Positions 1-64,000 of a stretch of DNA of 64,000 bases are shown piece after piece. Below the pieces are notes generated by a model. It was not told the DNA's origin. It did no database searches and saw only the letters and a program-made list of their open reading frames with translations. The DNA is from Candidatus Bathyarchaeota archaeon. GTDB taxonomy: Archaea > Thermoproteota > Bathyarchaeia > Bathyarchaeales > Bathyarchaeaceae. The DNA is taken from the NCBI GenBank assembly GCA_963697165.1, contig CAVOMX010000006.1, forward strand, positions 5,206-69,205, given 5' to 3'. The translations under genes and the position numbers were made by a program. Every line of letters begins with the position of its first letter. Within the stretch, counting starts at the first letter, position 1.

Positions 1-591
1 CACTTTATCACGACGTATGAGAGCACGAACACGGTCTAACACTGTATTAAGTGAGACACCTAATAGATTCGCAACCATTTCTTGATGACCTATTACTGCA
101 GTCTCTATATGGCCTTCTTCTGTAGGTTCTATTAGCATAAGCCTCTTGTCTACTCCTGAATTACGTTTTTCTTTTCTGAGTTCCGAAAGGGACGCTTCGC
201 CTCCAAACTTGTAGAACTCCTTTTCTACTGGACGTAGCTTCACCAAAGGAAATGATAGACTAGTTTGGTGATCCAATTCGATGTATCCTTTCAGGGCATA
301 AAGGGGAGTAGCTTGTATAATTTTTCGTTGATAAGGCTGAAAACCTGACCGTTCAAGCGCCGTTTCTATGCTAAAAGAGGAGGGAGGCTCTGGCAAATAG
401 ATGTCAATATCGCTCATTTCTGAAACGTCGCCGCGGACGATACTTCCGTGAACAATAGAACGCAGATGTAAGTTGTCTAGCTTCTCCATTGTTTGAATTG
501 TTTCTAACCTTAATTTCTGGAAAAGCTTCCAGTGTTTACTGTCGTAAATAATCTCTTCTTGTTCGGCTCTTTGCATCGGCTTTTTAGCCAT
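1..591 (-). CDS. Predicted nucleotidyltransferase (COG2413-like), 3' end outside the window
   Basis: Manual translation from ATG 591 gives MAKKPMQRAEQ...HGSIVRGDVSEMSDIDI (GS..DxD motif); frame is open to the window edge, so it is absent from the ORF track. Confidence 0.8.
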   Translation of the reverse strand, partial: MAKKPMQRAEQEEIIYDSKHWKLFQKLRLETIQTMEKLDNLHLRSIVHGSIVRGDVSEMSDIDIYLPEPPSSFSIETALERSGFQPYQRKIIQATPLYALKGYIELDHQTSLSFPLVKLRPVEKEFYKFGGEASLSELRKEKRNSGVDKRLMLIEPTEEGHIETAVIGHQEMVANLLGVSLNTVLDRVRALIRRDKV

Positions 592-593
592 TT

Positions 594-917
594 TTATTTC
601 ACCGGTTCAAGGCAAGCCTTCATCCAGTCTAGGTACGATTGAGACCCCTCCACTATTGGAAGTGCCAGAATCTCAGGAATCTCATAGCTGTGTAGTTCCT
701 TTATTTTATTTGAGAGATTTTTGAAGAATTTTTGATGTGACTTCATTATAACTAGTACCTCTTTTTCTTCTTCTATCTTTTCTTTCCAACAGAAAAATGA
801 AGAAACAGGATCTATTATGTTGGCGCAGGCGATTAACCGTTTTTCTAGTAGAGTATGAACTATCTTCACGGCTTCTTCTTTGTTGCTGGTTGTCATTAAC
901 ACAATCAGGTATGACAT
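594..917 (-). CDS. cutA: Divalent-cation tolerance protein CutA
   Basis: LIACAN and HSYEIPEILALPIVEG motifs. Confidence 0.93.
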   Translation of the reverse strand: MSYLIVLMTTSNKEEAVKIVHTLLEKRLIACANIIDPVSSFFCWKEKIEEEKEVLVIMKSHQKFFKNLSNKIKELHSYEIPEILALPIVEGSQSYLDWMKACLEPVK

Positions 918-1087
918 ATATTCTCCTACAATGATTATATCTGAACACTATTTTAAGTGAATCAATGTGATGATGTAAATCCTGTAAAATATCTCTGTAA
1001 TTATGTAAAATTTGGCCCTTTAAAAGGAAAATCTTAAATTAGATCCCTTAAGTACATAGTAGTCGTTAAAAATCGAGAGATGAAAAA

Positions 1088-3715
1088 ATGGAAATTCTAA
1101 AAAATAAAACAAAATTGACCGCAATATTCGTAATAGTTCTTTTGACAGCATCTACTTTTATGCTAATGGCAAATCCACTACAAGCTCAGGATGATCATGG
1201 AGGAACTCCAGCGCAGACAGGAATGGCAGGTAGTGTGGTCGGATCCGCACCAGCAAACGCAAACATCACATGGTACTTTGACCCCCAAGCACGTCTTGCT
1301 TTCACTCCTAACCCTGTAGGTGTAAACCAGATATTCACAATTAACTTATGGATTACACCACCACCAAGTGCAGAACGCTACATGAAAGACTACCAAGTAG
1401 AAATCACAAAACCTGATGGCACATCAAACACAGTAACAATCGATTCATATGTAGCCGACGGAACAGCATGGTTCCCTTACCTAGCCGACCAAGTAGGAGA
1501 ATGGAATTTACAATTCTTCTTCCAGGGACAATACAACCCAGCAGGATTTTACAGTGACGGAGAATGGCGAACAGAAGAATTCCAAGGCTCAATGTGGTAC
1601 GACGGAGACTACTACAGACCCACCCAAACTGCAGTACAAACACTTACCGTACAAGAAGAATTCGTGTACTCTTGGCCACTTATTGACCTACCAACCGACT
1701 ATTGGACCCGTCCAATATCGCTGGAACACAGAGAATGGGCAGCAATCGCAGGCAACTATCCATGGAATGAACAGGAAACAAACTCTGAATGGAGCGGTGA
1801 TCCCGACTGGTATGGTCCCTACGTCACGGCACCAAACACTTCACACGTTGTCTGGAAACGACAACAAGACATAGCAGGTATTATAGGTGGAGAAGCTGGT
1901 GTATACGGTGATCTTGCTAGTGTAGATACTCCTAATGTAATCTATTTGGGACGATGCTACGATCAGGTCTACCGTCCTATAGTAGGCGAAACAGCCAGAT
2001 GCTATAATCTACGCACAGGAGAAATCTACTACGATATACCCGTCTCAGAAGGTGGAATCACACCGATGTGGATTGCCTACGATAAGCCAGCAGACACTGC
2101 AGTTCCTGGCGCAGGCGCGGCCCGCGCAGTCACAGCCACACTTATTGCAGTAGATAGCACTGCTAACCCAACTGAACTGTATAAGATCAATCCATTCTCT
2201 GGGATAGTAAGCAGCTATGACCTAACAGCCGCTGGCGGACCTGGACGAATACTGGCCTTCAGAAACGATTACTTCCTAAGCGTACGAGATTCAAGTGACA
2301 GCGTTGTTGATCCTTACATGATGTCTCATTTCTGGAACCGCACAAGCATCCAAGATAATGGATATCCAACTTACCTCTATAACTGGACAGTTATCCCTAA
2401 CACCAACAACTTCGTCAGCAGACTAAATAGCAACATAACCTTCAGACTATGTCCAAGCTTCAGAGGCTCAGCATATCCAGAAAGCTCTAAATGGAACTGG
2501 TATGGACGAATGGGTACTGCCGACTTGGATTCAGGTTACACTGTAATCACAAGACGATTCTTTGATAACGCAGTTTGGGGCGGAAATGCATAGGTGTAAG
2601 CCTATATACTGGTGAGGTACTATGGGAAAGATACTTCGATAAATGCACCATACAGCCCATCGAACAACAGTCGCTGAAGATGGAGTCGCAGTTATCTGCT
2701 TTAACCAAGGAGAAGTCGTGGGACTTGACATGGCAACAGGCGCAATAAAATGGACAAACAATGGAAACTCTTATCCATTCGGTGGATTCTGGGGATACGA
2801 CGAAGCCGCAGCTTACGGCATGGCATACTTCTGGTCATACGATGGAGTTCAAGCCTTTAACTTACAGGACGGAACTCTAACATGGCACTACAATGATCCA
2901 GCAATACCCTTCGAAACAACATACTATGGCACAACAGGCGTAGAAGCTTACTCCTTTAACGGAAATGGTGTTGTTGCTGATGGAAAAGTTTTCACACGAA
3001 ACAGCGAGCACACAGCTACTGCACCATATACAAGAGGTTGGAGTCTTCACTGTCTAGATGCCTATACTGGTGAAAAGATATGGAAGATTGCAGCACCAAT
3101 GAATCCTGGTGCAGCAGCAGACGGTTACCTAACAGCAGGCAACAGTTATGATGGATACCTATATGTCTTCGGCAAGGGCAAGAGTGAGACCACTGTTTCA
3201 GCTCCTAATGTTGCAGTACCAAAAGGAACTGCAATGATGATAACTGGATCAGTTTTGGACATATCTCCTGCTCAGAAAGGCACTCCATGTGTATCTGATG
3301 CATCTATGGACACTCAGATGAACTTCTTACACATGGTAAGACCAGTAGATGGAATCTATCACAACGAAACGATCACCGGCGTTCCAGTAATGCTAACAGC
3401 TATCGGAACAGACGGCACTTATGTCGAAATTGGCACAACCACAACAGACGGATACTATGGCGACTTTGCATCATGCGTGGACACCAGAAAAGGAAGGAAC
3501 ATACAGAATTCTCGCCCAATTTGTTGGATCCGAATCTTATGGTAGCTCAGGAGCAGCAGTTGGAGTTGTAGTCGGTCCAGCAGCATCACCAGGAGGCACC
3601 AATAGAACCAGAACCCACTCCATTGATCAGCACCGAAGTAGCTATCGCAATAGGTGTGATTGCAGTCGCAATCATAGCCGCAGTCGGATACTTAGTACTA
3701 CGAAAACGAAAATAA
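1088..3715 (+). CDS. Secreted PQQ-like beta-propeller surface protein with C-terminal TM anchor (frameshifted near 2590, 3480, 3600)
   Basis: Signal peptide, LPTDYWTRP, repeated LDAYTGE-type blades, terminal TM + RKRK; ORFs 1088-2593, 2643-3545 and 3421 onward join into one gene; paralog at 25878. Confidence 0.8.
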
Positions 3716-4186
3716 ATCCCAAAATAATCTTCCATCCCCTTTTTTTTGGGGGGGAGATCCCTTTTTTATGTATACATAAACATGTTTGAAGAACAAATAT
3801 GAAATTAGTTTTTTATATCGGAATCGGAACAGATAGAGTAAACAATAGTATATTCTGTTTTGTTTGAAGATTAATTAATGCTTTAAAGAAAAGGTAAAAG
3901 TGGTTTAGTATTATATCGTCCTGATTTCTGTTTGGTCTATTGCATACTAGAAGATCAAGTTTCAAGATAAGGAAAAAACTCGCTATTAAAAGGAGTGCGC
4001 GGTTTTCAAACATATGCATATTCTGTTTAAAATTTTTTTCTATATTTTTCTCTAAATTTTGGCAGCATTAATCTCTTCCTAACTGAGACTTCTTTTTAGA
4101 ACCGAAGAATATTTAGTGAAACAACCACACACAAGAGAAAGCAAGAACAATATGGATGCATCTATTCATTGGCGAAGGTTTTCAAA

Positions 4187-4849
4187 ATGATGATATCTGG
4201 AGTTGACGAAGCCGGTCGCGGATCTGTTATTGGGCCTTTAGTTATAGCAGGTATTTCGATTAATGAGAAAGATTTACCTAAGTTGATAGACATTGGCGTG
4301 AAGGATTCAAAGCTCCTTTCGCCTTGTAGACGAGAAGAACTTGCTATACAAGTAAAAGATTTGGCTCTGATCTATCATGTCGTGTTTTTGTCTCCTGGTG
4401 AGATTGACATAGTTGTTGAAAGTAAAAGAAGACTGCATAAGTTGAATCGTCTTGAAGCTAAAGCAATGGCTAAAGTGATAACAATTCTTAAACCCGACGT
4501 GATCTATGTAGACGCATCAGACGTTCTAGCAGATAGATTTGGAGAGCACATCGCAGAAAACCTCAACTTCAAACCCAAAATAATCTCTGAACATAAGGCA
4601 GACCTAACATATCCTATCGTATCAGCTGCATCTATCATAGCCAAAGTAGAACGAGACCAGGTGATTTCACAGTTGCAAAATAAACATGGTAACATAGGCT
4701 GCGGCTACCCCAGCGACCCGAATACAATAAAATTTCTAGAAAACTGGATAATAAAGTTTGGTTCCTACCCCGATTTCGTAAGAAAATCTTGGAAAACCGC
4801 AAAAAGACTTAAGGACAAAGCAGATTCAAAACAAAAAAAACTACAGTAA
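4187..4849 (+). CDS. rnhB: Ribonuclease HII
   Basis: GVDEAGRG, DSK, VSAASIIAKV and GYPSDP motifs. Confidence 0.96.
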   Translation: MMISGVDEAGRGSVIGPLVIAGISINEKDLPKLIDIGVKDSKLLSPCRREELAIQVKDLALIYHVVFLSPGEIDIVVESKRRLHKLNRLEAKAMAKVITILKPDVIYVDASDVLADRFGEHIAENLNFKPKIISEHKADLTYPIVSAASIIAKVERDQVISQLQNKHGNIGCGYPSDPNTIKFLENWIIKFGSYPDFVRKSWKTAKRLKDKADSKQKKLQ

Positions 4850-5139
4850 AGTTGCAATTGGTTGTGTGAGAATCAGGTTTAATTAAGATTTGCGAAGGGT
4901 TCTTCCTTTTGCTTCATTGTGGATATTACTCCATGTGACGTCTAATGTAACTATTGTCTATCATTTCAGAACCATAAATGTGTTAGATGTCCAACTTTCG
5001 GCTATTATCGAGGTCCACTTAAAGGGTGAATGAACTCTACAACGGCACTAGCATCAGTCGTTGTTTTTGGAACGCTATCTTTTTTGATTGCAGAGAATTA
5101 ACGTAGCTAAGCGGCCCACATCCTTGATCTGAACTGTGT

Positions 5140-6240
5140 TTATCTTATGGCTTTACACATTTTCGTGTCTTTACAAAGAACCCTATGAATTGCCGTTTCA
5201 GCTATTTCTGATCCTATTTCAGCTATTCTTCGAGCCCCCCACAATAGGAAGCTTATTTGAGCGACGGCACAAGCTTCTATCGGTCTTTTACCCTTGAAAT
5301 ATTTGCTCACCGAGAAATTTTTTCCATGCAAATAAGCAGAACTACATATCCTTTCCTGCAACATCTCTTCCGTTTGCTGAATCTCAAGGTATGTCTCTAT
5401 TGCTTTATTTGCCAGTTGGATATCGCTGGAGAAGAAACTGTTTATTGCTTCATGGCATATTCCATAAGTTCGTTCGTTAATCTCAATTATTTTTTGAATT
5501 AATTCTTCTCCAATGATTTCCTTGGATTTGTTTAAAGCAATAATTTTTTCTGCGGTTTTATTTGCCCAATCAGCGATAAGCCGCAAATATTGGGCTATCA
5601 AGCGATACCAGATAATTAGAGATGGGTTGTCTATTTCCATCTGGCTGGCTATGCCTTTGTCTCGTTGGCAGCTATTTAATAAGCGAACTATTACCCAGAA
5701 CATTGTGTATGCTTCTTTATCTCTGCGTATTGCTTCGCCTGCAAGTTCCACATCTAAATTCGGTAGAGAATCTATCATTTCTCTGTGCATAGTAGAGCTG
5801 ATTATGAACAGTCTTCTAAGCAGAGTGTTTATGGGAAATTTTGTTGTATCAATAGAGCATTGGATCAGGAGCGAATTGGGTGTTTCCTCCATTATGCCCA
5901 TACCCATCAGTTCACGTGTGATGGTCCTGATTTTGTTTACCTGCTCGCTGCTCAGCCTGTTTGTTGAAACTATTTTTATGCTATCGTATCCAAGGGAATA
6001 GACACCCATTAGAGCCCTACCCAACATTTTGGGGTCTTTACAAAAATCTCCGTTCAATTCAACTGTTGAGTCTGGCTGTTTTTCTATTTGTCCTGGGGTC
6101 ATTATTTTAAGTATGTTGCCTTCATCTTCTTTAAAGAAGACAAGTTGTCCCTTTTTTAAACCAACTTCTTTTACCCATTCATTAGGAAGTGAAACAGCTA
6201 AACTAGAAGATCCTACGCGTTGAACTTTTCTGGATTCCAT
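5140..6240 (-). CDS. AbrB-PhoU family regulator
   Basis: N-terminal RKVQRVGSSSLAVSLP (AbrB-like) followed by two helical PhoU-like domains. Confidence 0.85.
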   Translation of the reverse strand: MESRKVQRVGSSSLAVSLPNEWVKEVGLKKGQLVFFKEDEGNILKIMTPGQIEKQPDSTVELNGDFCKDPKMLGRALMGVYSLGYDSIKIVSTNRLSSEQVNKIRTITRELMGMGIMEETPNSLLIQCSIDTTKFPINTLLRRLFIISSTMHREMIDSLPNLDVELAGEAIRRDKEAYTMFWVIVRLLNSCQRDKGIASQMEIDNPSLIIWYRLIAQYLRLIADWANKTAEKIIALNKSKEIIGEELIQKIIEINERTYGICHEAINSFFSSDIQLANKAIETYLEIQQTEEMLQERICSSAYLHGKNFSVSKYFKGKRPIEACAVAQISFLLWGARRIAEIGSEIAETAIHRVLCKDTKMCKAIR

Positions 6241-6272
6241 AGTATCTCTCTCTTATCTGTATTTACGGTAAT

Positions 6273-6322
6273 GGTTAGTATATATACATTATTACTTTAA
6301 TCACGTAATGTATATACTAACC
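6273..6322. promoter_or_regulatory. Inverted repeat in the divergent promoter region (candidate operator)
   Basis: GGTTAGTATATATACATTATTAC ... GTAATGTATATACTAACC. Confidence 0.55.
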
Positions 6323-6353
6323 CTTCTATGTTATTATAATCAAGGCGATAAAA

Positions 6354-6893
6354 ATGTTCAAGAATATATCAATGTTAAAAACGGATCAAAATGATGCAGC
6401 CCAAAAAGAATACCTTTTCCAGTGCGAGGGGAAAACGGTTTGCGTTAAGACTAACAGAGACTACACAAAAACTCACATGTGGACAAAGAATACTCTTGAA
6501 GGAAATCAAAAAATTGGAATAACTGATTATGCTCAGCAGCATCTAAGGGAAAAAGTAGGTCTAGTAGAGATCTCCAAGAACACCACAGTTGGTGAAGATG
6601 TTGAGGTCGGAGAAGTCTTTGGCACTGTTTATGGAAGACCCTGTGCAGACCTTGACGAGATGCGATGTGAGTACGTTGCCTTTGATCTTATAGCCCCAAT
6701 TAGCGGCAAAATAGTTGACATCAACTGGCGAATAATGGAAACTCCTGATATCATAAACAATAGCCCTTACGATGAAGGGTGGATTGTAACTATTGCCCCT
6801 AAAAATAAGACTGACTTAAGCGAGCTCATCACCGCGAAGGCCTACAAAAAATTGCTTGAAAAACAGGAGAAATCTCCCTTCAGAGTCTTGTAA
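6354..6893 (+). CDS. Glycine cleavage H-like protein lacking the lipoyl lysine
   Basis: YTKTHMW, IGITDYAQ, APISGKIVDIN and INNSPYDEGWI are GcvH motifs; the ES-V-K hairpin is replaced by YGRPCADLDEMRCEY. Confidence 0.85.
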   Translation: MFKNISMLKTDQNDAAQKEYLFQCEGKTVCVKTNRDYTKTHMWTKNTLEGNQKIGITDYAQQHLREKVGLVEISKNTTVGEDVEVGEVFGTVYGRPCADLDEMRCEYVAFDLIAPISGKIVDINWRIMETPDIINNSPYDEGWIVTIAPKNKTDLSELITAKAYKKLLEKQEKSPFRVL

Positions 6894-6920
6894 TATAGAA
6901 CGATCTAGTAGGTTCCCCAA

Positions 6921-7487
6921 ATGCAGAAATCTATAGTTCTTCCATCTACGGCAGAGAATGAACTGCGGCAGTTCATCTTTAAGACAACAACAGATGCTGC
7001 TCGGAAGGATTTGATTCAAGTGCTTCAAGCAGTTCAAGAAAGATACGGATATTTACCAAAAGAAAGCTTGCGAATGATTGCAATCAATCTGAGAGTCTCT
7101 TTTAGTGAAGTCTATGGTGTTGCCACTTTCTATCACCAATTCAGGCTTCAACCCCCTGGAATGTATGTGATCCAAGTGTGCATGGGAACTGGTTGCCATG
7201 CAAAAGGGAACGCCGACAACTTTGAGCACCTCAAATTGCTTCTTGATCTCAAGCCTGATCAATACATTACCAAAGACAAAGTTTTCAGTCTTGAATCAGC
7301 AAGATGCTTCGGATGTTGTAGTTTAGCACCTGTACTTGCGGTTACTGATAGCACTGGCAATTACCGGCGACTATACGGGAATGTTGACCAGAAGGTATTG
7401 AAGAAAATTTTAGCTGAATACAGAGAGAAAGCCAAACAAGAGGAGAGTGAACCAAAACGCGAAATAATAGTTTGCCCGAAGAGTTAA
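6921..7487 (+). CDS. NuoE/HydC-like [2Fe-2S] subunit
   Basis: VYGVATFY, VCMGTGC and RCFGCCSLAPV motifs. Confidence 0.92.
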   Translation: MQKSIVLPSTAENELRQFIFKTTTDAARKDLIQVLQAVQERYGYLPKESLRMIAINLRVSFSEVYGVATFYHQFRLQPPGMYVIQVCMGTGCHAKGNADNFEHLKLLLDLKPDQYITKDKVFSLESARCFGCCSLAPVLAVTDSTGNYRRLYGNVDQKVLKKILAEYREKAKQEESEPKREIIVCPKS

Positions 7488-9335
7488 TCTATGGCAAGAC
7501 AGGGTTTAAAATCAGAGTTCCCCTAGGTAGTTGCACAATTGCTGCGGGCGCTAACGAAGTTTTACAAAGTATAAATACAATTGTCAATTCAATGGGTTTG
7601 GATGTTGAGATAACTCCAGTAGGCTGTATGGGACTAGATTTCATTGATCCTTGGATTGAAATAACAAAGAAGGGCTATCCTTCCGCAATTTATGCTAATG
7701 TAACGCCAGACATTGTTGAACAAATTATTCGTGAATATTTAGATGAAAACTTCTCAAGCGCTTACGCATTCAGGTTCGGAAAAACCGTAGAAGAAAACGT
7801 TCCTTTACTAGATGAACTTGATGTGTGGAAGAATCAGGTCAGATGGATTTCTGGAAAATGCGGAATAATTAATCCCGAATCAATAGACGACTACACAACA
7901 GTTGGGGGCTATGAGGGCCTTAAAAAATGTTTGAGCATGAAACAGGAAGAAACAATAGAAGATCTAAAGAAAGCCAACCTCAGAGGTAGAGGCGGAGCAG
8001 GTTTTCCAACATGGATCAAATGGAACATATGCAAAGAACAGACAAACGACATAAAATACATAATTGCCAACTGTGATGAAGGTGACCCAGGCGCATTCAT
8101 GAATAGACTTCTGGCAGAATCAGACCCGCACAGAATCTTGGAAGGACTAATTATAGCAGGGTACACAATTGGGGCTCACAAGGGATTCATCTTTGTACGC
8201 GCAGAGAAACCTTTGGCTGCCAAACGGCTACTAAAAGCTGCTGAAGACGCAAGAGAGAAAGGTTTCCTAGGCGGAAACATTCTGGGCAGCGGTTACTGTT
8301 TTGACATAGAAGTTTTTCTGAGTGCTGGCGCTTTCGTTTGTGGCGAAGAAACCGCTATGATCGCTGCAATACAGGGCGAAAGAGCTACTCCTATCCAAAG
8401 ACCACCCTTTCCTGCCGTTAAAGGTCTATGGGGCATGCCTACAATAATCAACAATGTTGAAACACTCGCTCACGTGGCAACAATCATGACTGAAGGATGG
8501 GAAAAATTTGCCGCATTAGGAACTGAGAAAAGCAAAGGAACTAAGATGTACTGTGTCACTGGCTCTGTGAAAAGAACTGGAGCTTATGAAGTTCCAATTG
8601 GAACCCCAATAAAGAAGCTATTATATAATATAGCTGGAGGACCTCCCGAAGCTAGAAAAATCAAAGCTGTTCAGTTGGGTGGACCCAGCGGTGGCTGTAT
8701 TCCCGTAGACATGTTTGACTTACCCATGGATTATGACAGCCTCCAAAGTGCAGGAGCCATTATGGGCTCGGGCGGTATGGTGGTCCTGGATAACACAAAC
8801 TGTATGGTGGACATGGCTCGTTTCTTTCTTTCATTCACTACTGCTGAGTCCTGTGGTAAATGTTCTGTTGGACGTATAGGAACACGGCTAATGTATGAGA
8901 CATTGAAGCGGATCACTAATGGTGAAGGTACTGCTGATGACGTCGAATTATTGAAGGAAACCAGCGATGTCATTCAAAAAGCGAGTTTATGTGCACTAGG
9001 CAGAACAGCATCCAACCCAGTACCTGACAACACTTAGATACTTCGAGAAAGAATACGCTGATCACATCGAAGCTAAGAAATGCGAAGCAATGGTCTGTAA
9101 ACCACTTCTAACTTATCACATTAATTCTGAGAAATGCAAAGGCTGTCTAGTATGTGCCAAAAGCTGTCCTGTGCAGGCGATTTCAGGCGAGAAAGGCTCT
9201 ACACCCACAATAGATCAAACTAAATGTATCAAATGTGGAACTTGCGCAGTTAGCTGCCCCTTTGGTGTAATTGAAAATGTGCCTGGTAGACTTGTTGACC
9301 AGTCAGTAATACTTGAGGAGGGTTGCCGTAAATGA
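7472..9335 (+). CDS. NuoF/HydB-like FMN/NADH-binding subunit with C-terminal 2x[4Fe-4S] (frameshift near 9025)
   Basis: LRGRGGAGFP, DEGDPGAF, GAFVCGEETA; removing one C restores VLTTLRYFE..HIEAKKC and joins ferredoxin ORF 9090-9335. Confidence 0.9.
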
Positions 9336-9811
9336 TCTTTTCGAAAATTGAGCCCTATGAAGAAATAATTAAGAAACTGAATAAAAAAGAAGACAAGATA
9401 GCTATAATAAGCTGCAATACTTGTGCCCGAACCTGTGGAAATGGTGGACTAAACAAACTCAACGAGCTAGGTCTAAGATTGATACGTGATGGGTACTATG
9501 TGACCGATGAAGCTGTCGTATTATATGCTTGTTCAGAACCTATGCTCAGGGAAGCCAAGCTCGATCTGGAGGCTAACACAATTATTGTTCTTTCGTGTTC
9601 TGCAGGTTGGTCATGCTTTACGCGGAACTTTCCTGAAAAGAAAGTGTTGAAAGTCACAGAGGACATTGGCTTGGTTATGACTGACACGGACAATGAAATC
9701 TTCAAAGTTGTGATGCCCTACAAGAATCATGAATCCGAGATGGGAAAAGAGTACAGGATAAACACTGGAGAGCCCCTTGTTGGCGAAAAAATCAAAGTGA
9801 GGTGTGTCTAG
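9332..9811 (+). CDS. MetV-like N-terminal domain protein (Cys-rich)
   Basis: SCNTCARTCGNGG ... YAC ... VLSCSAG pattern resembles the N-terminus of the methylene-THF reductase partner MetV; no C-terminal Cys domain. Confidence 0.6.
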   Translation: MIFSKIEPYEEIIKKLNKKEDKIAIISCNTCARTCGNGGLNKLNELGLRLIRDGYYVTDEAVVLYACSEPMLREAKLDLEANTIIVLSCSAGWSCFTRNFPEKKVLKVTEDIGLVMTDTDNEIFKVVMPYKNHESEMGKEYRINTGEPLVGEKIKVRCV

Positions 9812-11011
9812 TTGATAATATCTGTTCGTTCATTATCATATGATCAACTTAAACGAAACTTAAATCCCGATGAAAAAATTATAATCTGGAGCTGCGATAC
9901 GTGTGTGAAGCACTGTGGCATCGCTGGAATGGAAAAGATGACTGCCCTAGAGGACTTGCTCAAGGAGGATGGCTACAATGTCCTTAAAAAGGAGCTTATC
10001 AGCGAATCTTGCCAGATCAACCTCGCTAAGAAACACAAGGCAACAGAAGAAGAAGTATTCAACGAAGCCACTGCAATAATTGTCCTCACATGCGAAATTG
10101 GCTATCAGTGCGTAAAAACTGTGTTTCCATACAAGAAGATTATTGGAACTGCGAAAACCTTCGGATCAGGAAACTTCAGCAACAAAAAAGGGCCAATCTT
10201 AACTTCACCTCTACCAACTACAGGTTTAGCCCTGGAACCAGAAGGTTACACTCTAAACAAGTTAGTGGAAGATTTCAATCTGTATCCCAAGTTCTTCGAT
10301 GCTGACAAAGTGCCTAACCCAGAAAAGATCACCATAACCGTAGATGGCAAACCTCTCGAAGTAAAGAAAGGCGGTAATTTGCTGGATGAGCTGGAGGCTA
10401 ATCGGATAAGAATCCCCCATCTGTGCTACGACTCCAGTTTAGGATCTATTGGAGCCTGCCGAATGTGTCTTGTAAAAATTGAAGGCAAAAGAGGCTTAAT
10501 CCCATCATGCTGCACTCAGATCGAAGAAGGTATGAACGTCACAACCGAAGATGAAGAGCTTGAGCGTCTTCGAAGGTCAGTACTGCAGATAATTATCGCT
10601 GAATGTGGAAATGAGATACAGCAAAGCAGAGACATCCGTTTCTGGATGCGTAGATACAAAATAACCGAAAACAGGTTCAGGCTCTCCAAAAAGGATCAAA
10701 TCGTCGACGACTCCAACGAGGTTCTTATCATGGACCCCAACCGCTGTATTCTTTGTGGAAGATGTGTTCGTGCCTGCGCTAATTTATCAGGTCAAAAAGT
10801 TATCAACTTCGCTTACAGAGGAAGCAACACTGTTGCAATCACTGGATTAAACGACGCTTTCGGTAACACCGATTGTGCACACTGTTTAGCATGTTCTCAC
10901 TACTGTCCAACAAATGCGATAACGCCTAAATCAGTCTCCAAGAAGATCTCAGGCTATCCATTCTGGACTCAAATTTCATATCCAAAGAAGATGGTACGCA
11001 CAAGCCAATAG
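9812..11011 (+). CDS. Fusion of a MetV-like domain and a NuoG/HydA N-terminal Fe-S domain
   Basis: SCDTCVKHC N-domain paralogous to 9332-9811; IPHLCY..GACRMCLV [2Fe-2S]; CILCGRCVRAC and CAHCLACSHYCP; no H-cluster or Mo domain. Confidence 0.75.
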   Translation: MIISVRSLSYDQLKRNLNPDEKIIIWSCDTCVKHCGIAGMEKMTALEDLLKEDGYNVLKKELISESCQINLAKKHKATEEEVFNEATAIIVLTCEIGYQCVKTVFPYKKIIGTAKTFGSGNFSNKKGPILTSPLPTTGLALEPEGYTLNKLVEDFNLYPKFFDADKVPNPEKITITVDGKPLEVKKGGNLLDELEANRIRIPHLCYDSSLGSIGACRMCLVKIEGKRGLIPSCCTQIEEGMNVTTEDEELERLRRSVLQIIIAECGNEIQQSRDIRFWMRRYKITENRFRLSKKDQIVDDSNEVLIMDPNRCILCGRCVRACANLSGQKVINFAYRGSNTVAITGLNDAFGNTDCAHCLACSHYCPTNAITPKSVSKKISGYPFWTQISYPKKMVRTSQ

Positions 11012-11098
11012 ATCAATACACGTAAAAGACTGCTGCTAGACGCCATCTATAAAGAGAATGCGCGTTTAGCCCCTTTTTTCCTGCTCATTTTTTTTTTT

Positions 11099-13031
11099 TT
11101 AGATTGTAAGTAGCCTGAAGGCTATTCCTCCAAGTAGAAGGGCTAGCGCGATTTCAAAAACAGTGATAAGTAATGCCTTCTTCCAGCCGAATTCTTTGAC
11201 CAATGCACCTATAGTCGCTACGCAGGGTATGTATAGCATTACCACTAGAGTGAAGACAATCATTTGAGCTTCAGTCATGACCAGAGCAAAGTTTGTGGTT
11301 CCCAACAGCGTAGCAAGCATTACCAACGTCAGTTCCTTTCTTAACACACCAAATATGAGAGCTATTCCCGTAACTGCTGGCAATCCAAGCCAAGTAACCG
11401 TTACGGGGCTAAATATGCTTGCGATTGGTTCTAACACGTTTGCAATCTCTGCAATTTTGATTACGAAGCTGCCCGCAATTATTAGCGGAAACGCCATTAC
11501 TATGAATTCTTGTAGTCTGAACCAAGTTTGCTTTGCAACCGTTTTCATGTGTGGTATTCTGTAGTCGTTCATCTCCATTATCAGTTCAGTTGGTTCGCCT
11601 GGAAGGGCTTTGAATGCTATCCTTCCGAGAACGAAGATTATGATTAGGTTTATGATGTAAAGCGCGAGCGCCCATTGGATCCCTACAAATGCCCCTACTA
11701 GTCCAAGGATGACGACTGATGTTGCAGCGCATGGTACGAGTGTAACAACAAATGCGGTTAAGAGTCTTTCACGGGTGGTCTCCATTATTCTGCATCCTAG
11801 ACACCCTGGAACATTGCAGCCGAAGCTGAGCATAACCGGAATGAATGCTTTTCCATGCAAACCCATTTTGTGCATTAAATTATCCATCAGAAAGGCAATT
11901 CGGCTCAGATACCCTGAATCTTCAAAGAGATACAACATGAAATAGAACGGAAGAATGTAAGGCAATGCAACTGTGACTCCGCCAATGATGCCTTCTATTG
12001 CTCCTCCCCAGACTAGTTCTCCAACGATTCCTGTTCCAAGAACACTGTCAAAAGCTTGGTTTCAAACCAAAAAAGAAGTCGCCTAAAAGAGCAGATGTGA
12101 AGTCCCCGAAACTGAATATTGCAACAAAAACGGATAGGATCGTCGTTAACATTATCGGATAACCGAAAACTCTGTGTGTTGTCGCAGTGTGCAGTTTTTC
12201 TCTCATGGGCATCTTCAGCGGCTTTGTTATCTCCTGAATTTCTTTCGAAATTCTGCTTGCCACTTCGTATATCTCAGACGTAACAACAGTTGGGCAGGAG
12301 TGACCATGAATCTGTTCAAGTTCTGCCCTAAGCTTTTCGGCAACTGCCACAATTTTTGGATTTGCTTCAAGAACCTCTTTTTCAACTTCTTTGTCTTCGT
12401 CTAGAAGTTTTATTGCAACCCATCTGGCGGGGTACCTCAACTGAGTTTTGTTAAGAAGTTTAACAAGTTTTTCAATTCTTTCTTCGATTTCTTTTCCGTA
12501 TCGTGGCTTCAGAGGGTCTATTTTTCTTTTTTTCTCGATAACTTCGATTGCTGTTTCCAGCATCTCATAGACGCCCTTTCCGCTGACTGCAACTGTTGGA
12601 ACAACTGGTACCCCTAGAATCTTCTCTGCCTTAGCATAATCAATAATAATGCCCTTTTTCTTTGCCATGTCAATCTGGTTTAAGGCTACTATAAGGGGGG
12701 TTTCCAGTTCCAGAAGCTGCAAAGTGAAGAACAGGTTTCTTTCAAGAAGCGAAGCGTCTACAACATTTATCACTAAATCGGGCTTTTCGGTTGCGATGTA
12801 CTCCCGTGAAATTAGCTCCTCCATGGAAAATGTTGACAACGAGTAGATTCCAGGCAAATCAACAAAGTCTATTGTGTAGCCTTTGAAATGTAGAGTTCCC
12901 TCAGCTTTTTCAACTGTTTTTCCGGGCCAGTTTCCGATATGCTGATGAAGGCCTGTTAATTGATTGAATATGACTGATTTTCCTACGTTTGCGTTTCCTG
13001 CCAAGGCAATTGTAAAATGGTTGTCGCTCAT
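11099..13031 (-). CDS. feoB: Ferrous iron transporter FeoB (frameshift near 12045)
   Basis: GNANVGKS, GNWPGKTVE and DLPG GTPase motifs; membrane part has FGCNVP and LYIPC. Confidence 0.93.
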
Positions 13032-13324
13032 CTTTCTGCATCCACAAGTATTCTGCTAGCCATTCCTCTGCCTATGGCTAACCTTGAACCCCTAACGCAA
13101 ACTTCTAGTGGTCCATTGAAAGGCGCTGACTTTACAACAGTTACTTCTGTGCCAGGGGTTAGACCCAAATCTGTAAGTCTTTTGACGCAGCGAGAGGTCG
13201 TAAAATGCTTTTTCCAACCTTTTCCTGCTCTATGTCCACACATCGGTTGTCCTTCTGAATTGAGGTCTGTGGATGTTATGACTCCAGTTTCGCCGTTCCT
13301 CAACGCTGTTAGTGGCAGCTCCAT
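13028..13324 (-). CDS. feoA: FeoA
   Basis: RLTDLGLTPG..APFNGP motif, adjacent to feoB. Confidence 0.9.
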   Translation of the reverse strand: MELPLTALRNGETGVITSTDLNSEGQPMCGHRAGKGWKKHFTTSRCVKRLTDLGLTPGTEVTVVKSAPFNGPLEVCVRGSRLAIGRGMASRILVDAER

Positions 13325-13402
13325 TAGTTTCTCACTTCTCCTTCACTTTTCTTAACATAGATGATCGATGCTACATCATGGTCGATTGTGCAGATTTTGT
13401 TC

Positions 13403-14023
13403 CTAACTCCGAATTGTAACAGAACCTCTAGGAACTATGTTTTCGATTTGCACTCTTTCTCCGGGTTTGAGTTTTAATTTGGTAAGTTGTTGTAGGGTCT
13501 CAGTTTTTTCTTCAGTTATCTTAACAATAACTCCACTAGTTTTGGCGTCAAGTTCAGTGAGAGCTACTGTTTCGTCTTCAAGGATTCCTCCACAACCTGT
13601 CGGTATCGGGTTTCCATGAGGGCATCTTTTTGGGTGCCCTAACGCTTTCTCTAGTGGCTTGAGTATTTCTGGTGAAATGGCATGTTCTAGTTTGCAGGCT
13701 GGGTCGTGGACCTCGCTCCAGTCTAGATGTAAAAAATCTGTTAATAGTCGTTCTGCGAGTCGGTGTCTCCTTAGAATGCTTGAAGCAATTTTTTGTCCAT
13801 TATCAGTTAACTTTACTCCTTTGTATGGTTCATGAATGACCAGTCCTTTTCTTTCCAAGTTTTCGATTGTGTTTGTAATCGAACCAGGAACTACTCCCAA
13901 TTCTCTGGAAAGATCCATTGTTCTGGCGAATCCTACTTTGCTTTGTAAGCGGTAGATTGCCTCTAGATATTCTTCGGCTTGGTTGGTGACTTGTTTCTCT
14001 TCGGTGTTCATGACTTTCACCAC
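13403..14023 (-). CDS. DtxR/MntR metal-dependent repressor
   Basis: EEYLEAIY, RRHRLAE, CKLEH, CPHGNPIP, FeoA-like C-terminus. Confidence 0.92.
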   Translation of the reverse strand: MVKVMNTEEKQVTNQAEEYLEAIYRLQSKVGFARTMDLSRELGVVPGSITNTIENLERKGLVIHEPYKGVKLTDNGQKIASSILRRHRLAERLLTDFLHLDWSEVHDPACKLEHAISPEILKPLEKALGHPKRCPHGNPIPTGCGGILEDETVALTELDAKTSGVIVKITEEKTETLQQLTKLKLKPGERVQIENIVPRGSVTIRS

Positions 14024-14107
14024 CTAGAAATTACGACCTCTCGTAATTTTATTTGCTGCATAATTATAGATAAACCTTACCATATACATCTACTAAAACA
14101 CCAAAAA

Positions 14108-14784
14108 CTATCTCATACGCTCTGATAAATGCACATGAAGACCTGCCGAAATAAGTAAAGAATAGTTTTTGTTACTTTTCTTTGCTTCTACTTTGAAATG
14201 TTTTTGGAAAACTTGATAGATTTCTTCTGGATTTTCCAGTATAAAGATGCCGTCCATGGCAGCCAGCTTTTTGACATGTTCAACATCTTCTTTTCTTACA
14301 CGTATTTTCATTTCGCTCCCGTCGGGAAGCTGCGTAACGGTTACTCCTTCTTTGTAGTCACAGGGCATTATATAGACTGGAACAAAGGCTTTCAGAGCCA
14401 TTATCGCAGAGTTACAGTTAGTAAAGTGTCCGATATTCCATTTGCGAGTTTTGCAACTGTATTAGATGTAGCCGGAGCAATCAACAAAAATTCGATTTTT
14501 CCACTCTGAAGCTGAACCGCAAGGGTTGGTATATTAGAGTTAATTTCAACCCGACTTTTGTCAAATTCTTCCTGCAGCTCTTTAAAAAGATGATAATATT
14601 TTATAACCAAGTCTCCTGCCTTGGAAAGGTAAACTGTAATTCTGAAGTCATCTTGGTGTTGGTTTTTTATTTGCTTCATGACATCAAATACTTCAAGAAG
14701 ACGGTCTCCACTTCCTGTGATTCCCCAAGCAACTCTCTTCTTCTTTTGTTGCTTTTTTTCTCTTTCCACGTTTCCAGCAGCCAT
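14108..14784 (-). CDS. afpA: Archaeoflavoprotein AfpA (frameshift near 14410)
   Basis: VAWGITGSGD, APATSNTVAK; the second ORF continues PVYIMPCD..RVRKEDVE. Confidence 0.8.
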
Positions 14785-14791
14785 TTTTCTA

Positions 14792-15394
14792 TCACTTTAA
14801 CTCTTGCTTTTTTATCTCAATTCTATTCATCGCATCAGCGAATCTTTTGAGGGTTTTTTTTAAACTTCTAAAACCTTCCATGTCCTCTTTTACGCCTTCT
14901 AGTGAATCTTTTGACCAGAAGTTTGCTCCCAAGTTTGCTCCAAAAGCACCACCACTTATAGGTATCATCCCATTTAGGACGTAAAATGTATGGATTTGCT
15001 GGATTGCCAGTTCCTGTCCTCCAATTCTGTCTCCTCCAACAGTTATTGCTGCACCTATTTTGTATTTCAAGACATTGATGTCCGTAGCTAAAAGTGCTCT
15101 ACATCTATCTAAAATTGCTTTTGTTTGGGCGCTCATTCCCCCATTGTAGACAGGAGTGGCAAAAATTATCCCATCGGCGTCTTTTAATAGACTGTAAACG
15201 GTGTTCATATCATCCTGTATTATGCATTCTTTATGTTTCAAGCAATGGTCACAGTGTGTGCAGAATCCGATTTTTTTGTTTCTAACTGTGAAAAACTCAG
15301 TTTTGAAGCCCATCGTTTCCAGTGTGTTCAGGGCTTCTTTTAGAACATGTTCTGTTGCACCTTTTCTAGGGCTTCCGCATATGCCAACAATCAT
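14792..15394 (-). CDS. Iron-sulfur flavoprotein (multimeric flavodoxin family)
   Basis: GSPRKG, CTHCDHC..C and ATPVY motifs. Confidence 0.9.
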   Translation of the reverse strand: MIVGICGSPRKGATEHVLKEALNTLETMGFKTEFFTVRNKKIGFCTHCDHCLKHKECIIQDDMNTVYSLLKDADGIIFATPVYNGGMSAQTKAILDRCRALLATDINVLKYKIGAAITVGGDRIGGQELAIQQIHTFYVLNGMIPISGGAFGANLGANFWSKDSLEGVKEDMEGFRSLKKTLKRFADAMNRIEIKKQELK

Positions 15395-15618
15395 TGAGGT
15401 TCATCAGTTTAATATTCACTAAACTCAATAAATGTTACTAAGAAGTGGTAAATTGCATTTTAAACATAATGTAGATTTTTCCCTCTTTCTATCTTCCCTT
15501 GTGTAGGCTTCCTTTTGTAGTGCAAAGAATATATAAGAATGCAAAATAAGCCTTTACTATTTTTATAATGCATTCTGAATCGTTGAATTTAGACCACATA
15601 GACAGACGTGAATTTTTT

Positions 15619-15652
15619 TGGTAAAATTTTAATCCCAATCCCAAACCCAAAC
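15619..15652. repeat. Degenerate GGGTTAAA-W-TTTAACCC palindrome with CCCAAA tail
   Basis: TGGTAAAATTTTAATCCCAATCCCAAACCCAAAC. Confidence 0.55.
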
Positions 15653-15879
15653 TCGAGGGTCCCAAAGTATCTGATGAGCTCGTGTTTCCCATGAATTTGT
15701 TACTTTTGGTCATCTGTTATGTGAAATAGGTTACATTTTTAGTCACTAGTTATTATTTTGCAAAGATTATGGTTTTTTCATAATGAATAGTATCATTTTG
15801 TGTAACCAAATACGCGTAATTAGGCGAGATTAGAAAAATTTATTTAAAGCGATCAAAATATATATTATATCTGAATTTA

Positions 15880-16713
15880 TTGGAGGTTTTGAAAATAAAT
15901 AAAATCAAAGCAACAACTTTCTGTATGATGATGGTGTGTAGTCTATTTTTGGCATCAATAACTGGAATAGTATTGGCTCAGAAAGCAGGATACACATTAG
16001 AACATTATAGGATGGAAACCATACCAACTATCGATGGAACCTGGACTACCTCTTTTGAATGGGCAGATGCAAATGAAAAACAGCTAGACGGCGAGATTGA
16101 AGCTATTTTCAGATCTAAATATGATTTTGAACTTATTACCAGTGCCATAATAAATCATTATTTCCTTATCGAGGTTTTCGGTGATACAACCGACGATTCA
16201 GGCGATTATTTACAAATATGTATTGCTGCAGCGAATCAGGTTGGTGGCGTTCCAACTGGAGGCACTACTCCTCAGTCAGATTGTACAAGATTTGATTATG
16301 TAGGACACAGTAATAGTGGTTTTGCGTTTTACAGAGGTGATGGCTCAGCATGGGTCGAAAGTTCAGCTTACAGTTGGGGACCTGACGTGCAAATAGTTGA
16401 TTCCTTTGGCACGTCTCCTCTATCTAATACTCCTCACTTGATTATCGAGGTTAAGATAGCACGGGAGGCCTTTAGTATAAATCCTGAATTTTGGATTAGA
16501 GTAGCAACATACGATCAAAGCAATTCTGCTGAGGGAGTCCAAGCCTGGCCAGAAGGTTCTAGAGATAATCCGAACGATTGGGGATTAGTAGATACGGTCA
16601 ATGAGACTATTCCAGAATTTCCAGCATGGATTATATTACCAATGTTCGTAATGGCAACTTTAGTAATCATAATCGGTAGAAAAAGACTGACAAAAAGTGG
16701 AACACTGACTTAG
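15880..16713 (+). CDS. Secreted protein with PEF-CTERM sorting signal
   Basis: Signal peptide; C-terminal IPEFP + TM + RKR. Confidence 0.8.
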   Translation: MEVLKINKIKATTFCMMMVCSLFLASITGIVLAQKAGYTLEHYRMETIPTIDGTWTTSFEWADANEKQLDGEIEAIFRSKYDFELITSAIINHYFLIEVFGDTTDDSGDYLQICIAAANQVGGVPTGGTTPQSDCTRFDYVGHSNSGFAFYRGDGSAWVESSAYSWGPDVQIVDSFGTSPLSNTPHLIIEVKIAREAFSINPEFWIRVATYDQSNSAEGVQAWPEGSRDNPNDWGLVDTVNETIPEFPAWIILPMFVMATLVIIIGRKRLTKSGTLT

Positions 16714-16744
16714 ATTTATGGCAACGGCTATTCATTCCCTGATT

Positions 16745-16820
16745 GTGATATCACCCGCGGTTCTTCCGCAAAACTTCCCCTTTTTTTAAGGGCTAAAATT
16801 GAACCCCAAACCCAAACCCA
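16745..16820 (+). repeat. Composite repeat: GTGATATCAC palindrome, CGCAA, C/T tract, then the GGGTTAAA palindrome with tail
   Basis: GTGATATCACCC..CGCAAAACTTCCCCTTTTTTTAAGGGCTAAAATTGAACCCCAAACCCAAACCC. Confidence 0.7.
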
Positions 16821-16920
16821 ATTACGGTTCCATACATTAACTTAGGGTCGTTAACAGAAATAAGTTTTAGTTATCCTTGAAATAGAAACTCATAAGATTC
16901 AGTGACTGGAAGTTTAGGTA

Positions 16921-17812
16921 GTGTTGAATGTAAGAAGGCTCTACTTAGTCGTCATCATGTTGCTGATTATATTTCCATCTTGTGTGGTTCTTGCTTCTTT
17001 CAAGACAGGAGCACAGAACAGAATACTCCATAGATTTTAGAGGATACACGTGGAACCATTCAACAATAAGCGTCAGCATACTTCCACAAGAGAATGAGAC
17101 ATGGTGGGAACCGTCCTATCTCAATGCTACGCTTCACGCAATAGCCCAGTGGAACGATGCAATCCAAGAATTCACATCTAATCACGCCAACTTTTCGTAC
17201 CTTTCAAATCTCCATCTTGTTCCAACAATATCTTCTGAAGAAGTTTCTGACTTCGACATTTACGTCCAGTGGAACTGCGAGTGCGAAAGCGACGCATTGA
17301 TAGGACAATCTCACGCGACAGTTCAATCGTCATGTATCATCACCAATAGCAGGGTTAGCCTAACGGCAAAAGCCCCAAGCGGTCACGTTATGACAGAAGT
17401 CGATATGCAAAACATTGTTGTCCACGAAATAGGGCACACACTTGGGTTATCTCACTCCAACCATTTTAACGATGTCATGTACGCCTCTGTTGACTATCGA
17501 GAAACTGTTAAACCGGTTTCCTCGCTTGATATCTATGCTCTCTCCCAAATTTTCGAGTGGATGACCAATTCTACACAGTTCAGTTCTACAATTAAGTGCC
17601 CTCAAGAATCGGTATTAACTTTGCCGCCAAGCATCAGTTACGTTCACTTCAAGATAAATGCTGAAAATCTTCCAGTCTCTTCTCCTCAGAACCTAATTGA
17701 AGATGTCCTCGGATTATTTTCACGTCCAGAAAGCTTTGCATTTATCATATTTATAGTGACCCTGATTGCCGCTACGGCGATAATCCTAAAGAAACGAAAG
17801 AAGCCAGAATAA
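16921..17812 (+). CDS. Membrane-anchored matrixin-family (M10) zinc metalloprotease (probable frameshift near 17000)
   Basis: HEIGHTLGLSH + Met-turn DVMY; C-terminal TM + KKRKK; signal peptide lies in an upstream frame. Confidence 0.85.
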
Positions 17813-17841
17813 TTTTCGGGATCACTTAACACGCGGTTTTT

Positions 17842-17860
17842 GGGGTTAAATTTTAACCCC
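17842..17860. repeat. Palindrome site (perfect arms)
   Basis: GGGGTTAAA T TTTAACCCC. Confidence 0.85.
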
Positions 17861-18099
17861 CCCAAACCCAAGGCTAACGCTTGATAATGAAAAATGAAAT
17901 AGCGTCAGCATATGATAGAAAGCAGTGATCTGTTCAGGAATATTACACTAACCTGATTTAATGCAGATTCCCACTAACGAATTGTTGCGCGCGCCGCGCG
18001 TGTACAGCAACAGAAATGTTTATTATGTATTACGACGTAATATTTAGATTGGGGAAGTTTAAGTTAAGGTGTTACTTAAAGCCCTGATCTGATGTATAA

Positions 18100-18519
18100 A
18101 TGAACTGGTTAATAATTACGTTGGACATCATGTTTGCTTTGGTTGCCGCGGTTTTAGGCATTCTAGGTCATGGAACTTTCAAATCTATTAAACATCTTGA
18201 CGTAGGAAAGTCTTTTTGGATCCCCATTTTTGTATCAGGTATTCTTTTCGTATTTGGGTCAGTTGTAAGAATTTTTCACGAATTTGCAGTTGAGTACAGT
18301 TGGGTAGCAATGACTTATACCGACGAGTTAATCAGAATAAGTTGGCTTCTTGCGATCACAATTCTCTTCGGTTCCATCTATAACTACTCCAAAAAGGTAA
18401 AAATAATTATTAAAGCAACAACACCACAGGCACAAAACGAGGCGGAATTGACAGGATTAAAAAAGCAGACACACGATCTCCTAAAACAAATCGAAAAACT
18501 AAAAGCCGAACAAAAATAG
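18100..18519 (+). CDS. Hypothetical 3-TM membrane protein with coiled-coil tail
   Basis: Three hydrophobic segments, charged heptad-like C-terminus. Confidence 0.65.
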   Translation: MNWLIITLDIMFALVAAVLGILGHGTFKSIKHLDVGKSFWIPIFVSGILFVFGSVVRIFHEFAVEYSWVAMTYTDELIRISWLLAITILFGSIYNYSKKVKIIIKATTPQAQNEAELTGLKKQTHDLLKQIEKLKAEQK

Positions 18520-18834
18520 ACATTTTGACTGGATATTTTTTTCTGTCTTTTTCCGAATAGGGTTACAACCGAAGCACTTAGAAGAATAATGCCTATTGTA
18601 TTCTAAAATGCTCGTTCACAGGCAGAAAATATACTGCTTATTTCAGTCAAAGACACATCCCAAAAAGAATGCGTAGCTAATGTATTCACGTACATTCCCC
18701 ACCCGAGGTAGGTAAAAGATCAGGAAAAAAATGTGAGAAAGATGCGAACATAACATTACATCTAGTTTGTTAGAAGTCTATGTGTTTTCTTATTGTTTTT
18801 CGTTTACACTTTTCTTGAGATCTGGCTTATTGAT

Positions 18835-20253
18835 TTACCAATATTCGGTTTTCCATTTTTCGAGGCTCTCATCTAAAGTGGATGACCATCTTTTTGTCGT
18901 TTTAATGCTGGATGGAGGATTTTGCTTAAGCCATTCCCAAAAAACATTCCATTCTTGAGTAGTCATATCTATTGTTCCAGTCTGAGTTTTCCACAGCTGC
19001 AATTGACCTTCTAAAGGTTCATTCCAATCTTCCTTTTGCCATCCTGGAGGATTTTGCTTTAGCCACATCCAGAACACGATCCAATCTTCGGCAGTCATTT
19101 CATTAGATGGAGGAGGTGGAGGTGGCAAGGATTCTAAGTTTAACTCAAAGAATGCTGGTTTAGGAATTCCACGTCTTTTACATATGTTATATTTTTCATC
19201 TTGACTATTATGAACCCACACCCAACTAAAGCACCTGTTCACTCCCAGATTTTGAAATATGTGAATAGTTGACTCGTAATAAATCCTTTGCACTTCAGTC
19301 TTCCTGTTGTTGTTCCCAAATTCACTCACCCAAAATGGGTACCCAGCATTTTTTGTATCTTCTACTGCCTGAACAAAATCATCCCAAGTTGTACCTTGCC
19401 AAGTTACACTAGATCCAAAATCTTGTGGATCCGCAAATGTGTTTATGCTCATAAAATCCAGCGATTGCATGACACGATCAAAATCAACAAAGGTGCTATA
19501 GTCACTACCAGTACGAGTGTGCCATGGACTATAGGGCAATGTAAATTTGATGGTGATAGGTCGATTATCACGGAGGCGAATAACATCACTTCCTTGCTCT
19601 ATGAGAACATGAAACTCTTCTCTTTCGATCGCGAGCTGACTAGAACTATAGCTCCCAGAATGCATCGGTTCATTAAGCAAGGACCAACTATTAATGGCTG
19701 AACTGTACCTGAATTCATCAACCAAATATCCAATCATCTCCAAAAAGTATCCTTTAGTCGTTTCATCGCGCACAATAGCTATGTAACGTTGATTACCCGT
19801 CTGAGGATCTATACTCCAACTGGGAACTCCCGTAATGGTGTCCATCCAATATTGAAAGAAGCTCATACAGACACCAATCTCATATTGTTCTGCCTTTGCA
19901 AGTACACGTTTAACATTGTTTATGTTTAACTCGTTGTATATAGGCGGATTAACACCAGTCTGAAATGCTGACCAAATAAGATTTATAATAATAGAATCCA
20001 CATTGTTTTCTTTGAACAATTGAAAATCTTGCTCTATTTCACCATCTGAAATTGAATAAGACCAATCATATGGCCCCTCATAGTTTACACCAGTTGACAT
20101 ATCAGGCGTTTCTTGAGAGTACACAGAAGGAAAAGAAAACATTCCAATCATCAGTGCAAACAGAATCAAGGTTTTAATCCAGTTATGCACATCAATACGC
20201 TTTACTGATCTTACTTTTTCAAGGAAATAAATATTGGAAGATACATTCTTCAA
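18835..20253 (-). CDS. Secreted clan GH-A (GH5-like) glycoside hydrolase with Trp-rich C-terminal repeats
   Basis: WSLLNEP acid/base and WVSEFG nucleophile motifs; signal peptide; poly-Pro linker. Confidence 0.8.
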   Translation of the reverse strand: MKNVSSNIYFLEKVRSVKRIDVHNWIKTLILFALMIGMFSFPSVYSQETPDMSTGVNYEGPYDWSYSISDGEIEQDFQLFKENNVDSIIINLIWSAFQTGVNPPIYNELNINNVKRVLAKAEQYEIGVCMSFFQYWMDTITGVPSWSIDPQTGNQRYIAIVRDETTKGYFLEMIGYLVDEFRYSSAINSWSLLNEPMHSGSYSSSQLAIEREEFHVLIEQGSDVIRLRDNRPITIKFTLPYSPWHTRTGSDYSTFVDFDRVMQSLDFMSINTFADPQDFGSSVTWQGTTWDDFVQAVEDTKNAGYPFWVSEFGNNNRKTEVQRIYYESTIHIFQNLGVNRCFSWVWVHNSQDEKYNICKRRGIPKPAFFELNLESLPPPPPPSNEMTAEDWIVFWMWLKQNPPGWQKEDWNEPLEGQLQLWKTQTGTIDMTTQEWNVFWEWLKQNPPSSIKTTKRWSSTLDESLEKWKTEYW

Positions 20254-20365
20254 ATGACCATTTCCTTTTCATTTTATTCTAGTTAGTGTACATATTCGGT
20301 TTTGCATATTAGAGTTACTCAGTTCCAATGTTTGGGATAAGGTTTGGGAGTGTTTGGGGTTTGGG

Positions 20366-20382
20366 GTGTTAAAATTTAACCC
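20366..20382. repeat. Palindrome site with left GGGTTT tail
   Basis: TTTGGGGTTTGGGGTGTTAAAATTTAACCC. Confidence 0.75.
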
Positions 20383-20469
20383 TCAAAATCAAACGTATTG
20401 ATGTGTACGTCTACAAATTTTCTCAAGTTCTTGCATCTGTTTCGTGTTTGTATAACTTCTTTTTTAAGG

Positions 20470-21301
20470 TCACTGTTTTAGTTTCTTTCTGTAGGTAATA
20501 ACTCCCAAAGTTGCTGTCACAAATAATGGAAGAATTATCCATGAGGGAAACTCTGGAATAATTGGTGCTTCTGTTTGAATCAGCAATGCATAGTCTGTAA
20601 TTTCATATGCGAGGGAGCGCATTTCATTTTCTAATTCGGGTATGGCATCAACTGTGTTTAATGTGAATGAAGTGGTCTGACCAGCCTGTAAAGAATCTGG
20701 AGTCAAATAATCAGAGAAGCCTGTTGCGATTACTGATCCTGTAGAATTGTAGAACGTGCCTACAACCCAGAGTTTGCCTGCGGCTTGATTTCCTGTGTTC
20801 TGTACGCGTCCCGTGATTGTATATATTCCATTTGAATCGATGTGTGGAGAATCGTTTATGATTTCTAAGTCGGGATACTGATAATTATCAGTCTCATTAC
20901 TGATGATAACTTCGAACTCAACATTGTTCAGGTTACCTGAAATCCAATTGAAATCTTCTGAAATGCTAGTGTCAGTGAAAAAATACATGACAAAAGGCAC
21001 TTTCTGTTGTGGAAGAATTTCACTAGAATATGGTACCGAGGTGCTCCATGCCTGATCTTCACCATCAGTTGAATTCAAAAATCCACGCAGAGCTATATAT
21101 TCAATATTATTGGGACCTACGTTTTTGTACTTCACCGACAACAATAAAACTGTTGATTGAGGAAATGTACCAACTATAGTCTAGAACTTCAACGTTTTCT
21201 GATTGACTGATTACACTTGGAACTAAATTTACAAACAAAGAAATCATAACAACAAACATAAGAGAAATAACTACAGTTCTTTTCAACAGTTTTAACTCCA
21301 T
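20470..21301 (-). CDS. Secreted FxLYD-like domain protein with PEF-CTERM (frameshift near 21125)
   Basis: Two GEVQN/GRVQN Ig-like repeats; IPEFP + TM; ORFs 21107-21301 and 20470-21144 join. Confidence 0.75.
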
Positions 21302-22073
21302 TCTTTAAACTCTCCAACATTTTGTGACTTAAAAATTTTGTTCAGAATTTTGTTAAAATATTAATTTGTTAAAAAAACTAATTTTATCCCCCAAATATCG
21401 TGGCTACTTATGCAACGATTCGCTACTTACCATATTCGACTATGAACATATGGGAGATATGTTATTCTATACGAGATGTTTTATGAGCGGAATTAATTTG
21501 TATCCCATTTTTATAGAAACAAGTTACATTTCAGGTGACTAATTATTATAATAAACTAAACATGTTGCTAAAGCATGTTGAAGGTAACATATAAAGTGAC
21601 TAACGTCCCAAAACATCCTAATATCTAACCCATATTTTTTACCTAACAATGTGCTACTGTTATCTATAGAGCAAATGAACTGATCCTGTAGATGTTATGA
21701 CCGCATGGAAAAGCAGTCTTTGTTATATATGTAACAAAAAAATTGAAATTATCAAAAATAGGTGATGTGTAGATTTGATGGAGTGCCCCATTAGGTGCAG
21801 TCACCATATGTTCCCTAATCACTTCAACTTTTGTCCATATTGTGGATCTAAATTGGATAATGTTTACGACAAGAAAGAGTATAAAAGTCAATAATAATGA
21901 AAACTAACGAATAACTGAATGAATATACGGGTCCACAAAAGACTAAATGTATTATTCCCTGATTTTTAGGGACCCTTTAGGTCAGTTATCGCGAAAATGG
22001 TTGTTGCTAGGTTTTTGTTTCCCTAACTACTAGGGACAACACCTAAAAGCAAGAGATAACCGACTTAGCCTTT

Positions 22074-22928
22074 ATGGAAAAGAAACAAGTTGCACTTTTA
22101 GCCGTAATTTTCGGCATCGCTATTTTTGGAATAAAACTAGTAGCCTATTCTATTTCCAATTCTGTAGCTCTGCTTTCTGATGCTCTAGAATCCATTGTTA
22201 ACATAGCCGCTTCAGGACTAATGCTGTTCTCCGTTTGTGTTTCAGGAAGAGCCCCAGACAGTAGCCACAAGTATGGTCACGAAAAAGTCGAAGACCTGTC
22301 CAGCCTTGTGGAGGGCATCTTCATAATCCTTGCTGCTATTCTCATTATAAATGCCGCCGCGGGACGCTTATTTGAATCCGTTGAATTGTTCAAACTCGAT
22401 CTGGCCATTGGAATCTCAATGTTCGCTACGGCCCTGAATGCTGGGCTTTCTTGGTTATTAATCAAAACTGCTAAGAGCTGCGACTCAGCGGCTCTTGAGG
22501 GCGACGCGAAACACCTATTCTCTGACGTAATCTCAACTGTGGGTGTATGGATAGGTCTATTTGTTGCCCAATTAACGGGTTGGGCCTTCTTGGATTCCTT
22601 CTTGGCATTTGTGGTTGCAGCCTTGGTTATGAGAGTGGGTGTGGGGCTTATTTTGAAGTCTTCAAATCGTTTAATGGATCAATCATGCATAGATGAAGAG
22701 AAGAAGATATTGGAAGTAATTGGTAGGCATTCATTCCATTTTATTGACTGTCATAATTTGAGAACCCGCCGACATGGGAATCAAGTTTTTGCTGAGTTAC
22801 ATCTTTCAGTTGATGGATCATTGAGTGTTAAAGATGCTCATGATCTTACGGATCATTTAGAGGATGAACTAAATGAAGAGCAGCCAAACGTGCACATGAC
22901 AATTCATGTTGAGCCACCCAAAAAGTAG
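22074..22928 (+). CDS. Cation diffusion facilitator transporter
   Basis: SVALLSDALES, HKYGHEK, HLFSD and IHVEP motifs. Confidence 0.93.
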   Translation: MEKKQVALLAVIFGIAIFGIKLVAYSISNSVALLSDALESIVNIAASGLMLFSVCVSGRAPDSSHKYGHEKVEDLSSLVEGIFIILAAILIINAAAGRLFESVELFKLDLAIGISMFATALNAGLSWLLIKTAKSCDSAALEGDAKHLFSDVISTVGVWIGLFVAQLTGWAFLDSFLAFVVAALVMRVGVGLILKSSNRLMDQSCIDEEKKILEVIGRHSFHFIDCHNLRTRRHGNQVFAELHLSVDGSLSVKDAHDLTDHLEDELNEEQPNVHMTIHVEPPKK

Positions 22929-23139
22929 CATGTGGAAAAAACCCTTTCAGTTGTTGAAATACTTTTTTCATAATGTCTCTTATCTTTTAGCGCGTATTGT
23001 ATATTAATATAAGCAATATTAGGTGAACAAGAAGCTGCAAAAGCATTGTGGAACAAAAAGAAGGCCAATCAGAACCCCCAGTGATCTGTTGGAGTCATCT
23101 CCAACAAACCTCCTTTTCTCTTTTCAATCTGGACTTATA

Positions 23140-23718
23140 TTACCATCGTAAAATATTTGCCATCGTCTTCTTGCTAACAGCCTCAGTGACCTGTTTTCCT
23201 GCCAATTTCTCTGCCAGTTTAAGAGCAAACGGAAGAGCTGTTGCAGGTCCTCTACTTGTTATGATATTGCCATCAACTACAACCATTTCCTGTTTTGGTT
23301 TGCCTCCACCATTCTCCAGTTCGTTCTCCATTCCCGGATAAATCGTGCAAGCTTTGCCTTCCAAAACACCAGCGTCTGAAAGAACCGCAGGAGCAGCACA
23401 GATTGCAGCCACTATCTTGTTGGACTTGAACGCCTCTTTGACTATATCTATTACTCGTGGGTCATTTCTAAGATTCTTATAGCCCGGATTCCCTCCAGGA
23501 ACTATTACTGCATCAAAACAGTCTACTTTCACCTCGTCGATTGGTTTGTCTGGAACAATCTTTATTGCATGTGCCCCTTCAATCACATTGGATGTCAAAC
23601 CAGCAACTGTGACATCTACGCCAGCTCTTCTAAGCACGTCTACAATTGTTACTGTTTCGATTTCTTCAAATCCTGTTGCAAGAAAAACTAATGCTTTAGC
23701 CAAATAGAATCCATCCAT
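23140..23718 (-). CDS. DJ-1/ThiJ/PfpI family protein
   Basis: GFEEIE, VPGG, AICAAP and TSRGP motifs. Confidence 0.93.
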   Translation of the reverse strand: MDGFYLAKALVFLATGFEEIETVTIVDVLRRAGVDVTVAGLTSNVIEGAHAIKIVPDKPIDEVKVDCFDAVIVPGGNPGYKNLRNDPRVIDIVKEAFKSNKIVAAICAAPAVLSDAGVLEGKACTIYPGMENELENGGGKPKQEMVVVDGNIITSRGPATALPFALKLAEKLAGKQVTEAVSKKTMANILRW

Positions 23719-23729
23719 TATTTTTTTGA

Positions 23730-24479
23730 TTAATGTTTTAATTCTTCAACCAGTTTCACGATCTGATCGATAACATACTCGTTTATTTTCTGTCCCTTCT
23801 CAGCCGACGCTATTGTCGGGTCGCCCATGACCCCGCTTGGGAAGTAACGTTCAGGGTCTGGAACAACCTCAAAGCGGGGCAGATTCGGAAAACTTGGCTC
23901 TCCTTTTCCTTTCAGCAAGTCTGATCGAATAGCTATTACTCTTGAAGTCTCTATTGTACCTGCGTGGGAATCTCTGTCATCAAAGTCTTTACCTCTAAGA
24001 TCGAAAGCGAAGTCATAATCTGAGCAAACCATAATTCTTGGTTTATTCTCTTCGTTAATGTGATTCATTACAACTGTTTTGGCTGCAAGCTTAATTGCAG
24101 TCATATGTGACCCGCCTGCGTGACCCGTTATAACCAGCAATCTCTTGAAACCATTACGGACGAAATCCTCAAGAATATCAGCCATTATGCTCCGTAGCGA
24201 ATCGAAACTTATCGTGATGGTGCCCGGAAAGTTTCTTGTAGAATTACAAAGACCATACCTCAACGGGGGCGCAACCAAGCAGTCGGCTTTTCTGGCGACC
24301 CCCAAAGCTACATACTCTGCTTGAAGGCTGTCTGTACATAGAGGCAGATGTGTTCCATGCTCTTCAATACTTCCACATGGGATAATCACAACTTTTCCTT
24401 CTTTAGCAGCTTTTTCTGCTTCAGGCATACTTAATTCATCAAACCAAACTGTTCTGTTTTTGCTCAAATCTGCACACAT
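23730..24479 (-). CDS. Creatininase family amidohydrolase
   Basis: GSIEEHGTHLPLCTD, GHAGG and HAGTIETS motifs. Confidence 0.92.
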   Translation of the reverse strand: MCADLSKNRTVWFDELSMPEAEKAAKEGKVVIIPCGSIEEHGTHLPLCTDSLQAEYVALGVARKADCLVAPPLRYGLCNSTRNFPGTITISFDSLRSIMADILEDFVRNGFKRLLVITGHAGGSHMTAIKLAAKTVVMNHINEENKPRIMVCSDYDFAFDLRGKDFDDRDSHAGTIETSRVIAIRSDLLKGKGEPSFPNLPRFEVVPDPERYFPSGVMGDPTIASAEKGQKINEYVIDQIVKLVEELKH

Positions 24480-24746
24480 GCTTTATCTTTCTCCTTTTGG
24501 TTACAGAAACTGCGTACACTATTTCATTCTTTGAAGTTTTTTATTTTCAGTAAACTAATTCGTTATTTTTAAGTTTATAATTAACTTTAACTGCTCTTTT
24601 TCAGAGCTATTTAGAGTAATATAAATAAGTTTACTTATAAAGAAAATTGTGAAAATTAAGATTTACAAAGAATCTTTTCAATATCCACGGCATTTCACCA
24701 ATTTTTTGATGTTAACCTTTTCTATGGAAACGTCTCCGCGTATAGA

Positions 24747-25229
24747 TCATGAAATTTTATCAGTATCTGGTTCAAATAGTTGTATATTGTTGTATTCTTC
24801 TTTAAGAGGATAAGACGTGTCATCAGTTAATGAAATTTCAATTTTTTCCTCGTAAGGCATTAATCTAATTTTATCAATCACTCCCTTGATTTCTTTTATA
24901 TCTCTAAATGCTACCATAGCTAACATATCAAATGCTCCAATAATTTCTGATATCAAGAACACGTTTGGGATCTGATTAAGCGCTTCTGCAATCTTTTTTT
25001 TATCGTATTCTTTGGAAGCCTTCAAAAACAAAAATGCTTTCCCAGTATACCCAATTTTCGAAAGATCAATTAATGTAGTCATTCCAAAAATAATGCCATC
25101 TTTTTTCATTTTTTCATATCTTTTTTGGACGGTTATTGATGATATTCCAATTTCTTTTCCAATTTTTAGAAATGATTTGCTCCCATTCTTTTTTAGTTTG
25201 TTTATAATGTCCAGATCAATTCTGTCCAA
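24747..25229 (-). CDS. Lrp/AsnC family regulator
   Basis: MDRIDLDII HTH domain + RAM domain (GAFD). Confidence 0.88.
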   Translation of the reverse strand: MDRIDLDIINKLKKNGSKSFLKIGKEIGISSITVQKRYEKMKKDGIIFGMTTLIDLSKIGYTGKAFLFLKASKEYDKKKIAEALNQIPNVFLISEIIGAFDMLAMVAFRDIKEIKGVIDKIRLMPYEEKIEISLTDDTSYPLKEEYNNIQLFEPDTDKIS

Positions 25230-25234
25230 AAAAT

Positions 25235-25693
25235 TCAGGCTCCTATTTTTAAGTCGACATTACTATAATTCATATACAGTTCATTCCAGATATTCACATC
25301 AATATTCTTCACGCTTCTCTGATTCCTTATTAAAGATTTTAATCTGTCCAAATCACTGATGTTTTTTGCAAAGACAAATAGGCAAAGATCATATTTACCG
25401 ATTGTTCGATCAATTCCAGCTACTTGTGCATGTTTTTTGAATATTTTGATGATTTTTTGCTCTTGTTTAGGATCTAAATTAACCCCAATTAAAACAATCA
25501 AAGGGTATTTAAAAAAAGCCATGTTTAAGTTTAAAACTGGTTTAACTATTAAACCACTTTTCTTCATTAGCACAATTCTATTTTTTATTGCTGTTGACGA
25601 TAATTTGCAGTCTTTTGCTATATCAACCAGTTTTGAGCGTCCGTCTTTTAATAATGTCCGAAGGATTTTGGCATCAGTTTCATCGATTTTCAT
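25235..25693 (-). CDS. Lrp/AsnC family regulator
   Basis: MKIDETDAKIL..DGR HTH, GKYD; start taken at ATG 25693. Confidence 0.88.
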   Translation of the reverse strand: MKIDETDAKILRTLLKDGRSKLVDIAKDCKLSSTAIKNRIVLMKKSGLIVKPVLNLNMAFFKYPLIVLIGVNLDPKQEQKIIKIFKKHAQVAGIDRTIGKYDLCLFVFAKNISDLDRLKSLIRNQRSVKNIDVNIWNELYMNYSNVDLKIGA

Positions 25694-25877
25694 TGTCAAT
25701 ACTTCCGTTAGGTTTTTTATTTGTAGGCATATAACCCTTTGCTTTAGACTAGCGTTAAAAAAATCAATTATAATCAACATTATAATTGTTTTTTTACATT
25801 TTTTTAATCTATTTTGCACAAACATTAAATACCGTTTGAATCCATCTGGTTAAATATAAAAATTAAGAGATGAAAAA

Positions 25878-28545
25878 ATGGAAATTCTAAAAAGTAAAAC
25901 AAAATTGACAGCAATATTCATTATGGTTCTTTTAACAACTTCTGCAATTGCTTTAATGGCTACTCCCATCAACGCACAAGATGATCATGGAGAAACCGTC
26001 TTCGAAAATCAGGGCTCAATACCCCTACCCAGTGGAGTCACTCCTGATCTGACCCTTACATCGATAAGCCACCTTAGCTTTAGTCCTACAACCGTAGGTG
26101 TTAACCAAGAATTCATCATAAACATTTGGCAACAACCACCAATCCATAACAGTCGAAAACTTACAGATTACAAAGTAACAATAACAAAACCTAGTGGAAC
26201 CGAAAATGAAGTTGTCCTAGATTCCTATCTAGCAGACGGAACAGCATGGTTCCCATACATAGCCGACGAAGTAGGCACATGGACAATCAAATTCGACTTC
26301 CCAGGCGGCTACTTCCCAGCAGGAACCTACTCACGAGTACGCGAAGGACAAGCTACCGTATTCACAGAATTTGAAGAATCAGTCTATTACACACCTAGCA
26401 GTGACGGACCCTACGAACTCACCGTTATAGACGACATAGTTTATTCTTGGCCAGACGCTCCGCTTCCAACCGACTACTGGACAAGACCCGTATCAGCTTA
26501 CAACCGAGAATGGTGGTCTATTCTAGGAAACTGGCCTTGGACTGGTGTCGGAGGAGGAGAATATTGGCCAGAAATGTATCCGAAACGAACATCTACGCCA
26601 GCAACTACCGGTTTACCCCCTATGTTCAAGGACCCGAAAGCGCACACGTAGTATGGAAACAATATCAGTACGCAGGTGGTCTCATCGGAGGCGACTTGGG
26701 AACAATAAGCTATTGGCCAGCCGGTGGATTCACCCGATCTCCAGAGCTACCAGACTTAATCTTTGCAGGAAGGGTCTACCAAGGAGATCTTAACAAAGTC
26801 ATCGATGGTGTACCAAGAAGTGACGTATGGCAATGCTATGATCTGCGAACCGGCGAAATCATCTGGGAACAGTACCCCGTCACACAGGAACCAACTTACA
26901 TTACTTACACTGAACGCTCAAATGTCGCTACACCTGGCGAAACGGCTCGTAAATCCGGTTTGAGCGTAGATCTTCTCTACGTAGGCCAAGGTCGATTACA
27001 TAAAATATGACCCATGGACAGGAGCATGTGATACTTGAACGTTTCAATTGCACCCTTAAGCTACAGGTGCTCTATACGCTGATCCATGGCTATTAAGCAC
27101 ACAGAACATGGGCGGCGGAGACTATCGTTTAATCAACTGGACCGTAGGAAGAGATGACAATGGAGTGACCCGAATGATAGTGCAAAACAACATTACATGG
27201 CCTTTCAGTAACTTAGGCGATGTACAAGATTTCGAAGCCATGGAATAGCTCTTGACGCATCAGGAATATCTTCCGAATCTACAGGTGTAAGTGACAATTA
27301 TCGACTGGTAGCTGCTAGCCTGACAACAGGACAGGTGCTATGGAATAAGACAACAGACCTTGGATTTGGCTTTTTCAGTGGAAGCACGGATGTTGCTGAC
27401 CACGGAAAATAGGCTGTTCGTTTCAATGACGGAAAATGGCATTGTTGGGATTTACGTACAGGAGATTACCTATGGGAAAGTGAGGAGTCAAGTTGGCCAT
27501 GGTCAACCTTCGGTTGCTATAACGTCGAATCAGCATACGGCTTACTATACTCTAACCAATACGACGGTGTCGTTGCCCTTGATTGGGACACTGGAGAAGT
27601 AGCTTGGTGGTACCAATCACCCAACTGAATTCGCGTATGAAACACCATACCAGAGCAGATACCCATTCTTCAGCGATTCATATGTTGCTGACGGAAAGTA
27701 CTACACATTTAGTAACGAGCATTCAATCAGCCAACCTCTATTCAGAGGACTAAAGAGCATCTGCCTTGACGCTAGAACAGGCGAAGAAATATGGAAATGG
27801 ACGAATTTTGCCCAGCCAGTTGCTATCGCTGACGGCTATTTAATCCAACACGGCATGTATGACGGGTATCAATATGTTATCGGCAAGGGTGAAAGTGAAA
27901 CAACAGTCACAGCACCAAAGACTAGTATACCTAGAGGAACCGCCCTGACGATTGAAGGCACAGTTCTTGACCTGTCTCCTGCTCAACCAGGTACTCCATG
28001 TGTATCCCAAGAATCAATGGGAACCCAAATGGACTACTTACACATGCAGATGCCAATCGACAGCGTTTGGCACAATACAACGATAACTGGTGTTCCAGTG
28101 ACCTTAACAGCAATGGGTCCAACAGGCAATTACATTGACATTGGCACAGTTACAACTGAGGGCTATTATGGCACCTTTGGTCTTTCATGGACTCCAACAG
28201 CGGAAGGAACTTACAAGATACTCGCAACTTTTGCAGGAGACGAATCTTATGGCAGCTCAGGCGCAGCAACATATGTAACAGTCGGACCAGCACGCTTCAA
28301 GCTGGTGGACCAATAGAACCTGAGCCATCACCTTCACCAGAGCCTTCACCATCGCCATCACCTTCACCAGAGCCTTCACCATCGCCATCACCTTCACCAG
28401 AACCTTCACCATCGAACCATCACCTTCACCAGAACCAACACCTGAAACACCATTGATCACCACTGAAGTAGCAATCATCGCAGCAGTCGCAATCGCCAGC
28501 ATAATTGGCGTAGTCAGCTTCTGGGCACTCCGAAAACGAAAATAA
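25878..28545 (+). CDS. Second PQQ-like beta-propeller surface protein (many frameshifts)
   Basis: N-terminus nearly identical to the 1088 gene; LPTDYWTRP, CYDLRTGE, GYQYVIGKG; ends in TM + RKRK. Confidence 0.78.
28322..28442 (+). repeat. Coding tandem repeat: Pro/Ser linker (EPSPSPSPSP)n
   Basis: 30-nt unit GAGCCTTCACCATCGCCATCACCTTCACCA repeated. Confidence 0.85.
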
Positions 28546-28751
28546 ACCCAAATTTTCCCTCCCCTTTTTTTGGGAGTAAAAAATTACAGAAATGAAGGGA
28601 CTGAAAAGGCTCGACCACCGGAAGTGTGAAACATGATTCTCCTCTATTGTTGTTGGAATCGTTTCATGCACTCATCAACAAACGCCTGTGTGAGAGCCTC
28701 AGATATCCCTTCTTCCTTTAGTTTACCCATAATTGTCTCTTTTTTTTAAAA

Positions 28752-29829
28752 TTATTGAATTACTTTTAAGGTTTGTTCGTAGTAGCGGGGACCATAACTT
28801 AAGGTAATTTGATGGAACACGTTTGTTCCATTTACAACCTTCTCAATGTTTCCTTCAACCAGCACCTGTTCCCCCTGTTTTGCCTGCATCCTAAACTCTT
28901 CCATATACGAGAAAATTCGCTGGATATCATCAACTTTTGGTCCATCTAAGACATCCTTTACTTCAATCTGGTAAATCGATGGAATAAACGGTGCATCTTT
29001 GTCGTCAGTTATCTCGACAATCGCCTTTATCCATCCAACATGGAATATCCTAGTGAATGGGCTGTATTCGTTGCAGATTTCTTTCCAGTTCTTCACCGGC
29101 TCAAACTCTGCCTTAACAACTCTACCCGCATCCTTTGAATCAAAGTAAGCATAAATCATTTTTCTTCGCTGATGCCAAAGATACTCCTTTAAGCTGTAAT
29201 TCACGAACTTCCAATCTTTTGTTGCAACAGCCTTCATGCTGTCAAACTCGTTTCGTAGACAATTATCTTCACGGTAAAGCTCCTCTAGTGCCTCAGAGAG
29301 CCGATTCAGGTTATCTTTGCCATAGACTGTGAGGTCTAAGTCTGAAAAGTTGGGATGATAGAAGCCATGAAGAAGCGAACCAAAAACCCCAAAATCGTCT
29401 TCTGATAATCCTGACTTGGACGAAACCAACGTAAATAGGTCCTGCAGCGCCTTATGCAAAATGTCATCTGGTTTCTTGGCAAGCAACTCTTGTAATCCAT
29501 CTGTCCGGTTTACGGACTTCCATTATGTCGTTTTCGTTTACGCCCACCAGACATTTCTGTAATGGCCAAAAGAAAATTGTGTACTTCGGGTAGTTATTTT
29601 GAATAAGTTTCATTCCTTCATCTGCGAAGAACTTGCAGTAACAAAGCTTATTTTTTCCTCTACATGCCCTAGGATTAGATGACTTGAAGATTGTTGGCGT
29701 TGCATATTCTGGGTCACAAACGTATGCACCTTCAGGGTGAATGTAACCGTAAACCCTGAAAATGATGCCGTCCTCTGTGATTATTGAATCTCTGTCTCTA
29801 AGCCTAAACATTTTCATCTTACCTATCAA
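28752..29829 (-). CDS. Predicted nucleotidyltransferase (COG1665-like; frameshift near 29480)
   Basis: LRDRD N-terminus; GVFGS..SDLDLTVYG motif. Confidence 0.8.
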
Positions 29830-29832
29830 ATG

Positions 29833-30867
29833 TTAAATGGGTTCAATGTATTCATTTCCATGTATGCCCGTGCCCACCACAACATGATAATACGTGTCGC
29901 CTGTTTCAACGTTTTCCACCAGTTCCAACGCTCCAGAAACCCTTATTCTGTCTCCCTTGCGTGCCACGTTTCGGTAATATCCTATCATAGAGACAACGCT
30001 TGTTGGAATTTGGTCTTCTGGAAGCTCTGACTCTGAATCAAGCGACTGATAATCTTTGATTGGGTAAATTGCTGGCCTGAACATGTTCTCGTTATCATCA
30101 ATAACTTCGCAACAGAATGCAACATTTTTGATTGGAATATAACGTAGTCGTCCATGCTGGGTACTTATTTCTTCAGGCTTTCGCACCGCGTTATAGACAA
30201 ATCGTCTCTCGTTATAGCGTCCCCTGTGCTTTCTTGCGTGGTCAATCTTTTTAGTGAAAACATGCGTGAACACGCCCTCTTCTGCAAGACTATTAACTGC
30301 ACTTTCTAGCCTTTTGAAGTTCTGGGCGCCGTAAACAACTAGGTCAATGTCAGAATGCTCATTATGCATGTTTAAGCCGACAGAACCATGGATGCCAAAA
30401 TCTTGGATTGGCACCTTCGACTCGCCTGAAAGAAGCTGAACCAGCTCCACAGCTTCTGTCTGTAACGTATCTTTGTTTTCATTTTCAAAAATCCTCTGCA
30501 GACACGTGTTTGACGCATACACTTTCTTTATGTTGTTTAGTGGTACGCTCAAAACCTCTTTTCCCCTGTAGGGACAGAAATAGAGGTATTCCGGAAAGTT
30601 GTTTCGAAGAGTAACCAAGAATTTTTGGTAGTTCTGGGCTGTGTATAGTTTTTCTGGTCTAGAAAGTTCTATGTTTTCAAGATTCCATTTGTGACTTAGA
30701 AAACGTACAGGAAATTTGGGTGCAAACCGCGAAGGAATGTATTTCAGGAAAGCTAGAACCCTGTTGTCTGGGTGCTCATATCCGAAAACGTAGAATATGA
30801 AGCCCTCCTTCATAAGAAGGGTGTCTCCGTCCCTAAGAAGCATCTCAATTATCTCCATGACTTTCAT
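29833..30867 (-). CDS. Predicted nucleotidyltransferase (COG1665-like)
   Basis: [26 protein letters not shown]-like C-terminus. Confidence 0.85.
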
Positions 30868-31326
30868 CCTCAGCTAAAAGCGTAATATATTGCATATTGT
30901 TTCTCTGCATCTTTTCCCGTTTTTTCGCCCTTAAACATTCCTGAATAAATCTGCTGACATTTAAGAGCAAACAAAGCGAAAAGGAGCGCGAACATTACCT
31001 CACGTCTGGTCAGGTTTGGTAGGCGGAGTGGTCTCCACCGAAAAACATACTGAAAGAGCTTGAAGACTGTTGTCTACAAAAGTTAACTGATCTAATAGAA
31101 CCGCCCAGAACTGTTGGGTGCGCCTCAAGATCGCACAAAGTACCTCTCTGCCATCTCACCACCGCGTTATGCCCGTGCAGAAACATTGATTTTTTCTTAA
31201 AACTCCTTACTGGATTCTTCCCTGAAACAGTCTCAGAAGTGCATTTCAAAGCATAAGTATTTGAGAAACGATTTGCCTCCTATTTTTCGACTTACGATTT
31301 TAATAAATTCTGGAAGTAGTTTTGGA

Positions 31327-32184
31327 ATGAATGAAATGAACGCTAAAGTCTGTATTGTCACTGGTGGCAACTCGGGAATCGGAAAAGAAACAGCTTTAGC
31401 CTTGGCAAAAATGGGTGCAACGGTTGTTCTAGTCGTACGTGACCAAGAACGCGGCGAAAAGGCTAAAGCGGAAATAGTAAGCCAGAGTGGAAACAAGTCT
31501 GTCAATGTCATGATATGTGACCTTTCGTTAATGAATTCAATAAGGCGTTTCGCAGGGGAATTTAAATTGAAATATGGTCGACTGGACGTGTTGATAAACA
31601 ATGCAGGAGCGGTTTTCAACAAGCGAGAGGTCACATCTGAAGGTTTTGAACGAACCCTTGCCGTAAACTATCTGGGGTCATTTCTTCTAACGCACGAGTT
31701 GTTGGGTTTGTTGAAAGCCAGCGTTCCTTCTAGAGTAATCAACTTGAGTTCTGGACTTGCTAAGAATGGTAAGATAGACCTTGACGATCTGCAGAGCGAG
31801 AGGAATTATGGCGGAATGAAGGTTTACTCCAAGGCAAAGTTGATGGTGATGATGTTTACTTACCAACTGGCAAGGCGGCTTGAAGGTACTGGCGTGACGG
31901 TGAACGTGCTAATGCCGGGTTTTGTCGCTACAAATTTGGGGAAAAACAGCGGTAGCCTCCGTTCATCGATACTGTTCAAAATGGTTCGTCCAATGCAAAT
32001 AAGCCCGAAGAAGGGAGCAGAAACGTCCGTATACCTAGCTTCATCAGATGAGATCAAGATTACAACGGGAATGTGCTTTGCCAAGAAAAAGGAAACCACG
32101 ACCTGCCCGATATCATACGACGAGGAACTCCAGGAACGGTTATGGGATAAAACCGCGAGGATGCTTGGTTTAGCTTCAGAATAA
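31327..32184 (+). CDS. Short-chain dehydrogenase/reductase (retinol dehydrogenase-like)
   Basis: TGGNSGIG, NNAG and YSKAK motifs. Confidence 0.93.
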   Translation: MNEMNAKVCIVTGGNSGIGKETALALAKMGATVVLVVRDQERGEKAKAEIVSQSGNKSVNVMICDLSLMNSIRRFAGEFKLKYGRLDVLINNAGAVFNKREVTSEGFERTLAVNYLGSFLLTHELLGLLKASVPSRVINLSSGLAKNGKIDLDDLQSERNYGGMKVYSKAKLMVMMFTYQLARRLEGTGVTVNVLMPGFVATNLGKNSGSLRSSILFKMVRPMQISPKKGAETSVYLASSDEIKITTGMCFAKKKETTTCPISYDEELQERLWDKTARMLGLASE

Positions 32185-32395
32185 CCACGAAAGCTCTAAG
32201 AACAGCAGCAGCCAGATTCATGACTTAGAAAATTCAAACCACCCATAAAACGGGTGCAAATACAAACAAAATATCAAATACTAATAATACCAAATAGAAC
32301 TGAATCTAGCAGGTGTCTCGTTTGCCTAAGAAAATGTTATGGCCTGAATTATTGTTCAGCTTTTTCCAATCGATAAGAAAAAATTTTGGCAACAG

Positions 32396-33350
32396 TTGCT
32401 ATCAAGATTCCTCTTTCTTTTCCTGCTTTGGTTCTCAGGTTTAGTGGCATATGCAGTAAATGGATTAACAACCACTTATTTGTTTGCGGTAAACATTTAT
32501 GTTCGTATTTTCGGAATGCTTTTTCTCATATTAATTGGATCATATTATGTGCAATACACTCTAAGGAAAATTATTCAGAATTTTAGACCAATGCTAAAAC
32601 TGGATGCTTCACAATATCAGAAGTTTTCTGCAAAACTGGAACGATACACATACAGTTTTCTCCCTTGCTTTATTATCGCTATCATTTTTTCCCTCTTTAG
32701 AGGTGCCTTTTCCAATTCCAAACAGTATTAGCTGAAGGTTTAGAGTTATATGTCATATGGAACTCTTTTTTGACTCTTTTGCATCACTTTTGGTGGGAAC
32801 TGTAATCTGGATGTTTGCGTCAATTTGGCTAACAATCTTTCTTATTTCAAGACAACAATTGATTGTGCCGTTATCAAAGGAAACAATAACCCGATTCCGT
32901 GAGCTAAGCATGTTTGCGTTATTGTTTGGGTTATTCTATTTTATTGGTATTTCAATAGGGAATATTTCCTTTCTTACTAATGTTCAAACATTGACTCTAT
33001 ATGACATTGTTATATCTCAACATCTTATTTTTGTCATAATAGGTATAGTGGGAATTCTATTTCCCTTTTTTAATCTTCACAATACTCTACTCAATATGAA
33101 AAATGAAGAACTAACAAGGATCTCTAAAGAATCTGAACATCTGCTTCAGACTTTAGATGAAGCATTAGAAAAAAAAGATAACAACCAAACACTTTCAGTT
33201 TCAGCTCGTCTTTTCAGCCTGCAACTCAAAGAAAAACAGGTAAAGGGAGCACAAGAATGTCCTATCGATGTAAGTTTTCTCTCAAAACTGATTGTTATAG
33301 GTCTTATACCCATATTAAGCAGGATTATGGCAATGTTACTTATCTCCTAA
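32396..33350 (+). CDS. Hypothetical polytopic membrane protein (frameshifted)
   Basis: Adjacent hydrophobic ORFs 32396-32731 and 32757-33350. Confidence 0.55.
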
Positions 33351-33374
33351 GAAATCTAAGACTATATGTGTATG

Positions 33375-33393
33375 AGGGTTAAATTTTAACCCT
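33375..33393. repeat. Palindrome site (perfect arms)
   Basis: AGGGTTAAA T TTTAACCCT. Confidence 0.85.
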
Positions 33394-33522
33394 TAACAAA
33401 TGTTAAGTAATCTGTTATCCCCAAATTTTTAACGGTGATACTAACCTTGAAGTCTAGCGCGCGCAAATTTTATAACTTTAAGCCATCCAAAAGGGTTTGA
33501 GGAAAAGGTAGGTCTACAAATA

Positions 33523-34005
33523 ATGTGCCCAATAAACCAAAATTTACCATCTGAAATTAGCCAACGCGTTCGTGAAATTATAAATGAGTTAAATAAATAT
33601 GGAATATCTGCCGAAAACGTCGAACCAGATGCCCAATTGAAAGATTTTTGGAATGTTATAGTTGGAGGTTTCGACCTTGAAAATATATCACAAGAATATA
33701 AAAAATCTATTAAAGGTCCCACGTCGAGTGGTTCAGAATCCATAAAAGGAAAAAACCTTCAGGTTAAATATACATTGTTTCAAAACGAGCAAGTTTTACT
33801 ATTGAAAGGGTCCGACCTCAGAAATATGGGAATCACACTAATCAACCCTCAGATTATTCATGGACTGATGAGACCTATGCCAGTTTTCGACTTCTCCAAA
33901 CCGAAATTGGGCTCTGGTTCATATCTGACAGATGAGCCCCTGTCTGAGCCGCAACATACGTATGGTTTCGGCGATGGGAGCCCCTACGAACGAAATTCTG
34001 AGTAA
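33523..34005 (+). CDS. Hypothetical protein
   Basis: 160-aa ORF, no recognised motif. Confidence 0.5.
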   Translation: MCPINQNLPSEISQRVREIINELNKYGISAENVEPDAQLKDFWNVIVGGFDLENISQEYKKSIKGPTSSGSESIKGKNLQVKYTLFQNEQVLLLKGSDLRNMGITLINPQIIHGLMRPMPVFDFSKPKLGSGSYLTDEPLSEPQHTYGFGDGSPYERNSE

Positions 34006-34175
34006 CCAAATTAGCAAATCATTTTTAAAAAAATGGACTATAATCCACTGACGACTAAAAAATGATAATTGATTGATAAAGCTACCTAGGGAAGAACGAA
34101 CTTAAATCCTTAAATGAAATGCGCGCACGAGGCATACCTCGTTTATTTTTTACCGAAGTTTGTTGAACAAAGAAA

Positions 34176-34703
34176 TTACATTTTTGATATGATTATTTCT
34201 AACAATCGCTTCATGATATCAAGGGATAATCCCCTATCACTGGTTGTAACCGCTTGTAGAACATCTTGTCCTTTCCGAACAAAAAATACTGCATTGCTAT
34301 CTGACCAGTAAGCTTCATCACCAAAACCTTTGACTGCCTTTAAATTTGGAGTTACTTCTTTAAAATAACTCAAAACACCTTCAGGATTATAGCCATCCAC
34401 GTCTTTTCGAGTAAACCAAACCTGAAAATAAGTGTGGATTTTGGGATTACTACTTGTATAGACACCGCCTTCCCAGTCTTCATCCTCATATTGGCTATAA
34501 TCATCAATAGGTAATTTAGTGATTTGGGCAACCTCATCAATGCTGAGGTATTTTCTTAAATCAAGGCCTTCCACGGGTGTTGTTTTTTGCTCTTTTGGTT
34601 TATCTTTTGGAGTTTTCTCAGTCTTTTTCTTTGGTTCCCATTCTTTAGCAATTTTATCCAAATGTTTAGTTGCTTTCTCTAATTCTTTAAAAAAATCTAC
34701 CAT
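34176..34703 (-). CDS. Hypothetical protein
   Basis: 175-aa ORF with natural composition. Confidence 0.6.
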   Translation of the reverse strand: MVDFFKELEKATKHLDKIAKEWEPKKKTEKTPKDKPKEQKTTPVEGLDLRKYLSIDEVAQITKLPIDDYSQYEDEDWEGGVYTSSNPKIHTYFQVWFTRKDVDGYNPEGVLSYFKEVTPNLKAVKGFGDEAYWSDSNAVFFVRKGQDVLQAVTTSDRGLSLDIMKRLLEIIISKM

Positions 34704-35133
34704 AAACCATACTACTAATATGAATTCTTTTTAAGTATTTCCAACACCTTTCAGTTCTACAGCCTTTTTTAAATCTATAAAATAGCAGTTAATACAGTCA
34801 GGTGAAGGACCCGGACAAGTTTTATGACACATGGTCTAACCACCCTTTTTAATAATATTAAAAACTTGCTACTCCTTTTTTTCTGAATTATCATACCATT
34901 TCCACATTTTTTCAATAGCTTTTGTGGAATATCCTCTTTCCTTTAGCATTTGATTAAAAGTCTTAGAGGATTTCATTTTAGTAACGTATATATTTGTGCC
35001 TTAAGAAAATTGCTAATTATAAAACTATATCTGTATTTTTGTATAACGCAAATACCCAATCAACAAAAATTATTCAATCACAGTGAAATAGAAAAAAATT
35101 AATCAAAATATAGAACATTATTATAGAAAAATA

Positions 35134-37092
35134 TTAAGGTGGAGCATAGAGGAGGGCGCAATCAACTTCCCAGCTATCTTGAGTTGTATCATTTATTTCT
35201 GAAGTTCCCAAAAACCTTAAGGTAACAGTTTCTTCAGTTATTGACCGAGTGACATTATTCCATTGATTAGATGCAAGATCAGTTATGAGACTGTCCCATG
35301 ATGCTCCATTCCAAATATAAACATCAAGAATTTCTCCACTTGCAGATCCAGTAAATATTGATATTTCATTGTAGTTGTTACTAACATCGACTTCAGTGAA
35401 TTGAATTTCAAGGTCCAATTCATAGTTTGCGTCAGCTAAACCTGAAAGATTAATTACCCCAAACCTGTAAGTTCCTGTGTTTCCTGTTCTATGTGACCAT
35501 TCGGCAACATTTGTTGTGGATGTTAAATATCCTCCTGATGATCCTCTAGCATATGCTGTTCCTGTTCCATCAGTATACACATACCATTCCAGAGCACTTT
35601 CATCTAAACTTGTAAGTCCTGAAACAGTATGATTGTCAGATGTTGGAATAGATTGTGAATCGGTGTATCTGTTAACATTAATATTGTCATTTTGGATTAC
35701 ATGAACAAAAACTTCTGTGCCTCCTAATCCTGCTGTGCTGTCAAAAGTTATAGTTACCCCAGTAGTGCTTCCTGATTGTGGCTCTATAACAAATCCTGTA
35801 TCCTCTAAAGCATGATCTCCAGAAACATCTCCAGACATTGATGCTTCTATAAAAGCTGTATCCCAATCTCCAACATCAAAACTGCTTCCTGTTCCATCTG
35901 AACCATCAACCAAAGCTACATTATTAGCTCCTGTGGATAATGAAGAACCTAAAGCGTGTCCAACATCCCAGTTTGATCCAGTAAATTCTACAACAACAAC
36001 ATAAACTTTTACTTCTGTTCCTGTTTCTCCACGTTCAACTATTAGGTTATCGCTTGAATCAATATGTGCATGAGAAATAACTCTGTTTCCATCATTTCTA
36101 CTGTTTATATTTCCGATTACTCCTTGAACGAAGGGAACACATTTATCTTTATCAGATATTCCAGAAACAGCTTGAGAGTTTGTTTTAGATCCAGAAGCAA
36201 TAGTAACTGCTCCTCTCCATCTAACAACAAACTCGTTTGGTCCTCCAACTGATCCATTGTATCTCCATACTTCACCTCTAATTCTAACTGTTGCGGTTTG
36301 TCCTGTTGCTCGGTATACTGTTAATTCATCTGTGTCTGTTAATTGAGCTCCAGCAGAAAAAACATTCCAGTTAGTATTTGAGCTAGATCCTGTTGGTCCA
36401 GCTGAAGTTCTTCTTGCAACATTATTTCTAAAGAAGGCATTTTCCAAATCTCCAACATCATTTACAGAAGTTGTTGAACCTCCAGCCCCAAAATCAAATT
36501 GTATGTGTTCAACTTTTATTACTGCTTCAGCTCCTCCATTTGTTTCTGTTAAAGTATCAAATATGCTGTCAGGACCAACTCTTTGATCAGCAAAGTTCCT
36601 GTGAGTTCCCTTGTCTGAAGAACTGTCAATATTCGAAGTTGTGTTTACATAATGAGTTGAAGCAAAGCTTTGAACAACTGAAGAGGACGGTGAACTTGAA
36701 ATGTATGCAACATTTGTGCCAATTGCAGTTGTAATCACAAACTCATATTTTGTGGACTGGCTGAAACTTTGAGTCACTCGTAGAACTGTAGTTGCTCCTG
36801 CATCCAAAGATGAGCTACCTGAGATTATGGTTACATTATTTGCTGAGTTGCCATTTACTTTTACTTCGTTTATTGTAGCAGATTCTGTTCCAAAATTGTT
36901 GACTTTTAAATCAGCATATGAAACATCTGAGGTCCATTGACAATTAGTTATTTCAAGTTCTTCTACAGACATAAACGAGATTGTCATAGAACCCAACCAC
37001 GTTGTTGCTGCTATAGCCACAGCTACCGTTACTGCAATTAGAATAATGCCTGAAATAACTGGACTCAAGGCTCTCTTATCTCTAAGAATCAT
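35134..37092 (-). CDS. Archaeal type IV pilin-like protein with a large beta-rich C-terminal domain
   Basis: Class III signal peptide KRA/LSPVISGIILIAVTVAVAIA; S/T/G-rich extracellular region. Confidence 0.85.
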   Translation of the reverse strand: MILRDKRALSPVISGIILIAVTVAVAIAATTWLGSMTISFMSVEELEITNCQWTSDVSYADLKVNNFGTESATINEVKVNGNSANNVTIISGSSSLDAGATTVLRVTQSFSQSTKYEFVITTAIGTNVAYISSSPSSSVVQSFASTHYVNTTSNIDSSSDKGTHRNFADQRVGPDSIFDTLTETNGGAEAVIKVEHIQFDFGAGGSTTSVNDVGDLENAFFRNNVARRTSAGPTGSSSNTNWNVFSAGAQLTDTDELTVYRATGQTATVRIRGEVWRYNGSVGGPNEFVVRWRGAVTIASGSKTNSQAVSGISDKDKCVPFVQGVIGNINSRNDGNRVISHAHIDSSDNLIVERGETGTEVKVYVVVVEFTGSNWDVGHALGSSLSTGANNVALVDGSDGTGSSFDVGDWDTAFIEASMSGDVSGDHALEDTGFVIEPQSGSTTGVTITFDSTAGLGGTEVFVHVIQNDNINVNRYTDSQSIPTSDNHTVSGLTSLDESALEWYVYTDGTGTAYARGSSGGYLTSTTNVAEWSHRTGNTGTYRFGVINLSGLADANYELDLEIQFTEVDVSNNYNEISIFTGSASGEILDVYIWNGASWDSLITDLASNQWNNVTRSITEETVTLRFLGTSEINDTTQDSWEVDCALLYAPP

Positions 37093-37272
37093 CTTTTTAC
37101 ACGATTATCATTAAGTTCTAGTTTATTTTTGAAATAGATTATGAATTAGAGGAACATATTTGAGAAATGAATTCTAAAATAACGGAGGCTTTCTTTTTCT
37201 CTCTTACTTACTCACCCTCACGTGTGAAACGCGCGCGCAATTATCAATATGCACGCTCAAAAGGGGTAACCC

Positions 37273-39864
37273 TTATTTATTCGTAAAGACCAGTTTCCCG
37301 TTCTTCTCATCGACGACAATTACCGAGTTTTTATTAACTTTTTCTTCAAGAATCATTTTTGACAATTCATTCTCTAGGTTTTTTTGAATCACCCGCTTGA
37401 TCGGTCGTGCGCCGAACTGTGGATCAAACCCGATCTTGGCGATATAATCCACGGCTTTTTTCGTGACCGTCAATTTAATATTGCTATTTTCCAGCATCTT
37501 TTGGACAAGTTTGAGTTGAAGTCCCACTATTTTCCGCACTTCCTCCTGTGTCAGTGGTTGAAACATGATAATCTCGTCGACGCGGTTCAGGAATTCAGGT
37601 CGAATGCTTTGTTTCAGCAGATCGAAGACCTGTTCTCGTGTCTGATTCACGATCTCTTCGCGGTTTTGTTCATTTACTCGCTGGAGGTTGTCCTGAATTA
37701 TGTGGGAACCAAGGTTGGATGTCATGATGATGATGGTGTTTTTGAAATCCACGGTCCGTCCCTTGTTATCCGTCAATCGGCCATCGTCCAGCACCTGAAG
37801 CAGGATATTGAAGACATCCGGATGAGCTTTTTCGATCTCATCAAGAAGGACCACAGAATAGGGTTTTCTTCTTATCGCTTCGGTGAGCTGCCCGCTTTCC
37901 TCATACCCAATGTAACCGGGGGGAGCACCGATAAGCCGTGAAACTGTGTGCCGTTCCTGATACTCTGACATGTCAATCCGCACTATGCTGTTTTCGTTAT
38001 TAAAGAGGAATTCTGCCAAAGCTTTGGCTAATTCGGTTTTTCCAATCCCTGTGCTGCCTAGGAAGATGAAAGATCCGATCGGTCGTTTGGGATCCTGCAG
38101 ACCAGCCCGGCTTCTCCGAATGGCATCAGCGACGGCCTTGATAGCTTCATCCTGGCCGACAACCCGCATATGAATTTCCGTTTCTAGATTAAGCAATTTC
38201 TGCTTTTCGCTTTGGAGCATTCGGCTCACAGGGATACCTGTCCAGCGAGAAACGACTTCAGCGATCTCTTCCGCATCGACTTCCTCATTCACCATGGCGG
38301 ATTCTTTCTGTAGCTTAGACAGTTTGTTCTTTAGAGTTTCAATGGTCTTCTCTGCTTCTGGAATTCTAGCATACTCAATTTCAGCAACCTTTCCTAGGTC
38401 CCCAATGCGGTTCGCACTCTCCGCCTCAAATTTCAGTTGTTCAATCCTATTCCGTTTAATCTGAATCTTATCCACAAGATCTTTTTCAGACAGCCACTTC
38501 GCCCGCAGCTGATCCCGTTCCTCACTAAGGTTCGCGATCTCCTCATTCAGCGATTCCAGTTTTGTCTCATCTTTCTCCCGTTTAATGGCTTCCCGTTCAA
38601 TCTCTAACTGGCGAATCTTCCGGTCTATAGTCTCCAGTTCTTCAGGAACCGAATTAATTTCGAGTTTAAGTTTCGAGGCTGCCTCATCAATCAAGTCGAT
38701 GGCCTTATCCGGGAGGAACCGGTTGGAAATATATCGCTGCGAAAGTTCAACTGCGGCAATGATCGCCTCATCTTTTATCCGCACATGATGATATGTTTCA
38801 TACCGCTCCTTCAACCCTCGAAGGATGGAAATCGCGTCCAGCGTATCAGGCTCATTAACCATCACTGGCTGGAACCGCCTTTCCAGCGCTTTGTCTTTTT
38901 CAAAATATTTCTGGTACTCATTGAGCGTCGTGGCGCCGATTGCCCGTAATTCGCCCTTAGCTAGTGCGGGTTTTAGAATGTTCGCGGCATCCATTGCTCC
39001 TTCACTGGCACCGGCTCCGACGAGGGTGTGAATCTCGTCGATGAAGAGTACGATTTCGCCCTCAGCCGAAACCACTTCCTTGATCACGCTTTTCAATCGT
39101 TCTTCGAATTCACCTTTATATTTTGCACCGGCGATAAGCGCTCCCATGTCGAGTGAATAAATTTGCTTTGATTTCAGATTCTCCGGGACATCGCCATCAA
39201 TTATCCGGTGAGCAAGTCCCTCTACGATGGCGGTTTTGCCAACTCCTGCCTCGCCGATGAGGATTGGATTGTTTTTTGTTCGTCGCGATAGGATCTGAAG
39301 GACTCTTCGGATCTCCTCATCGCGACCGATGACTGGGTCAAGTTTTCCCATTCGAGCCAGATCATTTAGGTTCAACGCATATTTATTCAATGAATTGTAG
39401 GTCTCTTCGGCAGTTTGTGAATTCACAGTCGATCCTTTCCGCAATTGCTTAATTGCCGTCCTCAAATCCCCTTCGGTGATCCCGCTACTCTCGAGCAGTC
39501 TTGAAGCGATATCATTTAAAGGTATGATTCCTAAAAATAAATGTTCGATAGAAATGAAATCATCCTTGAATTCAGAAGCAAATTCTGATGCCTTCTGAAG
39601 GGCTTGGTTAGCACTAGATGAAAAATATTGTTGTCCACCAACAACCTTAGGAAAGGAATCAATTAGCTTATCAAGCCCCTTTGATAATCTATCGGGGTTT
39701 ATATTTAATTTTCTCAATAAATAGGGAACTATATTTTCATCAACCAGCAACATACCTTTCAACAAATGCGTGGGCTCAATTGATTGGTTTTGTTTAGCCA
39801 TGGCGATTTCCATGGCTTTTTGGATGGCTTCCTGCGCCTTAATAGTAAAATTATTCAAATTCAT
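37273..39864 (-). CDS. clpB: Chaperone ClpB
   Basis: Two AAA+ domains (GEAGVGKT, GSTGIGKT) and a coiled-coil middle domain. Confidence 0.96.
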   Translation of the reverse strand: MNLNNFTIKAQEAIQKAMEIAMAKQNQSIEPTHLLKGMLLVDENIVPYLLRKLNINPDRLSKGLDKLIDSFPKVVGGQQYFSSSANQALQKASEFASEFKDDFISIEHLFLGIIPLNDIASRLLESSGITEGDLRTAIKQLRKGSTVNSQTAEETYNSLNKYALNLNDLARMGKLDPVIGRDEEIRRVLQILSRRTKNNPILIGEAGVGKTAIVEGLAHRIIDGDVPENLKSKQIYSLDMGALIAGAKYKGEFEERLKSVIKEVVSAEGEIVLFIDEIHTLVGAGASEGAMDAANILKPALAKGELRAIGATTLNEYQKYFEKDKALERRFQPVMVNEPDTLDAISILRGLKERYETYHHVRIKDEAIIAAVELSQRYISNRFLPDKAIDLIDEAASKLKLEINSVPEELETIDRKIRQLEIEREAIKREKDETKLESLNEEIANLSEERDQLRAKWLSEKDLVDKIQIKRNRIEQLKFEAESANRIGDLGKVAEIEYARIPEAEKTIETLKNKLSKLQKESAMVNEEVDAEEIAEVVSRWTGIPVSRMLQSEKQKLLNLETEIHMRVVGQDEAIKAVADAIRRSRAGLQDPKRPIGSFIFLGSTGIGKTELAKALAEFLFNNENSIVRIDMSEYQERHTVSRLIGAPPGYIGYEESGQLTEAIRRKPYSVVLLDEIEKAHPDVFNILLQVLDDGRLTDNKGRTVDFKNTIIIMTSNLGSHIIQDNLQRVNEQNREEIVNQTREQVFDLLKQSIRPEFLNRVDEIIMFQPLTQEEVRKIVGLQLKLVQKMLENSNIKLTVTKKAVDYIAKIGFDPQFGARPIKRVIQKNLENELSKMILEEKVNKNSVIVVDEKNGKLVFTNK

Positions 39865-39979
39865 TTTCTTTTATCCTCATCCGACTATTTTCGAATTTCA
39901 TTAATCGGAATTGAAAAGCTCAAACTGTAACCTCATTCATTTTAATTATAAACTTAATCTAAATATTTTTTTGTGTGTA

Positions 39980-40006
39980 GAGTTAGAATTTAACCCCAAA
40001 CCCAAA
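39980..40006. repeat. Palindrome site with CCCAAA tail
   Basis: GAGTTAGAATTTAACCCCAAACCCAAA. Confidence 0.7.
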
Positions 40007-40016
40007 TTTTAATCCA

Positions 40017-40268
40017 TTAATCCTCTCCATATTCGTCTTCTGCTAATTCGACTGACACTGAATCTTCATGGCTAGATTTTTTAAGGCGTTTTGCAGTTTT
40101 GGGTGTCATTTCTCTTCCTCTCATAAAACCGTCTTCTGCAGCAGTGATTTCATCGTCTTGCAGCATTTCTTCTCTTTGTTCATCATTATAGATGTCTTCT
40201 GTTTCAAGTTCATTGGACACTTTAGAATCGTCAGTTAAAACGAACCGTTTCTTCTTTTTTGCTGTCAT
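40017..40268 (-). CDS. Small acidic hypothetical protein
   Basis: 83-aa ORF with DDEITAAEDGFMRG. Confidence 0.65.
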   Translation of the reverse strand: MTAKKKKRFVLTDDSKVSNELETEDIYNDEQREEMLQDDEITAAEDGFMRGREMTPKTAKRLKKSSHEDSVSVELAEDEYGED

Positions 40269-40305
40269 TAAATCACATCTTATATAACTGTTGAACTTCT
40301 ATAAA

Positions 40306-40321
40306 GGGTTAAATTTTAACC
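40306..40321. repeat. Palindrome site
   Basis: GGGTTAAATTTTAACC. Confidence 0.8.
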
Positions 40322-40435
40322 AAAAAAAAATTACGCTGCTTATGTAACTTGAATTTCAACGGATGAAAAGTAGCATTACAACGAAATTAAAGTGGAATGA
40401 AAAAGAAAAAAAGAGTGTTGTTAGTTTTGTTTTTC

Positions 40436-41281
40436 TTATGATGTTTCTTTTGTCATTTTCTTTGCGAGGTTGTAGATTACGGGAACAAGCATTATACCCA
40501 TAGCAATTGCGAAAGCCCATGAAATGTTAGCAATTATATTTGTTACTCCCGAGAATGTAGCGAAGATAGCACCTGCACCAATAATTAGGAAAATGCTGTA
40601 TAGAACAAATTTTGCGTATCCTGCAACTGGCACAAATTCTTTATGATCATCAGTTATAGATTTTATTAGTCCGTCAGTTAAAGCAATTCCAGCGCCAATA
40701 ATTACGAAACCAAGAATCAACGAATAAACAAGGTCTCCTCCTAGTAGCATAATGTCAAGAGCCATCATCAAGATTACAGCGAGTAAGCCAATCTGTAACA
40801 GATTTTTTAGCATATCAGCAATTTCTTCTTTAGCTTCGGTAAAAACAGGTTTTAGCGTATTACCTACTAGAGTCGCCAAGAATCCAACAAGGACTGTTCC
40901 CAAGACGATTATTACGACTCCACCCAATAGCCTAGGTAAGTATGCTGCGATATCCACCAAGAAATTGCCTACTGTTCCGCCAATGTTGAGGATTTGTATA
41001 GCTAGAACTATAGAAATTACTATTATGAAAGCTGTTGTTATGCCGCCAATAAATGATGACAAGTCCATTCCGCTTTTTTTGAAAGATTTTCCAGTGTCTG
41101 TTTCGTCAAAACTCTTCTCAAGACCCATCTTTTCGACAACTTTGTTTACTGTTCTTCCAAGAAATTTTCCAACAACATACCCAATGATAACCACTATGAT
41201 AGCTGCGATTATTGCAGGTAAAGCACTAGTAACATCAGAAAGAAAATCATTTAACATTACTCCAAGATCCACATAAACCAC
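40436..41281 (-). CDS. MscS-associated TM-helix repeat membrane protein (CmpX-like)
   Basis: Repeated LPAIIAA / YLPRLLGG TM motifs. Confidence 0.7.
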   Translation of the reverse strand: MVYVDLGVMLNDFLSDVTSALPAIIAAIIVVIIGYVVGKFLGRTVNKVVEKMGLEKSFDETDTGKSFKKSGMDLSSFIGGITTAFIIVISIVLAIQILNIGGTVGNFLVDIAAYLPRLLGGVVIIVLGTVLVGFLATLVGNTLKPVFTEAKEEIADMLKNLLQIGLLAVILMMALDIMLLGGDLVYSLILGFVIIGAGIALTDGLIKSITDDHKEFVPVAGYAKFVLYSIFLIIGAGAIFATFSGVTNIIANISWAFAIAMGIMLVPVIYNLAKKMTKETS

Positions 41282-41715
41282 CAGTTATTATATCAAAGGA
41301 TTTGCTTAAGATACTTGTTATAGCCGACACATGAAATTTAATCCAAATAGCTCGTGCGTTGATTCTCGATGAAAAAGTCAACTCTTTTTTCCATAAACTG
41401 CATCATAAGTTACTTCTGCCCCCAAAGTCACTAGTAACGCAGCAATTACTGTAGCGAGTTCTGGACTAATTATTATCGATATCCCAACCAGTATTTCCGA
41501 GAAAAGAATATTATTCAAATAGTTTTGAATGAAACTCTGGAAAAAAAAGCTATTTTCAATCGATTTTTTTCTACAATGGGTGATGTTGTGATGTTTTGTG
41601 ATTTTGTGTTGTGCGTATAAAGAAAGAAAAAAGGATTAGAAAGTAGACAAAAACTAGAGAAAACAGAAAAACGAATGTATACAGACAGGAAACAAGACAG
41701 AAAACAGAGAGATAA

Positions 41716-41737
41716 AGGCTAAAATTTAACCCCAAAC
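41716..41737. repeat. Palindrome site
   Basis: AGGCTAAAATTTAACCCCAAAC. Confidence 0.7.
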
Positions 41738-41889
41738 ATTTTAGAAGCTGCAAACCATTGGTCTTACAATTAACAATCACTCAAGTCTCTAAACAAAGTG
41801 CCTTTGTTATTGTCTTACTACAGCCACATATATTTAAGAGAGCTTGAACCTGTTCAGAGATTGTTTAGGTGTAATATACGAAAGAAAAA

Positions 41890-42966
41890 GTGATCTTAAG
41901 GATGGCGCGGTTTTCAAACTATTTCGTTGAAGAAAAAAAAACTGATTGCTATCAAGAAAAGTTATGGCTGGGGCTGAGGATCTATCGTGGACTATTATTA
42001 AACTTGTTTGGAAGAAGGATTCCGCTGTTTTGTGGGCACAAATTAACCTATAAATGTAATCTTCAATGCAAGATGTGTCCTTTCTGGCAAAGACCCAGCG
42101 GAGATTCTAGTATAGAGCAGGAAAAAGCGATTCTAAGGCAAATCTATGCTTCAGGTGCTTGTGGGATCGCGTTTGAAGGCGGAGAGCCTCTTCTGAGAAA
42201 GGATTTGGCGGAAATTCTTGCTTTTTCTCGGTCGTTGCCTTTGCACACAAGCCTTGTCACTAATGGAACTCTCCTCGAATCCAGAATAGACGAGATAGCC
42301 CCATTCATAAACGGCGCTGTCTACGTTTCGTTAGACGGTCTAGAAAAAACGCATGACACGATTAGAGGCGTTAGTGGTTGTTTTAGAAAAGCGGTAAGAG
42401 GCATAATGGCGTCCAGAGAGAAGGTCTCAGTGACAATCAACACGACGATAATGGCTGAGAATATCCACGAGATTGAAGATTTGGTGAAGTTGGCAAATGA
42501 ATTGGATACAGTAATATCGGTGGCTGTAGCGCATGAGTACGGTCAAGCCAAGGCTTCCGCAGCTGCCAGTCGCGAAATCAGAGAAATAGCTGGAAAACTT
42601 GCCAAGATGAAAAAGAGTGGGTATCCCATTATTAATTCACCCAGTTATTTTAAAGTCATTGCTAAAGAGAAAAACTGGACCTGTAAACCTTGGGTATCAG
42701 TTAATGTTAGTCCAGAGGGCAATTTGGTCCTGCCCTGTTATGTTCGGAATGAATACGCGAGTAGCGTTTCGGTTTTTGAAACCGATATCAAAACTGCAAT
42801 CTCTGGATTTGACTGGAAGGAAACACAGAACTGCCAAAACTGCAGTCTCCATTGTTATGTAGAGCCTTCTCTGGTACTTTCAGGGGATTTTCGAACTTTC
42901 CTGAATTGGGTGGCTCAAATTAGCGGGCTCAACTCTAAAAAAGTAAGAGCTAAAAAAGTCGTTTAA
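41890..42966 (+). CDS. Radical SAM protein with SPASM/twitch-like tail
   Basis: CNLQCKMC, GGEP, TNG, SLDG motifs and C-terminal cysteines. Confidence 0.9.
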   Translation: MILRMARFSNYFVEEKKTDCYQEKLWLGLRIYRGLLLNLFGRRIPLFCGHKLTYKCNLQCKMCPFWQRPSGDSSIEQEKAILRQIYASGACGIAFEGGEPLLRKDLAEILAFSRSLPLHTSLVTNGTLLESRIDEIAPFINGAVYVSLDGLEKTHDTIRGVSGCFRKAVRGIMASREKVSVTINTTIMAENIHEIEDLVKLANELDTVISVAVAHEYGQAKASAAASREIREIAGKLAKMKKSGYPIINSPSYFKVIAKEKNWTCKPWVSVNVSPEGNLVLPCYVRNEYASSVSVFETDIKTAISGFDWKETQNCQNCSLHCYVEPSLVLSGDFRTFLNWVAQISGLNSKKVRAKKVV

Positions 42967-42997
42967 CTTGAATCAAATATATTTTACTGGTAAATTA

Positions 42998-43023
42998 GGC
43001 TGCGAATCCCACTCCCCACACCA
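42998..43023 (+). other. Possible degenerate tRNA 3'-end fragment (att scar)
   Basis: GGCTGCGAATCCCACTCCCCACACCA resembles the T-arm/acceptor/CCA end of an archaeal tRNA-Leu; no 5' half present. Confidence 0.35.
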
Positions 43024-43111
43024 TTATTTGATGCAGTTTTTAGTAATCTTTAAATCGTGTCGTCTTTTTTTTCGACCTTGATTAGCGATGGATGTTGTTA
43101 CGGCTGTTCTT

Positions 43112-43140
43112 GTTTGGGTTTGGGGTTAAAATTTAACCCC
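43112..43140. repeat. Palindrome site (perfect arms) with left GGGTTT tail
   Basis: GTTTGGGTTT GGGGTTAAA A TTTAACCCC. Confidence 0.85.
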
Positions 43141-43369
43141 CCCTTGACGGAACGACGGACGATCTGAACGACGGCGTCCAACGTGGGCGACGAACGACGG
43201 ACCAAACGACGACGGACGGGATGTAACTGTATACACGGTTTAGGTACTACCTGTTACCTATTTCCTTTGGACTGGGACTAATTCTGGTTCGCATATTATG
43301 AAACAAATAATGAAAAAATAACTATACTAAAAAGCTTTAAATCGGCCTATAAAATATTAGAAGTAGAAA

Positions 43370-46334
43370 ATGTGGAGACAAAAATTGTTTAAAAAAGTTT
43401 GTTTTCTAATTTTGCTGATGCTAGTCTTCTCTCTCTTTATTTCTTCTGCTTTTAGCCAAACCGATAATCAGGTTCCTGTTGCTGATGCAGGTGGTCCATA
43501 TTCTGAGATCGAAGGAGCGGTTGTTAGTTTTGATGGTACTGGATCTTACGATCCTGACGGAAATGTGACTTCTTATTATTGGATTTTTGGTGATGGAGAA
43601 AACGGTTCAGGAGAAACAGTTGCTCATACATACAGCCAAGAAGGAAATTATAATGTTACTTTGACTGTCTACGATGATAATTTCGATTACAGTACAGATA
43701 CAACATTTAGTAAATATCGAGGACGTCGATCCTATAGCCAATTTTTCTGCTTTTCCCACTTCTGGAAATGCACCATTAAATGTAACATTTTATGACCAAA
43801 GTAGTTCATATGACGGATTAATTTCTTGGGAATGGAAACTTGATAACGGTCAAATTTCTTACGATCAAAATCCTGTCTTCACTTATGATAGAAAAGGAAA
43901 ATATACTATAGAATTAAAAATAACGGAATCTGATGGTGATGAGGACACTTTTAGTATAAATGATTATATTGAAGTTTTTGTTCCAAATCAGGTTCCTGTT
44001 GCTGATGCAGGTGGTCCATATTCTGAGATCGAAGGAGCGGTTGTTAGTTTTGATGGTACTGGATCTTACGATCCTGACGGAAATGTGACTTCTTATTATT
44101 GGATTTTTGGTGATGGAGAAAACGGTTCAGGAGAAACAGTTGCTCATACATACAGCCAAGAAGGAAATTATAATGTTACTTTGACTGTCTACGATGATAA
44201 TTTCGATTACAGTACAGATACAACATTAGTAAATATCGAGGACGTCGATCCTATAGCCAATTTTTCTGCTTTTCCCACTTCTGGAAATGCACCATTAAAT
44301 GTAACATTTTATGACGAATCTTTATCTTATGATGGCGTGGTCTATTGGTTCTGGGACTTTGGGGATGGGACAACTAGCGAAGAGCCAAACCCTAGTCATG
44401 TTTACACGGAAGGAGTTTACACAGTAAATTTGACTGTAGAAGAAATTGATGGAGATTTCTATAATTATTCAATGCCGGACTTAATTAACGTAGGGCCTCG
44501 TCCTAATGCTTCTCCAGTAGCCAATTTTATTATCGAATCAGTTAATCCAAAAATAAATGAACAAATAGTCTTTACAGACACTTCAACTGACTCAGATGGT
44601 TCAATCACATTCTGGTATTGGAACTTTGGAGATCAAACAACTTTAACTATAAGAAATCCTATGCACCAATACCAAAACCCCGGTGTTTATAATGTAACGC
44701 TTACAGTAACAGATGATGATGGAGCAAATCAAAACACAACACAGCAAATATCAATATCTGAAAACACTCCACCAATAACTTCTCATGATTATGATGGATT
44801 GTGGCATAACACTACTTTTACAATAAATTTGAAAGCAACTGACATCCACAACAGTATACTTGAAACATTTTATAGAATAAATGACGGTCAATTGAAAAAA
44901 GTAAGTGTTGATGGTCAACCCCAGATAACCCTAGATGGTTCAAACAATAAACTTGAGTTCTGGAGTGTTGATATCTTGGGAAACGATGAAATACATAAAA
45001 CAATTTCAAACATAAAACTTGATAAAACACCTCCAGTTGCCGATGCAGGGCAAGATGTTTCAGTTAATGAGGATGCTATCATAACCTTAGATGGAAGTAA
45101 TTCTCATGACAACTTGGGAATTAACAACTACACTTGGATTCTTAATGATGAAACTCTTCAACAACTAAATTCAGTTACTCCTCAATACATTTTTCATACA
45201 CCAGGAGTTTATATTGTGGAATTAATTATCGCTGATTTTGCTAACAATTTAGCACTTGATGCCATTAAAATAAACGTCATGGATACCACTGACCCAATCG
45301 CTAATGCAGGTAATTATTCAGTAGTCAACCAAGGAGAAACATTGACATTTGATGGATCAAAATCAACAGACAATGTTAAAATAACTAATTTTGTCTGGAG
45401 TATTAATGATGAGACACCCCAAATAGTAGAAGAAGTAAATGCAACACACACATTTAGATTTCCAGGGGTTTATGAAATCAATTTAACAGTTTTTGATGAA
45501 CAAGGCAATTTTGGTACAGACAATATTTTTGTTACAGTAATAGACAATACTTGGCCAGTGGCAAATGCGGGTCTTGACCAAAATGTTGAGGAAGATACAT
45601 TGGTATATTTAGATGGTTCAGCCTCTTTTGATAATGTTGGAGTTGTAAGTTATCTTTGGTCTTTCATCGATGGTGAAGTTCAATCCTTGAATGGAATTAC
45701 TTCCAGTTATTCTTTTGAAACCCCAGGAACATTCGAGATCACTCTAACTGTTTCAGATACAGAAGGTCATTCTGCTAACGATACTGTTATTGTAGTTGTT
45801 AGAGATATTACTGCTCCAAAAATTGAATTTACGGAATTTAATAAAATAATCGAAGGAATTCCCACAACTTTTGATGCTAGCAAATCATATGATACATCTG
45901 GCATCGATAGTTTTTATTGGATTTTTGGGGATGGAAATGTAGAAAACGGTTCTGATTCTTCAGTTTCCCATGTTTATAATGAATCTGGCACATACAGTTT
46001 GAAGTTGTTTGTAACTGATAAAGCTGGAAATGTTAACTCTGGCGCGATTTCCGTTAACGTTTACTCGGATCCTAACAATTATCCTTCATCCGAAACAAGA
46101 CGAAGTAAATCCTGAACCGGAAAATCCAAAACCCTTAGATGCTGACATCAATCCAGATGATGGAGGGCTGAATGAACCAGAAGAATACGAGAATAAATAT
46201 AAATTCTGAAGATAATGATTCCTCTAGGTTTTATTTTAGCAGATATTTTGACAATAATAATAATTGTATTACTAGTGGGGTATGTACTGTACACAAAACG
46301 GCAAGTGCTTATTGATAAAATTAATGAGTATTAA
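43370..46334 (+). CDS. Large surface protein with many PKD domains and a TM anchor (frameshifts near 43707 and 46100-46200)
   Basis: Signal peptide; repeated PVADAG / WDFGDG / HxY..G.Y.VTLTV; TM tail MIPLGFILADILTIIIIVLLVGYVLYTKR. Confidence 0.85.
43466..44315 (+). repeat. 330-bp intragenic direct repeat (43466-43796 and 43986-44315)
   Basis: Copies appear identical except one extra T in copy 1 (CAACATTTAG vs CAACATTAG). Confidence 0.9.
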
Positions 46335-46565
46335 GCTACCTTTTTATAAATTTTAAAGATGGAAAAAACATCTATAAGAAAAAAGACCGAAAAACACAGA
46401 ATTTAACATTAGTTTTCATCGTTTATATAAGAAAATGGACAACCAAAAAAACAAAAAAGAAACGAATGTAGAGAAGTTTTCTAGACTATTCTACTGTTTT
46501 GTTTCTCACGTTATGTTTTCGTTGAAAGAAACTAAATTATTTCACCGCAAGGCATTATTAAAAAA

Positions 46566-46605
46566 TGTTAAAATTTAACCCTTAAAAAAGAAGGATGTTG
46601 CGGGA
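46566..46605 (-). repeat. Palindrome site with adjacent CGCAA/C-T tract
   Basis: Reverse strand reads TCCCGCAACATCCTTCTTTTTTAAGGGTTAAATTTTAACA. Confidence 0.7.
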
Positions 46606-46755
46606 ATTTTTTCGGAATCCTTTCTTGACTCAAGTTCAAATGTAAGACATTGTATTCCGCTGCAAACGTCTAACTTATTTACAATAGTGTGTCTTCAAAT
46701 CTGGGCGATGCGGGCGCTAATCTATTCTTAAATTTTTGGAGGGGGGAAGTAAAAA

Positions 46756-46959
46756 ATGGGGGGATGTTACGGGACTGAAGTTGTGATGGAATATAGACTT
46801 ATTCGAAAATTTGAGAAAGCCGGAGCAACTTCGAAAGAAAGAGCTGTAACCTTTGATGAAGCAAAGTTAGACATTATGGAACAGTATTGGCTAGATTATT
46901 TTGCAGGAGTTTTTCTTGGCAAAATAAAAAAGACAAAAAATCATCTATACTACATTTAA
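46756..46959 (+). CDS. Small hypothetical protein
   Basis: 67-aa ORF with a purine-rich upstream region, alone between two palindrome sites. Confidence 0.6.
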   Translation: MGGCYGTEVVMEYRLIRKFEKAGATSKERAVTFDEAKLDIMEQYWLDYFAGVFLGKIKKTKNHLYYI

Positions 46960-47103
46960 TATTGGTTCATCAATTTCTTCATTCAGCGGCTCTGGGCGTA
47001 TAATTTCTTTTAGGGGGTGAGAGAGCAGGCGCGCGAGCGGGCGGGCGTAACCACACACGTACACGCGTACACATTCGTAAATACGAACACGAATGTGTGT
47101 GTT

Positions 47104-47120
47104 GGGGCTAAATTTTAACC
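47104..47120. repeat. Palindrome site
   Basis: GGGGCTAAATTTTAACC. Confidence 0.7.
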
Positions 47121-47293
47121 TCAAATCAAAGCGCACCCCTGTACACGAATCTACGTATCTTTTTCCCTCTTTCTAACTTTCTAGAAAACATTAACATTGG
47201 CTTAATTTTTTTGTTTCTTTACTTCCGATTTCTCTTTGAAGTCTATTTGATAAGAAAAGAGTTGTAAGCGTATGCATGCGGTTTCCAACACGC

Positions 47294-47854
47294 TTAGTCA
47301 TATGATATCAATTCTTTTTCCTCAACTTGTTTATGAAGTTTAGCGATAGCTTTGTAAACGTTTTCCTCTTTTGTGGCTCCTGTGCAAACAATTTTCCCGC
47401 TTGCGAAGATAAGAATCACAACTTTTGGTTCATCCATTCTGTAAATGAGACCCGGAAACTGTTCGGGTTCATACATGGTTCTTTCGAGACTATAAGTAGC
47501 TTCTTCAAGCTCTATTCTCCCTAAAAGGTCCGCTGAGGCAACCATGTTCACTATTTTGATTTCGGGTTTTCCAGGTATGATTATTCCGCTTTTTTTCAGT
47601 TCTTTTACAACTTTCAGAACAGCTTTTTTTGATTCATTTTCAGACTTGGCTCCGGTGCAAACCATCTTCCCCGTACTGAAGATTAGGATGGCGGTCTTAG
47701 GCTTTTTTAGTCTGAAAACTAGACCTGGAAACCTTTCTGGACGATACTCAACTCCAGGATTCCCCTTAACAATCGCATTCAAGTCAAACCTTTGATTTAA
47801 CGTTACAGATGCCACAACATTTTCGATCCTGATAGAATCTTCAACAGTAGTCAT
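47294..47854 (-). CDS. tbp: TATA-box binding protein
   Basis: Two TBP repeats (NVVAS..YRPERFPGL; NMVAS..YEPEQFPGL). Confidence 0.97.
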   Translation of the reverse strand: MTTVEDSIRIENVVASVTLNQRFDLNAIVKGNPGVEYRPERFPGLVFRLKKPKTAILIFSTGKMVCTGAKSENESKKAVLKVVKELKKSGIIIPGKPEIKIVNMVASADLLGRIELEEATYSLERTMYEPEQFPGLIYRMDEPKVVILIFASGKIVCTGATKEENVYKAIAKLHKQVEEKELISYD

Positions 47855-47956
47855 TCATATCCCCATCATAGACATCATATTTTTTGCTTCTGTTAAGCCT
47901 TTTGACCCAAAGTTCTGTCTCATATACTGAGAGAACCGGAAAAAATTCCTATGAGA

Positions 47957-47979
47957 TGTTAAATTTTAACCCCAAATCC
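47957..47979. repeat. Palindrome site
   Basis: TGTTAAATTTTAACCCCAAATCC. Confidence 0.75.
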
Positions 47980-48038
47980 AGAGTAATTTAACTTTGTGGC
48001 AACAACAGTCCCTTTATGCTAAATTAAATTTTAGTCAG

Positions 48039-49028
48039 TTACACTCGAAGGCGGTTTATATCTTCATCACTAGCGGCAGTAGATCTAATGATTGTTACAT
48101 TTCCAGCTAGTACCCGTTGTACATTCACTTCCTCACAATTTTCAACATCCGAATACCTTATTGTTATCTCAGCTGCTTTCTTTGTAACCTTACCAGAACA
48201 ATTTTCTTCCAGTAATGTAATTGGACCCATGTAATCAACAACTTCAAGGTGTGGTAGTTGTTTTCGATTGCTAATCATTAAAAGAGACTGGTTTTCTTTC
48301 TCATTTCTCCCTACAATAATTTTTTTTCCATCAAATCGAAAATGTCTCCCTATTTTCAAAAGATTAACATCATCTATTTTTAGGTCTTTTTTGTATTTTA
48401 ATAAATCCTTTAGTCTTTCAGCAAACTTAGGGTCGGTTAGTAAACATCCACCTGATGGACATGGGTAGTCTTTTACGCCCCATTTGTTAGCTAAATCCAT
48501 TTGTGGCAATCGTCTTCGCCCTTGAATTGAATGCAGCTTCTCCCTATTCACTTGCCCGCTTTTTTCTATCTCTGTTTCAGGTAGAAGTTTTGCAGATAAA
48601 GGTCTCAGAATCATTCCTTCCATTTCGGCCTTCCTTTCAATAAGATCCATTGCCCTTTTGGTTTGAGAGAATGGTCTTTGATCCAAAACCTCCCCGGTTA
48701 CAACGCATTTAGCTCCCAGTTTTTGGGCTAATTCTTTAGCTTTTCTCATCATCATAATTCTACAATCTATACACGGATTCATTTGACTGCCATATCCACG
48801 AGGAGGATTAGCAATTAAATCCAAATATTCTTGACCCAATATGACTGTATGCGCCTTAATTCCAAAAGTCTTGACTACCGATCCTGCAGAACATTTATCA
48901 CAAAGACAAAAAGGGGTAGTAAAAATTGCTGCTTCTACATCTAGGTCTTGATCAATCATTGCTTTAACGGCCAATGTACTGTCTAAACCTCCAGAAAGTA
49001 GAACTAACACTTTGGATTTTTCATTCAT
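48039..49028 (-). CDS. PP-loop tRNA thiolation enzyme (ThiI/MnmA-like, no THUMP domain)
   Basis: SGGLDS, NPCIDCR, TGEVLDQRP and GGCLLTD motifs. Confidence 0.8.
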   Translation of the reverse strand: MNEKSKVLVLLSGGLDSTLAVKAMIDQDLDVEAAIFTTPFCLCDKCSAGSVVKTFGIKAHTVILGQEYLDLIANPPRGYGSQMNPCIDCRIMMMRKAKELAQKLGAKCVVTGEVLDQRPFSQTKRAMDLIERKAEMEGMILRPLSAKLLPETEIEKSGQVNREKLHSIQGRRRLPQMDLANKWGVKDYPCPSGGCLLTDPKFAERLKDLLKYKKDLKIDDVNLLKIGRHFRFDGKKIIVGRNEKENQSLLMISNRKQLPHLEVVDYMGPITLLEENCSGKVTKKAAEITIRYSDVENCEEVNVQRVLAGNVTIIRSTAASDEDINRLRV

Positions 49029-49205
49029 TATATTATCACCAATTAAATATTAACTGATAATTTGGTCAGAATTTGTTCAGTAAAATCTTATTTATAGAAT
49101 TCATGAAGACACCAATTCAATATTCGTCAGTTATAACGAAACAGAATGATGATATAACACCGTTATATATTTTTTCTTTTAAAGGCATAGATGTTTCAAC
49201 AGAGA

Positions 49206-49245
49206 TGTTAAATTTTAGCCACCAAATTCAAATCCAAAACCAAAC
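49206..49245. repeat. Degenerate palindrome site with tail
   Basis: TGTTAAATTTTAGCCACCAAATTCAAATCCAAAACCAAAC. Confidence 0.55.
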
Positions 49246-49418
49246 ACACACTATAGACAGCTATTACAATTAGCCATTGCTAATTGTGGAAAAACAATAA
49301 TTTAAAATAATAATACTTCATTGCTAAAAACAGTCTTTTTTCCAGAAAAACAGCGAACCTTAAAGGTTAATAGAAAACTTGACCACCTAACTAGTATTCA
49401 CTTTGGGAGCGGACATTA

Positions 49419-50129
49419 ATGAAGACTCAGTCTGGCTGGAGAGCATCAATAGCGATCGTTTGTTATGTCTCTTTGATTGTTGGAATTTTTTTTGGAAGCA
49501 TAATAGTTGCACTAATAGTTTTTTGCTTGGGCATTGACTTTCAAGAATTATCTTTTCCAGCATCCCTAATATCCCTACCCATCACTGAAGGATTAATCTT
49601 AGGAATCACGTTTTTTTTTGCTAAACATAAAGGTGCAAATTTACAAAAATTGGGATTAAAAAAGCCCCGCCTTAAAACAATATTGATTGTTTCAGTTGTT
49701 GCTCTGCTTCTTATTCTGCTTGCTGGAACCATCTCTGTCTTTGAAGAGGTTGTTCTGGGTCCAGACCCTATGGCTGAAGACCTCTTGACTGTTCTGTTGC
49801 CTCGAGATTCATTTCAACTGGTTGCTCTGGTCGGAATTTCAATATTTCTGGTTGGTCCCGCTGAAGAGTTAGCATTTAGGGGCTTCATCCAGCGGGGGTT
49901 TGAGAACTCGTTTGGCAAGATGAGTGGTCTGCTGATTGCCTCCCTACTGTTTGGGCTCTTGCATGGTCTCAATTCTCTGCGTGCCATCATTCCCGTTACT
50001 GTGATCAGCCTGATTTTGGGTTATGTCTGGCAAAAAACTGATGGCAACACCACAGCTTGTGCTTGGATGCATGGACTATACGACGCAGTAACCATAACCT
50101 TGGCATATCTTGCTTCCGTTTACGTCTAA
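49419..50129 (+). CDS. CPBP/CAAX (Abi) family intramembrane metalloprotease
   Basis: EELAFRG, FGLLH and MHGLYD motifs. Confidence 0.9.
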   Translation: MKTQSGWRASIAIVCYVSLIVGIFFGSIIVALIVFCLGIDFQELSFPASLISLPITEGLILGITFFFAKHKGANLQKLGLKKPRLKTILIVSVVALLLILLAGTISVFEEVVLGPDPMAEDLLTVLLPRDSFQLVALVGISIFLVGPAEELAFRGFIQRGFENSFGKMSGLLIASLLFGLLHGLNSLRAIIPVTVISLILGYVWQKTDGNTTACAWMHGLYDAVTITLAYLASVYV

Positions 50130-50191
50130 ATCACGTGACATCTAGCCTTCTTCGATCAATATAATAACCCGTTATCAAGAATAATGAGGTT

Positions 50192-51242
50192 ATGCGAGGT
50201 TTCAGGGATCGCGATTTTATTCAAACCAGCGAAGGACTCTTTTTTTGTGTAGTTGGGCCACTACATCCGCCGAAGCGGGTCATCTCCTACATTAAGTACG
50301 TTCCATCAGAGTCCGGAGTTTGGGGAAGCGGAGAAAACAAATTCAGCAGAATATTACAGAAATACACGATTCCTAATCTGTTGGAAACATTCAATTTTCT
50401 TGAGCAAAACTATCCGTATTACCTGTTCCATTCTCCTGTATACAACATAACTATAACCGCTGTTCCTTACGAATGCATAAAGGAGACATTTCAAGCCAGA
50501 ACAAAAGTTGGCTCAACTGAGGCAGGCTCAGCAACTGGATTCGTTACAAGAGAAGCTGATCCGTTTCACAATGTTTTTAGAGGAAATAAGTGGTGTTCCC
50601 GCAGCGTCTTTTGGTGTGACAGGTTCTCTTCTTCTTGATATTCATCAACCAGTATTTTCGGACCTTGACATAACGGTGTATGGCGTAGATGACAGTTGGA
50701 CTCTGCATAAAGCATTGACTGAAAATCGAGGTTCTGACTTGCCCATGAAACGTCTCAAAGGAAAATCTCTGGAAGACTGGTGCCTCAAGAAGGCTGAGCA
50801 GTATCCGTTGTCTCCCGCGGAAGCATCAAAAATTTACCATCGGAAGTGGAACCTAGGAGTTTTTGAAGACCGCTGGGTTTCTATACATCCTGTTTATCTT
50901 GAAAGCAATGTTACAGAAGAATACGACCAAAATTCTTACATTCCGTGTGATCAAGTAACAATACAAGCTGTTATAGGCGACAATACAGGTTCCCTTTTTC
51001 TTCCCGCGACATATAAGATTGAAGACGTGAAGTTTCTGGTTGGTCAGCATTTAGATAATGTTACTGAGGTGGTTTCTTACGAGAGCCTCTATGATAGTCT
51101 AGCTGAAAACGGCGAAACCATCCAAGCTAAAGGCAAACTTGAGAACGTGTCATTGAAAAAGGAACCAAACTAGAGCATTACCGTGTTCTGATAGGTTCAG
51201 CCTGAAGGCAAAGGCAAGGAATACATAAAATTGGTGGATTAA
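50192..51242 (+). CDS. Predicted nucleotidyltransferase (COG1665-like; frameshifted)
   Basis: FRDRD N-terminus; GVTGS..SDLDITVYG; paralog of the 28752 and 29833 genes. Confidence 0.8.
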
Positions 51243-51256
51243 CCAAAAAAGGGTGG

Positions 51257-52156
51257 TTACTCCAGATTCAACACTTCTTTTAGATTTGCTTTAAACGGAC
51301 CAAGCTTGCCTCCGTAGTTACCAGCAGTAATCTTTATGACTCCAGGAACTTTGATTGCAGCCTGTATTCCTTCACCCATAGCAGCTTTCACAACTTTCTG
51401 GTTCAAACCATTTATTACAATCTCGTAGACGCTATTAACACCGTCTGGAACCATAGAGTCAGACACCAATTTCTTGATGGTTGGACAATATTGATGGCTT
51501 GTAGATGCAGGAAGCTTATAGTTAAGAGATCCAATTTTCGATCCTGCCCTGCATAGACCGCCGGGGAAGGGCATAATTACTCCCCGAACATTCTTACTGA
51601 TGGCTTCTTTAGCGTCTTCCGATGCCTTTAGAGCAACCTCCCAGTCTTTTGCTAATATAAGCATGTTTCCACTGGCAACTGCTTTCATGATTCCGAAGGT
51701 ATCTTCAACTATGAATTCGCCTTCCATAACTGGTATTCGCCAAACTTTCCTTCCAGCAACCTCGTCACTTTTCTGGAAGCCGTCTCCGAATAGGCGTAGG
51801 CTTCTGCCAATTTTGACTCTTCTTTTTGCTTTGGGTAACGCGTCGAAGGCTGCTGTTGTTGGGCAGGTCATGATGCATTGTCCGATTCTTAAACTCATTT
51901 GGTGCTTGAGATCGCCTCTTGAGCTGTGGTAGATTTGAATGATGGCTCCTGGACGTCCGTCTGGAGTTTCTTTTGGAGATACAAGTCCTTCTACTGATGC
52001 CTCTGCTGGTGACATGATGATGGATGAAGCGAAGCCTGATGCGGTTCTTGCTGCGATTAATGCCCATTTTTCATTGGCAGCAGTTATCAGTATTCGACCT
52101 GCCCACATTGGAAACATTTCGGCGAATGTATCCTCTATGGTGCAGAATGTTTCCAT
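51257..52156 (-). CDS. ftr: Formylmethanofuran-tetrahydromethanopterin formyltransferase (start uncertain; homology extends to 52208)
   Basis: IEDTFAE, TPDGRPG, RIGQCIMTCPT, PFPGG..GSK and ITAGNYGGKLG motifs. Confidence 0.93.
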   Translation of the reverse strand: METFCTIEDTFAEMFPMWAGRILITAANEKWALIAARTASGFASSIIMSPAEASVEGLVSPKETPDGRPGAIIQIYHSSRGDLKHQMSLRIGQCIMTCPTTAAFDALPKAKRRVKIGRSLRLFGDGFQKSDEVAGRKVWRIPVMEGEFIVEDTFGIMKAVASGNMLILAKDWEVALKASEDAKEAISKNVRGVIMPFPGGLCRAGSKIGSLNYKLPASTSHQYCPTIKKLVSDSMVPDGVNSVYEIVINGLNQKVVKAAMGEGIQAAIKVPGVIKITAGNYGGKLGPFKANLKEVLNLE

Positions 52157-52209
52157 TCTCGGTTTTAACTATGAAGTCTCCGTTATCTTCTCTTTTGATA
52201 ACTTCGAGT

Positions 52210-53373
52210 TTACTTTCTTTTTCTGAAGATTTTGATTCCGTCTCTTTCTGTGACATACTCGAAACCTGCCATTAACAACTCTTCGTCTTGTTTTAAACTT
52301 TTAGATGTTGCGGTGTGATACTCGTCACTCTCAAAGTTCACAAAATGGGTGTAAATAAGTGTAGATGTTATGTTCCTGTGTCCAAGTCTCTCTTTAACAT
52401 GAAGAATGTTTTTTGTTTTGAAGTATTCCAATGAACCATAGAGATGTCGAAGAGTGTGAAAGGTGATTTTGTCTATTCGGGGATTCTGTAGTTTATTGGC
52501 TACATGTTTTCGTTGTTGCCTGAAGTTTTTTCTGAAATGTTTTAGTTGAGTATTTCCGAATATTTTCTCTCCTGTTTTCGGTAGCATATTAAGCATTGAA
52601 ATTAGTTTGCCTGATATCTTGAATTGACGTGGTAAACCATTTTTTTCAGGTTTGTTGATTGTTAGGATTCCTTTCTCCTGGTCAAAATCTATCCATGTTA
52701 ATTGCCATGCTTCTCCATACCTGCAACCTGTCTCGTTCAATAATTGAATGAATGTCGCAACTTTCCGACTACAACCGCCAATTAATGCCTCGATTTCTTT
52801 TGTTTGTGGTAGCCACGGTAATTTTTCTTGTTTTTTCCCCATGTTTCAAAGTTGATTTGTTCAGAAATCTGTATGTTACATATTTGGCAAAATGATTTGT
52901 AAGCAATTGCAGAGTTTTTTTTAGCTCCATCAGTCCAGTTCTTTTCTGTTACTGTTCTGGTTTTATGGCTGAATTTTTTGGCCTTGTTAATAATGTGAAA
53001 GACACTTTCAGGGTTTGTTAAGGTTGCTCCACGTTTTTGCAGTAACTTCAACACGTTTACTCGGTTTATGATTGTTTTAGGTTTCAGTCCTTTAAGAATC
53101 AGTTTTGCTTCATAGTTTACTAAATGTCCTTTTGTGGTCGATTCTCCCGCAGTCTGTTTTTCGTTTTGTTTTGACTGCGTCCAAGTTTTTCACTCTCTCT
53201 GTTTCGAGAGCGCATATTTGGCGACCACGTGTTATCTGGTAGTCTTTATAATATTTTTCATTGAAACGATAACCACAGCTTCGACAAAGATATCTTTGAA
53301 ACACCTTGCCCTGAACGTAACGTAGACCATCTTTCCAAATCATAGAGTTGGTACATTCAGGACAAACCAGCAT
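52210..53373 (-). CDS. Tyrosine recombinase/integrase with N-terminal Zn ribbon (two frameshifts)
   Basis: CPEC..CRSC; catalytic GCR, FHTLRH, LGH, TLIY; three ORF pieces join. Confidence 0.88.
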
Positions 53374-53855
53374 TATTGCTGGGTCTCCTTGCCTTTTTTT
53401 CGTTCAGATTTATATTTCTCTACGCATGGTTGGCACGCTAGCTTGCCATCTATTATTGAAAGATTCTTCAATAAAATTGGTTTATTACAGATAAAACAAA
53501 CTTGGATATGCCCTGTTTCGTTTCCCGTTTGTTCAGGGAGAAGTTTATTTGGCTTATTTTTCGATTCTGATGACGTTTCTTTGCTCTGTTTGAGGATTCT
53601 CACGTTCTCATAAGGGTATAGAAATGCTTTCTTTTTTACAACTACTCTCGGTTTTCCTTCATGGATAATAATGTCAATTTCGTTACCGGTAATTGGGTCA
53701 ATAAAAGAGCCCTCTATAGGGTAGCGAGAAAGTGAGAAGTTAGTAATAACGCCTAATACTTGCTCTATTTGCTTTTCCGCATCTTCTACATTTCCCCCTT
53801 CAGAAACAAGAAGTGTTTTAGGCGTATTTTCCGTTGTATAAAAAACATAAGACAA
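53373..53855 (-). CDS. Hypothetical element protein with C-terminal CxxC..CxxC
   Basis: CFICNK..CQPC; stop codon overlaps the integrase start. Confidence 0.6.
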   Translation of the reverse strand: MSYVFYTTENTPKTLLVSEGGNVEDAEKQIEQVLGVITNFSLSRYPIEGSFIDPITGNEIDIIIHEGKPRVVVKKKAFLYPYENVRILKQSKETSSESKNKPNKLLPEQTGNETGHIQVCFICNKPILLKNLSIIDGKLACQPCVEKYKSERKKGKETQQ

Positions 53856-54276
53856 AAATTAACAATAATGTTTTCGATTTAATTGAGAACAAGGATGTTG
53901 TGTTACACCATCGGGGAAAAGATTTGAACAAAGCAAAACGAAGTATGACTTCTTATTCTTAGAAGCTACACAACTATATTCTGTCTTTTTTCTGAATTCG
54001 GGTATTGTATTCTTTATGTTTTCTGTCATTGTCTCGTTTTTGTATTTGTGTATTCTTCTGTTTTCTAACTGCCTGTATACAAGAATTACCTAGGTAAAAC
54101 TCTCTGTCTTTTGTATGTGTTCTGTTATGTCAAATTGTCTTGTCTGTTTTCGTGAGTGTCTACTTTTTGTCTGTTTCTATTCTGTAGGTTTGTCCATTTT
54201 CTTGTTTTTCTAAAATAAATGTAATATAGTGTCGGATGTGTTAGATAAATAGCCTCAGGATCGGAGACCATGTAAC

Positions 54277-55272
54277 TTGAGTAATCTTAGATGTTTTATT
54301 AGTTATTCTTGGGATCACCAAAAACACAAAGATTGGGTTAGATTATTAGCAGAAGAATTAAGAAAAAACGGCGTAGATGCAAAATTAGATCAATGGGATT
54401 GCCAGCTCGGAATGGATTTGGCAAATTACATGGAAACTGGCATACGGGAATCCGATTTTGTTCTTTTGATATGTATCCCCATTTTTTGTGAGAAAGCTAA
54501 TTCTGGAACGGGTGGGGTTGGATATGAGAAATGTATTGTTACAGGTGAAATATTTCAGGGAACTGACCCTAGGAAGTTTATCCCAATTCTCCGTGAAGGT
54601 ACTCCAAAAGAATCCATGCCATCATACCTTAAATCAAAAGTTTACATAGATTTTCGAAACGATGGAGAATTTGATTCAAATTTGGAAGATTTATTGAGAC
54701 CGATTTATAAAAGTCCCAAATATGTTAGACCTCCACTTGGATTTAAACCACCTTTTAGTAATGATTCCCAACAATCTGGAATCAGTGGGAAAAAAGTTAA
54801 GATTTGGGATTTTAGAACATACCGACTAGTTTATGATTATGCTATTAGTTATTTTGGAATGAAGTTACTTCCAGAACAAGCAAGAGAGTTTGCCGACGAA
54901 TGGATGTTCAAACACTCGGATAGAAATTTTGAGGACTACAAACAGGTCTACGAGTATGCTGTCAGTTTTATTGGAATGAAATTACTTCCTTCAGCTGCGA
55001 GATTGTTTGCTGATAAATGGATGACTGAATACGCGGATAGAAATTTTGATGGCTACAAACAGGTCTACGAGTATGCTGTTGGCTATTTTGGAATGAAGTT
55101 ACTTCCAGAACAAGCAAGAGAGTTTGCTGACGAATGGATGTTCAAATATTCCAAGACAGATTTTGGTAATTTAAAACAGATCTACGAGTATGCTGTCAGT
55201 TCTATTGGAATGAAATTACTACCTTCAGATGCAAAAGAATTTGCTTTGGAAAAAATTAAAGAACAGATTTAA
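54277..55272 (+). CDS. TIR/SEFIR-domain protein with C-terminal ~39-aa repeats
   Basis: FISYSWD, LDQWD, GGVGYE; four YEYAV..GMKLLP repeats. Confidence 0.88.
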   Translation: MSNLRCFISYSWDHQKHKDWVRLLAEELRKNGVDAKLDQWDCQLGMDLANYMETGIRESDFVLLICIPIFCEKANSGTGGVGYEKCIVTGEIFQGTDPRKFIPILREGTPKESMPSYLKSKVYIDFRNDGEFDSNLEDLLRPIYKSPKYVRPPLGFKPPFSNDSQQSGISGKKVKIWDFRTYRLVYDYAISYFGMKLLPEQAREFADEWMFKHSDRNFEDYKQVYEYAVSFIGMKLLPSAARLFADKWMTEYADRNFDGYKQVYEYAVGYFGMKLLPEQAREFADEWMFKYSKTDFGNLKQIYEYAVSSIGMKLLPSDAKEFALEKIKEQI

Positions 55273-55392
55273 GCAGTCCAAGATACTTTTTTTCTTCCTC
55301 ATTTTGTTCCACCCAAAATTACCTAGGTAAAAAGCTAGTCAACAACAAAATTACCTATGTAAAGTTCCAAACGATTAGGGAATACTATAAAA

Positions 55393-55408
55393 AGTTAAAA
55401 TTTAACCC
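55393..55408. repeat. Palindrome site
   Basis: AGTTAAAATTTAACCC. Confidence 0.7.
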
Positions 55409-55557
55409 GTAATTAAAAAAATTAAATGGTTTAGTTATTAAATTACGATTAATTGTATATCCGTACATTCATTCTTGATTAGAGAAATGAAAAAAACTGT
55501 ATACAGGGACTATACTATGTAAAGAAACTTGAAAGGCTAACATGGAGGTTTAAAGAA

Positions 55558-55770
55558 TTGGGTTTATGGCAAAAAATAATTCAACGAATTAGACGTAGAT
55601 TATTGCTCCCAGGAGAAAATTGGGGAAATAAAAAACATGGAGAATGCTTCAACTTTGATAATGGAACATGTCTAATCATACCAAGGGCATTTAAAAGAAG
55701 AAATTTGGACCCAAAATGGCCAGCATGCCCCCATTTCAAAGCAAAAAATAATCAAAGGAACAATATCTGA
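55558..55770 (+). CDS. Small Cys-containing hypothetical protein
   Basis: 70-aa ORF preceded by GGAGG; lies between two palindrome sites. Confidence 0.5.
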   Translation: MGLWQKIIQRIRRRLLLPGENWGNKKHGECFNFDNGTCLIIPRAFKRRNLDPKWPACPHFKAKNNQRNNI

Positions 55771-55806
55771 AATGTTGTAGAATAAAATTTCAACTTAGGA
55801 CTTATC

Positions 55807-55870
55807 GGTTTGGGTTAAAATTTTAACCTTTAGAAAAAAAGTGGACTTGTGGGAGATATCACCACTGGGG
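55807..55870 (-). repeat. Composite repeat (GGTGATATCTCC + C/T tract + palindrome)
   Basis: Reverse strand reads CCCCAGTGGTGATATCTCCCACAAGTCCACTTTTTTTCTAAAGGTTAAAATTTTAACCCAAACC. Confidence 0.7.
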
Positions 55871-56167
55871 TGAGAATCCATGCTAGACCATGACCCAATA
55901 TGTTCTGTCTTTCTTATTTGAATAGCTTTCAAAATTTAAAAAAAGGAGGAGTTGCGGGATTTAGTGGCGATGTCTCCAACCATTAAGGGAATGGCTGTTA
56001 CCTAAACGGTGGACACATGACCACTTGGTTTTTTGCAAAACCCCCCCTTTTTTTGGAATAGGCAATTTACTAACATAAGAATGCTAAATGTATATTTAAC
56101 TAACTAAACTGACTGACAACCAGCTTAGTCAAAGTAGATAAATATTCTTTTTATTACATGTTTATAG

Positions 56168-56431
56168 TTGAAAGGTGGGGAAGAAAGAATGACGTTTCTT
56201 ATTTGGTTTTTTAACAAAAATCATAAACATCATCATTCTGCAATGATCATCTATTGTTTTTTGTTTGGATTAAGTATGATATTTATTGGTATTGTTGGAA
56301 TTAGTATTTCTGAAATTCTTGCACTTACTTGTTTTATTCTAAGCGGTGTGTCTTTTGTTTCTGGATTTTATTATATCATAGATAAGAAAAGGAAAAAAAC
56401 AGTTAAGAAAATGTCCAGTAATAGCTCATAA
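56168..56431 (+). CDS. Small 2-TM membrane protein
   Basis: Two hydrophobic helices and a basic tail; flanked by 31-bp direct repeats. Confidence 0.55.
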   Translation: MKGGEERMTFLIWFFNKNHKHHHSAMIIYCFLFGLSMIFIGIVGISISEILALTCFILSGVSFVSGFYYIIDKKRKKTVKKMSSNSS

Positions 56432-56593
56432 GAATGGTAAATGTATATTTAACTAACCAGTCTCTTCATGGAATGGCTGTTCTCTTAAGGAGGGTGATAT
56501 CACCCCGTCCATTTCGCAAAACTCCCCTTTTTTCAAGGGTTAATATTTATCTTTCTAGATATACATTCCATAATTGCCAAGGATTGAAGATCT

Positions 56594-57079
56594 ATGTTTA
56601 ATAAGATACTTGTTCCTTTAGATTGTTCCAAATATGCAGAAACTTCTTTGAAAGTAGCGATTGAGATAGCTAAGAAATTTAAGAAAGTAGCGATTGAGAT
56701 AGCTAAGAAATTTAATAGTAGTCTTTCTTTAGTGCATGTTGTTTCATCTCGTAAAGAGTATTGTAGATCTGGGATTACTGGAAAACTTAGAGTCAAATGT
56801 AACTTAGACGAAGTTACTGACAAAGACATCCCAAAGATTTGTAATGCACTTTTAGATACAAGTAAAAATACAGTTATTGCTGAAGGAGTTTCAGTAAATA
56901 CAATACTGAAAGAAGGTAAAGTTGTAGAAGAGATACTGAATACGATTAAGGAAGGAAAATTCGATTTAGTTGTAATGGGTTCTAGAGGTCAGGGTTTGAT
57001 AAAAAAAATATTCTTAGGGAGTGTTAGTGAAGGAGTTAGTAAAGAAGCTATATGTCCGGTTTTATTGACAAGAAATTAA
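56594..57079 (+). CDS. Universal stress protein with an 11-aa tandem duplication
   Basis: MFNKILVPLD, DLVVMGSRG, LGSVS and CPVL motifs. Confidence 0.92.
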   Translation: MFNKILVPLDCSKYAETSLKVAIEIAKKFKKVAIEIAKKFNSSLSLVHVVSSRKEYCRSGITGKLRVKCNLDEVTDKDIPKICNALLDTSKNTVIAEGVSVNTILKEGKVVEEILNTIKEGKFDLVVMGSRGQGLIKKIFLGSVSEGVSKEAICPVLLTRN

Positions 57080-57205
57080 GGTTTACAAGAATATTCACAG
57101 CAAAGATTGTGACGTCGCCCCGGGCTTTCCTGCAAAACTTCTTTTTTCAAAGATTAAAATGTAATCCCAAAAATATTTAAGAATTTAAAATTAAAGATAG
57201 CAAAT

Positions 57206-57430
57206 ATGAAAACAGTATATTTGAAGGTCTTAGGTTATGTTGGCGAAATTCTGGGTAATTTTATAATAATAGCAGGATTTTTTCTAATGTTCAATGATCC
57301 AAGCCAAGAATATAGATCGCTTGAAATTGTTTTGTTTTCGGTTGGTGCAATTCTATTGGGAATAGGACTAATTAGTTATATATTATTCCGCAACAAAACT
57401 ACGGGAATTATGTTCCAGAAGGCATGTTGA
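57206..57430 (+). CDS. Small 2-TM membrane protein
   Basis: 74-aa hydrophobic ORF. Confidence 0.5.
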   Translation: MKTVYLKVLGYVGEILGNFIIIAGFFLMFNDPSQEYRSLEIVLFSVGAILLGIGLISYILFRNKTTGIMFQKAC

Positions 57431-57581
57431 AACCTACATATTTTATGCTAGTATGCCCTACCTAAACCGATTAAAATTCAAATACGAAAATTAGGTGAAA
57501 AGCAAGACTTCTCTTTTTTAAACCATTTGCCTAAAATTATCTCATTTCAAGCAAGGAAAAATTATTGCTGGATTTGAAGGA

Positions 57582-57788
57582 ATGTTTGGCGGAGAAGTTA
57601 CTGCCTATAGTTCTGAGGTAGAAAAAGCTAGAAACGAGTCAATGGAAAGATTGATCGAGAACGCCAAAAGTGTAGGTGCAAATGCAGTTGTTCGCACAGA
57701 TTTTGAAACAAGCGATATACTAAACGGAACAGTCACAATATTTTCTGCCTACGGGACAGCGGTGATTATTAATCCTCTTAAAAAGTAG
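57582..57788 (+). pseudogene. 5'-truncated YbjQ/UPF0145 family gene
   Basis: GGEVTAY..AR..A...GANAVV..AYGTAV matches the C-terminal part of YbjQ; N-terminus not found. Confidence 0.65.
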
Positions 57789-57854
57789 GCTTAATCAGAG
57801 ATAATAAAATTCAGCAAATTAAAAAAAGGGAATTTTTGCGGGAGATGTCTCCAC

Positions 57855-57965
57855 TATGGGGAACATTTCAGCGAATGTATCCTCTATTCTTACTGGGTCT
57901 TGTTTTCCGGGTACTTTTACAATGAAATCGTTATCTTCTTTTTTAATAACTTCAAGAGATGCCAT
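57855..57965 (-). pseudogene. ftr: Displaced 5' fragment of ftr
   Basis: Translates MASLEVIKKEDNDFIVKVPGKQDPVRIEDTFAEMFP; upstream GGAG and TATAAATA box. Confidence 0.8.
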
Positions 57966-58088
57966 TATCTTTTACTCCATTAACTCTATCTTCTTCCACT
58001 CTGGGAATTATCTGAGCGTGATTTGAGAAGTTCTCATCTTTATTTATACTTTTAGTTGTTGCGGTGTTGGTTTAATTGTACTGTTATG

Positions 58089-59153
58089 TTAACTAATCTG
58101 TAATGTGTCAATAGGTGTTTTGAGGCGCTTTGGTTTGTCGGAGATTTTATTGATAAAACGTGTTTCAAAGAGGTATATGATAGATAGGTAGGCAAACATC
58201 CAGGCAATGAAAAAGAATTCTCCATAAAACTCGTGAAACAATTTAGCTGGTGAGTCTCCACCATGAATTCCTAATACATAAATCGTTACTATTCTGAGGA
58301 TGTTGACGAAAAATGTTCCAGCTGCTCCTACGATAACGTAAATTATTTTTCTGATACGGGATATGCTGGTACCCCTGAGGAACAACATAATCATAAACGA
58401 ATACAGGAAGAGGCTGTGGCTTCCAGCACAAGACCATGCCACATAAGCTGAATAGCTATTGATTCCGTTAGATGCATAGAGACCCAGAGTGTTGTCGATT
58501 CCCGAGAATGTACGAGTCGCGTAGCCCAACAGATTCAGGATAAACTCTGCTCCTGATGCTGTAATGGGAACAAGGGACTGCAAAACAGTGAATGTGCCAT
58601 TGGGATAGAATGTGTCAATCATGTAAAAGATTCCTACGCCTCCTATAAAAAAGGAGGAGACAGAGAATATCTTCAGTCCCTGACCTCCATACAGAAGCCA
58701 AATTGATGCCACAAAAAATACTGCAAAGAGAATATACTCAAGGGAGAAAGGCCAAGAATGAGTCAAATACCATGTATCTCCATCTATAATGGGTACACCA
58801 ACGGCTCTTCCCAGTTCAATTATTCCCGACTGTAAACCAAAGTTAAGTCCAACCGCGTATATTGTAGGCAGAAGCAAAGTTACTGCTGCTAACACTGTTT
58901 TTTTGGTCCAGACCTTTGGGTGTTCTGTTTTGAGTTTTTTCCATCCGAGGGCTACCTCTAAGGAGAATAGCCAGAGAAAGAGAAGGTACGGCGCTCTGCC
59001 CTTCCACAGGTAATTGAAGGAGTCAGCGTCTATGATATAAATGGTTAGCAGTGGAACAATGAAAGCTGCAAGAACGAGGGCAGTCTGTAGAAGAAACGGG
59101 CGATCTATTCTGGAAATGAGTAATTTTAGTTGTTCTTTTGAGGAGGTTATCAT
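58089..59153 (-). CDS. Archaeosortase/exosortase family protein
   Basis: Multi-TM; VAWSCAG catalytic Cys, NILRI Arg, FHE His; PEF-CTERM proteins in the same window. Confidence 0.85.
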   Translation of the reverse strand: MITSSKEQLKLLISRIDRPFLLQTALVLAAFIVPLLTIYIIDADSFNYLWKGRAPYLLFLWLFSLEVALGWKKLKTEHPKVWTKKTVLAAVTLLLPTIYAVGLNFGLQSGIIELGRAVGVPIIDGDTWYLTHSWPFSLEYILFAVFFVASIWLLYGGQGLKIFSVSSFFIGGVGIFYMIDTFYPNGTFTVLQSLVPITASGAEFILNLLGYATRTFSGIDNTLGLYASNGINSYSAYVAWSCAGSHSLFLYSFMIMLFLRGTSISRIRKIIYVIVGAAGTFFVNILRIVTIYVLGIHGGDSPAKLFHEFYGEFFFIAWMFAYLSIIYLFETRFINKISDKPKRLKTPIDTLQIS

Positions 59154-59252
59154 AGTGGTTAAGTCCTACCGAACATGAGGTAACGTCCTACAGAGAATAC
59201 CCTTATTTCCATTAGCAATAAAATAACAATTTTGTTCTATAGATGCTGAAAA

Positions 59253-59655
59253 TCATTCTTTCTGTTCCTTAAAATTTAGGGATATCGAGTTGATACAGAA
59301 ACGTTGACCAGTAGGCGTTGGGCTGTCGTCGAAGATGTGTCCAAGGTGTCCGCCACATTTTTTGCAGGTCACCTCGATTCTATGCATTCCAAAACGGTTA
59401 TCTCTTTTTTCTTCGATATTGTCCTTCGATACTGTACCCCAAAAACTGGGCCAGCCTGTTCCCGAATCAAATTTTGTGTCTGAACTAAAAAGTTCGTTTC
59501 CGCAGCCACCGCATACATAAATGCCTTTTTTCTTGTTCTTTAGATACTTTCCGGTGAAGGCAGGTTCGGTTCCTTTTTCTCTAAGCACATGATATTCTTC
59601 TGGAGAAAGAAGTTCCTTCCATTCATCTTCTGTTTTTGTTTTGATGGCTTTTCAC
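59253..59655 (-). CDS. msrB: Peptide methionine (R)-sulfoxide reductase (5' end has a probable frameshift)
   Basis: GTEPAFTG, KFDSGTGWPSF, HLGHIF, RFCINS; frame extends upstream as KTEDEWKELLSPEEY. Confidence 0.93.
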
Positions 59656-59746
59656 TTCCCTGACGTTTCATGATTTTCAAAACTTAATCGTTACCATGGC
59701 GGGTTTGTTACAAATCTTATATTTATTGTTGCTTTAAAAGTTATAC

Positions 59747-60169
59747 TTGAACAAAGAAAGTGGTGAATTGAGCGAATTCAAATATCCTGCCTCCTTCAAG
59801 GGAAAATATCTAGGTGTTCTTGTTTTGGTTATTGTACAGTTTTTAGGGGGGATTGTTCACGCTATTATCGGTTTTTTTCTCATATACGCAGTTTCTGGAG
59901 TACTTGTCTATAACATTTACACGTTTCTCTATGGCATTTTTAGCATGATTTTCGTGTATGGTCTTTGGACCGGCAAAAAATCAGGCTGGTTAGGCACCAT
60001 AATTTTGTCCCTTTTCGTTATTGTAGTAGATGTTTCTACCGTTTTGAATTTGCAACTGATAGCTGGGGTTCCGAAGAGTGCCGCGTTCGGCGAAATTTTC
60101 GTCAGCATTATATTTATTGCATATCTGCTTCAACACAAAGTTGTTCGCGTGTTCAAGGAAACCAACTAG
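59747..60169 (+). CDS. Hypothetical 4-TM membrane protein
   Basis: Four hydrophobic segments. Confidence 0.65.
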   Translation: MNKESGELSEFKYPASFKGKYLGVLVLVIVQFLGGIVHAIIGFFLIYAVSGVLVYNIYTFLYGIFSMIFVYGLWTGKKSGWLGTIILSLFVIVVDVSTVLNLQLIAGVPKSAAFGEIFVSIIFIAYLLQHKVVRVFKETN

Positions 60170-60208
60170 CTTTCTGCTATCCCTTAACTTGATAGAACAG
60201 CTGTCACG

Positions 60209-60425
60209 CTATTGGCTTTTCTCTCTTTCTACAATGAAAGAAATTTTTACATCAGCGTTGTATTCCACAATTTTGTTATTTTTAACCTTAGCAGTACATC
60301 GCTTTACATGGATTCCTTTGATGTTCTTTATGGTCTTAGCTGCTTCTGTGACAGCATTTTGTGCAGCTTCGCTCCAGCCAATTGTGAGAACTACCTATCA
60401 ACTCGATAATTTTTACAACAGACAT
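60209..60425 (-). CDS. Dodecin family flavin-binding protein (frameshift near 60385; missed by the ORF track)
   Basis: MSVVKIIELIGSS / GWSEAAQNAVTEAAKTIRNIKGIHV..KIVEYNADVKISF. Confidence 0.85.
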
Positions 60426-60578
60426 AACTTCACCTCCCCAATTAACTAAATATCTATACACTGATTTCAGTTTTTCGATTGTCAAGCTTAACTTTTATTG
60501 CACTAAAACACAGAATTTTTTGATGTTTTCTGTTAACTTGGTATACACATTTATTTCTGGTTGAGTATTAATTACTTC

Positions 60579-60642
60579 GCCGGATGACGAAAAGGCATTA
60601 GCTTGACGCTTCAGGATGAAATCTCAGAGTTACTCTGACGGC
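60579..60642 (+). ncRNA. Box C/D methylation guide sRNA
   Basis: Terminal stem GCCG/CGGC, C box ATGACGA 60584, D' TTGA 60603, C'-like GATGAAA 60615, D box CTGA 60635; guides complementary to 23S-like sequence. Confidence 0.75.
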
Positions 60643-61012
60643 ACCTATTGAGTTATTTTAGATGTCTCTATACCATAGCATTGTCCACATCAGAGCCACG
60701 CCTGCGAGTAGACTCCAGTCCTACAACACCGAAGTTTAGCGGAAATTGGGTCACCACAAATAGCCAGACAGAAAAGACTACCCACATAATCGCGAGCCAC
60801 ATCAGGAATATCTTGTTTGACAGCCTCATTGTTCATCTTTTATATCTTTTTTATATTTAATAGAAAAAGTCTATGAACCAAAAATATTGATTCTGAATAA
60901 TGACTTCAAAAAATTGGGAATAAGGTTTTCTGAATTGCTTTAGGTTATCTGCGTATATATGTAGTAATATTATATATACCCTCTAATTGTATCTGAACAG
61001 TAGTGGTGAAGT

Positions 61013-62029
61013 ATGGATCAACGCAAAATCATGTCTCTTGGAAGGTCCTCATTAGTTGTTTCTCTACCTAAACATTGGACGAAGCTGAACGAATTAAAGC
61101 AAGGTGACGTTGTTTCCTTAGCCATTCAACGTGATCGTTCCCTAGCAATTTTTCCTGGGATGGGAAGTAAAAAAGGTGCGAAAGAAACATCGTTACATAT
61201 AGATCCAAATGAAAAAGCTAGCACAATTAAGAGAAACATAATTTCAATTTATTTAAATGGATATACAAGCGTAATACTTTTTTCAAAGGGTATCTTTCCA
61301 GTTTTTCAACAGAAGGCAATACGTAACATAGTTCAGAGGCTTTATATGCGAATTATGGAATGCGATGCCAAGACCATGCATATTGTAAGTCTTATGGACG
61401 AAACAAAGGCCTCTGTACCTTCTGGTATACAACGGATGCATATACTTTCTAATTCGATGCTTCAAGAGGTTTTATCTTCCCTGGAAACTCAAGACCCCGA
61501 TTTGGCAAAAACAGCATTTCAATTAGAAGATGATGTCAACCATTTCTCTTATTTTATTCTCAGAACACTCCGAAGAGCAGCATTAGAGCCGGCATTTGCA
61601 AATAGCTTGGATTTAGAGATGACTGACTGCTTTGACTATCAGATGCTTGTTTATCGTATTAAACAAGTTGCTAACAGCACTAGTGACATAGCCAAGCACA
61701 TAGTAATGTTAAGTCAACAACAACTAAAAATCTCTGATCAACTAATAGAATTAATGCAACATGCTGGCAAAAACGCACACGAACTCTATACTCAAGCGTT
61801 CAAAGCTTATTTTTCAAACACTGTTGGCAAAGCTGAGGAATTGATTGAACGCGGAAAAATTGTAGTGAAATCAGATCAAGAAATTGCCACATGGGCTTTT
61901 TTACATGAAAAAAAGAATCCTGTTATTCTCTGTTCTACCTGTTCAATACGCGAGAACATAAAGAGTATTGCAGAATATGGAATTAAGATTGCAGTAACTA
62001 CTATCGATCGTTCCTTTAGCCCAAAATAG
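61013..62029 (+). CDS. AbrB-PhoU family regulator
   Basis: RKIMSLGRSSLVVSLPKHW followed by PhoU-like domains. Confidence 0.85.
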   Translation: MDQRKIMSLGRSSLVVSLPKHWTKLNELKQGDVVSLAIQRDRSLAIFPGMGSKKGAKETSLHIDPNEKASTIKRNIISIYLNGYTSVILFSKGIFPVFQQKAIRNIVQRLYMRIMECDAKTMHIVSLMDETKASVPSGIQRMHILSNSMLQEVLSSLETQDPDLAKTAFQLEDDVNHFSYFILRTLRRAALEPAFANSLDLEMTDCFDYQMLVYRIKQVANSTSDIAKHIVMLSQQQLKISDQLIELMQHAGKNAHELYTQAFKAYFSNTVGKAEELIERGKIVVKSDQEIATWAFLHEKKNPVILCSTCSIRENIKSIAEYGIKIAVTTIDRSFSPK

Positions 62030-62067
62030 AGGTTTATAGCCCCCAGTTGGGGGCTAATTCGATTCAT

Positions 62068-63804
62068 TTATTTTTTATTGGGGAAGTTGAGGACTAACTC
62101 TAGTGCACTTGATTTTATTGTTTTCTGTTGTAGTTTTCTAGCTAGTTCCATCGCGAAGTTGTAGTTATATTGGCCTTTTCCTGTTCTTCGAACTTCTTTT
62201 AGCATTTCAATTTCTGTTTCATGTTTGAGTTGTCCTATCGCTAATGCACCAATTCCATAAATTCCTTGCGCGATTTCGCGCATATCATCGTGCGGTTTTA
62301 TGCCTTCAACTCCAAGTGGTGGAATGGCGTTTATGTCTGCTAAAACTTTTAGAAGCCTTACTTTTTGTAGCATATCTTTATCTATGATTTGAATTCCACG
62401 GGTTCCTGCACAGAATATTACTTCAGCTTTTTCGAAGAGCTCAAATTTTTTCTCAGCGTTAGGCGCGAAAAATCCTTTAACGTTTACTCCATATTTTGTG
62501 TTTATTTTTTCTGCAAGTTCTGCTGCATATTCATCGCCATTTTGTCTATTGGGATTCAAGCTCGCAATCGTAACATCAGACCCAAGTTTTGCTAACAAGA
62601 CAGAGATTATTCTTCCTACAGAACCTGTGCCGAAAACTGCACAAGTTTTATTGCCTAGATTTCCAAGGTTATTAGAAGATATTGCTTCTTCTACTTTGGC
62701 AACCGCTGCTGCTGCAGTTGTATATGCACCCGCTGGATCTATTACGACACTTGCGTTGAATGGGGCAAACATTGCTTTTGTTATTACATTTGCGGTTTCT
62801 TCTGCTTGATCAATGTCTTTTCCTCCAACGAAAAAGGTGGTTCGTTTTACTCCTTTTGGACCTCTTGAAAAAACTGCATCTTCAACTATAGTTTTGGCGT
62901 CTTTTGAGTTAACGTTTTCGTATGGTATTACTGCATCATATCCTGCGTCATATGCCATGCAAACGTCGAATGGGCTGGCTATTTTGTCTGAATCTAGGAA
63001 AAACAACAGGTAAGGTAATTCTATTGACTCTTTTTTAAGTGTTGGTTTTACTTTAATTTGCATAGCCTGTACTAGTTCATCTATGCTTTTCATTTGTGAC
63101 GCATCTTGGAAGGGTAAATTCACTTCCTTTGAAACTGTTATTGTTTCAACTGTGACGTTTAATTTTTCTAATAGTTTTGCTATTCCTTTTGAATGTTCAG
63201 GGCTACTAATGTGAATAGACATCAATTCTTTGTTTGAATTTATGTTTCTTGCTGTCTCTAAAATTTTCATAACAATCCATCTTTCTCTTACAGAGAAATT
63301 TACTTCATTTTCTTGTTTTTCTAGTTCACTCTGCAGATATTGGCCATATGCAATCATGTATTCTTCTTCAATACGGGACTCAGATTGTTTTTCTTTTTTC
63401 GTAAAACGAGCATTCAATTCTTTAATGATTTGATCTCTAAGTTGTTTCTTTTCATCTAATTGTTGAGCTATATATGATTTAGCATTTTCTTCGATATCAG
63501 CTGGGAATAAAGAAATGTTATTTTTACTAAAGACTGGTAATAGATTATTGTTATCGTTAAACTCTTCAATTGAACGCATGCCCAGCTCATCTGTAGCAAA
63601 ATTTGGTTTAACCTTTTTGATCAATTTTTCCAGAAAACCAGTGAAAGCAATAGATGGTTTCTGAAGTGCACTCAGTTCATTGTGAGGTTTGTTGGTAGGT
63701 TCTATCAACCCGAAGGGTTCATTATATTCTTTTTCAACTAATAGAACTGTTAATTTTTTGTCTTTTAATTGTTTCAGTTCCAATGACTCCATTTTTCTCA
63801 CCAA
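62068..63804 (-). CDS. NAD(P)-dependent methylene-H4MPT dehydrogenase (MtdA/B-like) fused to a ~260-aa N-terminal domain
   Basis: SPFDVCMAYDAGYD, FSRGP, DPAGAYTTAAA, GTGSVG, ADINAIPPLG and GIGALAIGQLK motifs. Confidence 0.82.
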   Translation of the reverse strand: MVRKMESLELKQLKDKKLTVLLVEKEYNEPFGLIEPTNKPHNELSALQKPSIAFTGFLEKLIKKVKPNFATDELGMRSIEEFNDNNNLLPVFSKNNISLFPADIEENAKSYIAQQLDEKKQLRDQIIKELNARFTKKEKQSESRIEEEYMIAYGQYLQSELEKQENEVNFSVRERWIVMKILETARNINSNKELMSIHISSPEHSKGIAKLLEKLNVTVETITVSKEVNLPFQDASQMKSIDELVQAMQIKVKPTLKKESIELPYLLFFLDSDKIASPFDVCMAYDAGYDAVIPYENVNSKDAKTIVEDAVFSRGPKGVKRTTFFVGGKDIDQAEETANVITKAMFAPFNASVVIDPAGAYTTAAAAVAKVEEAISSNNLGNLGNKTCAVFGTGSVGRIISVLLAKLGSDVTIASLNPNRQNGDEYAAELAEKINTKYGVNVKGFFAPNAEKKFELFEKAEVIFCAGTRGIQIIDKDMLQKVRLLKVLADINAIPPLGVEGIKPHDDMREIAQGIYGIGALAIGQLKHETEIEMLKEVRRTGKGQYNYNFAMELARKLQQKTIKSSALELVLNFPNKK

Positions 63805-64000
63805 TTTTTTTATTAATTTTTCCGTGATATGCTGTCACTCTAAAAAAATATATACTTTTTCGATATATTGTATGTAATGATTAATACTATATATACAAAA
63901 TCGCTAGAAATTACGCCCTTTTTCACTAAATTATATAAGCTCCATTATTACATGACACTATGTAATAAATCAGGTGATTGCATGGAGACCTCGATTCAAA

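Follow-up and report, generated by a model that had tools for sequence, protein, structure and literature searches.

The start of the ftr gene in the window, a 64,000-nt stretch of a Candidatus Bathyarchaeota archaeon genome, holds an integrative element of ~5.75 kb (52107-57887), which lies between two diverged direct repeats in the ftr 5' end and carries a tyrosine integrase, a bSEFIR defence gene, a universal stress protein (Usp) gene and small ORFs. We consider it highly probable that this element supplies ftr with a replacement 5' end by site-specific integration, leaving the gene expressible without excision. Ftr catalyses a step in the H4MPT branch of the Wood-Ljungdahl pathway, the basis of current views of Bathyarchaeia carbon metabolism.

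Three repeat blocks, whose copies are spaced 5748-5751 nt start to start, define the insertion. The first pairs 52107-52138 with 57856-57887 (32 nt, 3 mismatches), the second 52181-52208 with 57929-57956 (28 nt, 89%), and the third, absent from the list of an earlier sequence-only reading of this DNA, 52272-52316 with 58023-58067 (45 nt, 78%). Neither the 32-mer core nor a 25-mer of the third block found a second match in shuffled sequence (0/100 shuffles each), and the direct repeats are therefore beyond chance. All three core mismatches (GCC/GCT, TTT/TTC and CCA/CCC) fall at third codon positions and are synonymous, as that reading had stated. The core copy found by repeat search next to the ftr body (attL, 52107-52138) has the element-type Ala codon GCC, as in G019, G021 and G011, and the copy at the displaced native 5' end (attR, 57856-57887) has the native-type GCT of the same-genus genome G003. 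By aligning both N-termini to orthologues, as had been suggested, we infer that the crossover lies in the last ~14 nt of the attL core on the ftr-body side, i.e. the GAAATGTT..AT end.

An excised attB had been named as the form to look for, and two empty sites were found. In G003, the native N-terminus is joined to the ftr body and the neighbours on both flanks are the same, and in soil-metagenome run X3 one contig joins 52112 to 57862, with 70 letters on its short side. Direct repeats at both ends, together with an empty site in a relative holding one repeat, identify a site-specific integrative element. As for the circular attP sought alongside, the joint 57856 to 52113 is present in contigs of runs X1 (depth 162.6) and X2 (depth 48.3), but these are contigs of other metagenomes, aligned at ≥90% likeness, and a tandem array would look alike; none of the sequencing runs shared more than 0.23 of the window's sampled words. 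Rfam (E up to 0.1, window 49000-60000) and ARAGORN (whole window) gave no matches, indicating that no tRNA or known RNA is involved at the ftr integration site.

The ftr body (51257-52156, - strand) encodes, from ATG 52156, a 299-aa Ftr of canonical length. It matches Pfam FTR and FTR_C, scores 396.7 bits as a full-length equivalog against NCBIfam TIGR03119 (cut-off 292.6) and 405.5 bits against NF002554 (cut-off 297), and is 92% identical to the G003 orthologue. Matches to the solved Ftr structures 1ftr, 1m5s and 1m5h reach E 1e-95 to 3e-91, with the product of ATG 52156 aligning from their residue 6.

The original 5' end of this gene lies displaced at 57856-57965 (- strand), where an ORF and comparison with G003 reveal 36 native codons followed by read-through into the element to a stop at 57819. 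The sequence-only reading had noticed an N-terminus starting at 57965 behind a TATA box and GGAG, and this holds: the 48-aa ORF (57965-57819, - strand) opens with MASLEVIKKEDNDFIVKVPGKQDPVRIEDTFAEMFP, after which come 12 unrelated residues, the TATAAAT box occupies 58048-58042 and GGAG stands ahead of the ATG, so that the displaced native end including its promoter and 36 codons spans 57856-58067. The displaced N-terminus is 71% identical to that of G003 over 56 residues. That the fragment might belong to a different ftr paralogue had been named as a possible objection, which we reject because G003 has this native 5' end in intact form, again next to the exosortase and MsrB genes, and the true paralogue is on another contig of the genome, at 40% identity.

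At the opposite end, 1 nt beyond the integrase stop (TAA, 52212-52210), the - strand encodes LEVIKREDNGDFIVKTENG and, after a 1-nt shift, TFCTIEDTFAEMFPMWAGR, continuing into the 299-aa Ftr; translation thus bore out the look-alike N-terminus described earlier. This stretch belongs to an element-borne replacement 5' end (52139-52256, - strand), recognised by the open homologous frame in relatives. Its start, ATG 52256, lies within the E-Y-V codons of the integrase and encodes MSQKETESKSSEKESKLEVIKREDNGDFIVKTENG; the frame is broken by an extra C at 52145 and, in the window, interrupted after 61 codons. The ATG is conserved in 8 of the 9 aligned element-type sequences, 5 of which lack the extra C. 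The suggestion of a replacement 5' end brought in by the element, with a start at ATG 52256 that overlaps the integrase, gains support from at least eight relatives in which the frame from ATG to ftr is open (G019, G021, L086, L111, L112, L145, L146 and L150), and from G011, where it is open with a GTG start. An element supplying in-frame first codons of its target, as in the dusA type, is therefore found in nine relatives, the window being off by 1 nt.

Upstream of this start, the last codons of the integrase contain a BRE/TATA-like block (52291-52316, - strand; TTTAAAA at 52297-52291), picked out by its likeness to the native block (2 mismatches in 25 against 58043-58067) and conserved in 6/6 sequences of alignment A2. 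A clean TATA box in the integrase tail is confined to Bathyarchaeum sequences (window, L076 and L082) and absent from L086, L111 and L112. We regard 52291-52316 as a putative promoter of the replacement ftr start. An AlphaFold2 model of the G021 Ftr (65 aligned sequences; mean pLDDT 86.1) predicts three strands in residues 17-41 of the extension, with a block of pLDDT 94-96 over residues 21-40, and pLDDT <50 in residues 1-12, the part overlapping the integrase gene.

We posit that the element would have recombined with a ~30-nt core in the first conserved ftr codons (IEDTFAEMFP). Its attachment arm would lie directly behind the integrase stop, partly within the last 35 codons of the integrase, and would be a diverged copy of the ftr 5' region, comprising the BRE/TATA-like block, the ATG from the E-Y-V codons and a ~35-residue N-terminal extension. 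Since the arm would be such a copy, integration would shift the native promoter, together with 36 codons, by 5.75 kb and put the element version in their place, setting its start before an intact ftr body and keeping the gene expressible without excision.

The enzyme proposed to carry this out is a tyrosine integrase (52210-53373, - strand; Pfam, tblastn and PHROG) in which an N-terminal Zn ribbon and a middle domain precede the catalytic domain. It is not a single uninterrupted reading frame in the window: it is read in three pieces (frames -3, -1 and -3; breaks near 53165 and 52840), across which eight full-length homologues (364-493 aa) match by tblastn. The catalytic domain (52210-52842) scores 56.8 bits against PF00589 (cut-off 27.1), and the best match to the PHROG integrase families has E 9.2e-29. 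The translation contains ...GCRYGEA..., HTLRH, LGHRN and LIYTH, which, from their order, we take to be the catalytic Arg, His-x-x-Arg, His/Trp and Tyr positions. A XerA chromosome-dimer resolvase (NF040815) was rejected, with 65.7 bits for the window piece and 93.9 for a full-length homologue (cut-off 220), as was an SSV-type integrase: the stop is at 52210-52212, the core at 52107-52138, and the core has all three integrase pieces on the same side. The family consists of Zn-ribbon tyrosine integrases abundant in Bathyarchaeum genomes. Of 12 homologue loci, 5 have a tRNA gene 12-45 nt past the integrase stop, from which an att site straight after the stop appears to be the family habit; this also fits the premise of the sequence-only reading that archaeal integrases usually target tRNA genes. 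Phylogenetic analysis groups the ftr-adjacent integrases of the window, G021 and L111 in one clade (support 99/97; two identical rows, L037 and L076, represent the G021 integrase); another ftr-adjacent integrase, from L095, falls outside it. Searching the genome-contig and viral-contig collections with the window integrase yielded no related locus.

Adjoining the integrase gene, a 160-aa ORF (53373-53855, - strand) with a C-terminal Cys-rich motif gave only a weak DUF4428 match below the Pfam cut-off and could not be placed in any family by PADLOC, PHROGs or NCBIfam; it has no homologue beside the other integrases, for which flanks of 1.5 kb were covered. A bSEFIR/TIR-domain protein (54277-55272, + strand) matches the PADLOC bSEFIR model over residues 1-236 of 331 (E 5.7e-71) as well as Pfam TIR_2 and SEFIR, has four 117-nt repeats in its C-terminal half (repeats D1 and D2), and is a predicted anti-phage defence protein. 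Its gene is variably present, as related contigs skip from 54099 to ~55290-55376. The Usp gene (56594-57079, + strand; Pfam Usp, E 7.8e-26) holds a perfect 33-nt tandem duplication (repeat D6), one copy of which is missing from relatives' contigs. Captured at the right end of the element is the C-terminal half of a ybjQ-like gene (57555-57788, + strand), identified by comparison with G003, 85.7% identical to residues 75-151 of the G003 gene; a full copy exists at G000:C16, and the similarity continues past the stop codon into the element terminus.

That terminus (P' arm; 57819-57857, - strand), found from metagenome contigs and a genome search, is conserved; in it a 20-mer (57838-57857) precedes CCC and a run of T. 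The 20-mer occurs exactly in 12 metagenome contigs with unrelated left flanks, including tRNA ends, and adjoins the ftr core in 2 of the 12; with ≤1 mismatch it is present in 9 of 251 genomes of the order (control hits 0). It is single-copy in its own genome, and its exact form gave 0 hits in the viral-contig collection. The right end of the element is thus a 20-mer common to elements at other targets. The terminus also includes an inverted repeat with 5-nt arms and a 2-nt centre, considered as an intrinsic terminator but too short to form a good hairpin in RNA.

Compared with G003, 4 of ~19 conserved neighbouring genes in the window are frame-broken, and G003 has 4 broken compared with the window, pointing to indel-prone assemblies; the 1-nt shift in ftr and the two integrase frameshifts may accordingly be assembly errors. 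At 52142/52143 (4 runs), 53168/53169 and 50486, exactly one base is missing from contigs of other runs. The shift that the sequence-only reading had treated as a real feature is there in the sequence, but as these related contigs do without the extra base, it may not be real. Programmed frameshifting at 52145 was discarded, there being no supporting feature at the site and relatives reading straight through. We infer that the three 1-nt breaks are assembly errors or recent decay, not design. With its replacement frame broken and two breaks in its integrase, the window copy may be non-functional. It is possible, if rather unlikely, that the element integrated as we propose and is now a decaying, immobile remnant, in which the frameshifts are real and ftr either is a pseudogene or lacks the extension, being translated from ATG 52156. 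Such decay is favoured by three frame breaks in a span of 1.2 kb, by the decay of elements at this ftr site in relatives and by the position of the 52145 break outside any homopolymer, but the reciprocal breaks between the two genomes and the single bases missing from contigs of other runs count against it.

The sequence-only reading had also raised a switch on C1 metabolism, with ftr off or crippled while the element is integrated and the full-length gene restored only on excision, like the phage-interrupted comK and sigK of bacteria. The interrupted 61-codon frame, the nearly intact native 5' end 5.75 kb away, the empty-site and attP-like forms in related populations and a second ftr paralogue (40% identity) that could cover the function are all consistent with this. 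Against it, the element-type start remains in frame, and ftr open, in at least eight relatives, and two retain it without a working integrase: G021, whose integrase is truncated with an internal stop, and G011, whose integrase is deleted with ~20 tail codons left. Excision cannot restore ftr in these two genomes. ATG 52156, moreover, yields a canonical-length Ftr that aligns with solved structures almost from their start, and the 1-nt shift may be an assembly error. We therefore judge a switch improbable; it could hold for the window only if the shift is real and ATG 52156 is unused.

Both att copies within 8 kb of each other were found in 0 of the other 80 named ftr loci, and no second ftr N-terminal fragment within 8 kb was found in 80 named loci (an extra regex match in L141 was rejected as an unrelated sequence on the opposite strand); the two-ended configuration therefore rests on one assembly. 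That the genome is a metagenome bin (25 contigs, 81% completeness) and alone shows this configuration might suggest a chimera of two strains, one with a native and one with an element-type start, joined through the shared core, but this is very improbable, as the attL side (integrase, element N-terminus and ftr) recurs in G019, G021 and L111, the terminus 20-mer of the attR side also borders an ftr core in L158 and L167, metagenome contigs independent of this assembly, and synteny with G003 holds on both flanks.

Traces of replacement by such elements extend beyond intact copies. When the 450 nt upstream of ftr were searched at 69 named loci, tblastn (E<0.01) detected similarity to the integrase tail at 16 of them and a tail HMM at 11; every match is on the ftr strand, and control stretches gave none (0/64 and 0/65, together 0/129). 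The native ftr promoter block itself (58023-58067, - strand; TATAAAT at 58048-58042), a repeat to the integrase 3' end with 78% over 45 nt, looks like a decayed integrase 3' end. In G003 the native promoter stretch translates as ...HTATSKSINKDENFS, its integrase counterpart being HTATSKSLKQDEELL; protein-level support at native-type loci is weak (L077 and L081, E 0.006 by tblastn; L081, 0.013 by HMM). The exosortase ORF of G003 extends into this putative fossil stretch. Capture of host DNA by the element is a less likely origin of the native upstream block, because tRNA-gene integrases of the family have the same tail. We put forward, as an evenly balanced proposition, that in a large part of Bathyarchaeia ftr owes its promoter, its 5' UTR and perhaps its entire structured N-terminal extension to exapted mobile-element DNA. 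The gene start would be overwritten with each integration, the last integrase codons would survive decay as promoter and start, and the native Bathyarchaeum ...HTATSKSINKDENFS would be the fossil of an earlier round, so that the expression signals of a core Wood-Ljungdahl gene would be repeatedly rewritten by, and inherited from, integrases.

A literature search returned no paper combining integrase, formylmethanofuran and attachment site, and the accessible part of a paper on Bathyarchaeia viruses does not mention ftr as an integration site. Going by their description, the closest analogue, in mode of action, is the dusA-associated integrase (DAI) islands and prophages of Proteobacteria. According to the portion available, these replace the 5' end of their target with their own sequence, a promoter is predicted both with and without the insertion, the new N-terminal residues were considered able to stand in structurally for the old ones, and the original 5' remnant remains at the far end (Farrugia et al. 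2015, PMC4482086). The ftr element differs in having an archaeal rather than a bacterial host and a C1-metabolism enzyme rather than dusA as its target. Its integrase family, unrelated to DAI by name, has a Zn ribbon and occurs mostly beside tRNA genes. Both the putative promoter and the start codon of the replacement are located within the final integrase codons, and integrase-tail remnants persist before ftr across many lineages. Archaeal elements that integrate into tRNA genes and keep the integrase whole are known as pNOB8-type. The ftr element shares with them a whole integrase, an att site just behind its gene and restoration of the displaced part of the target, but targets the 5' end of a protein gene and must therefore supply a promoter, start codon and coding sequence instead of a tRNA end. 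Integrated tyrosine-recombinase elements of Thaumarchaeota may also target protein genes, the element end replacing the last codons; in the available text, 14 of 68 have such targets, all in the 3'-distal region, and, in contrast to the ftr element, no replacement of a 5' target or promoter is described there (Krupovic et al. 2019, PMC6563490). SSV-type 'suicidal' integrases, whose gene is split by integration as set out in the accessible part of PMC8371274, are likewise archaeal tyrosine integrases with an att region overlapping the integrase gene, but in the ftr element integration leaves the integrase gene undivided, the core following ~70-100 nt after its stop codon.

One practical consequence, should elements repeatedly replace the ftr start, is that annotation pipelines would misplace that start and merge adjacent ORFs at such loci. 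With a defined attB/attP pair and an integrase family, the ftr locus could be turned into a genetic tool for a lineage so far without one. If our reading is true, it would offer a clear archaeal case of an integrase 3' end kept by selection as a host promoter after the death of the element. If elements repeatedly replace the ftr start, the expression of a core C1 gene would be set by element-derived sequence and may differ between close strains.

The ftr gene of the window (52156-51257, - strand) is a 299-aa ORF that holds both Ftr Pfam domains and scores above both NCBIfam Ftr cut-offs. The sequence-only reading held that an integrative element lies within this gene between two diverged versions of its N-terminus, and this was confirmed by flanking repeats, by an empty site in the related genome G003 and by a tyrosine-integrase catalytic domain (PF00589; 52842-52210, - strand; 56.8 bits against a cut-off of 27.1). 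Reading upstream from the ftr ORF, one meets first 19 codons of LEVIKREDNGDFIVKTENG in a different frame, then a single spare nucleotide and then the integrase stop codon, so that the N-terminal sequence does lie 1 nt past the integrase stop and shifted against the ftr body, as had been claimed. The displaced native 5' end is likewise present as described: a 48-aa ORF (57965-57819, - strand) encodes MASLEVIKKEDNDFIVKVPGKQDPVRIEDTFAEMFP followed by 12 unrelated residues, is preceded by a TATAAAT box and GGAG, and is followed further out by an exosortase gene and then an MsrB gene. The two sides share three repeat blocks with a start-to-start spacing of 5748-5751 nt: a 32-nt core (52107-52138 and 57856-57887), whose 3 mismatches all fall at synonymous third positions, in agreement with the sequence-only reading; a block of 28 nt (89%); and a block of 45 nt (78%), in which the native ftr promoter region aligns with the 3'-terminal codons of the integrase. 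For both the core and a 25-mer of the promoter block, a second match was found in 0 of 100 shuffles.

The extent of the integrase was judged from 8 full-length homologues of the same genus (364-493 aa), which are laid out as a Zn ribbon, a middle domain, the catalytic domain and a conserved tail ending ...GFEY[VI]...FRKRK. These align to 53373-52210 in frames -3, -1 and -3, and the whole integrase is therefore present, with two frame breaks. Identity as XerA was rejected by NCBIfam model score, and an SSV-type integrase, whose gene is split on integration, was rejected as all integrase parts and the stop lie on one side of the core. Beyond the integrase, the element carries a 160-aa ORF, a predicted bSEFIR/TIR defence gene (PADLOC, E 5.7e-71), a Usp gene with small membrane ORFs, and the C-terminal half of a ybjQ-like gene. 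The palindrome TTACCTAGGTAA stands on both sides of the bSEFIR gene (54081-54098, 55314-55331 and 55346-55363), and contigs of two sequencing runs of other metagenomes, X1 and X2, jump past this gene, leaving off at 54099 and resuming at about 55290-55376; the gene is therefore a cassette whose presence varies. A stretch of about 125 nt behind it (region 55280-55410) is found four times in the genome (85-100% identity), and its summed depth is very high in both X1 and X2. The Usp gene contains a perfect 33-nt tandem duplication (56650-56715) that adds 11 residues; the repeat is single-copy in related contigs of three runs.

An uninterrupted counterpart of the locus was found in G003, a genome of the same genus, where a native-type N-terminus is fused to the body of an Ftr 92% identical to that of the window, between the same neighbours (at one end Rce1-like and nucleotidyltransferase-like genes, at the other those for exosortase and MsrB). 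The predicted attB joint thus exists in G003 and also in one contig of a third run, X3, which joins 52112 to 57862. The converse joint, 57856 to 52113 with two nucleotides in between, is present in contigs of X1 (depth 162.6) and X2 (depth 48.3), an order that would fit either attP or a tandem junction. As these contigs come from other metagenomes and were aligned at >=90% likeness, they show that empty-site and attP-like forms exist in related populations and are not evidence of excision in the window's own genome. Alignment of the two N-termini with those of relatives further revealed that the distal copy tracks G003 up to ...GAAATGTTCCCCAT and diverges after it, and that the proximal copy tracks the element-type sequences of the related genomes G019, G021 and G011, including a GCC Ala codon, before entering the ftr body. 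From this, we infer that the crossover took place within the last ~14 nt of the core.

Two consequences for ftr had been put forward: that the element supplies a replacement 5' end, or that the gene is restored only on excision, as a switch. The relatives support the former. G019 and G021 encode a 333-aa Ftr starting MSPKET[VE]SKSSEKES.LEVI.KDDNGDFIVKHLESGNICT[VI]ED..., whose ATG overlaps the E-Y-V codons of the integrase. The same arrangement is seen at L086, L111, L112, L145, L146 and L150; these loci come from named metagenome genomes of Bathyarchaeia or Thermoproteota, and their Ftr shares 64-76% identity with that of the window. Across the aligned element-type sequences, 8 of 9 have an ATG at the homologous position, the other being a GTG in G011 (L082). 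In G021 the integrase lacks N-terminal parts and contains an internal stop, and in G011 only about 20 integrase tail codons are left, ahead of a Usp gene and the exosortase; the element therefore decays while its ftr start stays in use. Such retention would be predicted if the element provides a replacement start, and not if it acts as a switch, making restoration on excision unlikely.

The replacement start adds an N-terminal extension. In alignments with solved Ftr structures (1ftr, 1m5s and 1m5h), the G021 protein is covered only from residue 39 onward, which makes the extension an addition to the canonical fold. AlphaFold2 modelling of G021 Ftr (65 aligned sequences; mean pLDDT 86.1) predicts extension residues 17-41 as three strands, with a block pLDDT of 94-96 over residues 21-40 and values <50 for residues 1-12, which are coded in the integrase overlap. 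Among 70 loci with readable N-termini, 8 have the short canonical form (...LNGVEIEDT...) and 62 one of several extension types. The types seen across L076-L155 include a large group with ..GYDEKDKFGPCFIVKS..GHTVKV.D and a short group with ..F.YKAENGN.CEI.D.

In the window itself, this reading frame is interrupted by one extra C at 52145, where five element-type relatives read ..T-TGCACCAT... The shift may be an assembly error: contigs of all four aligned runs have one base fewer at 52142/52143, a base is likewise absent from related contigs at 53168/53169, where the integrase is first broken, and at 50486, where the adjacent nucleotidyltransferase-like gene is broken, and comparison with G003 reveals frame breaks in 4 of about 19 common chromosomal genes (~12051, ~14416, ~29480 and ~50500). 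It may instead be real decay; not all breaks lie in homopolymers. G003 in turn shows 4 frame breaks against the window; both assemblies look indel-prone, and we therefore place less trust in any single-base frameshift in the window. Under either origin, ATG 52156 gives an Ftr of canonical length, and this codon is a chance product of an AAT-GGA codon pair.

Public collections were searched for the 20 nt abutting the distal core. This 20-mer occurs once in its own genome, exactly in 12 metagenome contigs, and with <=1 mismatch in 9 of 251 genomes of the order (10 sites; control matches, 0). At every site CCC and a T run come after it, and the sequence on the opposite side varies: several left flanks resemble tRNA 3' ends or 5' halves, and those at L158 and L167 are the ftr core. 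At L167, two termini lie 260 nt apart. The right end at 57819-57857 looks like a common arm or binding site of the whole element family. Of 25 genomes of the genus, 24 contain members of the integrase family, with over 100 matches in all; the window's own genome has 8 (full-length and fragments). These numbers indicate that the family is very active or long-lived in Bathyarchaeum. A tRNA gene lies 12-45 nt past the integrase stop codon in 5 of 12 homologue loci. The varied flanks and the tRNA genes behind family integrases suggest that the ftr element is a target-switched member of a family sited mostly at tRNA genes, with its att site directly behind the integrase gene. The ybjQ-like half, in the stretch 57555-57857, has a full copy on contig C16 of the same genome (G000:C16:55547-56100, L178), and the resemblance does not end at the stop codon but reaches a partial element terminus that follows the chromosomal gene, as if an element had once sat there and taken half of the gene along by imprecise excision.

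The C-terminal 60 residues of nine integrases were compared with the 450 nt preceding ftr at 69 named loci. Matches to the tail were obtained in 16 of 69 loci by tblastn (E<0.01) and, by tail HMM, in 11 (E<0.01) or 13 (E<0.05), all of them on the same strand as ftr; control stretches of equal size gave 0/64 (1150-1600 nt upstream) and 0/65 (about 100 nt past the gene). Longer parts of an integrase lie next to ftr in L076, L095 and L111. The ftr-adjacent integrases of the window, G021 and L111 form a clade of three (support 99/97; G021 is in the tree twice, as the identical rows L037 and L076). That of L095 (1044-1679), from a different family of the order, clusters with integrases located away from ftr (support 97/93), so the ftr target may have been acquired twice, independently, or this placement may be a long-branch effect.

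In the native Bathyarchaeum arrangement, ...HTATSKSINKDENFS lies upstream of ftr where the integrase has HTATSKSLKQDEELL, and the two blocks have 23 of 25 nt in common around the TATA box. The same tail is found in family members at tRNA genes, and the protein-level match to it is weak in native-type loci. Given the shared tail and the nucleotide match, we consider it an even to somewhat better than even chance that the native ftr promoter region is the decayed end of an integrase from an earlier integration. In G003 (L035, 2776-3948), the exosortase ORF continues through the putative integrase-tail fossil ahead of ftr and extends into the ftr ORF, if the latter is taken from the first ATG upstream; automated annotation would give this exosortase an extended C-terminus.

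The nearest analogue of the ftr element is the dusA-associated integrase islands of Proteobacteria. Among 68 Thaumarchaeota elements, the 14 that target protein genes are all reported to sit in the 3'-distal region (PMC6563490). A full-text literature search returned no paper joining integrase, formylmethanofuran and attachment site, and the integrase and provirus text of the Bathyarchaeia virus paper makes no mention of ftr as an integration site. Taken together, the ftr element is an archaeal variant of an already known kind of system, and its distinctive features are a start codon inside the integrase's own 3' end, probably a promoter there as well, and an apparent fossil record of repeated use of the ftr site.
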